Source: a virus (taxonomy: Duplodnaviria; Caudoviricetes). From it: a stretch of DNA of 46,268 bases. The stretch covers positions 1 through 46,268 of the IMG/VR virus record IMGVR_UViG_3300046779_000664; one strand, 5' to 3'. Made by a program: the position numbers and the translations under genes. How positions within the stretch are numbered: position 1 is the stretch's first letter; the number at the start of each line of letters is the position of its first letter. Under the pieces are notes generated by a model that had not been told where the DNA came from, did no database searches, and saw only the letters and a program-made list of their open reading frames with translations. Positions 1-46,268 of the stretch are shown piece after piece.

Positions 1-99
1 TTCTTGTGCCGCATCGGGGATAACAATACCGCCTTTGGTAACTTTTTCTGGTTCGTCTCGTTGAACAATAACTCTATCATGAACAGGTTTTAGTAACAT
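1..99 (-). CDS. groES: Co-chaperonin GroES, 5' part only (runs off the window edge)
   Basis: Not in ORF track. Manual translation [33 protein letters not shown] matches the Cpn10 N-terminus (P.xDRV...T.GGI.IP); AGGAG RBS at 106-110; TAAATA on the minus strand at 121-126. Confidence 0.93.
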
Positions 100-176
100 A
101 TAAAACTCCTTTTCTACGGATATTTATGGGTCATATCTGCAATAAACAGCAGATTAGAGCAATAAATATTTTCCAA

Positions 177-794
177 ATGCAAAAACTTATATTTCCTACA
201 CGTATCGATATTCATGATTTGTCCGGCGAACCAGATTGGGAAAATTTAAAGAAACTAATACTTCAACACGAGCAACAAATTCGTCCTCATGGTTTAGTAA
301 GTGACGCTGGAAGCTCTTACGGAACACCAATGACTCCAATACTCAGCCACTTTAGCGTAAGAAATTTAAGAAAGAAGATAGAGGATTTGGCGAAACAATA
401 TGCGTTAGATATGCAAATGCCTCCTGTGCAAATAACTAATAGTTGGTTTAATATCATGGGTCAAGGTCAATCTGTTAAGCCACATAGGCACGAAGTAAGT
501 GTTTTTTCAGGAGCATTGTATGTTGAAGCGCCGGAAGGGTCGGTGCCTTTAAACTTCCATAGTCCGTTAGCACCTTGCAGAATGGCAGAAATGTTATTAG
601 GCTCTAATGACTTAAATGAAAATTTTCATTCAGTAGAATGTAAAGAAGGGCAACTAGTTTTATTTCCTAGTTGGCTGGAACACAGTACTAATGCTAATAA
701 AAGCGACAGGCGTGTAGTTGTTAGTTTCAATACAGAATACGGTCCACCGCATGTAGTCAGCGAAGTGTACAATCGCTGGCGCTTATCAAATTAA
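177..794 (+). CDS. Putative 2OG-Fe(II) oxygenase (TIGR02466 / 2OG-FeII_Oxy_5-like)
   Basis: SWFN...HRHE...SGALY...G.L.LFPSWL.H...R.V.SFN motifs; start moved from 126 to ATG 177, 8 nt after TAAATA at 163-168. Confidence 0.8.
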   Translation: MQKLIFPTRIDIHDLSGEPDWENLKKLILQHEQQIRPHGLVSDAGSSYGTPMTPILSHFSVRNLRKKIEDLAKQYALDMQMPPVQITNSWFNIMGQGQSVKPHRHEVSVFSGALYVEAPEGSVPLNFHSPLAPCRMAEMLLGSNDLNENFHSVECKEGQLVLFPSWLEHSTNANKSDRRVVVSFNTEYGPPHVVSEVYNRWRLSN

Positions 795-1220
795 ATCAAT
801 AACATCAAATATAGTTTGAAGTTTGGTTCTAATAGTTTTATTAGTAAAACTAGAACGCAATCCCTGATGTAACGGCTTTGGTGCACCGTCCATAGTAGCC
901 CATGCCCACCCAGAATGTTCTGCACTTAGCGTTGGAATAAATTCCTCTTCTATGACACACAAGTAAGTATGAAAGTTGAATACGCTGTCGTTGCTAACAA
1001 ACGATTCAATTGGAATGGTTTTTATAATTTTAGGCGATTGACCAATTTCTTCTTCGATTTCTCGTTGTAGTCCTTGCCACGCTGTTTCGCCTTCGTTGTT
1101 AGTACCGCCCACTAATCCCCAAGTGCCGGCATGTTTACCTTCTGCTTTTTGTAACAGTAGAAAACGTTTTGTAGTTTTGGCATAGAAAAGTGCGCCGGAG
1201 CAAACAATCTGATCCTTCAT
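786..1220 (-). CDS. NUDIX hydrolase
   Basis: Nudix box GGTNNEGETAWQGLQREIEEEIG. Confidence 0.9.
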   Translation of the reverse strand: MKDQIVCSGALFYAKTTKRFLLLQKAEGKHAGTWGLVGGTNNEGETAWQGLQREIEEEIGQSPKIIKTIPIESFVSNDSVFNFHTYLCVIEEEFIPTLSAEHSGWAWATMDGAPKPLHQGLRSSFTNKTIRTKLQTIFDVIDLI

Positions 1221-1233
1221 GCACTTACTTATT

Positions 1234-2700
1234 TTAGAATATTAAACGCCAAGTACCTTTAGGATATTCGCCTTCGAATGATTTTGTCCATTCACCGTCT
1301 AAAAACTTGTATTGAATACTAGTTCTTAAATTTGTAATGTAAACTGGAGTTCCTTCTAACTCAGGATCGGCAGGATCCAGTACAATTTCCCAATGTGTTC
1401 CAGCCCACTCGATAATACTGTTTGCTGGAGCGATAAAGTCTGTACCGTCTTGATTTTTCCAAGCATCGCCGCCGACGTAGTTTAATCCTTCGTTGACACC
1501 GTCGCCGATGTTATTCTCAACGTTGCCAATGCTTTCAAGAATAATATAACGAATAGCACCGTTAGAAACATCCGGCCAATCTAAATTGTTAGTACCGTTG
1601 ATACGAGGTCTAGGATTGAATCTAGTTGGATCGATAATTGCATCAACTGATCCTCGCAGTACACTATTGTTTGCATTAGCAATTAGTGTATTAGTTGGGA
1701 AAGTATCTGTGTCCCAATTTACATGAAGTATTGTGCTGTCGTCTGCATCTTCGCTAAGAGTCCCTACCACTTGGTTTCCACTTTCTTGAATTAAAAATAC
1801 TTGACTAACACCTGCTCTAAATTTTCCAGGATACTGTTCAAAGATATAGTTCCAACTAATATCAGCGCCTATCTTTGTAAACACTTGATCTGAAGTATCG
1901 TCTTCGCTAACAGGATTGATTCCTTTTAGTAAGGTTAGTTTGTTATTATATACTAATAAACCAAATCCGCCAACGTTATTATATTCTGTAGCAACAGGTT
2001 GCCCGTTGACAAAATCTGGTGTAACGTTGCCTGTAGCATCGAAAATATTCATCAACACATCTGTTACAACACCGAGTTTTTTAACTTTTGTCGGAGGACT
2101 AATCCATATAGGTGTTTCAAATGTTAGCGTACCAATGTCAATTTCTGTTTCATTACCCATAGGAATACTACGACTACTAAACGTAATGTCTGTTAACTCG
2201 ACAACAGTTAAACTAGTCCAGTCTAAAAAGTTATCAGTAGTTTGTATTTCTAGACTAGGATTAAACAACATTAAAATCTGCTCCATGATTTGTAATTTCA
2301 TGTCAGTGTTTGTTGTCCAGATATCTGCTTTAACTGTTAACTTATAAGGAGTTGGCATTAAACGCTCAACTGTATAGTTGTTGCCTTGCTTTTGAGTGTA
2401 CTCGCCTGTATTTTCGTCAAACTCTCTTTCGCGAATATGAACTTTGCTAACGTATGTTGCGTCACTTAATCTTGTTTTATCCATAGCAAGACCTGTAACA
2501 TAAACTGCAATACGTGGCGCACTTTGTAATTTGTTTTCGCTGTTATCTTTAATGACGGCACCGACTTGTCGTGTCATGTCGCCGTACATTACTGGTACAG
2601 TTTTTTGTGTGCCGTCTGCGGCTTGATACTTAAATCCGCTTAACATACGGATTGTTTGGCCGATGTATCTTCTTATTTGACCGTCATAAAACCATTGCAT
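1234..2700 (-). CDS. T4 gp15-like tail terminator / sheath stabiliser with C-terminal extension
   Basis: N-terminal FYD..IRRY...VPVMYG...P.PY.L....IW......QI.EQI...FNP resembles gp15; adjacent to the gp14-like gene. Confidence 0.7.
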   Translation of the reverse strand: MQWFYDGQIRRYIGQTIRMLSGFKYQAADGTQKTVPVMYGDMTRQVGAVIKDNSENKLQSAPRIAVYVTGLAMDKTRLSDATYVSKVHIREREFDENTGEYTQKQGNNYTVERLMPTPYKLTVKADIWTTNTDMKLQIMEQILMLFNPSLEIQTTDNFLDWTSLTVVELTDITFSSRSIPMGNETEIDIGTLTFETPIWISPPTKVKKLGVVTDVLMNIFDATGNVTPDFVNGQPVATEYNNVGGFGLLVYNNKLTLLKGINPVSEDDTSDQVFTKIGADISWNYIFEQYPGKFRAGVSQVFLIQESGNQVVGTLSEDADDSTILHVNWDTDTFPTNTLIANANNSVLRGSVDAIIDPTRFNPRPRINGTNNLDWPDVSNGAIRYIILESIGNVENNIGDGVNEGLNYVGGDAWKNQDGTDFIAPANSIIEWAGTHWEIVLDPADPELEGTPVYITNLRTSIQYKFLDGEWTKSFEGEYPKGTWRLIF

Positions 2701-4307
2701 TAGTTGTCCGCCTGTGGTCTAAGAGCCTTGCTAAGGCTTTGTCTTTGTGTTACTACCTTGTCAAAGATAGTATATCTAATAACGCTGTTATCTGCTACAG
2801 GATGTCCAATAGTAAATCCTAAACTTCCGCCAACATCGTTAAGTGTAATTTTAGTTGCCTTGCTTTGTTCATTTAACCAAACTTCGACAAGGTAGTTTTT
2901 ATTGTAAGCAACGTTTGTAATTATGTCTACTGAGCTAGTATTCATAACTAAATCTTGTGTAATACCTCCGCTTTCCCAGATAGGATCGCCCAACAAGTCG
3001 ATATAAACAACATCTGCGGCAAGTTGATTAATACCGGATTTCTGTGTATTATTAACAAACGAAGTCTTTTGTGTTTGACGGTTATCGTCGCTGTTGCTCA
3101 TAGTCATGCGTACATTGTCTTCCTGTTTGACCCAACGTCTTCCATCGTATCTAAACATACGATTGGGTAAAAAGTCTGTACGTAAGAACATATCGCCTGT
3201 AGCCGCTCCACTAGGAAATTGTATTCCGAATCCAAATTGTGCAGACACTTGACCTTCTGGTATAGTAATGTCGTCGACATTGACCATAGGACCGTTAGGT
3301 GGTATTCCGTCGCCAATTAAGTAACCAGTGTAACCTTCTCTTAGCGGTAATGCGTTCGAATCAATAGTGTTATCGACGGCAATATTTTCATCTGAAGTAA
3401 CTAGTGTTAAGTCAACTTCACCTGTGTTTTCATCGACTTTTAATGTATAGTAGTGGGCAGTATCGTACCCGCTCTTAGGAGCATCTGCTTCTGCTTCTGC
3501 TATAACTGCATCATTGATTGCTTTTTCTTTTTCGTACGTGCTCATTAAATCACGTAAAGTATCTGTGGTACTAATTGTATAGTAATCTGCCCATTCGTCG
3601 GTAACAGTTGGCTCGATACTAGTAGTGGTTACTCCCGGAATATTACCAACAATTTCTTGTGTTACTTCATATAACACACCTTTGTATTTTACAATTTGAC
3701 CAGGGTAGTAATTTGCTAATGGGTCGTAGTCTCCAGCAAAATTATCTATTTCTGCCGGACGATCCAAAATGTCTTTGTATTCTTGACTATCGACTATGCT
3801 CTTTAATTTTACACGATATAAGTGTGGATACCAGGTAGCACTAAATCCTTCTGCGGCACGGTTTACGTCCTCTACTACGTAAAAACGTTTTAGTGCTGTG
3901 GCATAATCGTTTGCCGCATACTCATCTTTTAAGTTAGGCAATTCTATAACGTCACCTGGCATAATTTTACGTCCTAGCATATCAACACTACTGTTAATAT
4001 GAATAGTCATAAAAATTGTATCGTTGCTCAAGAATAAACCAAACTGACTTAAATTAAAATCAATATCTTGTGTTTGATAGTGTCCGCGAAGTGTGTAAAC
4101 ATCTGGATCGTATTTTCTATCACGATTTTCTAAGAACAGCAAATCTTGGATTTGTGTGTGATCTTTTACAGTTGTTCCGTCGTCTGTGCCCACATATTTG
4201 TGTACAAAGACGTCGACACCGCCCACTTGAAACATCTCGTAGACTGTGCGGTCGAAAAACTTGTAATCCTGTGTTTTTTCGGGTCTATAAAGGCTTAATC
4301 TTGGCAT
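2700..4307 (-). CDS. T4 gp14-like neck / head-closure protein with extra domains
   Basis: E....GGVDV.VHKY, LSQFGL...D.IFM.IH, GDVIELP motifs; structural gene context. Confidence 0.62.
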   Translation of the reverse strand: MPRLSLYRPEKTQDYKFFDRTVYEMFQVGGVDVFVHKYVGTDDGTTVKDHTQIQDLLFLENRDRKYDPDVYTLRGHYQTQDIDFNLSQFGLFLSNDTIFMTIHINSSVDMLGRKIMPGDVIELPNLKDEYAANDYATALKRFYVVEDVNRAAEGFSATWYPHLYRVKLKSIVDSQEYKDILDRPAEIDNFAGDYDPLANYYPGQIVKYKGVLYEVTQEIVGNIPGVTTTSIEPTVTDEWADYYTISTTDTLRDLMSTYEKEKAINDAVIAEAEADAPKSGYDTAHYYTLKVDENTGEVDLTLVTSDENIAVDNTIDSNALPLREGYTGYLIGDGIPPNGPMVNVDDITIPEGQVSAQFGFGIQFPSGAATGDMFLRTDFLPNRMFRYDGRRWVKQEDNVRMTMSNSDDNRQTQKTSFVNNTQKSGINQLAADVVYIDLLGDPIWESGGITQDLVMNTSSVDIITNVAYNKNYLVEVWLNEQSKATKITLNDVGGSLGFTIGHPVADNSVIRYTIFDKVVTQRQSLSKALRPQADN

Positions 4308-4364
4308 AGTAATATATTTATCGCTACGATAAATACTGATAACGAGCTTTCCGGGACGAAAAAC

Positions 4365-4643
4365 ATGGCAAAACTAACAATTAACGTGGGTTCAGCAGTA
4401 AACGCTAAAGATGGCGATACTGTTCGAGACGCTTTTAACAAAGTTAATCAAAACTTTACAGAATTATACGTTCTTGCAGGGCAAGGTTCTGCGGCAGAAC
4501 TAGAAGAACTAGCGCAAGATTATGCGGCAGCAATGTTCACTAACGGTACACACAGTGGTATAACAGCCACGTACGAAGATGCAGACAATAAGTTGAATCT
4601 AACAATTTCGATTGACGGCGGTAATGCCGCAACCACATATTAA
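4365..4643 (+). CDS. Small virion protein with T4 gp9/gp10-type N-terminal motif
   Basis: INVGSAVNAKDGDTVRDAFNKVNQNFTELY motif; ends in IDGG. Confidence 0.65.
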   Translation: MAKLTINVGSAVNAKDGDTVRDAFNKVNQNFTELYVLAGQGSAAELEELAQDYAAAMFTNGTHSGITATYEDADNKLNLTISIDGGNAATTY

Positions 4644-4655
4644 CGAGGAATAAAA

Positions 4656-5171
4656 ATGGCAACGCAGATTAAATTAAGACGAGATACTGCCGCAAACTGG
4701 GTATTAGAAGACCCAATATTAGCAGAAGGAGAACCAGGATACGAAACTGACACTGGACTGCTTAAACTAGGCGATGGCGCCACTACATGGTTGAATTTAT
4801 CTTATCTTAATAATAATTCTATTCAGAATAACACAGTATGCCCAGCAGGTGTTGAAACAGTAATTTACACATCAACAGGATCTTTGAAACACGCTATTAA
4901 ATTGTTTGTTATGGTTGAAGGACCAGACGGATTAAACGGCGCAACATGGGAAACACAGGCTTGCGATATTATTGCTGTTAAAGGATATGTGGATAACATT
5001 GTGTCTGTATCTGCTTATGGTGTAACATACTCCAGCGCCGCAACATTGGCAACATTTGACGGACAGTGGAACGCACTTACTAGTAGAATAGAAATTACCT
5101 GTCAACCAACTAGCCTTACAGATAGTGTAGTTGCTTCTGTACAAGCAATTGAATTAACTTCGAACGATTAA
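4656..5171 (+). CDS. Tail fibre-associated protein with Mtd_N-like (hyaluronidase N-terminal) domain
   Basis: IKLRRDTAANW...PILAEGEPGYETDTG..KLGDG...W..L.Y; GAGG RBS. Confidence 0.75.
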   Translation: MATQIKLRRDTAANWVLEDPILAEGEPGYETDTGLLKLGDGATTWLNLSYLNNNSIQNNTVCPAGVETVIYTSTGSLKHAIKLFVMVEGPDGLNGATWETQACDIIAVKGYVDNIVSVSAYGVTYSSAATLATFDGQWNALTSRIEITCQPTSLTDSVVASVQAIELTSND

Positions 5172-5184
5172 GGAATAATATAAT

Positions 5185-8100
5185 ATGGCAAAGAAAGCAT
5201 TTGAAATACAAGGTAGCGATTTATCCTTAGGTGGCGTTAATTTACAAGCAGGTACAACCGGTGTTGTTATTCCTGGCGTTACACAGGCAGCAAACTACTT
5301 TGTAGAAGAAGTTGAAGATGTAGACGGAGTCAATCCGGACACATTTGGCAGTGACACCGAAGCAGTGCAGTTGCTTGACAACGCTGCCTACTTGTTTAGA
5401 AGCGGCACACAAACACCTAGCGGCAGTTATTCTGAAGCAGGTTATAGCGTTCAAGAACTAGAAGACGGTGAGATTGAAGAAATCTATGTAGAAGTAGACG
5501 GTGTGTTTACTAGTGCCGATAAAGCATTTGCTGAAGCAGGTAATATGTGGGCTACAACAGTACTTGATGCCAAGACTAACTTTAATGCTGGAGATTGGAC
5601 ACAGATTGCTTTCCGTCCTAAGATGCGAGCAGGTGAAGTTGAGAACGTCGGTGGTGGGAGCGGAAACTTAGAAGACATTACAGTATCTATCGGTGAAGGA
5701 GAAACTTCATTAAATCTTGCCAACAAAGATTTTACTATTAACACTACTAGAACAGAAGATCAAGATGCTGACATAAATCTTACTGCCGCAGACGACATTT
5801 TTATCACAGCACTAAACGATGATATTGTTCTTTACGCTAATGACCAAGTACACATTAACACAGATGATGAAAATCACGAATGGACATTTGATGCCAATGG
5901 TCATATCATATTCCCAGACGGTACAATACAAACAACAGCCTACACCGGACAAAGCGGTGGCTCTACTTCCGCATTATATGTTGCTGTTAACACTGATGGT
6001 AGAGCATTTACTTCTACTGATGGTTTATCTTGGACAGAATACACAACAAGTATGACTGGTGTAGGCAGAGTTGCTGTTGGTCCTGATATGATTGTATATA
6101 CTGCTAATGCGGTTGATGCGAGCAACGGTAACGATGATGCGTTATGGTACGCAACAACTGATGCTCCAGGAACAGTAACTGAAGTCACTGGGCTTCTAAA
6201 TATAACCATTAACCAAGTAAAATATTTTACTAACATTGCAAAATTTGTAGCAGTAGGGCAAAACGATTCTAACTTGCCAGTTATACTATACAGTTCTAAC
6301 GGCATTGATTGGACCACCGTAGATCTTGACTCTGGGTTTCTTGCTACACTTAATGGGGGCGCTGGATATTCAAGTGCCGCACAGTTCTATGATATTGAAA
6401 CTAACGGCACTGGATTCTTTCTAATTACTAGCGATAATAATCTAGGTGCTTTCTACACTACAGATATTACAACATCGATGGGAGCATCGCAGTGGATTGA
6501 CTTTAGCGACATTGGTAATAATGTAGCATTTTCTAAAATAGCATTTGTGGCTGCTGGAAGTTTTACAGGCTGGCACATAATGCAAAATGAAGATGACACC
6601 GATGACGCCTGGTACTATAATTCTAACACAAATCCGACAACTGGTAGTTTTAGTGTGTTTGCCCTAGCAGATGTAGGAAGTGAATTTGCTAATGAAATAA
6701 ACTACGAGCCGAGAATGTCAGAAGTTGTGTTCGGTGAATACAATAGTACTACAACTATTATGATTGCTACAGGTGACGGACAAATACTATACTGGCCCGC
6801 TGTTGAGAATGGACCGTGGGTCAGCATTCCTAAGCCATATACAGCAACAGATTTTGACATTACCTTGTCAAGTACGGCAACAATTACATTTGGTACTAAA
6901 ACCGCTAAAACTAATGAAAAGATTGTATTATCAAATTGTACTCCGTCAGGCTACAACGGAACATATTATGTTGGCATTAACGATTTTTTATATACAACTT
7001 CTGATATGGGTACAGCATTTGATTCTTCTGGACTTGGCTCATTTGAATCAGGCACACTAACATTCAGTCACGGTCAGTTTATTGACGCACTACATTACAG
7101 CAACGGTGTGTTCTACGCTGGTAACGATGATGAAGAAATGTTTGTATCTACAAACGGTGGTGCTACTTGGATATTAACAGAATCATTTACTGGTAATCCA
7201 GGTGAACCTGAGTATATGAATGATATTGATTCTTATGTTACCGGTGGTACAATTAGTACAGGTGATATCACTTTTAATGGGGTAGACATAAGGGGTGCTA
7301 CAAATAACAATGCGCTTGGCAGTATTAATCTAGTACCCAATCCAGCACTAATGGTCAATGGACAGTATTTAGAAATTTACCCAACTAATGCAAATGATGC
7401 TCCACATATTCACATTGCCGCTGGCACAGGGCCAACCGGCATGGATGGCGACTTAATCTTAGGAAACGACAATCATCACGTTGATATTAATCATAGCGGA
7501 GAAGTTAGGATTCGTACATTTGATTCTGACACTTCTACTACCTATAATTGGCAGTTTGAAAACGATGGCGGCATGATATTTCCAACGCTAACTGTGCCTA
7601 TCAGCGATAACGCTACACCAAACGGCACTGGACAGACTATAAAATTTAGCGATCCGACTCAACAGGCAATCATTTACGGGCCAGCATCAACAGTTGATCT
7701 TGTAAATGCTGAACGTGTTATCATTCAAGGTGCTCCAGGTTATACTGGTACAACTGGCGAGGGCGGCGACGTTTACCTATGGGCAGGCCCAGGCGGCGAT
7801 GCAGGTGGTGATGGCGGCGATATTAAAATCCGTGCTGGCCGCGGACAACTTACTGGCTCAGGTGGATACTTAAACTTCCAAGCAGGACAAAGTGGCACTG
7901 GCTACGGCGGCTATATTAACATTGAAAGTGGTTCATCTAACACATTTGGCCAAGGCGGCCCTATCACTATCGATGCTCACAGCGGTGCTCAAATTACACT
8001 ACGCACATACAACTCAGAAGGTAACAGTAGAGATTTAATACTTAGTAATGCTGGTACTCTAACACTCCCAGGTGCAGTAGTTAAAAGTACAGTAGAAAAA

Positions 8101-8661
8101 GTTGGTGCTGATATTAATGCGAATAATGTAGTGTTTGTAGTCACAGCAGTTGACGGGCTCGGAGCAGTAACTGAATTAACAGTAACTAACAGTCCTAATC
8201 CTGCTTGGGTTACTGGCACAAGCGGAATTAGTCTAACCGATGTTGACTTTACTGTAAGTTTTGATGGTTCTGGAAACGCTTCGGTTGTGGTGAACAGTAG
8301 TGGTAATGGGCACTCTGTTAGTGAAACATTTTATCTACAACCAAACGCTGTTGGAGCAGTAGCACCAACGCCAACAGCGTTAGACTTAACTAAGAGCATT
8401 AATAAACTTACTAACAATATTAACGACAACGACTATACCCTAGCCGATGGCGTCGAAGGGCAGATTATGTATCTAGTTCCTACCCCAAACACAGTAGATC
8501 CAACAGATATTAGAGTATTAGTTAACCATGCTCGCAACGGGGGAACACAGTCGTTGAACGCATACCTATGTCCGTTTGGCCTTAACACTTTTACAGGTAG
8601 TATTTGTACATTGATCTTTACAGATAGTCACTGGCAACAAGTTGGCGGCAACTGGGTTTAA
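5185..8661 (+). CDS. Large tail fibre / receptor-binding protein (BNR-like beta-propeller segment, Gly-rich beta repeats)
   Basis: 1158 aa, G/T/S/N-rich; STDGLSW, SSNGIDW and STNGGATW Asp-box repeats; FPDGTIQTTA fibre motif; GG.(I/V).I.AG repeats. Confidence 0.7.
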   Translation: MAKKAFEIQGSDLSLGGVNLQAGTTGVVIPGVTQAANYFVEEVEDVDGVNPDTFGSDTEAVQLLDNAAYLFRSGTQTPSGSYSEAGYSVQELEDGEIEEIYVEVDGVFTSADKAFAEAGNMWATTVLDAKTNFNAGDWTQIAFRPKMRAGEVENVGGGSGNLEDITVSIGEGETSLNLANKDFTINTTRTEDQDADINLTAADDIFITALNDDIVLYANDQVHINTDDENHEWTFDANGHIIFPDGTIQTTAYTGQSGGSTSALYVAVNTDGRAFTSTDGLSWTEYTTSMTGVGRVAVGPDMIVYTANAVDASNGNDDALWYATTDAPGTVTEVTGLLNITINQVKYFTNIAKFVAVGQNDSNLPVILYSSNGIDWTTVDLDSGFLATLNGGAGYSSAAQFYDIETNGTGFFLITSDNNLGAFYTTDITTSMGASQWIDFSDIGNNVAFSKIAFVAAGSFTGWHIMQNEDDTDDAWYYNSNTNPTTGSFSVFALADVGSEFANEINYEPRMSEVVFGEYNSTTTIMIATGDGQILYWPAVENGPWVSIPKPYTATDFDITLSSTATITFGTKTAKTNEKIVLSNCTPSGYNGTYYVGINDFLYTTSDMGTAFDSSGLGSFESGTLTFSHGQFIDALHYSNGVFYAGNDDEEMFVSTNGGATWILTESFTGNPGEPEYMNDIDSYVTGGTISTGDITFNGVDIRGATNNNALGSINLVPNPALMVNGQYLEIYPTNANDAPHIHIAAGTGPTGMDGDLILGNDNHHVDINHSGEVRIRTFDSDTSTTYNWQFENDGGMIFPTLTVPISDNATPNGTGQTIKFSDPTQQAIIYGPASTVDLVNAERVIIQGAPGYTGTTGEGGDVYLWAGPGGDAGGDGGDIKIRAGRGQLTGSGGYLNFQAGQSGTGYGGYINIESGSSNTFGQGGPITIDAHSGAQITLRTYNSEGNSRDLILSNAGTLTLPGAVVKSTVEKVGADINANNVVFVVTAVDGLGAVTELTVTNSPNPAWVTGTSGISLTDVDFTVSFDGSGNASVVVNSSGNGHSVSETFYLQPNAVGAVAPTPTALDLTKSINKLTNNINDNDYTLADGVEGQIMYLVPTPNTVDPTDIRVLVNHARNGGTQSLNAYLCPFGLNTFTGSICTLIFTDSHWQQVGGNWV

Positions 8662-8693
8662 TTAAAACGGTAAATACTCAAAAGAGATAATTC

Positions 8694-9470
8694 ATGCCAA
8701 CTACAGAAATTAACGAACTACAACAAGCAAAAACAGCAGTCTACGACTACTGTCGTAACATGCTGGGTGACGGCATGGTTGATGTTGAATTAGATCCTAA
8801 GCACTATGAAACAGCATTAGAACGTGCTCTTGGAAAGTACAGACAGAGAGGCGACAGCTCAGTAGAAGAAAGTTATATGTTCTTAACAACTGTTGAAGAT
8901 CAAAACACATACATACTGCCTAAAGAGGTTATAGAAGTACGTCAAATATTCCGTCGTAGCATTGGTTCTAGAACTGGTAGCGGATCGGGTGGTACAATAT
9001 TTGAACCATTTAACCTAGCCTACACAAACACATATTTGCTATCAAGCTCTAATATGGGCGGTATCTTAACCTACGAACTATTTGCTCAGTACCAAGAAAT
9101 GATTGGTCGTATGTTTGGCAGTTTCATTGAATTTAAATGGCATAGTCAAACACACAAACTGACACTATTGCAACGTCCACGCAATTCGGACGAAGAGTTA
9201 TTACTCTACTGCTATAACTACCGCCCTGATATTAGCATCTTAAATGACGTTTATGCCGCACAATGGATCAAAGACTACACTCTAGCAAACTGTAAACTGA
9301 TGCTAGGACAAGCACGTGAAAAGTTTGCTCAAATTGCAGGCCCACAAGGTGGAACTAGTCTTAATGGCGCCGCAATGAAAACCGAAGCCACTACAGAAAT
9401 TGAAAATCTTGAAAAAGATTTGGTAACACAAGTTGCCGGCGGACGCGGTTATACTTTCATAATAGGTTGA
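8694..9470 (+). CDS. T4 gp13-like neck protein
   Basis: YC..MLG..MVDVEL, WIKDYTLA..K...G....KF...GP.GG..LNG motifs. Confidence 0.8.
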   Translation: MPTTEINELQQAKTAVYDYCRNMLGDGMVDVELDPKHYETALERALGKYRQRGDSSVEESYMFLTTVEDQNTYILPKEVIEVRQIFRRSIGSRTGSGSGGTIFEPFNLAYTNTYLLSSSNMGGILTYELFAQYQEMIGRMFGSFIEFKWHSQTHKLTLLQRPRNSDEELLLYCYNYRPDISILNDVYAAQWIKDYTLANCKLMLGQAREKFAQIAGPQGGTSLNGAAMKTEATTEIENLEKDLVTQVAGGRGYTFIIG

Positions 9471-9495
9471 CACAATAATCCGACGACTATAAAAT
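9467..9495 (+). promoter_or_regulatory. Sigma70-type promoter for the dNMP kinase gene
   Basis: TTGACA (9467-9472), 17 nt spacer, TAAAAT (9490-9495). Confidence 0.7.
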
Positions 9496-9517
9496 ATAGC
9501 ATCACCACGGAGGCTAT

Positions 9518-10192
9518 ATGATTATTGGAGTATGCGGTTTTATCGGATCTGGCAAAGATACTATTGCCGATTATCTTGTTAATTTTCACGAGTTTAGAAG
9601 AGAAAGTTTTGCTAACACGCTAAAAGATGCTGTGTCGGCAGTTTTTGGCTGGGACAGAGTTTTACTAGAAGGGCGCACAAAGCAAGCCCGCGAATGGCGA
9701 GAACAAGTAGATCCGTGGTGGGCAGAACGATTGGATATGCCCAATCTTACTCCACGTTTAATGCTACAGTTATGGGGCACTGAAGTATGTCGTAAAGGGT
9801 TCCACGACGATATTTGGATTGCTAGTTTAGAGAACAAACTACGTAATAGTAAGGACGATGTTGTTATCAGCGACTGTCGGTTCCCTAATGAAATTTCTAG
9901 TATTAAAAAGGCAGGCGGAAAAATTGTCTGGGTCCAGCGTGGCGAACTTCCTGCTTGGTACAATATAGCCGTCGAAGCAAATAACGGCCATAATCTTGCA
10001 ATGCAAGAACTAAAGCGTATAGGTATTCACGCTAGTGAAACTTCTTGGGTAGGCACAGATTTTGATTATGTACTAGATAACAATGGCAGTATTGACGAGT
10101 TGTATCAGCAAATTAAAAATCGGGTGTTAGATCGCCCTGACGCCAACGAACGCCCTCTTTATGTAGGAATCGCTGACAGTTTGCACATATAG
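9518..10192 (+). CDS. Deoxynucleoside monophosphate kinase (T4 gp1-like)
   Basis: P-loop GFIGSGKDT, SFA..LK, TPR..LQ..GTE, DCRFPNE, H.SE motifs; GGAGG RBS. Confidence 0.9.
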   Translation: MIIGVCGFIGSGKDTIADYLVNFHEFRRESFANTLKDAVSAVFGWDRVLLEGRTKQAREWREQVDPWWAERLDMPNLTPRLMLQLWGTEVCRKGFHDDIWIASLENKLRNSKDDVVISDCRFPNEISSIKKAGGKIVWVQRGELPAWYNIAVEANNGHNLAMQELKRIGIHASETSWVGTDFDYVLDNNGSIDELYQQIKNRVLDRPDANERPLYVGIADSLHI

Positions 10193-10448
10193 TTTTAAGG
10201 TTTGCAGGTCGACAATTAGTTAAGTCACCGTCTATGTGGAACACATTAAACACTTCTTTGTGTTTACTTTTGTAGCCGCATTTTTCACAATAGTCCTTTT
10301 GTCTATAACCTAATCTATACCACAGTGGCACACCGGGACTAGTGCCACTGGCACAGCCGTCGCACTTGGTTCTATAGTAAGCTCTACCGTTCTTATAATA
10401 GTTAACGGCACAAGGCTTTTTTTGACATATCTTGCACAAAGGACGCAT
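10113..10448 (-). CDS. Small Zn-binding HNH-like endonuclease
   Basis: Several CxxC pairs; CEKCG...VFHIDGDLTNCRPANLKTICANC fits the HNH pattern; TAAATA 4 nt upstream. Confidence 0.72.
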   Translation of the reverse strand: MRPLCKICQKKPCAVNYYKNGRAYYRTKCDGCASGTSPGVPLWYRLGYRQKDYCEKCGYKSKHKEVFNVFHIDGDLTNCRPANLKTICANCQRFLHKEGVRWRQGDLTPDF

Positions 10449-10567
10449 AAAGTATTTATGACCACCCCTTTTCGCACCCTTTTCATGGTTGTATAACAGA
10501 GCATTTTACCGAATCTCCGCTAAATATTGTTAGAGCTTAAAAGAAGAGCTAATTAGGAGACAAGGAT

Positions 10568-13500
10568 ATGGCTTTAACTTCCCCAGGCGTACAGGTTTCG
10601 GTAATAGACGAAAGTTTTTACACACCTGCAGAACCAGGTACACGCCCATTGTTTATTGTTGCTTCTGCACAAGACAAAACTAACGGTGCTGGTACAGGTA
10701 CAGCACAAGGAACACTTGCCGCAAATGCAGGCAAGGTTTATTTAATTACTAGCCAGCGCGACTTGGTTGATACTTTTGGCGATCCTACTTTCCAAGTAGA
10801 CGCAAACAACAACCCAGTACACGCAGGCGAGCTAAACGAGTACGGTTTACAAGCCGCTTACAGTTACTTAGGTGTAAGCAATAGTGCTTTTGTTGTTCGT
10901 GCAGATTTGGACTTAAACAAATTAGTAGCAAGCGCAGACGCTCCAGGCGGTGCACCAGTAGATGGCACTTTCTGGTTAGACAGCGATGCTACAACATACG
11001 GTATTTTTGAATGGAATGGCGCAGTTGCTACAGCAACAGGCGGCCAAAGTTTTACTAACAAAGTGCCAACAATTTTCACAACAGGTACACCATCTAACAG
11101 CACAGGCGCTGTTGGTACATACGCAGTTGCTTATGATACAACTAATTCATCTAACGGACATTTAGTAAAGATTTATTATAAGAGTGCATTTGAGTCCGAT
11201 GGTAGTGTTGGAACAGCAACATGGGTACAAGTTGGTTCTAGCGCATGGGCAACAGCTCATCCAGTGATTACACCAACAGTAACTGGTTTCACACAAGGCG
11301 CAACAGTTGATGGCCAGAACTTAACATTTGCTGTTAACGGTGGATCAACACAAAACGTATTGATGACTGGCACAACAGTAGCTCAAGTTGCAGATGACAT
11401 TAACTTAGCGGCTATTACAGGTGTTGGTGCTCGTGTAGTTAACGGTGTATTACACATTTTTGCTACAACAAATGATGTAAACACTATTGCAATTAGTTCT
11501 GTTTCTGCCGCACTATTAACAAGTTTAGGCATGACAGCAGGAACATATTATGCTCCAGACTTTAAGATTAGTCCGCACACAGACGTGCCATTATGGAAGC
11601 GTAATAAGAGCGGTCACGTAAATCGCCCAACAGGTTCTATCTGGGTTAAAACTACAGATCCTAACTTGGGTGCTCGTTGGAGAGTTAAGATTTACAACGG
11701 TACTACCCAACTTTGGGACGAAGCAGATGCCCCATTATATGCAACAAACCAAGCCGCAAACTTTGGTATTGATTCATCTAAAGGCGGTTTAGGCATTCCT
11801 GTTAATAGTGTATATGTACAATATAACTATGACGAGTTTGCACAACCTTTAGCAGAATTCCGTGTAATGCGTAGAGCACGTAGTGGTTCTACAGTAGTTA
11901 ACACAATTCAAATTGAAGCAGGTACACTAGATAGCGGACAAGACTACGCAATCAGTTTAGGCGCTAGTCAAGCAGGTTCTGCAGATTTAGCAGAAGGTGT
12001 AGTAACATTTACAGCCGCTCCAGTAGCCGCAACAACAGCCGCAAACATTGCAGCCGCAATTAACTCTGCAAACATTGGTGCTATCGAAGCCAGTGTTACA
12101 ACAGATAACCGCGTTAAGATTGAAAATACAATTGGCGGCGATATCAGATTTGCAGACGTAGGCGATAGCGCAACTGGTGCTTCAGCAGTTGGCAAGTTAG
12201 GTTTCATCAGTGAAAATACTAACGTGTACGTTTTAGGCGAAAGCGACGACACATACGAATACGTTGCTAGTAACTGGATTCCACGTACATTTGCAGGCAC
12301 AACACAAACATACTTCATCGACACCGCCGCTCCAACTACATTAGTTGCAGATGGAGAACTATGGTATAGTTCAGTAGTTGACGAAGTAGACTTATTAGTA
12401 AACAACGGTAGCACATGGGTTGGCTTTGGTACATTCTATCCAGACACTGATCCTGCAGGTCCAATTGTTAGCGCAAGTCAACCAACAACATTTGCAGATG
12501 GCACAACAGAAATTGATGCTACAGCAGATGGACAGATTTGGATTGACACTAGCGATATTGAAAACTATCCAGTAATCAAGCGTTGGAACGGTGACTTGTT
12601 AAAGTGGGAAGTACTAGATACTTCAGACCAAACAACAGAAAACGGCGTTCTATTTGCTGATGCTCGTTGGGCATTGTCAGGCGATTTAGAAGATCCTAGC
12701 ACAATCGCAGACCTATGGACTAGCGATTTCTTAGACTTTGACGCTCCAGATCCAGCACTATATCCACGCGGAATGGTACTATGGAACTTACGCCGTAGCG
12801 GTTTCAACGTTAAGCGTTTTGTACGCAATTATGTTGACTTAACAGCAGACAACGGACGTATGGGCGATGTAAGCATGGAACTTTACTATCCACATCGTTG
12901 GGTAACAGAGTCTGGCAACCAAGCAGACGGTTCAGGTTCATTTGGACGTCACGCACAACGTAAGGTTGTTATCCAAGCTCTACAAGCACTAGTTAACAGT
13001 AACGAAGATATCCGTGATACAGAAGTTCGTTCGTTTAACTTAATGGCTTGCCCGGGTTACTCAGAATTAATTGGCGAAATGGTAAGTCTAAACTATGATA
13101 GAGGTTTAACATCTTTCGTAGTGGGAGATACTCCAGCACGTCTAACACCAGATGCTACAACAATCAATGATTGGGGTAACAACGTTGCTCTAAGTTTACA
13201 AGACGATGACAATGGTTTAGTAAGTTACGACGAGTACTTAGGTGTGTTCTATCCATGGGGCTTTACAAGTGACAACGCAGGACGCGATATTGCTGTTCCT
13301 CCAAGTCACATGATTTGCCGCATGATTGCATTAAACGACCAAGTGGCTTATCCATGGTTTGCTCCAGCAGGCACACGTCGTGGTGGTATTACTAACGCAA
13401 CAGCAGTTGGTTATGTAAGTAGCGAAGGCGAGTTTGTATCAGTTGCTCTAAACGAAGGTCAACGTGATACATTGTACAATGTTAAGGTTAACCCAATCAC

Positions 13501-13888
13501 ATTCTTTACAGGTGCTGGTTTAGTTAACTTCGGACAAAAGACTCGTGCAAGAAATGCAAGTGCAATGGATCGTATCAACGTAGCACGTTTAGTAATTTAC
13601 TTACGTAGCCAGTTGAACAAACTTGCAAAACCATATATTTTCGAACCTAATGACAAAATCACTAGAGACGAAATTAAACAACAGGTCGAAAGCCTATTGT
13701 TAGAATTAGTCGGACAACGTGCTCTATACGACTTCTTAGTTGTTTGTGACGAAAGTAACAACACACCTAACAGAATCGATAGAAACGAGTTGTATGTCGA
13801 TATTGCTATTGAACCAGTTAAGGCAGTGGAATTCATTTACATTCCAGTACGCTTGAAGAACACTGGTGAAATTGCGGGTCTAGGCTAA
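10568..13888 (+). CDS. Contractile tail sheath protein (gp18-like), 1106 aa with large insertion domains
   Basis: N-terminal LTSPGVQVSVID; C-terminal YPWFAPAG.RRG, RINVARL, FEPND..TR, VVCDESNNTP, IEPVKAVEFI. Confidence 0.95.
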   Translation: MALTSPGVQVSVIDESFYTPAEPGTRPLFIVASAQDKTNGAGTGTAQGTLAANAGKVYLITSQRDLVDTFGDPTFQVDANNNPVHAGELNEYGLQAAYSYLGVSNSAFVVRADLDLNKLVASADAPGGAPVDGTFWLDSDATTYGIFEWNGAVATATGGQSFTNKVPTIFTTGTPSNSTGAVGTYAVAYDTTNSSNGHLVKIYYKSAFESDGSVGTATWVQVGSSAWATAHPVITPTVTGFTQGATVDGQNLTFAVNGGSTQNVLMTGTTVAQVADDINLAAITGVGARVVNGVLHIFATTNDVNTIAISSVSAALLTSLGMTAGTYYAPDFKISPHTDVPLWKRNKSGHVNRPTGSIWVKTTDPNLGARWRVKIYNGTTQLWDEADAPLYATNQAANFGIDSSKGGLGIPVNSVYVQYNYDEFAQPLAEFRVMRRARSGSTVVNTIQIEAGTLDSGQDYAISLGASQAGSADLAEGVVTFTAAPVAATTAANIAAAINSANIGAIEASVTTDNRVKIENTIGGDIRFADVGDSATGASAVGKLGFISENTNVYVLGESDDTYEYVASNWIPRTFAGTTQTYFIDTAAPTTLVADGELWYSSVVDEVDLLVNNGSTWVGFGTFYPDTDPAGPIVSASQPTTFADGTTEIDATADGQIWIDTSDIENYPVIKRWNGDLLKWEVLDTSDQTTENGVLFADARWALSGDLEDPSTIADLWTSDFLDFDAPDPALYPRGMVLWNLRRSGFNVKRFVRNYVDLTADNGRMGDVSMELYYPHRWVTESGNQADGSGSFGRHAQRKVVIQALQALVNSNEDIRDTEVRSFNLMACPGYSELIGEMVSLNYDRGLTSFVVGDTPARLTPDATTINDWGNNVALSLQDDDNGLVSYDEYLGVFYPWGFTSDNAGRDIAVPPSHMICRMIALNDQVAYPWFAPAGTRRGGITNATAVGYVSSEGEFVSVALNEGQRDTLYNVKVNPITFFTGAGLVNFGQKTRARNASAMDRINVARLVIYLRSQLNKLAKPYIFEPNDKITRDEIKQQVESLLLELVGQRALYDFLVVCDESNNTPNRIDRNELYVDIAIEPVKAVEFIYIPVRLKNTGEIAGLG

Positions 13889-13917
13889 GAATAAATACGA
13901 ACAGGAGATTATAGAGA

Positions 13918-14538
13918 ATGTCTATTTCAACACTAAGCAAATTATCGGTTCCTTTAGCCAGTGACCAGTCAGCAAGTTCTCAAGGCTTGCTAATGCCTAA
14001 ACTGTCTTACAGATTTAGAATTAGTTTTGAGAACTTTGGTGTTAGCACTCCAACAACAAACTTAACTAAGCAAGTTGTTGAAGCAAAGCGTCCTGAACTA
14101 ACATTTGATTCTATTGAACTACCAGTTTACAACAGCCGTGTTTACATGGCTGGTAAACACAAATGGAATCCAATTACATGTAAGTTACGCGATGATGCTA
14201 CAGGAGAAGTTCAAAAGTTAGTTGGCGAACAACTACAGAAACAATTCGACTTCTTCGAACAAAGTTCTGCGGCTTCAGGTATCGATTACAAGTTTACAAC
14301 AAGACTTGAAATGTTAGACGGCGGTAACGGTGCTAACGTTCCAACAGTTTTAGAAACATGGGAAATGTACGGTTGTTTCCTAACAACAGCAAGTTATGGT
14401 ACAGTTAACTATGGTTCTAACGATGCAGTAACAATCGATTTAACTATCCAGTACGATAACGCTATCCAAAGCCCACAAGGCACTGGCGTTGGTACAGCAG
14501 TAGGAAGAGCCCTAGGAACTCTGGCTACAGGCGGTTAA
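13918..14538 (+). CDS. Tail tube protein (gp19-like)
   Basis: Directly after sheath; YRFR..F, AGK..W..IT..LRDD, W...GCF, I.LTI.YD. Confidence 0.88.
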   Translation: MSISTLSKLSVPLASDQSASSQGLLMPKLSYRFRISFENFGVSTPTTNLTKQVVEAKRPELTFDSIELPVYNSRVYMAGKHKWNPITCKLRDDATGEVQKLVGEQLQKQFDFFEQSSAASGIDYKFTTRLEMLDGGNGANVPTVLETWEMYGCFLTTASYGTVNYGSNDAVTIDLTIQYDNAIQSPQGTGVGTAVGRALGTLATGG

Positions 14539-14566
14539 AAAGTTCCGGGAGCATTACGGTAGCAAA

Positions 14567-14591
14567 AAAAGGACACTCCGGTGTCCTTTTT
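14567..14591 (+). terminator. Intrinsic terminator after the tube gene
   Basis: AAAAGGACAC-TCCG-GTGTCCTTTT hairpin followed by T-tract. Confidence 0.85.
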
Positions 14592-14630
14592 CTTTATCTA
14601 TATACATAATTCTAACCGATAAATAATTAT

Positions 14631-16022
14631 ATGGCAAACATACTCAACGGTTTTTTAGACAACTTCGCATCAGGATTAGGCAATCCTAAAGGTACTCTTG
14701 GCGACTTCCAACACGCGGCACGACTATACAATAGTCAAGCCATGCGCCTTGCTCCTAAGGGCAAATGGATGTATCATGTGGTGTTTAACATAAACCCACG
14801 TGCTATAGGAACAGCAAAGTTTGATATTCAAAAACATGGTACTGCAATTAATATGTTAGTAAAACAAATTGATTTGCCTAAGTTTAGAATGCAAGTTGAA
14901 AAGCCAATACAGTATAATAAGAAACGCCAAATACATACAAAATTAGAATACGATCCAATTAGCGTACAGTTTCACGATGATAACTTTGGTTTAAGCACAG
15001 CACTATGGTCAATGTACTATGGGTATTATTTTGCAGATAGTAAGCACGGTGCTAGTCTAGGATCTAGCACAGCAGGAACGCTATTATCAGGAGTTGGTAA
15101 TTTACTTGCAGGTTTTATCCCTGGCACCAATGGATTACTAGGCGCAGTAAAAGGATTCTTAGGCAGCGGCGATGCTAGTGTGCCTGCGGCTTATCAACGA
15201 AACAGTTTTAAATCTTCAACACTAAACGGATACCGTTATGGTTTAGATAACGGCAGTGGTGCTCCTTTCTTTAGTAGCATACAAATATTTCAACTAGCAA
15301 GACATCAGTATCAAAGTTATACATTAATCAATCCCGTAATTACAAGTTGGAGCCACGATAGTTTACAAAGTGCATCTAACGAAGGTGCCGGTAACACTAT
15401 GCAAGTTTCGTATGAAGCAGTTATCTACGGAACTGGTGCAGTAAGTCAAGGGACTCCTAAAGGTTTTGCTACAGAGTTCTATGATAAGCAGCCTAGTCCA
15501 TTGGGACTACTAGGTGGTGGAGTTACTAGTTTATTTGGACAGGGCGGAGTGCTAGGCGGTATTGCCGATGTACTTTCAGACTTAGGACCTGGCGGCAACG
15601 GATTTACATTGGGTACATTGATTAAAGGTATTAACACTTATAACAATGCTAAGAAGTTAACAAAAGAAGGCCTAAGACAAGAAGGATTTAATATTCTTAA
15701 ATCTGCATTAGGCGCAAGTACAGGCATCGATGTAAGTGGTGTTGCTAACGTACTATTTCCTAAACAAACAGGCAACGGACAAACGCAAGTAACTAAAGCA
15801 GCCGCACCAAAAGAAACAGCAAAAACTAACACACCTGATCAAAGAGCATCTGCACTTGCAAAGAATCCTGCTCTTAAAACCGCCGCAGTAGACCTTGCTA
15901 TTAAGTCGGGCATAGTTCCTCCAGGAGCAAACGCCGCGGCACAAGTCGACAGTTTAATTAATAGTGGAAGAAATGTTAAACTTAATGGCGCAGTAGATAA
16001 ATTAATTTCAACAGCAGGATAA
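14631..16022 (+). CDS. Tube-like baseplate / tail tube initiator protein (gp48/gp54-like) with Gly-rich segments
   Basis: VKQIDLP...YDPISVQFHDD and YTLINPVITSW...MQVSYE resemble the tube fold; located after the tube gene. Confidence 0.6.
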   Translation: MANILNGFLDNFASGLGNPKGTLGDFQHAARLYNSQAMRLAPKGKWMYHVVFNINPRAIGTAKFDIQKHGTAINMLVKQIDLPKFRMQVEKPIQYNKKRQIHTKLEYDPISVQFHDDNFGLSTALWSMYYGYYFADSKHGASLGSSTAGTLLSGVGNLLAGFIPGTNGLLGAVKGFLGSGDASVPAAYQRNSFKSSTLNGYRYGLDNGSGAPFFSSIQIFQLARHQYQSYTLINPVITSWSHDSLQSASNEGAGNTMQVSYEAVIYGTGAVSQGTPKGFATEFYDKQPSPLGLLGGGVTSLFGQGGVLGGIADVLSDLGPGGNGFTLGTLIKGINTYNNAKKLTKEGLRQEGFNILKSALGASTGIDVSGVANVLFPKQTGNGQTQVTKAAAPKETAKTNTPDQRASALAKNPALKTAAVDLAIKSGIVPPGANAAAQVDSLINSGRNVKLNGAVDKLISTAG

Positions 16023-16024
16023 TT

Positions 16025-16408
16025 ATGACAAACTTAGCACAAAACAGTAACTTACCACAAACAGAGCAATCAGACTCTGGAGACAAAGTAAAAACATTCT
16101 TTGACACTTACTTTGTTGAACCTATTAGTTTTCCAGCAGAACAAATCGATGCAACCGTTGGCTTCTTTCAGAAACGTGGATTTGACGAATTGGCTAGTCA
16201 AGCAACAGCCATAGTATTACTACAACAAGCAAAGTTAGATAGTGTTAATGTTTTTACTTTATTAGATACTTTAAAAGGTTTAGAAGACATTCAACTTAGT
16301 GCTGTGGTTGCTGAAGTTTTAAATTATAACCGTCAAAAAATATCCACACTTGGCTATCGTCAACAAGGTCAAAGTGATTTCTTAGAAAGCCGTAACATAG
16401 TAGTATGA
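16025..16408 (+). CDS. Hypothetical phage protein
   Basis: Operon-coupled ORF with AGGA RBS; overlaps next gene (ATGA). Confidence 0.7.
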   Translation: MTNLAQNSNLPQTEQSDSGDKVKTFFDTYFVEPISFPAEQIDATVGFFQKRGFDELASQATAIVLLQQAKLDSVNVFTLLDTLKGLEDIQLSAVVAEVLNYNRQKISTLGYRQQGQSDFLESRNIVV

Positions 16409-16839
16409 AGAAATTTGCTCAAGGTAAATTTGGTCTCAAGAACCCAGAAAAATATGTAGGTAACAGAACACCTACATATCGTAGTAGTTGGGAATGGGCC
16501 GTGATGCAAATGTTTGACAATAACCAGTCCATTGAAAAGTGGGGTAGCGAAGTTGTTAAAATTCCGTACAGAGATCCGCTTACTGGCAAACATACAATTT
16601 ATGTGCCTGACTTTTTCGTAGTGTACAACGATAAGAACGGAAAACGTCACGCAGAATTATGGGAAGTAAAACCTGCTAGTCAAGCAGTATTAGAAAAAGT
16701 TGGACGCAGTAAAACTAACCAAGCCGCGTATGTTAAAAACATGGCTAAGTGGGAAGCCGCTAGAGCTTGGTGTAAACAACAAGGCGTGTTCTTCCGTGTA
16801 GTATCTGAAAACGATATTTTCCATAACGGAAAACGATAA
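16405..16839 (+). CDS. Head completion nuclease (T4 gp4 / TnsA-like)
   Basis: YRSSWE, WGSE...IPY, YVPDF, EVKP, N.AKW.AA motifs. Confidence 0.88.
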   Translation: MKKFAQGKFGLKNPEKYVGNRTPTYRSSWEWAVMQMFDNNQSIEKWGSEVVKIPYRDPLTGKHTIYVPDFFVVYNDKNGKRHAELWEVKPASQAVLEKVGRSKTNQAAYVKNMAKWEAARAWCKQQGVFFRVVSENDIFHNGKR

Positions 16840-16849
16840 GTAAAACACC

Positions 16850-17365
16850 ATGACTAAAAAACTAGAAGAATTACTAAACTTGCCCGAAACTCAAGAAATA
16901 GTCAAAGAAGACGAAAAGAAACAACGCAATCGTGTTAAAGAAGAACAAGTTGCTAGGGACAATGCTCCTGCTGAAAACTTGTTCAGAAACATGGACGATT
17001 TTGATAAAATTTCTGCGGCACTTCCTCAAGTAAAAGGACTAGGTGATCTAAGCGATAGCGAGTTTGATGCATTGGCTCAACGTGCTACAGACGCTTATGA
17101 CGACTTAATTGACTTAGGTATGAACGTAGAACCTAGGTATAGCTCTAGAATATTTGAAGTAGCGTCTAGTATGTTGAAAAACGCTATAGATGCTAAATCT
17201 GCTAAAATTGACAAAAAGCTCAAGATGATTGAGTTACAAATTAAGAAGCAGAAAGTAGACCAAGAGTCCAAGCCCGCAGGCGAAGGAGACGGCGCGATTT
17301 CTGGCGAAGGATTCCTAATTACAGACCGCAATAGCCTGCTTGAAAAATTGAAGAATATGAAATAA
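16850..17365 (+). CDS. Probable terminase small subunit (gp16-like)
   Basis: Helical 171-aa protein with PR...IFEVA..ML..A segment, C-terminal DRNSLL; upstream of terminase large subunit. Confidence 0.5.
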   Translation: MTKKLEELLNLPETQEIVKEDEKKQRNRVKEEQVARDNAPAENLFRNMDDFDKISAALPQVKGLGDLSDSEFDALAQRATDAYDDLIDLGMNVEPRYSSRIFEVASSMLKNAIDAKSAKIDKKLKMIELQIKKQKVDQESKPAGEGDGAISGEGFLITDRNSLLEKLKNMK

Positions 17366-17385
17366 ATATAGTAGTGGGGAAAATT

Positions 17386-17985
17386 ATGAAAACATTTGCA
17401 GATTACTTAACAGAGAGTAAAAAGACATACGCATTTACTATTAAAGTTGCGGGCGATTTAGCCGAGGGCTTTAATGATAAATTAAAATCAGCGTTAGAAC
17501 GCTATTCCGTTGCTAGTATTAGCAAAGGCAAACGAGCACCTATTACAGAAAACCCAATTGACTTCCCACAACTAAAGAATGTAAATGTAACTGCATTTAA
17601 CGTTGAAGTTCATTACCCTACTACATCTAAAGTTTTAGAACAGTATATCTGTCAATGTTGTGGTTGCAAGGACGGTATGGTTGTAGTACGTGCGGCTAAC
17701 GAAGTAACAGAACAACATCAAGAAGTTGTTAACAAGAAAGAAGCAGAAAAGCCTTTAATCGGACAATGCGATCCTGCTCCAAGCAATCATCAAGATTTAG
17801 TTGGTGATAAGAAAATTTCTAGTTTCTTAAAAGACCTAGCAAAAGTTAAACACACAGGTGAACCATACACAGGTGTTAACGATTCATTGTTAGCAAATTC
17901 TACACCAACAGAAAAAGCATCTGAGATGCCAGAAGGTGCTAGTATTAGCCCTATCGGCTCAAAAGCTCAAAAAGGAAAAAAATAA
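17386..17985 (+). CDS. Hypothetical protein, putative internal head protein
   Basis: MKTFADYLTES N-terminus resembles a prohead-protease cleavable leader; alternative GTG start at 17374. Confidence 0.6.
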   Translation: MKTFADYLTESKKTYAFTIKVAGDLAEGFNDKLKSALERYSVASISKGKRAPITENPIDFPQLKNVNVTAFNVEVHYPTTSKVLEQYICQCCGCKDGMVVVRAANEVTEQHQEVVNKKEAEKPLIGQCDPAPSNHQDLVGDKKISSFLKDLAKVKHTGEPYTGVNDSLLANSTPTEKASEMPEGASISPIGSKAQKGKK

Positions 17986-17987
17986 TC

Positions 17988-18947
17988 ATGGATATGAAAA
18001 AATTACTGGGCATTGTCTCAGATGACAAACAGCAACAACAACTAAACGAAAGCGTTGAAGAATGCGGCGGTATGCCAGCACCAGGAATGACTCCTCCAGG
18101 TAACGTATCAATGAGCGTTAACCTAAACGCACAAGGTGTCGATAATATCAAAGAACTTTTAAACTTAATGCGTAGTGCAGAAGCACCAGGTAGAATGTCA
18201 GAGCCGATGGGTATGCCAGCAGTGGGCATGGATATGCCAATTGCTATTACTAAGGTAAGCGGCGGAGATGATGACGGTCCTAAGCCAGCAGGCAGCGACG
18301 GCGATCGTGGAATGGATCAAATTAAAGATTTAGTTCGTAGCGCAGGTATTAAGAAAGACTTTGCTAATGAACCAGAAGAAGCATACGCAGGTGTAGATAG
18401 TGTAACTACAGATGCAGGCGGCGGTATGCAAGAGCCAAAAGATCCAGCAGACATTCGTGTTAAAGATCCAAGCGGCTACGAGCAAGCAGAAGAAGAGTAT
18501 GCTAATGAACCAGACGAACAAACTATGGATCATACTACAATGATTAAAGATTTGTCAGGCGGTTTAAACAGAGAAAAAGGACAATATCCTAAGGCTCAAG
18601 ATGGTGACAACGCCATGGCTGTGAGAGTAGAAAGCATTCGTCAGGCATTAGATCGACACTATAGAGAGATTAAAGAAGCAACCGTCGAAAGATCAGATCT
18701 TACTCCCAAGATTCTGCCAGCCGGCACAACTCCGCCACGAAACTGGAGATCTCAAGGTCCACTTGCTGATTACGCACCACCGCAACCATCTTGGAAGCAG
18801 TTAAGTCAAACTCCTGAGTGGAAACAACTTCAGAATAACTTAGAAACGGCTATAAACTCAACAGATGACGGTGCTATTGCTAGAATAGAAAAAGCTCAAG
18901 CAGACATTAGAGCTTTTTTAAACAAAAATGGTCAAGGCCCTCGTTAA
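17988..18947 (+). CDS. Hypothetical acidic low-complexity protein, putative head/scaffold-associated
   Basis: AAGGA RBS; LNES motif; repeated (F/Y)ANEP.E units. Confidence 0.6.
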   Translation: MDMKKLLGIVSDDKQQQQLNESVEECGGMPAPGMTPPGNVSMSVNLNAQGVDNIKELLNLMRSAEAPGRMSEPMGMPAVGMDMPIAITKVSGGDDDGPKPAGSDGDRGMDQIKDLVRSAGIKKDFANEPEEAYAGVDSVTTDAGGGMQEPKDPADIRVKDPSGYEQAEEEYANEPDEQTMDHTTMIKDLSGGLNREKGQYPKAQDGDNAMAVRVESIRQALDRHYREIKEATVERSDLTPKILPAGTTPPRNWRSQGPLADYAPPQPSWKQLSQTPEWKQLQNNLETAINSTDDGAIARIEKAQADIRAFLNKNGQGPR

Positions 18948-18996
18948 CGCCACTAGACAAATTCGTCGGCAGTTGCATTGTGATTAAGACAATGCC

Positions 18997-19024
18997 AAAT
19001 AGGCTCTTTGGAGCCTATTTTTTT
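18997..19024 (+). terminator. Intrinsic terminator before the terminase gene
   Basis: AAATAGGCTC-TTTG-GAGCCTATTT followed by T-tract. Confidence 0.85.
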
Positions 19025-19038
19025 CGTTAAATAAAAGC

Positions 19039-20637
19039 ATGGCAGGAAAAACATTAGACGGCGTATTAATTAAAAAGGCGCACAGGCAAGAGCGTTTTAC
19101 AGAAGCTCACGTTGCCGATTTAGCCGCCTGTGCCGATCCAGATACAGGATACTTGCACTTTGCAAAAAACTTCTTTTACATACAACACCCTGTAAAAGGT
19201 AAGTTATTATTTGAACCTTTTGAGTATCAAATAAACTTATTACATTCATATCATGACAATCGATTTAACATAAACATGTTGCCACGTCAAAGTGGTAAGA
19301 CAACATGTGCCGCAGGTTATTTGCTGTGGTACGCAATGTTTCATCCAGATCAAACTGTACTAGTTGCCGCACACAAGTACACAGGTTCTCAAGAAATTAT
19401 GCAACGTATTCGTTATGCATACGAGGACTGTCCGGATCATATTCGTTGCGGTGTAACAAACTACAACAAGGGTAGTATTGAATTTGACAACGGATCACGT
19501 ATAGTATCCGCAACAACTACAGGCAACACGGGTCGCGGTATGTCTATTTCATTACTATACTGTGACGAGTTTGCGTTCGTACAACCAAACATTGCTGAAG
19601 AGTTTTGGACATCTATTTCGCCTACACTAGCAACTGGTGGTAGAGCAATTATTACAAGTACTCCTAACTCAGACGAAGATACGTTTGCTAACATTTGGAA
19701 AGAAGCAAATAAAAAGTTTGACGAGTTTGGTAATGAAACTGAATTAGGTATTAACGGCTTCCACGCATTTAAAGCAGATTGGTGGGAACATCCAGACAGA
19801 GACGATGCATGGAAAGTTACAGAAATGGGTCGTATCGGTGAAGAACGTTTCCGTCGTGAATACGGTTGCGAATTCTTAGTCTATGACGAAACATTAATTA
19901 ACAGTATTTGCCTTGCAGGATTAGAAGGCAAAGAACCAACGCTAAAGATGGGCCAGTGCCGTTGGTACAAAAAGCCATCGGACGAATATATCTATGCAGT
20001 TGCACTTGACCCTGCGTTGGGTACAGGTGGCAACTATGCGGCTATTCAAGTACTCGAACTACCAACGATGGTGCAAGTAGCGGAGTGGCAACATAATACT
20101 ACTGCTGTTGAAGGACAGATAAAGATACTTAAAGATATTTGTAAGTATATTGCTGAAAGTTGTCCTAAGATGCAAGGATCAAATATCTACTGGAGTGTTG
20201 AAAATAATACAGTAGGTGAAGCGGCACTTGTTGTTATTAAGAATGTTGGCGAAGAAAGCATACCTGGACTGTTTATAGCAGAGCCTATACGCAAAGGGCA
20301 TGTACGTAAATTCCGCAAAGGATTTAACACTACACACAGAAGTAAGATATCAGTGTGCTCCAGATTAAAGCATTTAATCGAAAGCGGAAAAATGAAGGTC
20401 AACAGCAAGGCGCTGATTAGCGAATTAAAAGCATTTATCGCTAGTGGTATTAGTTTTAAGGCTAAAGTGGGTGAAACAGACGACTTAGTATCTGCTATGT
20501 TGCTTGCTGTACGCATGAGCGCAGTTATGGCTGATTGGGATCAGCGTGTATTTGATGTAATGACTGGACGCTTAGATGACGACGAAGACACTGATTTTGA
20601 GCCGCCAATGCCCATATTTGTTTCAACTGGATTCTAA
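19039..20637 (+). CDS. terL: Terminase large subunit (T4 gp17-like)
   Basis: Walker A PRQSGKTT, Walker B LLYCDEFAF, ITSTP coupling motif, F.REY.CEF, nuclease ALDPA...DDLV. Confidence 0.96.
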   Translation: MAGKTLDGVLIKKAHRQERFTEAHVADLAACADPDTGYLHFAKNFFYIQHPVKGKLLFEPFEYQINLLHSYHDNRFNINMLPRQSGKTTCAAGYLLWYAMFHPDQTVLVAAHKYTGSQEIMQRIRYAYEDCPDHIRCGVTNYNKGSIEFDNGSRIVSATTTGNTGRGMSISLLYCDEFAFVQPNIAEEFWTSISPTLATGGRAIITSTPNSDEDTFANIWKEANKKFDEFGNETELGINGFHAFKADWWEHPDRDDAWKVTEMGRIGEERFRREYGCEFLVYDETLINSICLAGLEGKEPTLKMGQCRWYKKPSDEYIYAVALDPALGTGGNYAAIQVLELPTMVQVAEWQHNTTAVEGQIKILKDICKYIAESCPKMQGSNIYWSVENNTVGEAALVVIKNVGEESIPGLFIAEPIRKGHVRKFRKGFNTTHRSKISVCSRLKHLIESGKMKVNSKALISELKAFIASGISFKAKVGETDDLVSAMLLAVRMSAVMADWDQRVFDVMTGRLDDDEDTDFEPPMPIFVSTGF

Positions 20638-20648
20638 TAAATACTACT

Positions 20649-22232
20649 ATGAAAGATTTGACCACAATTTCCACTGATTTGTTTAACAAAGTACGTAGCA
20701 GATTCTCCAATGTAAAATTAGGAGATCAAGCAGGCGTAGTTATTACAGACCCTGCAAAGGCACGTTTTTTTGACTTAGACTATACCCACGAAGGTGATAG
20801 TCTAGGACATGTCAATATTAAGATTGACGATAAGAGTTTAACAGTAATTTACAACGAATCTATGGTAGAAGGTCAGCATGCCGATGCTCGTAAACATTGG
20901 TATGATTTCTTAAAAGAATTACGTATGTTTGCCAAGTCAAACATGTTAAATTTTGATACTAGAGATATCACTAAAACAAATTTAGATAAAAGAGATTACG
21001 AATACCTAGCGCAGGAAAACGGAGATACGCAAATGAGTGAAAGTAAACTATGGGGCACTAGCAAGACTAGTTTCCAAGATATGGGTGAAGCAAAGATTAT
21101 TGTTAAACATAGTCAGCCTGTAAACTATAGCATACCAGCAGGACGTACAATGCACATTGAAAGCATTTACATTGAAAATGCACAAGGTGAGCGTTTCCGC
21201 TATCCACATCGTCACTTGAACGGTGCTCGCGCAATGGCAGTTCATGTAGCCAACGGTGGTACTGTATATGACAATATCGGTACACACATTAGCGGACTAA
21301 GCGAAGAACTAGCAAAGTTGCGTCAGTTTAAGAATTACACTCAACGCAATGGCTTACAAGAAGCATTAAGCGATATTTCCGATTTGGTATTAACTCGTAT
21401 CTCAGACATTAAAGAACAAATTTCTAAATTACAACGTCAAAGTTATTATTCAGAATTTGCAGAATCATTTGCACCAACACAAGATTTACCTATTCCAGAA
21501 GAAACAGTTAACACTTGGGTAGATGCACTAACTATCCGTACATTTAACGAAGAACTAAAATCTGTATTCCCATTCATTTACAAACTAACTAATCAACCAA
21601 AAGAAGTTGGTTACGAAGACTTAGTAGGCGAAGGCAAAGGCGAATACTGTGACGCATGTGACCGTCCAAAGAAAGAATGTGTATGCGACGAAGAGCTAGA
21701 AGAACACAATCATCTAGGAGACTTTGAGCAACATTTGGACGCTATTACATCTTTTGACTATGATGTGCAAGAACAAGATGCTGTAGTAGTTCCCGAAGAA
21801 AGTACAGAAAGTGAAGTAACAATTAACGGTAAGGTTGTTGACTTAGACAGTTTAGAAGTTGACGGAATTGATCACGACGATCACCCAGATTACAGCGATG
21901 CTTACTTTAGTTATGGACAATTTGTTGACGGATCAGAGATGTCCGACGATGAACTTGAAACACTAACTGACCAAGAAAGATGGTTAGTACACGAGATGGT
22001 ATTTGACAGAATCTATGAAACTGGCGAACCAATGCAACAAGTACAGCAACCTAGCACACGCGACATCATCGAGTTTATCGTAAGCATGTATGACCAACAA
22101 ACCGGAACTTTCCCAAAGGGAGAAGAAGGTGTCAAGATTGCTGTTGAAAAACGATTCGGTGATAATGCAGGACAGTTTGCAAATCAAGTAGTCGAACGTT
22201 TAAGTGCTAAGAACCAACTTGGAAGCATGTAA
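20649..22232 (+). CDS. Hypothetical phage protein, probably virion-associated, modular acidic C-terminus
   Basis: 527-aa ORF behind a TAAATA motif; IENAQGERFRYP..HL.GARAMA.H core. Confidence 0.65.
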   Translation: MKDLTTISTDLFNKVRSRFSNVKLGDQAGVVITDPAKARFFDLDYTHEGDSLGHVNIKIDDKSLTVIYNESMVEGQHADARKHWYDFLKELRMFAKSNMLNFDTRDITKTNLDKRDYEYLAQENGDTQMSESKLWGTSKTSFQDMGEAKIIVKHSQPVNYSIPAGRTMHIESIYIENAQGERFRYPHRHLNGARAMAVHVANGGTVYDNIGTHISGLSEELAKLRQFKNYTQRNGLQEALSDISDLVLTRISDIKEQISKLQRQSYYSEFAESFAPTQDLPIPEETVNTWVDALTIRTFNEELKSVFPFIYKLTNQPKEVGYEDLVGEGKGEYCDACDRPKKECVCDEELEEHNHLGDFEQHLDAITSFDYDVQEQDAVVVPEESTESEVTINGKVVDLDSLEVDGIDHDDHPDYSDAYFSYGQFVDGSEMSDDELETLTDQERWLVHEMVFDRIYETGEPMQQVQQPSTRDIIEFIVSMYDQQTGTFPKGEEGVKIAVEKRFGDNAGQFANQVVERLSAKNQLGSM

Positions 22233-22807
22233 TGAGAGCTCGCGAATTTGTAACTGAAACAGAACAATTAAACGAATGGGTCGCAGTTGCGGCTCGTGGA
22301 TTATTTTCTGCCGGAGCCCAAATTTTTAAAATTCTAACTTATTATTGGTTAGTAACCGACTTTGCTGATGTTGTAAAAATCATCTACAAGATGTTTAGTA
22401 AAGGTCCGGAACAACTAGATATGGATGAATGGTTTTCACTTGGAATTTATATATTGATGTTGAAGTTCCAGTGGGCTGGCATCAAAGCAGATATTAAGTA
22501 TGCGAAGGAATTGGCTGCAAAGGTTAAGGAAATGAATCCGGAGATGGCCAAAAAGATTAGTGATACTACAAAACAAGGATTCGAACAAGCCAAGGCTAAG
22601 TCCGGTGCATCTGCTGATTCAAAAGGTGTTTCTATTACACAGAAACCAGCAGGACAAAAGCCTGCACGTTCTCCAGAAGAAATTGCAGACATGAAAGCCA
22701 AAGGCTACGATCCAGAAACAGGTATGAAGATTCAACCCACTGCCCCAGGTGACTTAAAAACACAAGCACAAGCGGCCGCCCAGCGTTTTAAAGAATCGGT
22801 AAAATAA
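22232..22807 (+). CDS. Hypothetical protein with MRAREFVTE leader and hydrophobic segments
   Basis: TAATG coupling to the previous gene; two hydrophobic stretches then a Lys/Ala-rich tail. Confidence 0.6.
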   Translation: MRAREFVTETEQLNEWVAVAARGLFSAGAQIFKILTYYWLVTDFADVVKIIYKMFSKGPEQLDMDEWFSLGIYILMLKFQWAGIKADIKYAKELAAKVKEMNPEMAKKISDTTKQGFEQAKAKSGASADSKGVSITQKPAGQKPARSPEEIADMKAKGYDPETGMKIQPTAPGDLKTQAQAAAQRFKESVK

Positions 22808-22832
22808 TATCACATTTAGAGCATCATTGCTC

Positions 22833-22876
22833 TTGCAAGACTAAATAAAAACGCATATTATAGCAATATGCGTTTT
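22833..22876 (+). promoter_or_regulatory. Composite promoter for ssb: sigma70-type plus TAAATA, overlapped by a 13-bp inverted repeat
   Basis: TTGCAA-17 nt-TATTAT with TAAATA in the spacer; AAAAACGCATATT-ATAGC-AATATGCGTTTTT. Confidence 0.6.
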
Positions 22877-22939
22877 TTACTTTACATAGGTTGTAAAGTA
22901 ACTAAGGCAAATAAAAGGCATATTAAAAGGAGAAATATT

Positions 22940-23908
22940 ATGGCCACATTAGCAGAAATCCGCGCCAAACTACAGGCACAAGAAACACGTTCAAGCGGCG
23001 GTGACCGCCCCGTTGGTGACAACGCAATCTATCCGTTCTGGAACCTAGAACAAAACAAAGAATCCACAGTACGCTTCCTACCAGATGGTAATGGTGATAA
23101 CACCTTCTTCTGGGCAGAACGTCTTATGATTAAATTACCATTCGCTGGTATTAAGGGCGAAACAGACAGTAAGCCAGTTCAAGTTCAAGTTCCTTGTATG
23201 GAGATGTATGGTGAGACTTGTCCAATTCTTTCAGAAGTCCGCGGTTGGTTCAAGGATAAATCCTTAGAAGACTTAGGTCGTAAATATTGGAAGAAGCGTA
23301 GTTACATTTTCCAAGGTTTCGTTGTAGAAGATGGTTTGAAAGAAGATTCTACTCCAGAAAACCCAATTCGCCGATTCATTATCGGTCCACAGATTTTCCA
23401 ACTAATCAAGTCAGCACTTGTTGATCCAGAGTTAGAAGAATTGCCAACAGACTTTAGTCGTGGCGTTGACTTCAAACTTGTTAAGACTAGCAAGGGTGGT
23501 TACGCAGACTATTCTACTAGTAAGTGGAGTCGTCGTGAGCGTCCATTAACTGACGCAGAACTTGATGCAGTTAAAGCACATGGCTTGTTTAACTTAAATG
23601 ACTTCTTGCCTAAGAAGCCAGGCGATGTTGAACTTAAAGTTATTAAGGAAATGTTCCAAGCATCAGTTGACGGTGAGCCGTTTGACAAAGATGCATGGGG
23701 TCAATATTTCCGTCCAGCAGGTATGGGTGCTGTTACAGGTGACCCAGTTAGCTCTAGTGCTACTGCTGACCACAACGTCGATCCAGACGAGCCAGTAAGT
23801 GCTCCTAAAGTTAGTGCTCCAGCACCAAAAGCCGAAACATCTGCACCAGCGGCAGGTGGACGTGCGGAAGACATCCTAGCGATGATCCGTAATCGTCAAA
23901 AGCAGTAA
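22940..23908 (+). CDS. Single-stranded DNA-binding protein (T4 gp32-like)
   Basis: VRFLP, C.E.YGE.CP, G.DFKL.K...GGY.DY..S motifs; start set to ATG 22940 after AAGGAG. Confidence 0.9.
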   Translation: MATLAEIRAKLQAQETRSSGGDRPVGDNAIYPFWNLEQNKESTVRFLPDGNGDNTFFWAERLMIKLPFAGIKGETDSKPVQVQVPCMEMYGETCPILSEVRGWFKDKSLEDLGRKYWKKRSYIFQGFVVEDGLKEDSTPENPIRRFIIGPQIFQLIKSALVDPELEELPTDFSRGVDFKLVKTSKGGYADYSTSKWSRRERPLTDAELDAVKAHGLFNLNDFLPKKPGDVELKVIKEMFQASVDGEPFDKDAWGQYFRPAGMGAVTGDPVSSSATADHNVDPDEPVSAPKVSAPAPKAETSAPAAGGRAEDILAMIRNRQKQ

Positions 23909-23917
23909 TCAGTAATA

Positions 23918-23939
23918 AAGGGGACTTAGTGTCCCCTTC
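23918..23939 (+). terminator. Hairpin / weak terminator after ssb
   Basis: AAGGGGAC-TTAGT-GTCCCCTT, short T-tract. Confidence 0.55.
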
Positions 23940-23966
23940 TATAACTATAAGGTATAAGGAGATAAC

Positions 23967-25037
23967 ATGGCATCAAAGGCATTTGACCTTTCTAAATTTA
24001 GAAAAACATTAACAAAAAGTATCGATGGACTTAGTGTAGGTTTCCAAGATCCAACAGATTGGGTTAGCACCGGTAACTATGCACTGAACTATCTTATTAG
24101 TGGTGATTTCCATAAAGGTGTACCACTAGGTAAGGTTACCGTATTTGCAGGTGAGTCTGGCGCAGGTAAATCTTACATTTGTTCCGGTAACTTAGTTAAA
24201 GAAGCACAAGCACAAGGTATCTACGTCGTATTAATTGATTCCGAGAACGCTCTTGACGAAGCATGGCTACACGCATTAGGTGTAGACACTAGTGAAGAAA
24301 AACTTCTTAAGCTCAACATGGCAATGATTGATGACGTTGCTAAAACTATCAACGAGTTCATGAAAGAATACAAGGCAATGGAAGACCGTCCAAAAGTCTT
24401 GTTTGTAATTGATTCGCTTGGTATGTTGCTAACCCCAACAGACGTTAACCAGTTTGAAGCAGGTGATTTGAAAGGTGACATGGGTCGTAAACCTAAAGCA
24501 CTTACAGCACTTGTTCGTAACTGTGTAAACATGTTTGGTTCAGCAAACGTTGGATTGGTTGCTACTAACCACACATACGCTAGCCAAGATATGTTTGATC
24601 CAGATGATAAAATTTCTGGCGGACAGGGCTTTATCTATGCGTCTAGTATTGTTGTTGCTATGCGTAAGTTGAAGTTAAAAGAAGACGAAGACGGTAACAA
24701 AGTCACTGAAGTAAAAGGTATTCGTGCGGCCTGTAAGGTTATGAAAACACGCTATGCAAAACCATTTGAAAGTGTGCAAGTAAAGATTCCTTATGAAACA
24801 GGTATGAATCCATACAGTGGTTGCGTCGACTTATTCGAAGCAAAGGGTTTTCTACAAAAAGACGGCAACAGACTTAAATACGTGGCCGGCGATGGTAGCG
24901 AACTCAAGTTGTATCGTAAAGAGTGGGAGCGCAACGAAGAAGGATGCCTTGACAAAGTTATGGTTGACTTCTCTTCAAATCCTAATGTAAAATCTACTAT
25001 CGACCAAGAGACTGGAGAGATTTTAGAAAATGCTTAA
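23967..25037 (+). CDS. uvsX: RecA-like recombinase UvsX
   Basis: STGNYALN..ISG, Walker A GESGAGKS, IDSENA, VIDSLGML, NHTY, SGG motifs. Confidence 0.93.
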   Translation: MASKAFDLSKFRKTLTKSIDGLSVGFQDPTDWVSTGNYALNYLISGDFHKGVPLGKVTVFAGESGAGKSYICSGNLVKEAQAQGIYVVLIDSENALDEAWLHALGVDTSEEKLLKLNMAMIDDVAKTINEFMKEYKAMEDRPKVLFVIDSLGMLLTPTDVNQFEAGDLKGDMGRKPKALTALVRNCVNMFGSANVGLVATNHTYASQDMFDPDDKISGGQGFIYASSIVVAMRKLKLKEDEDGNKVTEVKGIRAACKVMKTRYAKPFESVQVKIPYETGMNPYSGCVDLFEAKGFLQKDGNRLKYVAGDGSELKLYRKEWERNEEGCLDKVMVDFSSNPNVKSTIDQETGEILENA

Positions 25038-25281
25038 CGAAGACCACATTGTTGATATTTGGACTGGACTAAAAGAATTTTTCGATAAAAAGCAAATCGA
25101 AACTGTAGCATCTAAGTATGTTGATATTCTAGCAGACAATGGTGTACAGGACCATGTATTCAAAGCCGCCATCGGCGGTGATGAAGATTTGGATGCCGCA
25201 ATCGAATATTATCTCGATGACTGGGACGGAGAAGACGAAGCGGAAACGGACTACGGTTCGGAAGATTGGGACGAGGAATAA
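25030..25281 (+). CDS. Small acidic hypothetical protein
   Basis: Fills the gap between uvsX and uvsY; overlaps the uvsX stop. Confidence 0.7.
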   Translation: MLNEDHIVDIWTGLKEFFDKKQIETVASKYVDILADNGVQDHVFKAAIGGDEDLDAAIEYYLDDWDGEDEAETDYGSEDWDEE

Positions 25282-25737
25282 GTGGGTTGGTATAATGACG
25301 TTGCAAGGGATATAAGTAATATCCCAGATGCTGTAGCATATTTCGAGGCAGAATTACAAGCCGCAAAATATGAATGCCGTATAACGGGAAACTTAGAAAA
25401 AGCCGCGGCAAGTATGCCAGGTATCGTAGAACAGCGTTATAACCAACTACAGGAAATAGAGGCTATTCTTGAGTATTTGAATATAGAATTACGCAGACTT
25501 AAGAGTAGCCATTTCCGCAAATACTTAGAAAACTATGCTCGTGCCCTTAGCAGTAGAGATGTAGAAAAGTATGTAGAAGGTGAAGCAGATGTAGTTGATA
25601 TGGAAAAGATTATCAACGAGTTTGCACTACTACGTAACAAGTGGTTAGGTATTACTAAAGCACTTGATCAAAAACAGTGGCAAATGACTAACATAGTCAA
25701 ACTTCGTGTAGCAGGTATGGAAGACGCCACACTATAA
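25282..25737 (+). CDS. uvsY: Recombination mediator UvsY-like
   Basis: Helical 151-aa protein, DVEKYVEGEADV...KALDQKQWQMTNIVKLR..G; GTG start after GAGGA. Confidence 0.78.
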   Translation: MGWYNDVARDISNIPDAVAYFEAELQAAKYECRITGNLEKAAASMPGIVEQRYNQLQEIEAILEYLNIELRRLKSSHFRKYLENYARALSSRDVEKYVEGEADVVDMEKIINEFALLRNKWLGITKALDQKQWQMTNIVKLRVAGMEDATL

Positions 25738-25772
25738 AATAGATAGGTCCATAATGGTTAAATACTACTATT

Positions 25773-26459
25773 ATGCGACCTATTCCTATTTTTATCGGTT
25801 ACGACCCTAGAGAAGCAATAGCATACCACGTATGCGTTAACAGTATTATTAGACACTCAAGTGTTCCTGTTAGCATCATTCCTCTAGCATTAAACAACTT
25901 TAAAGATTATACCGAAACACACACAGACGGTAGTAATCAATTCATTTATAGTAGATTCTTAGTTCCGTACTTAATGAGTTTCACTGGCCATGCTATATTC
26001 ATGGACGGCGATATGATTGTACGCGGAGATATAGCAGAGTTATGGGCTTTGCGAGAAATGAGTAAGGATGTACAAGTAGTTAAACATGATTACAAAACTC
26101 GTATGCCTGTAAAGTACTTAGGTGCAAAGAACGAAGACTATCCACGCAAGAACTGGTCAAGTGTAATGTTGTTTAACTGTAGCAACTTCCCAACAAAGAA
26201 ACTTACGCCAGAATACATTCAAAAATCCACCGGCGCACACTTACATAGATTTGAATGGACCGACAATAGTCGTGTTGGCGAATTGCCTAAAGAATGGAAT
26301 TGGTTACCCGACGAGTATGGTCCAAATCCTGATGCAAAACTTTTACACTATACATTAGGTACGCCTTGCTTCCACGAGTTTGCAGATACTCCACAAGGCA
26401 ATGAGTGGCATCGTGAACGCATACTAACAGAATACTGTCAACAGAGAGATATAGAATGA
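25773..26459 (+). CDS. GT-A fold glycosyltransferase (GT8-like)
   Basis: IFIGYD.RE, F..SRFLVP, DGD (DxD), RKNWSS, LP.EWNW, LHYT.G.P. Confidence 0.85.
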   Translation: MRPIPIFIGYDPREAIAYHVCVNSIIRHSSVPVSIIPLALNNFKDYTETHTDGSNQFIYSRFLVPYLMSFTGHAIFMDGDMIVRGDIAELWALREMSKDVQVVKHDYKTRMPVKYLGAKNEDYPRKNWSSVMLFNCSNFPTKKLTPEYIQKSTGAHLHRFEWTDNSRVGELPKEWNWLPDEYGPNPDAKLLHYTLGTPCFHEFADTPQGNEWHRERILTEYCQQRDIE

Positions 26460-27514
26460 TTATACCTATAGCATTAGCAAAGGAACAAGCGCACGAACAA
26501 TACCAAGGAAACGATTATATACAATCGGTTAAAAACAACGCAAGCGCAGCATTGAAATTATACTATGAAGTTGAATCTCTAAAAATAAAATACAAAAAAG
26601 CTCTATCATCTTCAACTCCAAGTAAAACAGAAAAACTTCAAACTAAAGAATTAGATGTTTACTTACGAGAAAAAGACAGTCAGTTATCGAGATTAATTAA
26701 ATGGTCAGACATTCCGGCCATGACTATGATATCGTTTCCGGATGCTGACATCCGTTCGTATGTAGAATTTAAACAGTTTAGAGATACAATTGACAAGCCT
26801 ATACTAGTTCGTGGCATTGCTGCCGGAAGTTTCATCGACTTTGCAAGAGAAAAAGGATTAGATTATTACTTTATTGAAACAGGGTATTTTGGAAATTACA
26901 GTTGCGAAGGCAATCCTAATGCTAGAAAATTGTGGCATCGTATTGTAAAGAACTCAATGCAACATGATAAAATTTATGATGTACCTGGAGATCGATGGGA
27001 AGCCATGTGCCAGTACGATACAAGGTTACAGTGGAAAGGCTGGAAGAAAAATGGTAGCAAAATCTTATTAGTTGCACCAAGTGAAAAACCGTGTAAGTAT
27101 TACGGAATAGATGATAAAGCATGGGTACAACAGACTATTAATGAATTAAGAAAATATACTGACAGGGAAATCATTGTTAGAGAAAAAGGTAGTAGAGCAG
27201 AAAGAACCTCTCAAAATATAATCTACGATGCGTTTGACCAAGACATATATGCTGTTGTAACATATAATAGTATAGCAGCCGCCGAATCAGTTGCGTACGG
27301 TATTCCTGCATTTGCACTTGCTCCTACTGCGGCGGCACCTGTATGTTTAAATGACTTATCTAAAATCGAAACACCGTACTACCCAGACGAAGAATTTGTT
27401 TATAAGTGGCTAAGTTCTTTAGCATACGGTCAATTTCACGTACATGAATTATTAACAGGCAATGCTTGGAGAATGGTTTTAGAAAATGAGCAACGAGAAA
27501 CCATTAGTTATTAA
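26456..27514 (+). CDS. Putative GT-B glycosyltransferase, capsule biosynthesis (KpsC/KpsS)-like
   Basis: YFIETGYF, TDREIIVREK, AVVTYNSIAAAESVAYGIP, W...LAYGQF. Confidence 0.6.
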   Translation: MIIPIALAKEQAHEQYQGNDYIQSVKNNASAALKLYYEVESLKIKYKKALSSSTPSKTEKLQTKELDVYLREKDSQLSRLIKWSDIPAMTMISFPDADIRSYVEFKQFRDTIDKPILVRGIAAGSFIDFAREKGLDYYFIETGYFGNYSCEGNPNARKLWHRIVKNSMQHDKIYDVPGDRWEAMCQYDTRLQWKGWKKNGSKILLVAPSEKPCKYYGIDDKAWVQQTINELRKYTDREIIVREKGSRAERTSQNIIYDAFDQDIYAVVTYNSIAAAESVAYGIPAFALAPTAAAPVCLNDLSKIETPYYPDEEFVYKWLSSLAYGQFHVHELLTGNAWRMVLENEQRETISY

Positions 27515-28436
27515 GAGCTACCTTAGTAGTTTACCAACGCACATCAACGGCGAAGAAAAAATAAATGCACTGACATATTTTGCCGAAGGCGCCAACAAGT
27601 GTGGAGACATTGCCACCACTACACGGTCGCAGATATATGAATCTTGTGACGTCGGCGCAATCATTGGAAATGCGTTTGATGCAAACCCAAGTAAAGTTCG
27701 ATTATCGCACTATAAAGTTCGCAAAATGGTAATGGATACACAAACTAGTCTAGGAAAGTATTGGCTAAGTGTTGATAGCAATGTATTCATCTACAAGAAC
27801 AAATTGAATCCTCATAGATACTTGCGCTATAGTTTTAACGGAGTATTTCCTGCTACCGGCATTTATTGTAATGAAAATCCAGGTAACGAGAATTGGAACA
27901 ATATAAAGCGTGACTATAATATGGACTTGGCTCCGTGGCGAAAGAACGGAAATCATATTCTTATAACACTCCAACGTCCTATGGGCTGGAGTATGCGTGG
28001 CTACAACTTAATGCAATGGCTAAACGAAACATTTACTAAAATAAGAACGTATTCTGACAGGCCAATAATTATTCGCTGGCATCCCGGGGATTGGAAAAAT
28101 ATTAACTTGTATATGCCAATGCTTAAACAATATAAAGCAATTATTAGCCCACAAGACAGACATATTACACAAGATTTAGTAGACTGTTGGGCACTAGTAT
28201 GTCATAACAGTACTCCTAGTGCCGTTGGGCCCATGGAAGGAATACCTGCGTTTATAACAGACGATCCTAGTTACAGTCAGGGTGGAGATGTTGCTAATAC
28301 AGATTTCAGTTTACTAGAAAATCCAAAACTTGTCGATAGAGAATTATGGATTCGTAAACTAGCACAATGTCATTGGAGTTTTGCAGACCTAAGAAGCGGA
28401 CGTTGTTGGGCGCACATGCGTCAGTGGGTTAAGTAA
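27486..28436 (+). CDS. Putative GT-B glycosyltransferase, KpsC/KpsS-like
   Basis: ILITLQ, SDRPIIIRWHP, LVCHNS......MEGIP, W...LAQCHW. Confidence 0.65.
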   Translation: MSNEKPLVIKSYLSSLPTHINGEEKINALTYFAEGANKCGDIATTTRSQIYESCDVGAIIGNAFDANPSKVRLSHYKVRKMVMDTQTSLGKYWLSVDSNVFIYKNKLNPHRYLRYSFNGVFPATGIYCNENPGNENWNNIKRDYNMDLAPWRKNGNHILITLQRPMGWSMRGYNLMQWLNETFTKIRTYSDRPIIIRWHPGDWKNINLYMPMLKQYKAIISPQDRHITQDLVDCWALVCHNSTPSAVGPMEGIPAFITDDPSYSQGGDVANTDFSLLENPKLVDRELWIRKLAQCHWSFADLRSGRCWAHMRQWVK

Positions 28437-29034
28437 GTTTTTTGTAAATGTAATCGTGTTTGATACTATCGACTAATTCATATCCCCAACTAATTAGTAA
28501 TTTGTTTATTTCAGGATTTTTCTTTTCTTGTTCTATAACTAATACAGGATAAGATTGTTTTATATATTTTTCTGAACCTAAAAGAACATAGTACTCGAAA
28601 CCTTCTACATCTATTTTAATAAAATCAGCAGGCGGTAAATTTAAACTATCTAATGTTACTACTTGTACCGTTACATCGCCTGTTTCAGATATATGTGTTT
28701 TTCCATAGTTTTCAAAGTCACGTTGCATTCTGAGTACACCGGACTTATTGCCTAATGCACATTGATGAATACTAGTAGTTGGTGCATTGATCTTTAAATA
28801 TTCACAATGATCGTCTATTGGTTCTATAGCATAATTACGTTTAAACTTTTTTTCTAAACTATGACTCCATAGTCCAAAGTTAGCACCAATATCCACACTA
28901 ACATTAAATTTATCAACATAAGACAACGCTAAGTTTCTTATATTTTCTTGATAACCTGCTCCATTATTTCTAATAATAAATTTAGAAAAATGTTCTTCGT
29001 CGTCTGGTAACCAATATCCGTGACAGTTTTTCAT
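28429..29034 (-). CDS. FkbM-family SAM-dependent methyltransferase
   Basis: VDIGANFG.W, IEP, ALG, TLDS, DFIKIDVEGFE, P.L.IE. Confidence 0.9.
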   Translation of the reverse strand: MKNCHGYWLPDDEEHFSKFIIRNNGAGYQENIRNLALSYVDKFNVSVDIGANFGLWSHSLEKKFKRNYAIEPIDDHCEYLKINAPTTSIHQCALGNKSGVLRMQRDFENYGKTHISETGDVTVQVVTLDSLNLPPADFIKIDVEGFEYYVLLGSEKYIKQSYPVLVIEQEKKNPEINKLLISWGYELVDSIKHDYIYKKLT

Positions 29035-29816
29035 TTGTATAAATTTTGCTCTCTTTTAAAAACTTCTAGCTCTTTGCGTTTGCCTTTAGCACTCCAGATA
29101 GAACTTTCAGGACGCATAGCCCAGTCTATATACGCCATTGGTAGCAATCCTTTGTTAAATTTTTTAACTAAGATGTCCAATACAAACTGATCCAAGAACC
29201 AATATAAGTCATCGTTCTCTATACTAGTTTTAATTTCACTAGCATACGATTTTAAAAATTCATCCGACTTTAGTGAATCATTAAACAATATTGCACCTGC
29301 TAAGTGTGTGCCGTCTTTAGGTTTTTCATACAAGTGAAAGTCTGCTGTTGGCAATTTATATGAAAATGGTTTTCTAACTAATCCGTCTACATCTATTGCT
29401 AGGCAATATTGTGATTGTTGTTTAATTTCAGCAAGTCTTATAAATCTAGTGCAAGCAAAATATGTTTGTCTAACTAATTTTAATAATTCTACAGGTCCAA
29501 GCGTTTCGCCTTTCTTCCTCATCTGACGTTGTCTGTCATTTGTAAAATCTGTTCGTTTATACCACAAATCTCTGATAGATTCGAAAACTTTATCGTCGAT
29601 GTACTCGTAAGTACAAGAAACATTTGTCTTATTACAAAATTCTAGTTGGTCTGGACGTGGATTGTAGATATGTATATGCACACCGTAGCCCGGAGTATTT
29701 TTTAAAACGCTATTGATTAAAGGTTTTGCATATAAGTCAAAATACTTTTCATCTGCCGCGGCATAAATGAAGAAATTTTGTTGATCTAGTTTTCCTTGTA
29801 GTGGCGGTATAATCAT
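29031..29816 (-). CDS. Putative GT-A nucleotide-diphospho-sugar transferase
   Basis: AADEKYF, Y.ACTRF, IDVDG (DxD), AGA, WFLDQ, W.AKG.RK. Confidence 0.55.
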   Translation of the reverse strand: MIIPPLQGKLDQQNFFIYAAADEKYFDLYAKPLINSVLKNTPGYGVHIHIYNPRPDQLEFCNKTNVSCTYEYIDDKVFESIRDLWYKRTDFTNDRQRQMRKKGETLGPVELLKLVRQTYFACTRFIRLAEIKQQSQYCLAIDVDGLVRKPFSYKLPTADFHLYEKPKDGTHLAGAILFNDSLKSDEFLKSYASEIKTSIENDDLYWFLDQFVLDILVKKFNKGLLPMAYIDWAMRPESSIWSAKGKRKELEVFKREQNLYK

Positions 29817-29828
29817 GTAAATATTTAC
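29817..29828. promoter_or_regulatory. Palindromic bidirectional TAAATA promoter
   Basis: Perfect palindrome GTAAATATTTAC fills most of the 15-bp gap between divergent ATGs at 29816 (-) and 29832 (+). Confidence 0.7.
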
Positions 29829-29831
29829 CGT

Positions 29832-30677
29832 ATGAAAATTGCCTACTTTCCTAATCAGACCGCACTACAATCTGAACCCATATGGCGAGCGTTCCTTGAT
29901 GGATGCAGACAAATAGGAATAGAGCCTGTAGAAAACTCAAAAACAGCAGACATGGCTGTAATTTGGTCAGTTTTATGGAATGGCCGCATGAGAGTTAACG
30001 AGTCTGTCTACAAACATTATCGAAGTTTAAACAAACCTGTGTTTATTATTGAAGTCGGTACATTGGACCGAGGACGCACATGGAAAATTTCGGCAAATCA
30101 TATCACTACTGACGGAATTTACGGAAATAACGAAAATTTAGACCCGGACAGAAGTAAAAAAATAGGTATAGAGTTGTTACTACCAAAAATTAAAAGACAA
30201 GATTCGATTTTAATTGTTGGTCAGCATGAAAAAAGTTTACAATGGGAAAAACAACCATACCTCAGAGCATGGCTTGACCATAAAGTTCAAGAAATTCGTA
30301 AATTTACCGACAGACCCATAATTTTTCGACCACATCCTCGGTGTATCCTTGGAACAAATTCCATTCCAGGTATAACCATTGAACGTCCTAATAAAATTTT
30401 GAACACTTATGATAAATTTGACATCAATTTTAACCACCATTGCGTGATTAGTCACAATAGTGGTCCAGGAATTCAAAGTGTAATTGCAGGAACACCAGTA
30501 ATTTGCGACAAATCGAGCCTTGCCTACGAAATGAGTAACAGTTTTTCACAAATAAATCACTTATCAATACCGGATAGGCAATTTTGGTTTCAAAAAATAT
30601 TGCATACCGAATGGACTGTCGAAGAACTTAAAGTTGGCACACCGCAAAAACGAATTTTATCTGAACTAAACCGTTGA
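29832..30677 (+). CDS. Putative GT-B glycosyltransferase, KpsC/KpsS-like
   Basis: FIIEVG.L.R, ILIVGQ, TDRPIIFRPHPR, VISHNSGPGIQSVIAGTP; paralogous to 27486..28436. Confidence 0.65.
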   Translation: MKIAYFPNQTALQSEPIWRAFLDGCRQIGIEPVENSKTADMAVIWSVLWNGRMRVNESVYKHYRSLNKPVFIIEVGTLDRGRTWKISANHITTDGIYGNNENLDPDRSKKIGIELLLPKIKRQDSILIVGQHEKSLQWEKQPYLRAWLDHKVQEIRKFTDRPIIFRPHPRCILGTNSIPGITIERPNKILNTYDKFDINFNHHCVISHNSGPGIQSVIAGTPVICDKSSLAYEMSNSFSQINHLSIPDRQFWFQKILHTEWTVEELKVGTPQKRILSELNR

Positions 30678-30701
30678 CACGTACTATTTTTGTGCTATAA
30701 T
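30674..30701 (+). promoter_or_regulatory. Sigma70-type promoter
   Basis: TTGACA, 16 nt spacer, TATAAT preceded by TG (extended -10); ATG 30709 lies 7 nt downstream. Confidence 0.7.
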
Positions 30702-30708
30702 GTATAGT

Positions 30709-31956
30709 ATGAAGCATACTATTGAAGACGCACTAGAAATATTAGGTGGCACAATTAATCGTGCTGTGAATATCCGCATTGATAGCGGAGAACTAAATTT
30801 GGTTCGTAGTCTTGCCAAGCAAGTTGCTAGGGGAACTGCTCTAACTGATCGCCAATTAGAGCTTGCCATTAAAAAAATTGAAAAATATCGAGTTGGACTG
30901 ACACAAAATTTATTAAATGTTGATGAACTACTCTTAACTAAACCGTTAAGAATGCCTATTAGAGAAATTGACAGAACACAATCGATATCATTAATAACTA
31001 CACCAGAAAAGAAAACTAAGATTTTGGTAAAATTTGTATTTTCCAAGAAATTTGCTTCTGTGTGGAGTGATTTACAAGAAAAACTAACAGCCAGTGTCCT
31101 TGAACAACGAGGGGAAAAGATTTTATCTTTTAATGAGCTCGACCTTCACAGGATCGTTACGGCACTTCTTCCTTTGAATTTTGAACTCAGTGAAGAAGTC
31201 TGCGAGCTACATGACAAAATTCAAGAAATTGTCGAAAATCCCGACAATTACACAATCTATGTTGACCTAATCAACGATGAGCCTGTATTAGTTAATGCGA
31301 ATAGTCGTTGTCAAAAATATTTAGAAGAACAGGGTCTTGATAAAAAAGACTCAGATTTCCTGGTTTTTTTAGACCGTTTAAAATCATGTGGAATTCATAA
31401 CAAAAAAGACAAAATTCTAGCAAAAATCGAGGAGATTTCGCCTAATTCTATAGTGAAAAACATACTCACTTTAACAGAGACAAGATTTCGTCTTAATCCA
31501 GAGGATCACGGTATAGATACTATCTTTAATGTAATCGATACATTAAAGCAATGGCCTGTACTAGTTATTGTTGATGACACAAAGGACGCCATTCATACAA
31601 CAAAAACTATCTGTGAGCACTTAGTAACAAGAATTCCGCGTGACGAGATTGTTGTGTTCTTTAGAATGCAAAATGGTGATTCTGACCAAGAGCAATTTAA
31701 CCAATATGTCAAGGATAACCACTTAAATAATTTTATAGACTCAAGAACTAAGGTTGTGTTTGTGACTAAAAATCGCATACCTAAACCACTTTTTAGTGCA
31801 GATTGGAAGCCACGTACTGCACTAGTAACATCCAACTATGAATACGGAAAGACATCGGCTTACTTAAATGATTTTTCCACTGTGTATTACTATAACAACT
31901 CAGTATCTGTTAGACACGGAAGAATAAAAGGAATGAGACAAATTGTCCAGTTGTAA
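30709..31956 (+). CDS. Hypothetical protein upstream of uvsW
   Basis: Long ORF; N-terminal SLAKQV..G.ALTDRQ motif; start moved from 30700 because that ATG overlaps the -10 box. Confidence 0.7.
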   Translation: MKHTIEDALEILGGTINRAVNIRIDSGELNLVRSLAKQVARGTALTDRQLELAIKKIEKYRVGLTQNLLNVDELLLTKPLRMPIREIDRTQSISLITTPEKKTKILVKFVFSKKFASVWSDLQEKLTASVLEQRGEKILSFNELDLHRIVTALLPLNFELSEEVCELHDKIQEIVENPDNYTIYVDLINDEPVLVNANSRCQKYLEEQGLDKKDSDFLVFLDRLKSCGIHNKKDKILAKIEEISPNSIVKNILTLTETRFRLNPEDHGIDTIFNVIDTLKQWPVLVIVDDTKDAIHTTKTICEHLVTRIPRDEIVVFFRMQNGDSDQEQFNQYVKDNHLNNFIDSRTKVVFVTKNRIPKPLFSADWKPRTALVTSNYEYGKTSAYLNDFSTVYYYNNSVSVRHGRIKGMRQIVQL

Positions 31957-33406
31957 ATTAATCATACGAGACGAAGTTAATATTAAATTTGAAGGGCTTT
32001 CTGTAGAAGTTCGCAGAAAAATCTCAAACGCTTTAAAATTCGAACTGCCATATGCACGTCATATGCCGCAGTACAAACTTGGCCGATGGGACGGCACAAC
32101 TACCTTCTTTGGGTTAGGCGGCAACGGCTACTTAAATCACTTAGACGTTATACTAGGCATTTTAGAAGAATGTGGTGTAGATGTAGAAGACATTGAAGAT
32201 TTAAGACAGCCACATCAATTTAACTTTACACCAATCACTGACCAGTATTGGGCCGCCAAGGGCAAGACATGGCCCAAAGGTCATCCTATGGAAGGACAGC
32301 CTATAGTATTACGTGATTATCAATTAGATGCGATTAACGGCTTTATGGGTGCTCCACAAGGGCTACAAGAACTAGCCACTGGCGCAGGTAAAACAATTAT
32401 TACAGCAACCTTGTCAGCATTATGTGAACCATACGGACGTACATTAGTAATTGTTCCTAACAAAGGTCTTGTTGTACAAACCGAAGAAGACTATCGCAAC
32501 GTTGGACTAGATGTTGGTGTGTATTTTGGCGACAGAAAAGAATTAGGTAAGACACACACCATCTGTACTTGGCAAAGTTTAAACATCTTAGACAAGAAAG
32601 GTGCAGACACTGAAACACTTTCATTAGCAGAATTCTTAGACGGTGTTGTTTGTGTAATCGTCGACGAAGTACACATGGCCAAAGCAGAAGTATTAAAGAA
32701 ACTGTTAAGTCAGAACATGGCTAATGCTCCCATACGTTGGGGACTAACAGGAACTGTACCCAAAGAAGACATTAACTTTCATAGCATCCTTGCAACACTT
32801 GGTCCTGTAGTTAATCGTATATCAGCACACCACTTACAAGAGAAAGGTGTGCTTGCTCAGTGTCATGTGAATATTGTACAATTACTAGATGTAAAAGAAT
32901 TTAGAACGTATCAAGAAGAATTAAAATATCTTGTTACAGATAAAGATAGAGTAGATTATATTTCAAAACTATGCAACTCAATTAAAGACTCAGGCAACAC
33001 ACTAATACTAGTAGACAGGCTCGACGCTGGCAGGCAAATTGTAGATGCAATCCCGGGATCCGTTTTCATCAGCGGAGAAGTTAAGCTCACAGAGCGAAAG
33101 GAACATTATGATGAAGTCAGGGAATCTGATAGCAAGGTTATTGTGGCGACTTATGGTGTGGCCGCTGTGGGTCTTAATATTCCAAGGATTTTTAATCTGG
33201 TTCTTCTTGAGCCCGGAAAGAGCTTTGTCCGCGTTATACAAAGCATTGGGCGAGGGATTAGAAAAGCAGAAGATAAAGACTTCGTCCAAATTTGGGACAT
33301 CACGTCGTCCTGCAAATACGCAAAGCGGCATCTTACGGAGAGGAAGAAGTTTTATAAGGAAGCGAGATACCCGTTTACCTTAGAAAAGGTACAGTGGGAA
33401 GAATAA
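31943..33406 (+). CDS. uvsW: SF2 helicase UvsW-like
   Basis: LRDYQ, ATGAGKT, DEVH, GLTGT, QSIGRGIR; TTG start. Confidence 0.9.
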   Translation: MSSCKLIIRDEVNIKFEGLSVEVRRKISNALKFELPYARHMPQYKLGRWDGTTTFFGLGGNGYLNHLDVILGILEECGVDVEDIEDLRQPHQFNFTPITDQYWAAKGKTWPKGHPMEGQPIVLRDYQLDAINGFMGAPQGLQELATGAGKTIITATLSALCEPYGRTLVIVPNKGLVVQTEEDYRNVGLDVGVYFGDRKELGKTHTICTWQSLNILDKKGADTETLSLAEFLDGVVCVIVDEVHMAKAEVLKKLLSQNMANAPIRWGLTGTVPKEDINFHSILATLGPVVNRISAHHLQEKGVLAQCHVNIVQLLDVKEFRTYQEELKYLVTDKDRVDYISKLCNSIKDSGNTLILVDRLDAGRQIVDAIPGSVFISGEVKLTERKEHYDEVRESDSKVIVATYGVAAVGLNIPRIFNLVLLEPGKSFVRVIQSIGRGIRKAEDKDFVQIWDITSSCKYAKRHLTERKKFYKEARYPFTLEKVQWEE

Positions 33407-33419
33407 TAATGGAGAATAG

Positions 33420-33926
33420 ATGTTAATTTTAACTTTAGATGACAAGAGTTTTGACTTATCTAAAATGCCGGATGAAGTAGAAGACGATATTAGGTTTAGT
33501 GTATTAGATAACAACGATACTAACAACCCAGACTTTTTCTTTATACCTTTAATATTTTTAGAAAGTTTTAACAGTCCAGCAATGGTACTTAACATTGGCG
33601 GACACGAAGTAACAATGCCCATTGACTGGAGCATTGCAGTAGGAGACAGTGAATGTGGTAATGAATTAGAAGTGCTACCGCTTACTAGTTTAAATGATAG
33701 AGGGTTTGAAGCATTTATCTTTAATCCGCTTAGTGGATTCAAACACGAGTATGCTCAGATCGAAATCGTAAATGTTTACAATGATGTCAAATGGTTCTTT
33801 CCTAAAATGAAAAACAATCAATTGTTGTCAGTTCCGCTATACGAAGGCTCAAAGCCACATTGTGCGTTCTTCACCAAAGACATTAGTAGACAAAGTGAAA
33901 TTATTAACCACTACAAACTTTTATAA
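33420..33926 (+). CDS. Hypothetical beta-rich protein, possibly a degenerate Hint fold
   Basis: GGAG RBS; GGHEVTMPIDWSIAV...LEVLPLTSL pattern loosely recalls Hint block B. Confidence 0.6.
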   Translation: MLILTLDDKSFDLSKMPDEVEDDIRFSVLDNNDTNNPDFFFIPLIFLESFNSPAMVLNIGGHEVTMPIDWSIAVGDSECGNELEVLPLTSLNDRGFEAFIFNPLSGFKHEYAQIEIVNVYNDVKWFFPKMKNNQLLSVPLYEGSKPHCAFFTKDISRQSEIINHYKLL

Positions 33927-34168
33927 TGCCATTAGACCAAGTACAACAATCTCCGCCTAGTGAAGACTGGGCGTTCAAGCATCGTAGAATTGGCCAAGAA
34001 AATAAAAGAAGTTGGATACCGAGAAAATGTTTTTTATCTAACAAAGACATTTGGTTAAAGAAGTGTGTAGTAGTTACTAGTATGATTACTGGACCAGGTG
34101 ATGCATTATTTGAATCATACTGGTGCGATGCTAAAGAGTTTTTCTTAAATGAGTTTAGAGGAAAGTAA
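33926..34168 (+). CDS. Small hypothetical protein
   Basis: TAATG coupling; W.P.KC.LS...IWL motif. Confidence 0.6.
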   Translation: MPLDQVQQSPPSEDWAFKHRRIGQENKRSWIPRKCFLSNKDIWLKKCVVVTSMITGPGDALFESYWCDAKEFFLNEFRGK

Positions 34169-34435
34169 ATGGGACAATTAAAACCTGGTGCAACTTACAT
34201 TTATGAACGTTCTGGCGGTATTACTTACGCTAGAGAAGCAGGAGCAGATCCTTCGACGAGATTTGCAATTGGTTGGGATTATGAAGCACCAACACACGAC
34301 ATAGAAACATTTAGAGCAACAAAAGAAGCAAGGCTTTGGAAAAAGATTCGGGAAACTGCGAAGACCAATAAGCCTTTACAACGAATGCTTGAACGTGTTA
34401 TACTAGTTTATAATATTATTAGGAAATCGAAATGA
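34169..34435 (+). CDS. Small hypothetical protein
   Basis: GAGG RBS; YIYER.GG..YARE.G motif. Confidence 0.65.
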   Translation: MGQLKPGATYIYERSGGITYAREAGADPSTRFAIGWDYEAPTHDIETFRATKEARLWKKIRETAKTNKPLQRMLERVILVYNIIRKSK

Positions 34436-35058
34436 GTTTAAAGGTAGCATACTTTCAGCCAATTGTTTTAGCGATTGACCAAGTACCTCCTGTTGAGTTT
34501 AGTAAGATTTTTAGTTTATCAGAACAACTACATGCACACCCGGAACTAAATGATTCTGGCAATCCTTTTATTAGTATTCGTGGAGGACAGCAAATACAAG
34601 TCTATCCAAACGAGCTACAGTTAGATGTTAGTTGGCTAGTAAAGTGGATCGAAACGTTAGCCACGGGCTATATGGAAATTATCAGTCAACAATCGGGCAC
34701 TGAAGATTTGCGTATGTGCAAGCCAGAAGTAACTAGCATTTGGACTATTAGACAAACAGCGGGGCAGTATCAAGAACTTCATAGTCACCCAGGCGGTAAC
34801 TTGAGTGGTAACATTTATATCAACGTTCCTGACTTTGCCGCAGATAGTAATCCTAGTGATGGCCATATCGCATTTAAGTTGCCACAGACTAAGGATGTGA
34901 CTAAATTTTTTATGAACGATACTTGGAAGTATAAACCGGTAGCAGGAACAGTTGTGGTATTTCCAAGCCATGTAGCACATACAGTTTATCCTTGGCGTGG
35001 AGAAGGACATAGAACTGTTATGGCATGGGATTGCAGGTTGGTACCTAAAGATGAGTGA
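34432..35058 (+). CDS. Putative 2OG-Fe(II) oxygenase (second copy)
   Basis: W...Q..GQYQELHSH...LSG.IY, G...VFPS...HTVYP...R..MAW. Confidence 0.78.
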   Translation: MSLKVAYFQPIVLAIDQVPPVEFSKIFSLSEQLHAHPELNDSGNPFISIRGGQQIQVYPNELQLDVSWLVKWIETLATGYMEIISQQSGTEDLRMCKPEVTSIWTIRQTAGQYQELHSHPGGNLSGNIYINVPDFAADSNPSDGHIAFKLPQTKDVTKFFMNDTWKYKPVAGTVVVFPSHVAHTVYPWRGEGHRTVMAWDCRLVPKDE

Positions 35059-35518
35059 TAAGTTAACTATTAAAGATGAAACCGCGGCCATTGACATGGG
35101 CGCAAGAGACCTGTGGGATAATTTTACCGAAGAGCAACGTAAGCAGATTAGTTTTTATCTTTTGATTAGGTATGCCAGTTCTATAAAAACCAGCGACAGA
35201 GAAGCGCAAGAACTGGCAATCTTTAAAACAAACGAGTATTTTAATAAACACTTTTTTGATTTAAGTAAGCATCCTAAACTGTTATGGTATCTTGTTTGTA
35301 TGACCGGCAACGATCAAAAGAAGATACATTTTCATGAATGGATTGGGTATAAGAAGAAAGAAGGCAACAGCAAGATTGCCAAGGTACTCGAGACATTGTA
35401 TCCACATTTGAAAGACGACGAGATAGACTTAATGACTAGTATGACTACAGAAAAAGAAGTTAAACAACGTCTGAAAGACTTGGGTTGGGATGACAAAGAT
35501 ATTAAAAAGGCATTATGA
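35051..35518 (+). CDS. Probable clamp loader small subunit (T4 gp62-like)
   Basis: YLLIRYASS...NEYFN..F..L..HP.L.W...HEWI..KK pattern; start moved to ATG 35051. Confidence 0.5.
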   Translation: MSDKLTIKDETAAIDMGARDLWDNFTEEQRKQISFYLLIRYASSIKTSDREAQELAIFKTNEYFNKHFFDLSKHPKLLWYLVCMTGNDQKKIHFHEWIGYKKKEGNSKIAKVLETLYPHLKDDEIDLMTSMTTEKEVKQRLKDLGWDDKDIKKAL

Positions 35519-36249
35519 ACTTAGATGTTTTTGAAAAACACAAAGGAATTAAGATCAAGTTGTCTACAATAGAAAAACCATACGTGTGTCAATACTGCGG
35601 TAGTGCTTATGTAAAAGAGTCTACCTTGAGTGTCCACATGTGTGAGCAAAAACGTAGACACTTAGCCAAGGATGAGAAACATGTAATACTTGGCTATCAG
35701 ACTTATGTTAGATTCTTTCAACTAACACAAAAGGCCAAGCATACTAAGACATACGAAGAGTTTGCTAAAAGTCCTTACTACAATGCATTTGTTAAGTTTG
35801 GAAGTTTTCTTAGCAATGTCAATCCATTGTACCCAGATAGATACATTGACTTTGTAGTCACTAGCGGAGTTAAGTTAGACCATTGGTGCAGGGAAGACCT
35901 ATACTATAAATACGTCCTAGACTTAATTAAGAAAGAACCTGCCGAAGTGGCACTACAGCGTAGTATAACTACAATGATGGACTGGGCAAATGAAAATGGT
36001 AGCCAGTGGAATCATTATTTTAAGTATGCAAGTGTTAATAGAGCCGTTTATGCTATCAAGGATGGCAAGATTAGTCCTTGGCTAATTCTTAATTGCGAAA
36101 CAGGCAGAGAGTTATTAAACAAGTTTAATGATGAACAGTTGGGCATTGTATTTGAAGTATTGGATCCTGAGTTTTGGAAAAAGAGATTTAGGATGTATCC
36201 AGCGGACTTGGAGTTAGTTGCAGAGGTCGTTAAAGAAAGTAAATTATGA
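35515..36249 (+). CDS. Hypothetical protein with N-terminal C2H(C) zinc finger
   Basis: YVCQYCGSAYVKESTLSVHMCE. Confidence 0.7.
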   Translation: MNLDVFEKHKGIKIKLSTIEKPYVCQYCGSAYVKESTLSVHMCEQKRRHLAKDEKHVILGYQTYVRFFQLTQKAKHTKTYEEFAKSPYYNAFVKFGSFLSNVNPLYPDRYIDFVVTSGVKLDHWCREDLYYKYVLDLIKKEPAEVALQRSITTMMDWANENGSQWNHYFKYASVNRAVYAIKDGKISPWLILNCETGRELLNKFNDEQLGIVFEVLDPEFWKKRFRMYPADLELVAEVVKESKL

Positions 36250-36431
36250 GAAAACTATTAGATGGCAAGGAAGTTGTAGAACTAACAGAACCAAAGACAC
36301 TCAAAGTAACTACACGTTGTCCAGAAAAGTGGTTGTTGATTGACTTAGAAACGGGAGAGCGTTATACTGGATATAGTACTGACGGATCTCAAGATTGGAA
36401 AAAGGTTGATACATGCCGGACATTGACATAG
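36246..36431 (+). CDS. Small hypothetical protein
   Basis: ATGA coupling; T.CP.KW..IDLETG..Y.G motif. Confidence 0.6.
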   Translation: MRKLLDGKEVVELTEPKTLKVTTRCPEKWLLIDLETGERYTGYSTDGSQDWKKVDTCRTLT

Positions 36432-36982
36432 ACTTTGCAGACAGAACTCACGCATTAGAAAAAATAAATCACATCGTTGCGGCCATTAAAGACGACGGAT
36501 TTAAAAAGCACAACACAGGCATTTACTGCCAAGACATTCCATATAATCCTGTTACAGGCATTAGTACATTAGACTACAAAGAAGCAGAAGACAGAGGTTA
36601 CTTTAAAATAGATTTCTTAAATGTAGGAATCTATGAAGGTGTACGAGATGAAGAACATCTCATTCAACTTATGGAGACTGAACCGCTATGGGACTTACTG
36701 ACGCAAGACGATTTCACAGATTTACTATTCCACGTCAATGGGCATGGGAACTTATTGAGACAAATGAAGCCCTCTTCCATAGAAGAATTGGCAATGTGTC
36801 TCGCTTTAATCCGCCCAGCAAAGAGGAACCTAGTTGGGAAGACTTGGACAGAGATTGGGCAGGAGATTTGGAAGAAACCGGAGAACGGTGAGTACTACTT
36901 TAAGAAAGCACATGCGGTCGCTTACGCTATGGCTATAGTAGTGCAGATGAATTTGATTTGCGAATCAACGCTTACGAACTAA
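36413..36982 (+). CDS. Miniature DNA polymerase III alpha (family C)-like catalytic core
   Basis: PDIDID, H.TG.Y, FKIDFL, LALIRP and YYFKKAHAVAYA motifs in DnaE order within 189 aa. Confidence 0.85.
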   Translation: MPDIDIDFADRTHALEKINHIVAAIKDDGFKKHNTGIYCQDIPYNPVTGISTLDYKEAEDRGYFKIDFLNVGIYEGVRDEEHLIQLMETEPLWDLLTQDDFTDLLFHVNGHGNLLRQMKPSSIEELAMCLALIRPAKRNLVGKTWTEIGQEIWKKPENGEYYFKKAHAVAYAMAIVVQMNLICESTLTN

Positions 36983-37336
36983 TTGTATTACTTTTCTCTT
37001 TACACGCTTAATTGAAATATTGTGTAGGTTTATAGTAGGCCCAAATACTACAGACACATCCTTAGTATTCATAGTCATTACCGAATACTTATAAGGCTCC
37101 ATTTCCGCTTTTAAGAATATGTTAATTGGGATAGTTCTATTACTTTCCCACCACCATGCTTCGCCCAGGGTTAAAAACCCTTTTCGTTCTTCTTCTGTTC
37201 TGAGAATTTCGTAGTTATACAGGCTAGTTACATACTGGTCTTGATTGATAATAATGCCTACGTATTCTACGCCACCGTAATGTACAACTGAAATAAAGGG
37301 GAAGTTTTCTCTAATGTCTTCCGTTAATTTTACCAT
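36965..37336 (-). CDS. Hypothetical phage protein
   Basis: FPF.S...Y...EYVGII.N, WWWESNR.IPINIFL. Confidence 0.7.
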   Translation of the reverse strand: MVKLTEDIRENFPFISVVHYGGVEYVGIIINQDQYVTSLYNYEILRTEEERKGFLTLGEAWWWESNRTIPINIFLKAEMEPYKYSVMTMNTKDVSVVFGPTINLHNISIKRVKRKVIQLVRKR

Positions 37337-37373
37337 AAATACTGTTATAAACCTTGATAAGTGAATTAAGCCA

Positions 37374-38483
37374 ATGCAAAAAATTCAATTTTATTTAGTA
37401 CCAAATAAAATCACTGTTACTACAGATAGAGTAGGATTCAACACGGAGTATAGACAAGTGTACCAACGACAATTAAAATTATACAAAGGCATAGACAATG
37501 CCTTACAAATAGACGTCAGAAACAGCGAACAGCGCAAGCAAGATGTCGTTGGTTATGATATCGTTATTAAATTCTTTGATGCAGAACAAAAGAATTTATT
37601 CAGTGTTTCAGGTTCTGCTATTACTGCTCAACCAGGACAAATGTCCGTAACAGTTAGCAAAGAAACTATAGCAGATATAGATCCACAAATGTTAAGAATG
37701 GCGGCTTATCTTAACAACGGTACAGAACAAAAGATTATATATATCGACGGACAGTTTGAATTGTTTGGTAATGTACAATTACTAGACGGGTACAATGATA
37801 AACTAGGATTTGGAGAAATTATCGATGTTGCTAAAGTCTTTAATTTTGAATGGGACAGACAGCAATTCCTAAGTGAAATAGTAAAGTTTGGTAACTATCT
37901 AAATGACGACTACAGTACTACTTTGGATAGTAGTGTAATTGGTAGCGTAGAAATTGAAGTTGTTCCTAATGCCGACGATCCATATGAAGGGTTTGTAAAC
38001 GTATATGCTACCAACGACATGAGTACATCCTTTGGCACAGACTGGAAATTAATTGACTCTGTTGAAGTGCCGGCAGGTGGCTCGAGTGTTACAAAGGTTG
38101 TAGAGAATACAGGCTATCGTTATATGCGTTTTGGCTATGAGAAGAGTTCTACAGCCACTAATAATGCAACATTTGATATTGAAAAGTTAGGTAGTACATA
38201 TACCATTGTAGGCATTCCTGATGGTGGTAGACAATTTGATATTGGCGATAAGATTAAAGTATTAGGCACCAGTTTAGGCGGTACAAGTCCAGCCAACGAT
38301 GCTATAATCACAGTAACAGCCATTCAAGGTCCCATCTATGGCAGTTTACCAAGTTATACTCGTAGCATACTATCAGCAACCATTCTAGGCGAAGCAAGTT
38401 TATTGACTGCTGATAGAACATACACTAGTGTCGCTGGCATTGGTTTTACCGGAAAAGTTGACAAAGTAATAGTAAGAAACTAA
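37374..38483 (+). CDS. Putative virion structural / baseplate protein
   Basis: LYKGIDN..Q....N.EQ N-terminus; GD.I...GT.LGG.SPAND..ITV module; TAAATA at 37336. Confidence 0.55.
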   Translation: MQKIQFYLVPNKITVTTDRVGFNTEYRQVYQRQLKLYKGIDNALQIDVRNSEQRKQDVVGYDIVIKFFDAEQKNLFSVSGSAITAQPGQMSVTVSKETIADIDPQMLRMAAYLNNGTEQKIIYIDGQFELFGNVQLLDGYNDKLGFGEIIDVAKVFNFEWDRQQFLSEIVKFGNYLNDDYSTTLDSSVIGSVEIEVVPNADDPYEGFVNVYATNDMSTSFGTDWKLIDSVEVPAGGSSVTKVVENTGYRYMRFGYEKSSTATNNATFDIEKLGSTYTIVGIPDGGRQFDIGDKIKVLGTSLGGTSPANDAIITVTAIQGPIYGSLPSYTRSILSATILGEASLLTADRTYTSVAGIGFTGKVDKVIVRN

Positions 38484-38486
38484 AAT
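38458..38486 (+). promoter_or_regulatory. Sigma70-type promoter for primase
   Basis: TTGACA, 17 nt spacer, TAAAAT; ATG 7 nt downstream with no SD. Confidence 0.7.
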
Positions 38487-38493
38487 ACTCTAT

Positions 38494-39492
38494 ATGAGTA
38501 TTGGTGATATAATCTATTCTTACATTCCGGCAAGACATAAGAACACACCTAGCGGATGGACTAAATTCAACGCGGTGTGCTGTCACCATAATGGAACTAG
38601 CGCAGACACACGTCAACGTGGCGGTATAATTAGAAACGGCGACGGTGTTAGTTACCATTGCTTCAACTGTGGATTCAAAACAAGTTATCAACCTGGTAGA
38701 CACTTAACACGCAAAATGCGACAACTGTTAGGTTGGATGGGCGCACCAGACGATGTTGTTACTAAACTAAGTTTGGAAGCATTAAAGATTGAATCTGACG
38801 AAAAGGCTTTAGAAGCCGTAACACTTCCAACATTCGAAGATAAACCTTTGCCAGAAGGTGCTATGCCCATCGACGAATGGATTCAAATATCTAATAAGTT
38901 ACCCGACGACTTACGGGCAAATCTTGAAGAAGTAGTCGAATATGTTGTTGGACGTAGATTCTTTTTAATACCCGGTATGTTTTACTGGAGTCCATTAAAT
39001 GGATTTGCAGATAGAGTAATAATCCCATTTAAGTATCAGGGACGTATTGTAGGTAATACTGCTCGTAAGGTCACGGCAGGTAAACCCAAGTACATCAGTG
39101 AACAAACACCCGGCTATGTGTTTAACTTAGACAACCAGACACTGGATAGAGAATTCGTGATTGTCTGCGAAGGCCCATTTGATGCGCTAAGTATTGATGG
39201 TGTTGCTATCCTAGGTGCAGAGATTATGGACAAGCAAGCCCTGTTACTAAACAGACTCAATCGCAGAGTTATTGTTGTTCCAGACAAAGACGCAGATGGT
39301 GCCCGCACAGTTGAACAGGCTGTGGCAAATGGTTACGCAGTAAGTATGCCAGATTGGCCCGATGGTGTTAAAGATGTTAATGATGCAGTATTAAAGTTAG
39401 GTAGACTAATGGCATTGTATCTCATTGTTACACAAGCAGAAGACAACGAATTAAAAATTAGATTAAAGGCTAAAAAATGGTTCGCAAGTTAA
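38494..39492 (+). CDS. DNA primase (gp61/DnaG-like, Zn ribbon plus TOPRIM)
   Basis: CC...YHCFNCG, RVIIPF, ARK...PKY, EGPFDA, PDKD..G, KDVND. Confidence 0.9.
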   Translation: MSIGDIIYSYIPARHKNTPSGWTKFNAVCCHHNGTSADTRQRGGIIRNGDGVSYHCFNCGFKTSYQPGRHLTRKMRQLLGWMGAPDDVVTKLSLEALKIESDEKALEAVTLPTFEDKPLPEGAMPIDEWIQISNKLPDDLRANLEEVVEYVVGRRFFLIPGMFYWSPLNGFADRVIIPFKYQGRIVGNTARKVTAGKPKYISEQTPGYVFNLDNQTLDREFVIVCEGPFDALSIDGVAILGAEIMDKQALLLNRLNRRVIVVPDKDADGARTVEQAVANGYAVSMPDWPDGVKDVNDAVLKLGRLMALYLIVTQAEDNELKIRLKAKKWFAS

Positions 39493-39560
39493 TACAAAGT
39501 ATTCAAAATTATTTTAAGGAGAGGGCACGACGCCGTCGTGATCCGTTTATCTACAAATGA
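39477..39560 (+). CDS. Small basic peptide MVRKLIQSIQNYFKERARRRRDPFIYK
   Basis: Not in ORF track; bridges the primase end and the carbamoyltransferase start with an ATGA overlap; AAGG upstream. Confidence 0.6.
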   Translation: MVRKLIQSIQNYFKERARRRRDPFIYK

Positions 39561-40501
39561 TTGAGTGGGGCATTAACGCATTAAATCATGGTAGTAGTCT
39601 TGCTGTATTCAAAGACGGTAAGTTAAAGTTTTGGAACAACAGCACAGAGGATCGACTACCTAGTTCGTTTATACACACGGCACTAGGACATGGCAGTCCC
39701 GATAAGATTTATTGGTATGAACAACCTTGGGTTAAGAAAGCAAGACAAATATACGCCGGGCAATACTCTACAGCATTTGACCTTAAAAACTTACCCAGCC
39801 ATTATCTTAAACAAGCAGGCCTAAGTTACAGTCCTGTAGTATATACTCCACACCACGCTAGTCACGCCGCGGCAGGTTATTACACAAGTCCGTTTAATGA
39901 TTGTGCTGTTGTAGTGTTAGATGCTATTGGAGAATTTGAATCTGCAACCATTTGGCATGCCGGCCATGGCGAACTAAAGAAAGTTTGGAGTCGCAGTTAT
40001 CCTAATAGCCTTGGATTATTTTATAGTGCCTTTACTAAGTTAGTAGGACTTGAGCCCATTCGTCAAGAAGCAATCTTTGAAAAGATGGCTGAACAAGGCA
40101 ATCCTAAACGTTTCTATGACGAAGTTAAAGATTATATGGACACGCTAGTTCGTAACACACGTAATCTACATAGAGGTGTCCAGGACTGGCCCTATGAAAT
40201 AGATAACTTGCAAACACAATGTGACATAGCCGCGGCAGTACAACAAGTGTTTCAAGACCAAGTTTATGGTGTGTTTAGTTTGGCAAAGGATCTAACTGAC
40301 AGCGATTGTGTAGTTTACATGGGCGGTTGTGCATTTAATAAAACAGCCAATAAACAAATAAACGACAAATTCAAATACGTATGGAGCCTACCTAATCCTG
40401 GAGATGCTAGTAGTAGTTTAGGTGCAGTATTATATCATCAACGATACAGGGTTTGGGATTGGCAATTAGAAACTTGCAAACACATAGATATAAAAGTATA
40501 A
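39557..40501 (+). CDS. Carbamoyltransferase (NodU/CmcH family), N-terminal Kae1-like domain only
   Basis: HHASHAAA, DAIGE, SLGLFY..FT...G, DIAAAVQ, GGCAFN, PNPGDASSSLGA; 314 aa. Confidence 0.85.
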   Translation: MIEWGINALNHGSSLAVFKDGKLKFWNNSTEDRLPSSFIHTALGHGSPDKIYWYEQPWVKKARQIYAGQYSTAFDLKNLPSHYLKQAGLSYSPVVYTPHHASHAAAGYYTSPFNDCAVVVLDAIGEFESATIWHAGHGELKKVWSRSYPNSLGLFYSAFTKLVGLEPIRQEAIFEKMAEQGNPKRFYDEVKDYMDTLVRNTRNLHRGVQDWPYEIDNLQTQCDIAAAVQQVFQDQVYGVFSLAKDLTDSDCVVYMGGCAFNKTANKQINDKFKYVWSLPNPGDASSSLGAVLYHQRYRVWDWQLETCKHIDIKV

Positions 40502-40502
40502 T
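40474..40502 (+). promoter_or_regulatory. Sigma70-type promoter for helicase
   Basis: TTGCAA, 17 nt spacer, TATAAT; ATG 6 nt downstream with no SD. Confidence 0.68.
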
Positions 40503-40508
40503 AGTACA

Positions 40509-41957
40509 ATGACAAGACAGAATACAGACTACGGATTCGATATACAAAAACTATATTTGGAAATGATGCTCAGTGACGCAGGAACATTTGTGCGTTGCCA
40601 AAGTATCTTTGATCCAACATTATTTGACCGTCGCTTACAAGATGCGGCAGAGTTCTTAAATGGTTATGTTACAGAGCATAACGCATTGCCCACGTATGAT
40701 ATGGTACGTGCGGCCACTAAGACAGAACTTAATGAGCCAGGCATACTCAAAGACGAACACTATGATTGGCTCATGGCAGAGTTTGAAACATTTACTCGCC
40801 ACAAAGGACTTGAACGTGCCATTCTTAAGTCAGCAGACTTGTTGGAAGAAGGCAACTATGGTCCAGTAGAAGATATGATTAAAGCGGCTGTGCAGATTGG
40901 CTTGCAAAAAGACATGGGCACAGACTACTGGGCAGATCCTAAAGGACGCTTACTAGGACTTAAAGATAAAAACGGACAAGTTAAGACTGGTTGGGATACA
41001 GTTGATAAACGCTTATTTGGAGGTATGAACCGTGGAGAACTTAACATTTTTGCCGGTGGATCAGGTGCAGGTAAATCCCTCTTTCTTGCTAACCTTGGCG
41101 TAAACTGGGCCTTACAAGGATTGAATGTTTGCTACTTAACACTTGAACTTAGCGAAGCACTAGTGTCCATGCGTGTAGACTCAATGACCACAGGCATTAG
41201 TACTAAAGAGATTTTCAAGGATCTTGACAACGTCGAAATGAAAGTTAAGATGATTGGTAAGAAGTCGGGCGCATTCCAAGTTAAGTATATGCCGTCAGGT
41301 AAAACAACCAACGACATTCGTGCTTACTTAAAAGAGTACGAAATTAAAATGGGCCGTAAAGTCGACGTACTGTTAGTGGACTACATGGACTTGTTGTTAC
41401 CTATCAGCAAGAAGATTTCAGCAGAAAACTTGTTCGTTAAAGACAAGTATGTAGCAGAAGAACTACGTAACTTGGCCATGGAAAAGCAATGTGTATTTGT
41501 TACTGCGGCACAGTTGAACCGTGGTGCTGTTGAAGAAGTTGAATTTGATCACAGTCACATTTCAGGTGGTTTAAGTAAGATTCAAACTGCTGACAACGTC
41601 TTTGGTATCTTTACTAGCCGTGCTATGCGTGAACGTGGCAAGTATCAAATTCAGTTAATGAAAACTCGTAGTTCAAGCGGCGTGGGTATGAAGATTGACT
41701 TGGACTTTGATATCGATACACTACGCATTACAGACCCCGGACTCGAAGGCGACAGCGAGTACAAGCCAAAGTCTAGTGCTATTCTAGATACTTTAAAACG
41801 CACATCATCTACTGCTCCTACAGTAGATCCAGAAACTGGTGAAGTGGATCCGCAAGCAGGTGCTCCTATGCCCAAGATCCGTGCGCAAACCGATAGTACT
41901 AAACTACGTCAATTCTTGAACAACATGAACAGCGACCCAACTGACAGCCCATTTTAA
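40509..41957 (+). CDS. Replicative DnaB-like helicase (T4 gp41-like)
   Basis: TGW..VD..L.GG, Walker A GGSGAGKS, TLEL, VDYMDL, AAQLNR, TAD, KTR. Confidence 0.93.
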   Translation: MTRQNTDYGFDIQKLYLEMMLSDAGTFVRCQSIFDPTLFDRRLQDAAEFLNGYVTEHNALPTYDMVRAATKTELNEPGILKDEHYDWLMAEFETFTRHKGLERAILKSADLLEEGNYGPVEDMIKAAVQIGLQKDMGTDYWADPKGRLLGLKDKNGQVKTGWDTVDKRLFGGMNRGELNIFAGGSGAGKSLFLANLGVNWALQGLNVCYLTLELSEALVSMRVDSMTTGISTKEIFKDLDNVEMKVKMIGKKSGAFQVKYMPSGKTTNDIRAYLKEYEIKMGRKVDVLLVDYMDLLLPISKKISAENLFVKDKYVAEELRNLAMEKQCVFVTAAQLNRGAVEEVEFDHSHISGGLSKIQTADNVFGIFTSRAMRERGKYQIQLMKTRSSSGVGMKIDLDFDIDTLRITDPGLEGDSEYKPKSSAILDTLKRTSSTAPTVDPETGEVDPQAGAPMPKIRAQTDSTKLRQFLNNMNSDPTDSPF

Positions 41958-41990
41958 GTTAAATACTAGTCTACAAGGGACTAGTATAAA

Positions 41991-43301
41991 ATGGCATCAG
42001 GATCAGCACCACAAAGAAATATACGCTTACAAGGAAGAACTTCTGCTTCCTTGAACAACGCTGGTAGCGCCGGCGAAATCTTCTGGGATAGTACCACAAA
42101 TGCTTTGCGCTTGTATAATGGACAAATAGTCGGTGGTCGAGTAATTGCTGACAGAGTATGGGTACAATCGCAGATAGACAACATCGATACTTTTAGCGGC
42201 AACTATAACGACTTAACTAACAAGCCTGTAATTCCAAGTTTAACAGGCTATGCTACGGAATCTTATGTTACTCAAGCAATTAGCGGCATCGATTTAACCG
42301 GATACGCTACTGAAACGTATGTAAGCACAGCACTATCTGGCTATGCTACCGAAACGTATGTCTCTACAGCATTAACCGGTTACGCCACAGAATCTTATGT
42401 TACTTCGGCCCTTGGCGATGTTTCTGTAGATTTAACAGGATATGCTACGGAATCTTATGTTACAACAGCCATATCTAATCTAATAGATACTGCTCCTACT
42501 ACATTAAACACATTAAATGAACTTGCGGCGGCGCTGGGCGACGATGCTAACTTTGCTAGTACAGTTACCACCGCATTAGGTAATAAAGCACCGTTAAACA
42601 GTCCAAGTTTTACGGGCACAACCGAAATTACAGGCGACGACAATCGTTTAGTCATTGACTCGACGCAGACAATATTTACTAGTTCTTATAACGATACTCC
42701 GCCTGTTAATATTAAGCCATCGGCATTAGATTATAATTATACAGCAGTAAATCTTGCTCCGATGATAGGAGATGTTAGAATCGCAACAAATGCTAGTAGT
42801 AGATTAACTTTAGACTGTAGTGTTGCTTGGGGACAATCTAACGCTAACTTTGACATTTACGGTTATGGTCAAATTAACCTAGACAGCTCTGTAAGCACTT
42901 ATCGCGGTGTAATTAAAAAGTTCAAAGCCACAGATATTGAATTTGAAAATACCTGCGAAGTTATGACATCCTTAACTGGCGCTACAGGTGTAGTTGCTCA
43001 TAATTATAACTCAGGAACTGTATTTTATCATTCTAGCATAAGCGGAAACTTTACAGCAAACTTTACCAACATGCCTACAACCACCAACAGAGTTATAAGC
43101 ATGACATTAATACTATCGCAAGGCGCCACATCCTACATTCCAAGCGCAGTACAAATTAACGGCACAAGCCAATCTATACAGTGGTTTACAGGCACAACGC
43201 CCACAGGACTAGCCAACAAGGTTGATATTGTTACATTTAACATAATTAGAACTTCGGGTGGTGCGTGGACAGTACTTGGCAGTTTAAGTACATTTGGATA
43301 A
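41991..43301 (+). CDS. Tail fibre-like protein with YATESYV repeats
   Basis: FSGNYNDLTNKP, five GYATE(S/T)YV repeats, APTTLNTLNELAAALGDD.NFA fibre motif. Confidence 0.8.
   Translation: MASGSAPQRNIRLQGRTSASLNNAGSAGEIFWDSTTNALRLYNGQIVGGRVIADRVWVQSQIDNIDTFSGNYNDLTNKPVIPSLTGYATESYVTQAISGIDLTGYATETYVSTALSGYATETYVSTALTGYATESYVTSALGDVSVDLTGYATESYVTTAISNLIDTAPTTLNTLNELAAALGDDANFASTVTTALGNKAPLNSPSFTGTTEITGDDNRLVIDSTQTIFTSSYNDTPPVNIKPSALDYNYTAVNLAPMIGDVRIATNASSRLTLDCSVAWGQSNANFDIYGYGQINLDSSVSTYRGVIKKFKATDIEFENTCEVMTSLTGATGVVAHNYNSGTVFYHSSISGNFTANFTNMPTTTNRVISMTLILSQGATSYIPSAVQINGTSQSIQWFTGTTPTGLANKVDIVTFNIIRTSGGAWTVLGSLSTFG
42240..42470 (+). repeat. Five coding repeats of L(T/S)GYATE(S/T)YV
   Basis: Visible in protein and DNA (e.g. 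ttaacaggctatgctacggaatcttatgttac). Confidence 0.9.
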
Positions 43302-43305
43302 TCAT

Positions 43306-44505
43306 ATGCCTAGAATATCTGCAATTGGCAATCAAAATATTTTGGGTAAGACAAAAAGTAGATTTGTTGATTTCGTCTACGTTGGTACAGTATTCAAAGA
43401 AGTTATCAGCAATGTTACATTAACCTTACCCAACGGAGTTACAATCAACGGCTCAGATTTAGTCTTTGACAATACTAAGAACACCTACATTGGCTATGAC
43501 CTTCCTGTAAATTTTGATGGTACAAACTGGAGCATGGAAATCGTGTTTGAAGCCGCACAATCTATGTGGGACACTAGTTTTATTTTTAACAGCCCAGGAT
43601 TGATGGGTATTGGCCGTAGCACTCAAGAGTTTACTATGACTGCCATAACCGTTGGCACTAGCAGTGGAAATTATAGCATCCAACCATGGAGTTCTACCAA
43701 CTATACAGGCAACAGTAGTGCCGCGACCAGCAGTCCAGCGGGCCAAACTTATGCTAAATGGATAATAGCACCTGGTGCAGGCTCAACACTTTACTATACC
43801 GGACCTAGCGGTACTATACAAACCACTCCGTTAAGTCTCGGTACTGCTGGTGGCGAGCTAGATAAATTCTTTATAGCAGGCTGGCCATGGGCACCTACAA
43901 CAGGCAAGTACTTGGGTAAGATTCGCGCGGCCAGACTAAGCAGTCCTGCAGACACTACCGTTCCAACCAGTGTTCCTGTTTTTACTTCAGCCAGCGCCAC
44001 TGCTAACGATAGAGTTTTTATTGTAGGCACAGGCACACCAGTACCTGCTATAGGCAGTTTTTGGGAAGGCGGATATTATATTGGCAACATACAAGTGGGC
44101 AGTCTTACCTATGCTGTAATCATAGCCGACCAAGCAACTAAATCTGTTGCGGCCGCACATACAGGCGGAGTGCCCACAGATGGTTCTACTAGTTTAGTAG
44201 ACGGACGAACTAATACAGCACTTCAAACCAATGCGGCCAATGCTGCCGCAAACTATTGTCGTAGCATTAGTCTAAACGGTTACACAGATTGGTACTTGCC
44301 TGCTAAAGACGAAGTTGACCTAGCATGGGCAAACAAAGCATCCATACCGTCGGCACAAATCACCGACTTACAGTTAGTAACTAGTAGTCAGACTAGTACG
44401 TTTTATTGGGGACAAAATTTGAGTAGTATCCCTCGCCAACAGTATCTTGTTAACTTAAATCAAACAGGTTGGGTACGTCCAGTTAGAAGAGTTAGGATAG
44501 CCTGA
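43306..44505 (+). CDS. Receptor-binding-like protein with C-terminal DUF1566 / C-type-lectin-like domain
   Basis: IGSFWEGGYY.G, DGRTNT, AANYC....NGYTDWYLPAKDE, VRPVRR; alternative start at 43294. Confidence 0.7.
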   Translation: MPRISAIGNQNILGKTKSRFVDFVYVGTVFKEVISNVTLTLPNGVTINGSDLVFDNTKNTYIGYDLPVNFDGTNWSMEIVFEAAQSMWDTSFIFNSPGLMGIGRSTQEFTMTAITVGTSSGNYSIQPWSSTNYTGNSSAATSSPAGQTYAKWIIAPGAGSTLYYTGPSGTIQTTPLSLGTAGGELDKFFIAGWPWAPTTGKYLGKIRAARLSSPADTTVPTSVPVFTSASATANDRVFIVGTGTPVPAIGSFWEGGYYIGNIQVGSLTYAVIIADQATKSVAAAHTGGVPTDGSTSLVDGRTNTALQTNAANAAANYCRSISLNGYTDWYLPAKDEVDLAWANKASIPSAQITDLQLVTSSQTSTFYWGQNLSSIPRQQYLVNLNQTGWVRPVRRVRIA

Positions 44506-44529
44506 TCTTGAATAATATGAATTCGGATC

Positions 44530-45177
44530 CTACTGACAGTCCGTTTTAACTAGAGCCTGTACAAACTCCCTGAGCCTTAGCCAATCCCTGCCCTGGTGAA
44601 AATGCCCCCGCATCCAACTAGGGTAGTCATACCACGATAGTTCACTTTCAGGATGACAACCTATTAGGCCTATGCGATTCTGCTGTATGGCCATAGCATC
44701 ACCATTGGCATAGGTAGCCCAAGTAGTTCTACTACCCGAACCAAATATACTACAGCCATCGTAGAAGTACATGGTTGTGGATTCGCCCTGCCAAGAAATC
44801 TGTATGTTTTTAGCATGTGGGCGACGAGTATCCGCCCCGGGCCTAGTTATATACTGCTGACAGTCCAGGTTATCTAGGATATCCAAGTACTCGGGCCCTG
44901 CCCAATAAGCACCCATGCATACACCTAGATAACTACCGCCCTGACTGATATACTGTCTTATGGGCTCCTTGTGATAACGCATAAGCCTATGGAACTGTTC
45001 TGAGTCGCCCTGTCCTCCTGGTACAACAATCAAGTCCTTGCTGTCAAAGAATCCCGATTCCACTTCCCTGGGCCCAAACACACTAATACGAAAGTCCTCA
45101 CCCAATACGTTTATTATAGCATTGGCGCACTGAACAGAGCAGTATGGGTCAGCAATGAATATTGAACAGGACTTCAT
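44530..45177 (-). CDS. BPL_N-like class I glutamine amidotransferase-fold protein
   Basis: VPGG.GD, GGSYLGVCMGAYWA, YFYDG, LIGCHPE (Cys-His-Glu triad). Confidence 0.8.
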   Translation of the reverse strand: MKSCSIFIADPYCSVQCANAIINVLGEDFRISVFGPREVESGFFDSKDLIVVPGGQGDSEQFHRLMRYHKEPIRQYISQGGSYLGVCMGAYWAGPEYLDILDNLDCQQYITRPGADTRRPHAKNIQISWQGESTTMYFYDGCSIFGSGSRTTWATYANGDAMAIQQNRIGLIGCHPESELSWYDYPSWMRGHFHQGRDWLRLREFVQALVKTDCQ

Positions 45178-45246
45178 TACAGATATTTACCCAGGGCGAG
45201 AGTCTCGAAGCGGCGAAGCCGCAGAGCGGTAAAAAGCCAAAAATTT

Positions 45247-45277
45247 AGGGTCAATTATCTGCGTAGATAACGACCCT
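45247..45277 (-). terminator. Hairpin terminator downstream of pqqA
   Basis: AGGGTC..TTATCT-GCGT-AGATAA.GACCCT stem flanked by A/T tracts. Confidence 0.6.
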
Positions 45278-45295
45278 TTTTATTACCTCACACGC

Positions 45296-45367
45296 TTACT
45301 TGTTCATTACGTACATAGTAACTTCAAAGCCAAAGCGCATTTCAGTAGCACTAGGTTTAGTCCACAT
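45296..45367 (-). CDS. pqqA: Pyrroloquinoline quinone precursor peptide PqqA
   Basis: Not in ORF track. Translates MWTKPSATEMRFGFEVTMYVMNK with the W.KP...R.GFEVT.Y signature (E-x3-Y); AAGGAG RBS at 45376-45381. Confidence 0.95.
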   Translation of the reverse strand: MWTKPSATEMRFGFEVTMYVMNK

Positions 45368-45476
45368 AGTAGTGTCTCCTTAGTTAGTTAATAAACATAC
45401 TCGAGTTGTACAAGTATGTATCAGTATATTAACACTAAATGCCCCTAAAACACATACTGAAAACCATTAAATGAGC

Positions 45477-45755
45477 CTAGTGAATTGTATGCTCGTCCCA
45501 AGGCACTTCTATGGCTGTTTCTAGTATAAGTTCATACTGCTCACGGTCGTTTAAGTCTGCCATACGCTGTGTAAACAAACTAAACAATATACCCGTTATG
45601 GCATCAGGATCTACGCCTGACTCTTCTAACTTAGTAGACAATGCTTCAAACGTTACTAACAACAGTTCTTCAACTTGGTCTTCTGTTAACTTACTATAGT
45701 CCTCGTTGGGAACTAACTCTTCTACCTTTGGCTGCTTCTGACTACGTTTTGCCAT
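45477..45755 (-). CDS. Small acidic hypothetical protein
   Basis: AAGGAG RBS; ends in TIH. Confidence 0.7.
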   Translation of the reverse strand: MAKRSQKQPKVEELVPNEDYSKLTEDQVEELLLVTFEALSTKLEESGVDPDAITGILFSLFTQRMADLNDREQYELILETAIEVPWDEHTIH

Positions 45756-45766
45756 TGACGCTCCTT

Positions 45767-46050
45767 AAAATGGGTCTTGCCGAGTTTTAAAAATTTCTGC
45801 GTAAAAAATTTTGAGTGGGTACTTATAGTGGTGCCCAGGTTGTTTTTGGCTGTGTGTACTGTACTTATCACTATACATAACGGTCGACAAATAAACCTTT
45901 AGTATAACGGTTTCTACGATAGTACTGATGGCCGTAAGTAATATATCTGTGCATAGCTCGCTCCTATACACTTATATAGTGATTTAACTGTCTTCGGGCT
46001 GGAGCCAAAATGGGTCCACAGGGGTTACAAAATCTGCGCCGCGAAAAATT
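45767..46050. repeat. Two degenerate 44-nt direct repeats 240 nt apart
   Basis: AAAATGGGTC...AAAAT..CTGCG...AAAAATT at 45767-45810 and 46007-46050. Confidence 0.55.
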
Positions 46051-46268
46051 AAAAGATAGGGTATTTTTCCCTCGACCTGGTGATTTTGTACCTATATGGT
46101 TGAAAAAAACAGGTGTTAGCAAGTGTTGTTTTTTTACAACAAATTTATTTGTATAGCCTCTCGGTCTTTTTTTTTCGAAAAAATATTTCTATACCTCTCG
46201 AGATTTTTTTCTAAAAAAAATCCTCTGACTACCGGGAGCGAATCGGATTTATGTCAGAGGATCAAAAC

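Follow-up and report, generated by a model that had tools for sequence, protein, structure and literature searches.

Stand-alone pqqA in an optional cassette of a T4-like jumbo phage likely to infect freshwater Methylophilaceae

Why should a phage carry the gene for PqqA, the precursor peptide of the cofactor PQQ, with none of the genes for the enzymes that process it? This question is raised by a short open reading frame close to one end of a viral DNA of 46,268 nucleotides (IMG/VR record IMGVR_UViG_3300046779_000664), the whole of which is called the window here. A sequence-only reading had regarded this frame as a phage-encoded, stand-alone pqqA that supplies precursor to the host enzymes and points to a methylotroph host. 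Here, we examine this proposal computationally. The frame covers positions 45296–45367 of the minus strand, comprises 72 bases with 23 codons, and translates as MWTKPSATEMRFGFEVTMYVMNK*. The peptide passes both curated models of PqqA, TIGR02107 (40 bits against a cut-off of 20), which the sequence-only reading had named as the check to make, and PF08042 (43.3 bits against a cut-off of 21.1), and it is therefore a member of PqqA by score. It has the Glu-x-x-x-Tyr core near the C-terminus, at E15 and Y19 of 23 residues (codons at 45311–45325, minus strand), both of which become PQQ and are invariant in eight of eight related phage peptides; in the M. extorquens peptide, these residues are Glu-16 and Tyr-20 (PMC10906245). 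A loose PqqA-like pattern has a single match in the window and none in 200 base-shuffled windows. The strong ribosome-binding site that had been noticed is also present, as AAGGAG at 45376–45381 on the minus strand, 8 bases before the start, and an RBS-like word precedes all 120 viral copies of the PqqA type of the window.

Does the gene really belong to a phage? The window encodes tail sheath, tail tube, terminase, UvsX, UvsY, primase and DnaB. Its T4-like terminase large subunit (19039–20637, plus strand), a marker of the lineage, is 54% identical to the best cultured match, that of Pseudomonas phage PA5oct, 72–74% identical to those of two records of 356 and 364 kb that are 96–100% complete, and 90% identical to that of another IMG/VR record, G459. 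As the window is only about 13% complete and these relatives are of 356 and 364 kb, it represents a piece of a T4-like jumbo phage. The DnaB-like helicase gene (40509–41957, plus strand; PHROG 19), 90–91% identical in the related records G001 and G002, anchors the locus to the phage core. It is followed at 41991–44505 by two tail-fibre-like or Lcl-domain genes forming a variable slot, and DnaB is joined directly to the next gene in contigs of runs X1, X3 and X8 and in G001. This next gene, which lies downstream of pqqA, encodes a BPL_N/class I glutamine amidotransferase-like protein (44530–45177, minus strand; PF09825, 39.8 bits) and has 46 related loci in IMG/VR viral contigs; a small GC hairpin conserved in G001, G002 and G459 precedes it at 45210–45222. 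On the other side lies a gene for a 92-residue hypothetical protein (45477–45755, minus strand), with orthologues in G001, G002 and G459 and no Pfam, PHROG or NCBIfam match, and upstream of it is an A/T-flanked CTGCG motif (45790–45812) shared with G001 and G002.

A locus about 900 bases from the end of the contig, with near identity to host genes and close to a rise of GC content to 0.46 at 44001–45000, could in principle stem from chimeric assembly or from contaminating host DNA. However, single contigs span pqqA with both flanks in runs X3 (44813–46268), X5 (45020–45478) and X4 (45059–45539), one contig of 3,686 bases in X1 joins DnaB and pqqA, and overlapping contigs cover pqqA in X1, X8 and X12. 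The six DNA runs concerned come from five studies, and X1 is possibly the source run; the runs holding the stretch are freshwater or aquatic metagenomes. Moreover, the independent records G002 and G459 have the pqqA cassette at the same site. Contamination or chimerism, which had been named as the outcome of read mapping that would overturn a phage origin, is thus refuted and has practically no probability left: pqqA is a host-type metabolic gene in a true viral genome with viral genes on its flanks.

That pqqA stands alone has been borne out as well. No match to PqqB, PqqC, PqqD or PqqE was obtained by tblastn in the window, with 11 of 80 host loci serving as the positive control, nor was PF05402 found, and this absence is bounded by the size of the window, about 13% of a phage genome by CheckV. 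No pqqB–E match was obtained in the window, G001 or G002, and none occurs near pqqA in 80 flanked viral loci of the type of the window or in 160 loci when both viral types are taken. A solitary position is common in hosts too: 69 of 80 chromosomal Methylophilaceae loci have no pqqB–E inside the fetched flank. Methylophilaceae are described as having 3–12 copies of pqqA, typically with one pqqB–G set, and xoxF in the core genome (PMC4109929).

Comparison with relatives has revealed that the gene sits on a small optional unit. In G001 (270 kb, 71% complete, DnaB 91% identical), 201 bases are missing between the gene for the 92-residue protein and the downstream hairpin, and no PF08042 match was found in the entire record. 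Three further relatives, 14–76% complete, likewise gave no PF08042 match, leaving one of five relatives positive: G002 (DnaB 90%), in which this site encodes a peptide identical to that of the window. The cassette is also present at this site in G459 (terminase 90%), whose peptide departs from that of the window at four residues. As a sister phage with 91% DnaB identity has no cassette at this site, the cassette is dispensable for the lineage. Other features of G001 are 32 tRNA calls, among them one for a CTA anticodon, together with a tmRNA call (L394:5723-18576, L395:4767-5169), and four tryptophan-halogenase-family genes in tandem, surrounded by 2OG-Fe(II) oxygenases (L384:15255-19691, L385:196-1764). 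Other parts of the record encode a CHASE2 adenylate/guanylate cyclase, a histone H1-like Hc1, a fatty-acid desaturase and two ClpP.

The cassette lies directly after the stop codon of the gene for the 92-residue protein. In it, a −10-like element is separated by 6 bases from a 9-bp inverted repeat, which is followed by the ribosome-binding site and pqqA. A promoter role for the first element and a hairpin role for the second are predictions from the sequence. The putative extended −10 element (45426–45434, minus strand) has no clear −35 partner; a consensus promoter scan called neither this element nor any promoter at the pqqA start, and it found four promoter-like sites in the window against 4.0 expected. 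The inverted repeat (45395–45419, minus strand; 9-bp stem, 7-nt loop) could form a hairpin at the 5′ end of the mRNA, although its fold alone has a z-score of only −1.48, and it may instead be a DNA operator. Strain differences in runs X4 and X12 lie in its loop (45405–45406). The same stem occurs in 22 distinct phage leaders, which is no evidence of covariation because the search pattern fixed the stem, and in all 22 the −10-like hexamer is placed exactly 6 nt before the stem where 5–7 nt was allowed. Rfam covariance models gave no match in 44400–46268 at E up to 1. On the other side of the gene, the downstream hairpin that had been pointed out in the sequence-only reading does exist (45239–45281, minus strand); the 72 nt that follow the stop codon have a fold of −24.6 kcal/mol with a z-score of −4.27, matched by 1 of 200 shuffles. 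The hairpin is at most a possible terminator: a consensus terminator scan did not call it, and a terminator-like hairpin at the same place in G001, which is devoid of pqqA, means that it is not specific to pqqA.

Where does this leader come from? The repeat was found before 25 of 114 viral copies of another PqqA type (EITMY) and, with a looser match, before 1 of 118 viral copies of the type of the window. It precedes none of 125 Methylophilaceae host copies and none of 50 copies sampled from genomes of other Burkholderiales, which rules out a host origin of the leader for the copies seen. Many leader-bearing loci share proteins with G001 or G002, and four are tied to the lineage by DnaB or terminase; a DnaB search in 10 leader-bearing records placed two in the lineage (74–75% identity), the other eight being fragments 7–48% complete. 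The peptides behind the 22 distinct leaders end in EITMYIANR (14), EITMYVMNR (6) or EVTMYVMNK (2).

The coding part has been maintained more strictly than its surroundings. Between the window and the syntenic copy of G002, the surrounding DNA is only 69% identical, and pqqA differs at four bases, all of them synonymous; across eight peptides of the lineage, 15 of 23 residues are invariant. The gene is thus intact and under purifying selection. Among 120 viral copies of the type of the window, 106 distinct DNA sequences were counted, every copy has the full ORF, and variation is concentrated at third codon positions, an observation that is partly circular because the search pattern fixed most residues. 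The same pattern missed variants with Tyr for Phe at position 12, so that all viral counts given here are lower bounds; three such phage peptides, with C-termini ending MNR (L589:6052-6123, L590:1918-1989, L587:6040-6111), are absent from every host copy examined here, and the two tested pass TIGR02107. One might suppose that pqqA is a neutral passenger, or a DNA-level site of integration or recombination, picked up often because hosts have many short copies (3–12; PMC4109929), and the optional nature of the cassette would agree with this. This reading is disfavoured and seems very improbable: besides the partly circular evidence of full ORFs with a ribosome-binding site in 120 of 120 viral copies and third-position variation, no host-like genes flank the viral loci, and the non-circular evidence, the four synonymous changes relative to G002 and intact copies in four unrelated types of cultured phages (35–44 kb or 141 kb), also speaks against it.

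The history of the peptide is partly readable. The exact peptide of the window is found in none of 132 host copies as opposed to 21 of 120 viral copies, and it is one residue away from a host peptide, having Ser6 where most hosts have Ala. Ser6 is encoded by AGT, which a single change separates from the ACT of G459; in the other viral copies with Ser6, the codon is TCA (37 of 37). Of 252 copies from hosts and viruses, the one nearest to the gene of the window belongs to a Ca. Methylopumilus MAG, with 4 of 72 bases different. In the 3′ 42 bases there is only one difference from this Methylopumilus gene, as against 7–12 from the copies of the lineage other than G002. We infer from these patterns that the coding sequence of an older cassette of the lineage was acquired from a Methylophilaceae gene, an event for which both would have to be in one cell. 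The peptide can apparently drift within the lineage as well, judging from the four residues that differ in the G459 copy and from a leader shared across PqqA types.

Which bacterium is the host? In GTDB genomes, the pattern for the type of the window matched 123 loci in 9 of the 64 parts into which the collection is divided; by hand count, 108 have Methylophilaceae-group titles, 13 have unspecific titles and two come from one MAG titled Acidovorax caeni. Among the loci with unspecific titles is L193 (CAUYTX010000455.1), a phage-like contig with pqqA within a bacterial assembly. In an even draw from Burkholderiales, a tally that includes two unpublished genomes, the C-terminal type of the window was present in 5 of 401 genomes and some PqqA in 87 of 301; one of the five is Ca. 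Methylopumilus universalis, three are in the draw of its family, and the fifth has nearly the same leaders. The peptide type is thus nearly confined to Methylophilaceae, a family-specific type such as a phage of this family would have, and the earlier suggestion that the sequence is closest to Methylophilaceae PqqA has held, both in these 108 of 123 loci and in the nearest gene. Markers independent of pqqA have pointed to no Methylophilaceae host and were uninformative: the AhpD-like gene of G001 was matched in none of 41 genomes of the family and in 9 of 121 of the order, at 60% or less, the tRNAs of G002 were not diagnostic, and a tRNA of a sister phage matched Methylopumilus at 84–88% against 91–92% for several other Burkholderiales genomes. 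We regard a Methylophilaceae host as quite probable. The methylotroph host of the sequence-only reading is accordingly likely by way of the PqqA type, the one marker that points to it; the AhpD-like and tRNA markers added nothing, and close relatives carry other PqqA types behind the same leader.

The same supply of precursor might therefore be directed to another PQQ-making member of Burkholderiales, or to several, in which PQQ serves alcohol or sugar dehydrogenases rather than methanol oxidation. A leader that precedes EITMYIANR, EITMYVMNR and EVTMYVMNK peptides alike, the occurrence of PqqA in 87 of 301 Burkholderiales genomes, the failure of the AhpD-like and tRNA tests to point to Methylophilaceae, and the Acidovorax caeni-titled MAG having the type of the window would all suit such a host. 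However, the last 42 bases are one change from Methylopumilus and 7–12 from the copies of the lineage except G002, and the cultured carriers all infect Methylophilales. The MAG itself (CALRJH02; L172/L186) has 10 PqqA matches, at least two of them of the Methylophilaceae type, and may be mislabelled, since 10 is a Methylophilaceae-like number. We consider such a host unlikely.

How widespread is pqqA in phages? Short-query searches of phage databases, which had been proposed with the sequence-only reading, were made in 50,697 GenBank phage records, and two different PqqA queries matched the same 12: nine cultured Methylophilales/Methylophilaceae phages, one phage from a spring metagenome and two 'Acinetobacter phage MD-2021a' contigs. 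The latter two were discounted, as the one inspected proved to be a bacterial pqqABCDE operon. No pqqA match was found in cultured phages of other hosts among these records. The cultured carriers belong to siphovirus-like, Zobellviridae and Kyanoviridae lineages; five of their copies were scored with TIGR02107, and each passes. All nine cultured records matched carry pqqA and none has it annotated as such, in line with the remark that gene callers usually miss frames this short; in Melnitz-1, an opposite-strand hypothetical gene is annotated at the site. Venkman, MEP301 and Melnitz were the only OM43 isolates before MEP401/402 (PMC10580990), and all OM43 isolates named there carry pqqA; later isolates may exist. 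P19250A (KX815270.1) has an unannotated pqqA at 28085-28153 (locus L245:3001-3072), and PMC7678222 states that this phage encodes none of the AMGs reported there. In IMG/VR, about 1,100 stretches with the type of the window (120 seen in 7 of 64 parts) and about 360 with the EITMY type (120 seen in 22 of 64 parts; L396–L515), many of the latter on large phage contigs, are estimated to exist.

An outline of the proposed function is as follows: host RNA polymerase would transcribe a short mRNA from the −10 element, with the 5′ hairpin and the strong ribosome-binding site; host PqqD would bind the N-terminal leader of the translated peptide, PqqE would cross-link Glu15 and Tyr19, and other host enzymes would finish PQQ, which would be loaded onto the host methanol dehydrogenase and sustain energy and carbon flux during infection. 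In bacteria, PqqD is reported to bind the PqqA leader and PqqE to cross-link Glu and Tyr (PMC10906245), and PqqA is converted into PQQ while the other pathway proteins have been suggested to be reusable (PMC9851590). With the peptide consumed and the enzymes reused, PqqA would be the one part whose supply depends on ongoing expression, and so the only part that the phage needs to carry. A phage carrying just this part fits the logic of PqqA consumption, and it is plausible that phage PqqA supplies precursor to host PqqB–E. Taken as a whole, the reading that we favour with reasonable confidence is that a T4-like jumbo phage, likely infecting freshwater Methylophilaceae, has an intact, stand-alone pqqA in an optional cassette of 201 bases and would express the peptide as extra substrate for the PQQ enzymes of the host. 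As for transcripts, RNA run X22 gave three contigs of 33–45 bases covering the coding part only, with 1–2 differences in those listed and indistinguishable from host pqqA, and X23 gave none for the locus, so that neither counts for or against expression; the runs listed as holding the stretch include no RNA run.

PQQ is a reusable cofactor. Its new synthesis may consequently matter little within a single infection. Alternatively, the expressed peptide might bring a benefit other than methanol oxidation, either through free PQQ as a redox buffer or through tying up PqqD/PqqE and the use of SAM. No dehydrogenase accompanies pqqA: no PQQ-dependent dehydrogenase was found in nine related records, two of them at least 90% complete. 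Nor did Pfam models reveal a methylotrophy gene among 224 proteins that G001 and G002 encode and that match no window protein, a set without 14 short ORFs of G002 and the ORFs of G001 outside 85–900 aa. The peroxiredoxin-, AhpD- and ferritin-like proteins of G001 indicate that redox stress matters to the lineage, and some peptides of the lineage match no sampled host type. Nevertheless, E15 and Y19 are kept in a peptide one residue from that of a host, whereas in a decoy one would expect a reactive residue to have been lost, and enrichment in phages of methanol specialists fits methanol oxidation better. A benefit of this kind is in our view improbable, and precursor supply for methanol oxidation is preferred.

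What, then, does the locus add? The window copy alone adds little, as viral pqqA with the same interpretation was already published in 2020; breadth matters more. We found no paper on pqqA in cultured methylophages or on the cassette, most subscription journals and supplements being outside the scope of the search. The string 'pqq' is absent from the main text of PMC8024684, PMC10580990, PMC8163748, PMC12361551, PMC12619734 and PMC13573597, whose supplements may list pqqA, PMC9004378 has PQQ only as a medium component, and PMC11118758 mentions PqqA only for bacteria. Thus, two observations were not met with in the literature searched: unannotated pqqA in all nine cultured Methylophilales phage records matched, and a lineage-wide cassette with a shared leader but differing PqqA types. 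A broader and frankly speculative idea, which seems possible but less likely than not, is that almost all Methylophilaceae phages have a pqqA that has been overlooked, with a role like that of psbA in cyanophages; in the jumbo lineage it would be a portable promoter–hairpin–RBS cassette whose coding part is replaced to match the PqqD/PqqE of each new host, so that the peptide type would record host switches among freshwater Burkholderiales and be readable as a host marker. If the peptide type does track the host, 72 bases would suffice as an inexpensive indicator of the host of large uncultured freshwater phages. Cultured phage–host pairs already exist in which a possible phage boost of cofactor supply for methanol oxidation can be studied.

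The closest known system is that of Lake Baikal, where PqqA together with methanol dehydrogenase was described in T4-like viruses assigned to Methylophilaceae and interpreted in the same way (Coutinho et al., 2020; PMC7678222). Like the window phage, VP_266 of that study is a T4-like freshwater virus with pqqA, a predicted Methylophilaceae host and a proposed AMG function in methanol oxidation. Unlike it, VP_266 also encodes methanol dehydrogenase, which was found in none of nine relatives of the window phage, and the available text describes no cassette or leader; the likeness is one of description, and the lineages may or may not coincide. Virus-encoded pqqA has also been reported from freshwater metagenomes of reservoir sediments, where pqqA, pqqD and pqqE are listed as viral phosphorus-cycling AMGs (PMC13188868); there it is read as serving phosphate solubilisation and, in the available text, is not among the genes reported as transcribed. 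Chromosomal pqqA of Methylophilaceae encodes the same peptide type, mostly away from pqqBCDE (PMC4109929), whereas the window copy is viral, has Ser6 and follows a leader absent from 125 host copies. Finally, the cultured phages Venkman, P19250A, MEP301, MEP401/402 and Melnitz likewise have a stand-alone pqqA of 23–24 codons with a ribosome-binding site, although these Methylophilales phages are unrelated to the window phage, smaller and provided with other leaders; the peptide of the OM43 phage Venkman is identical to that of the window, with nine base differences and no residue change.
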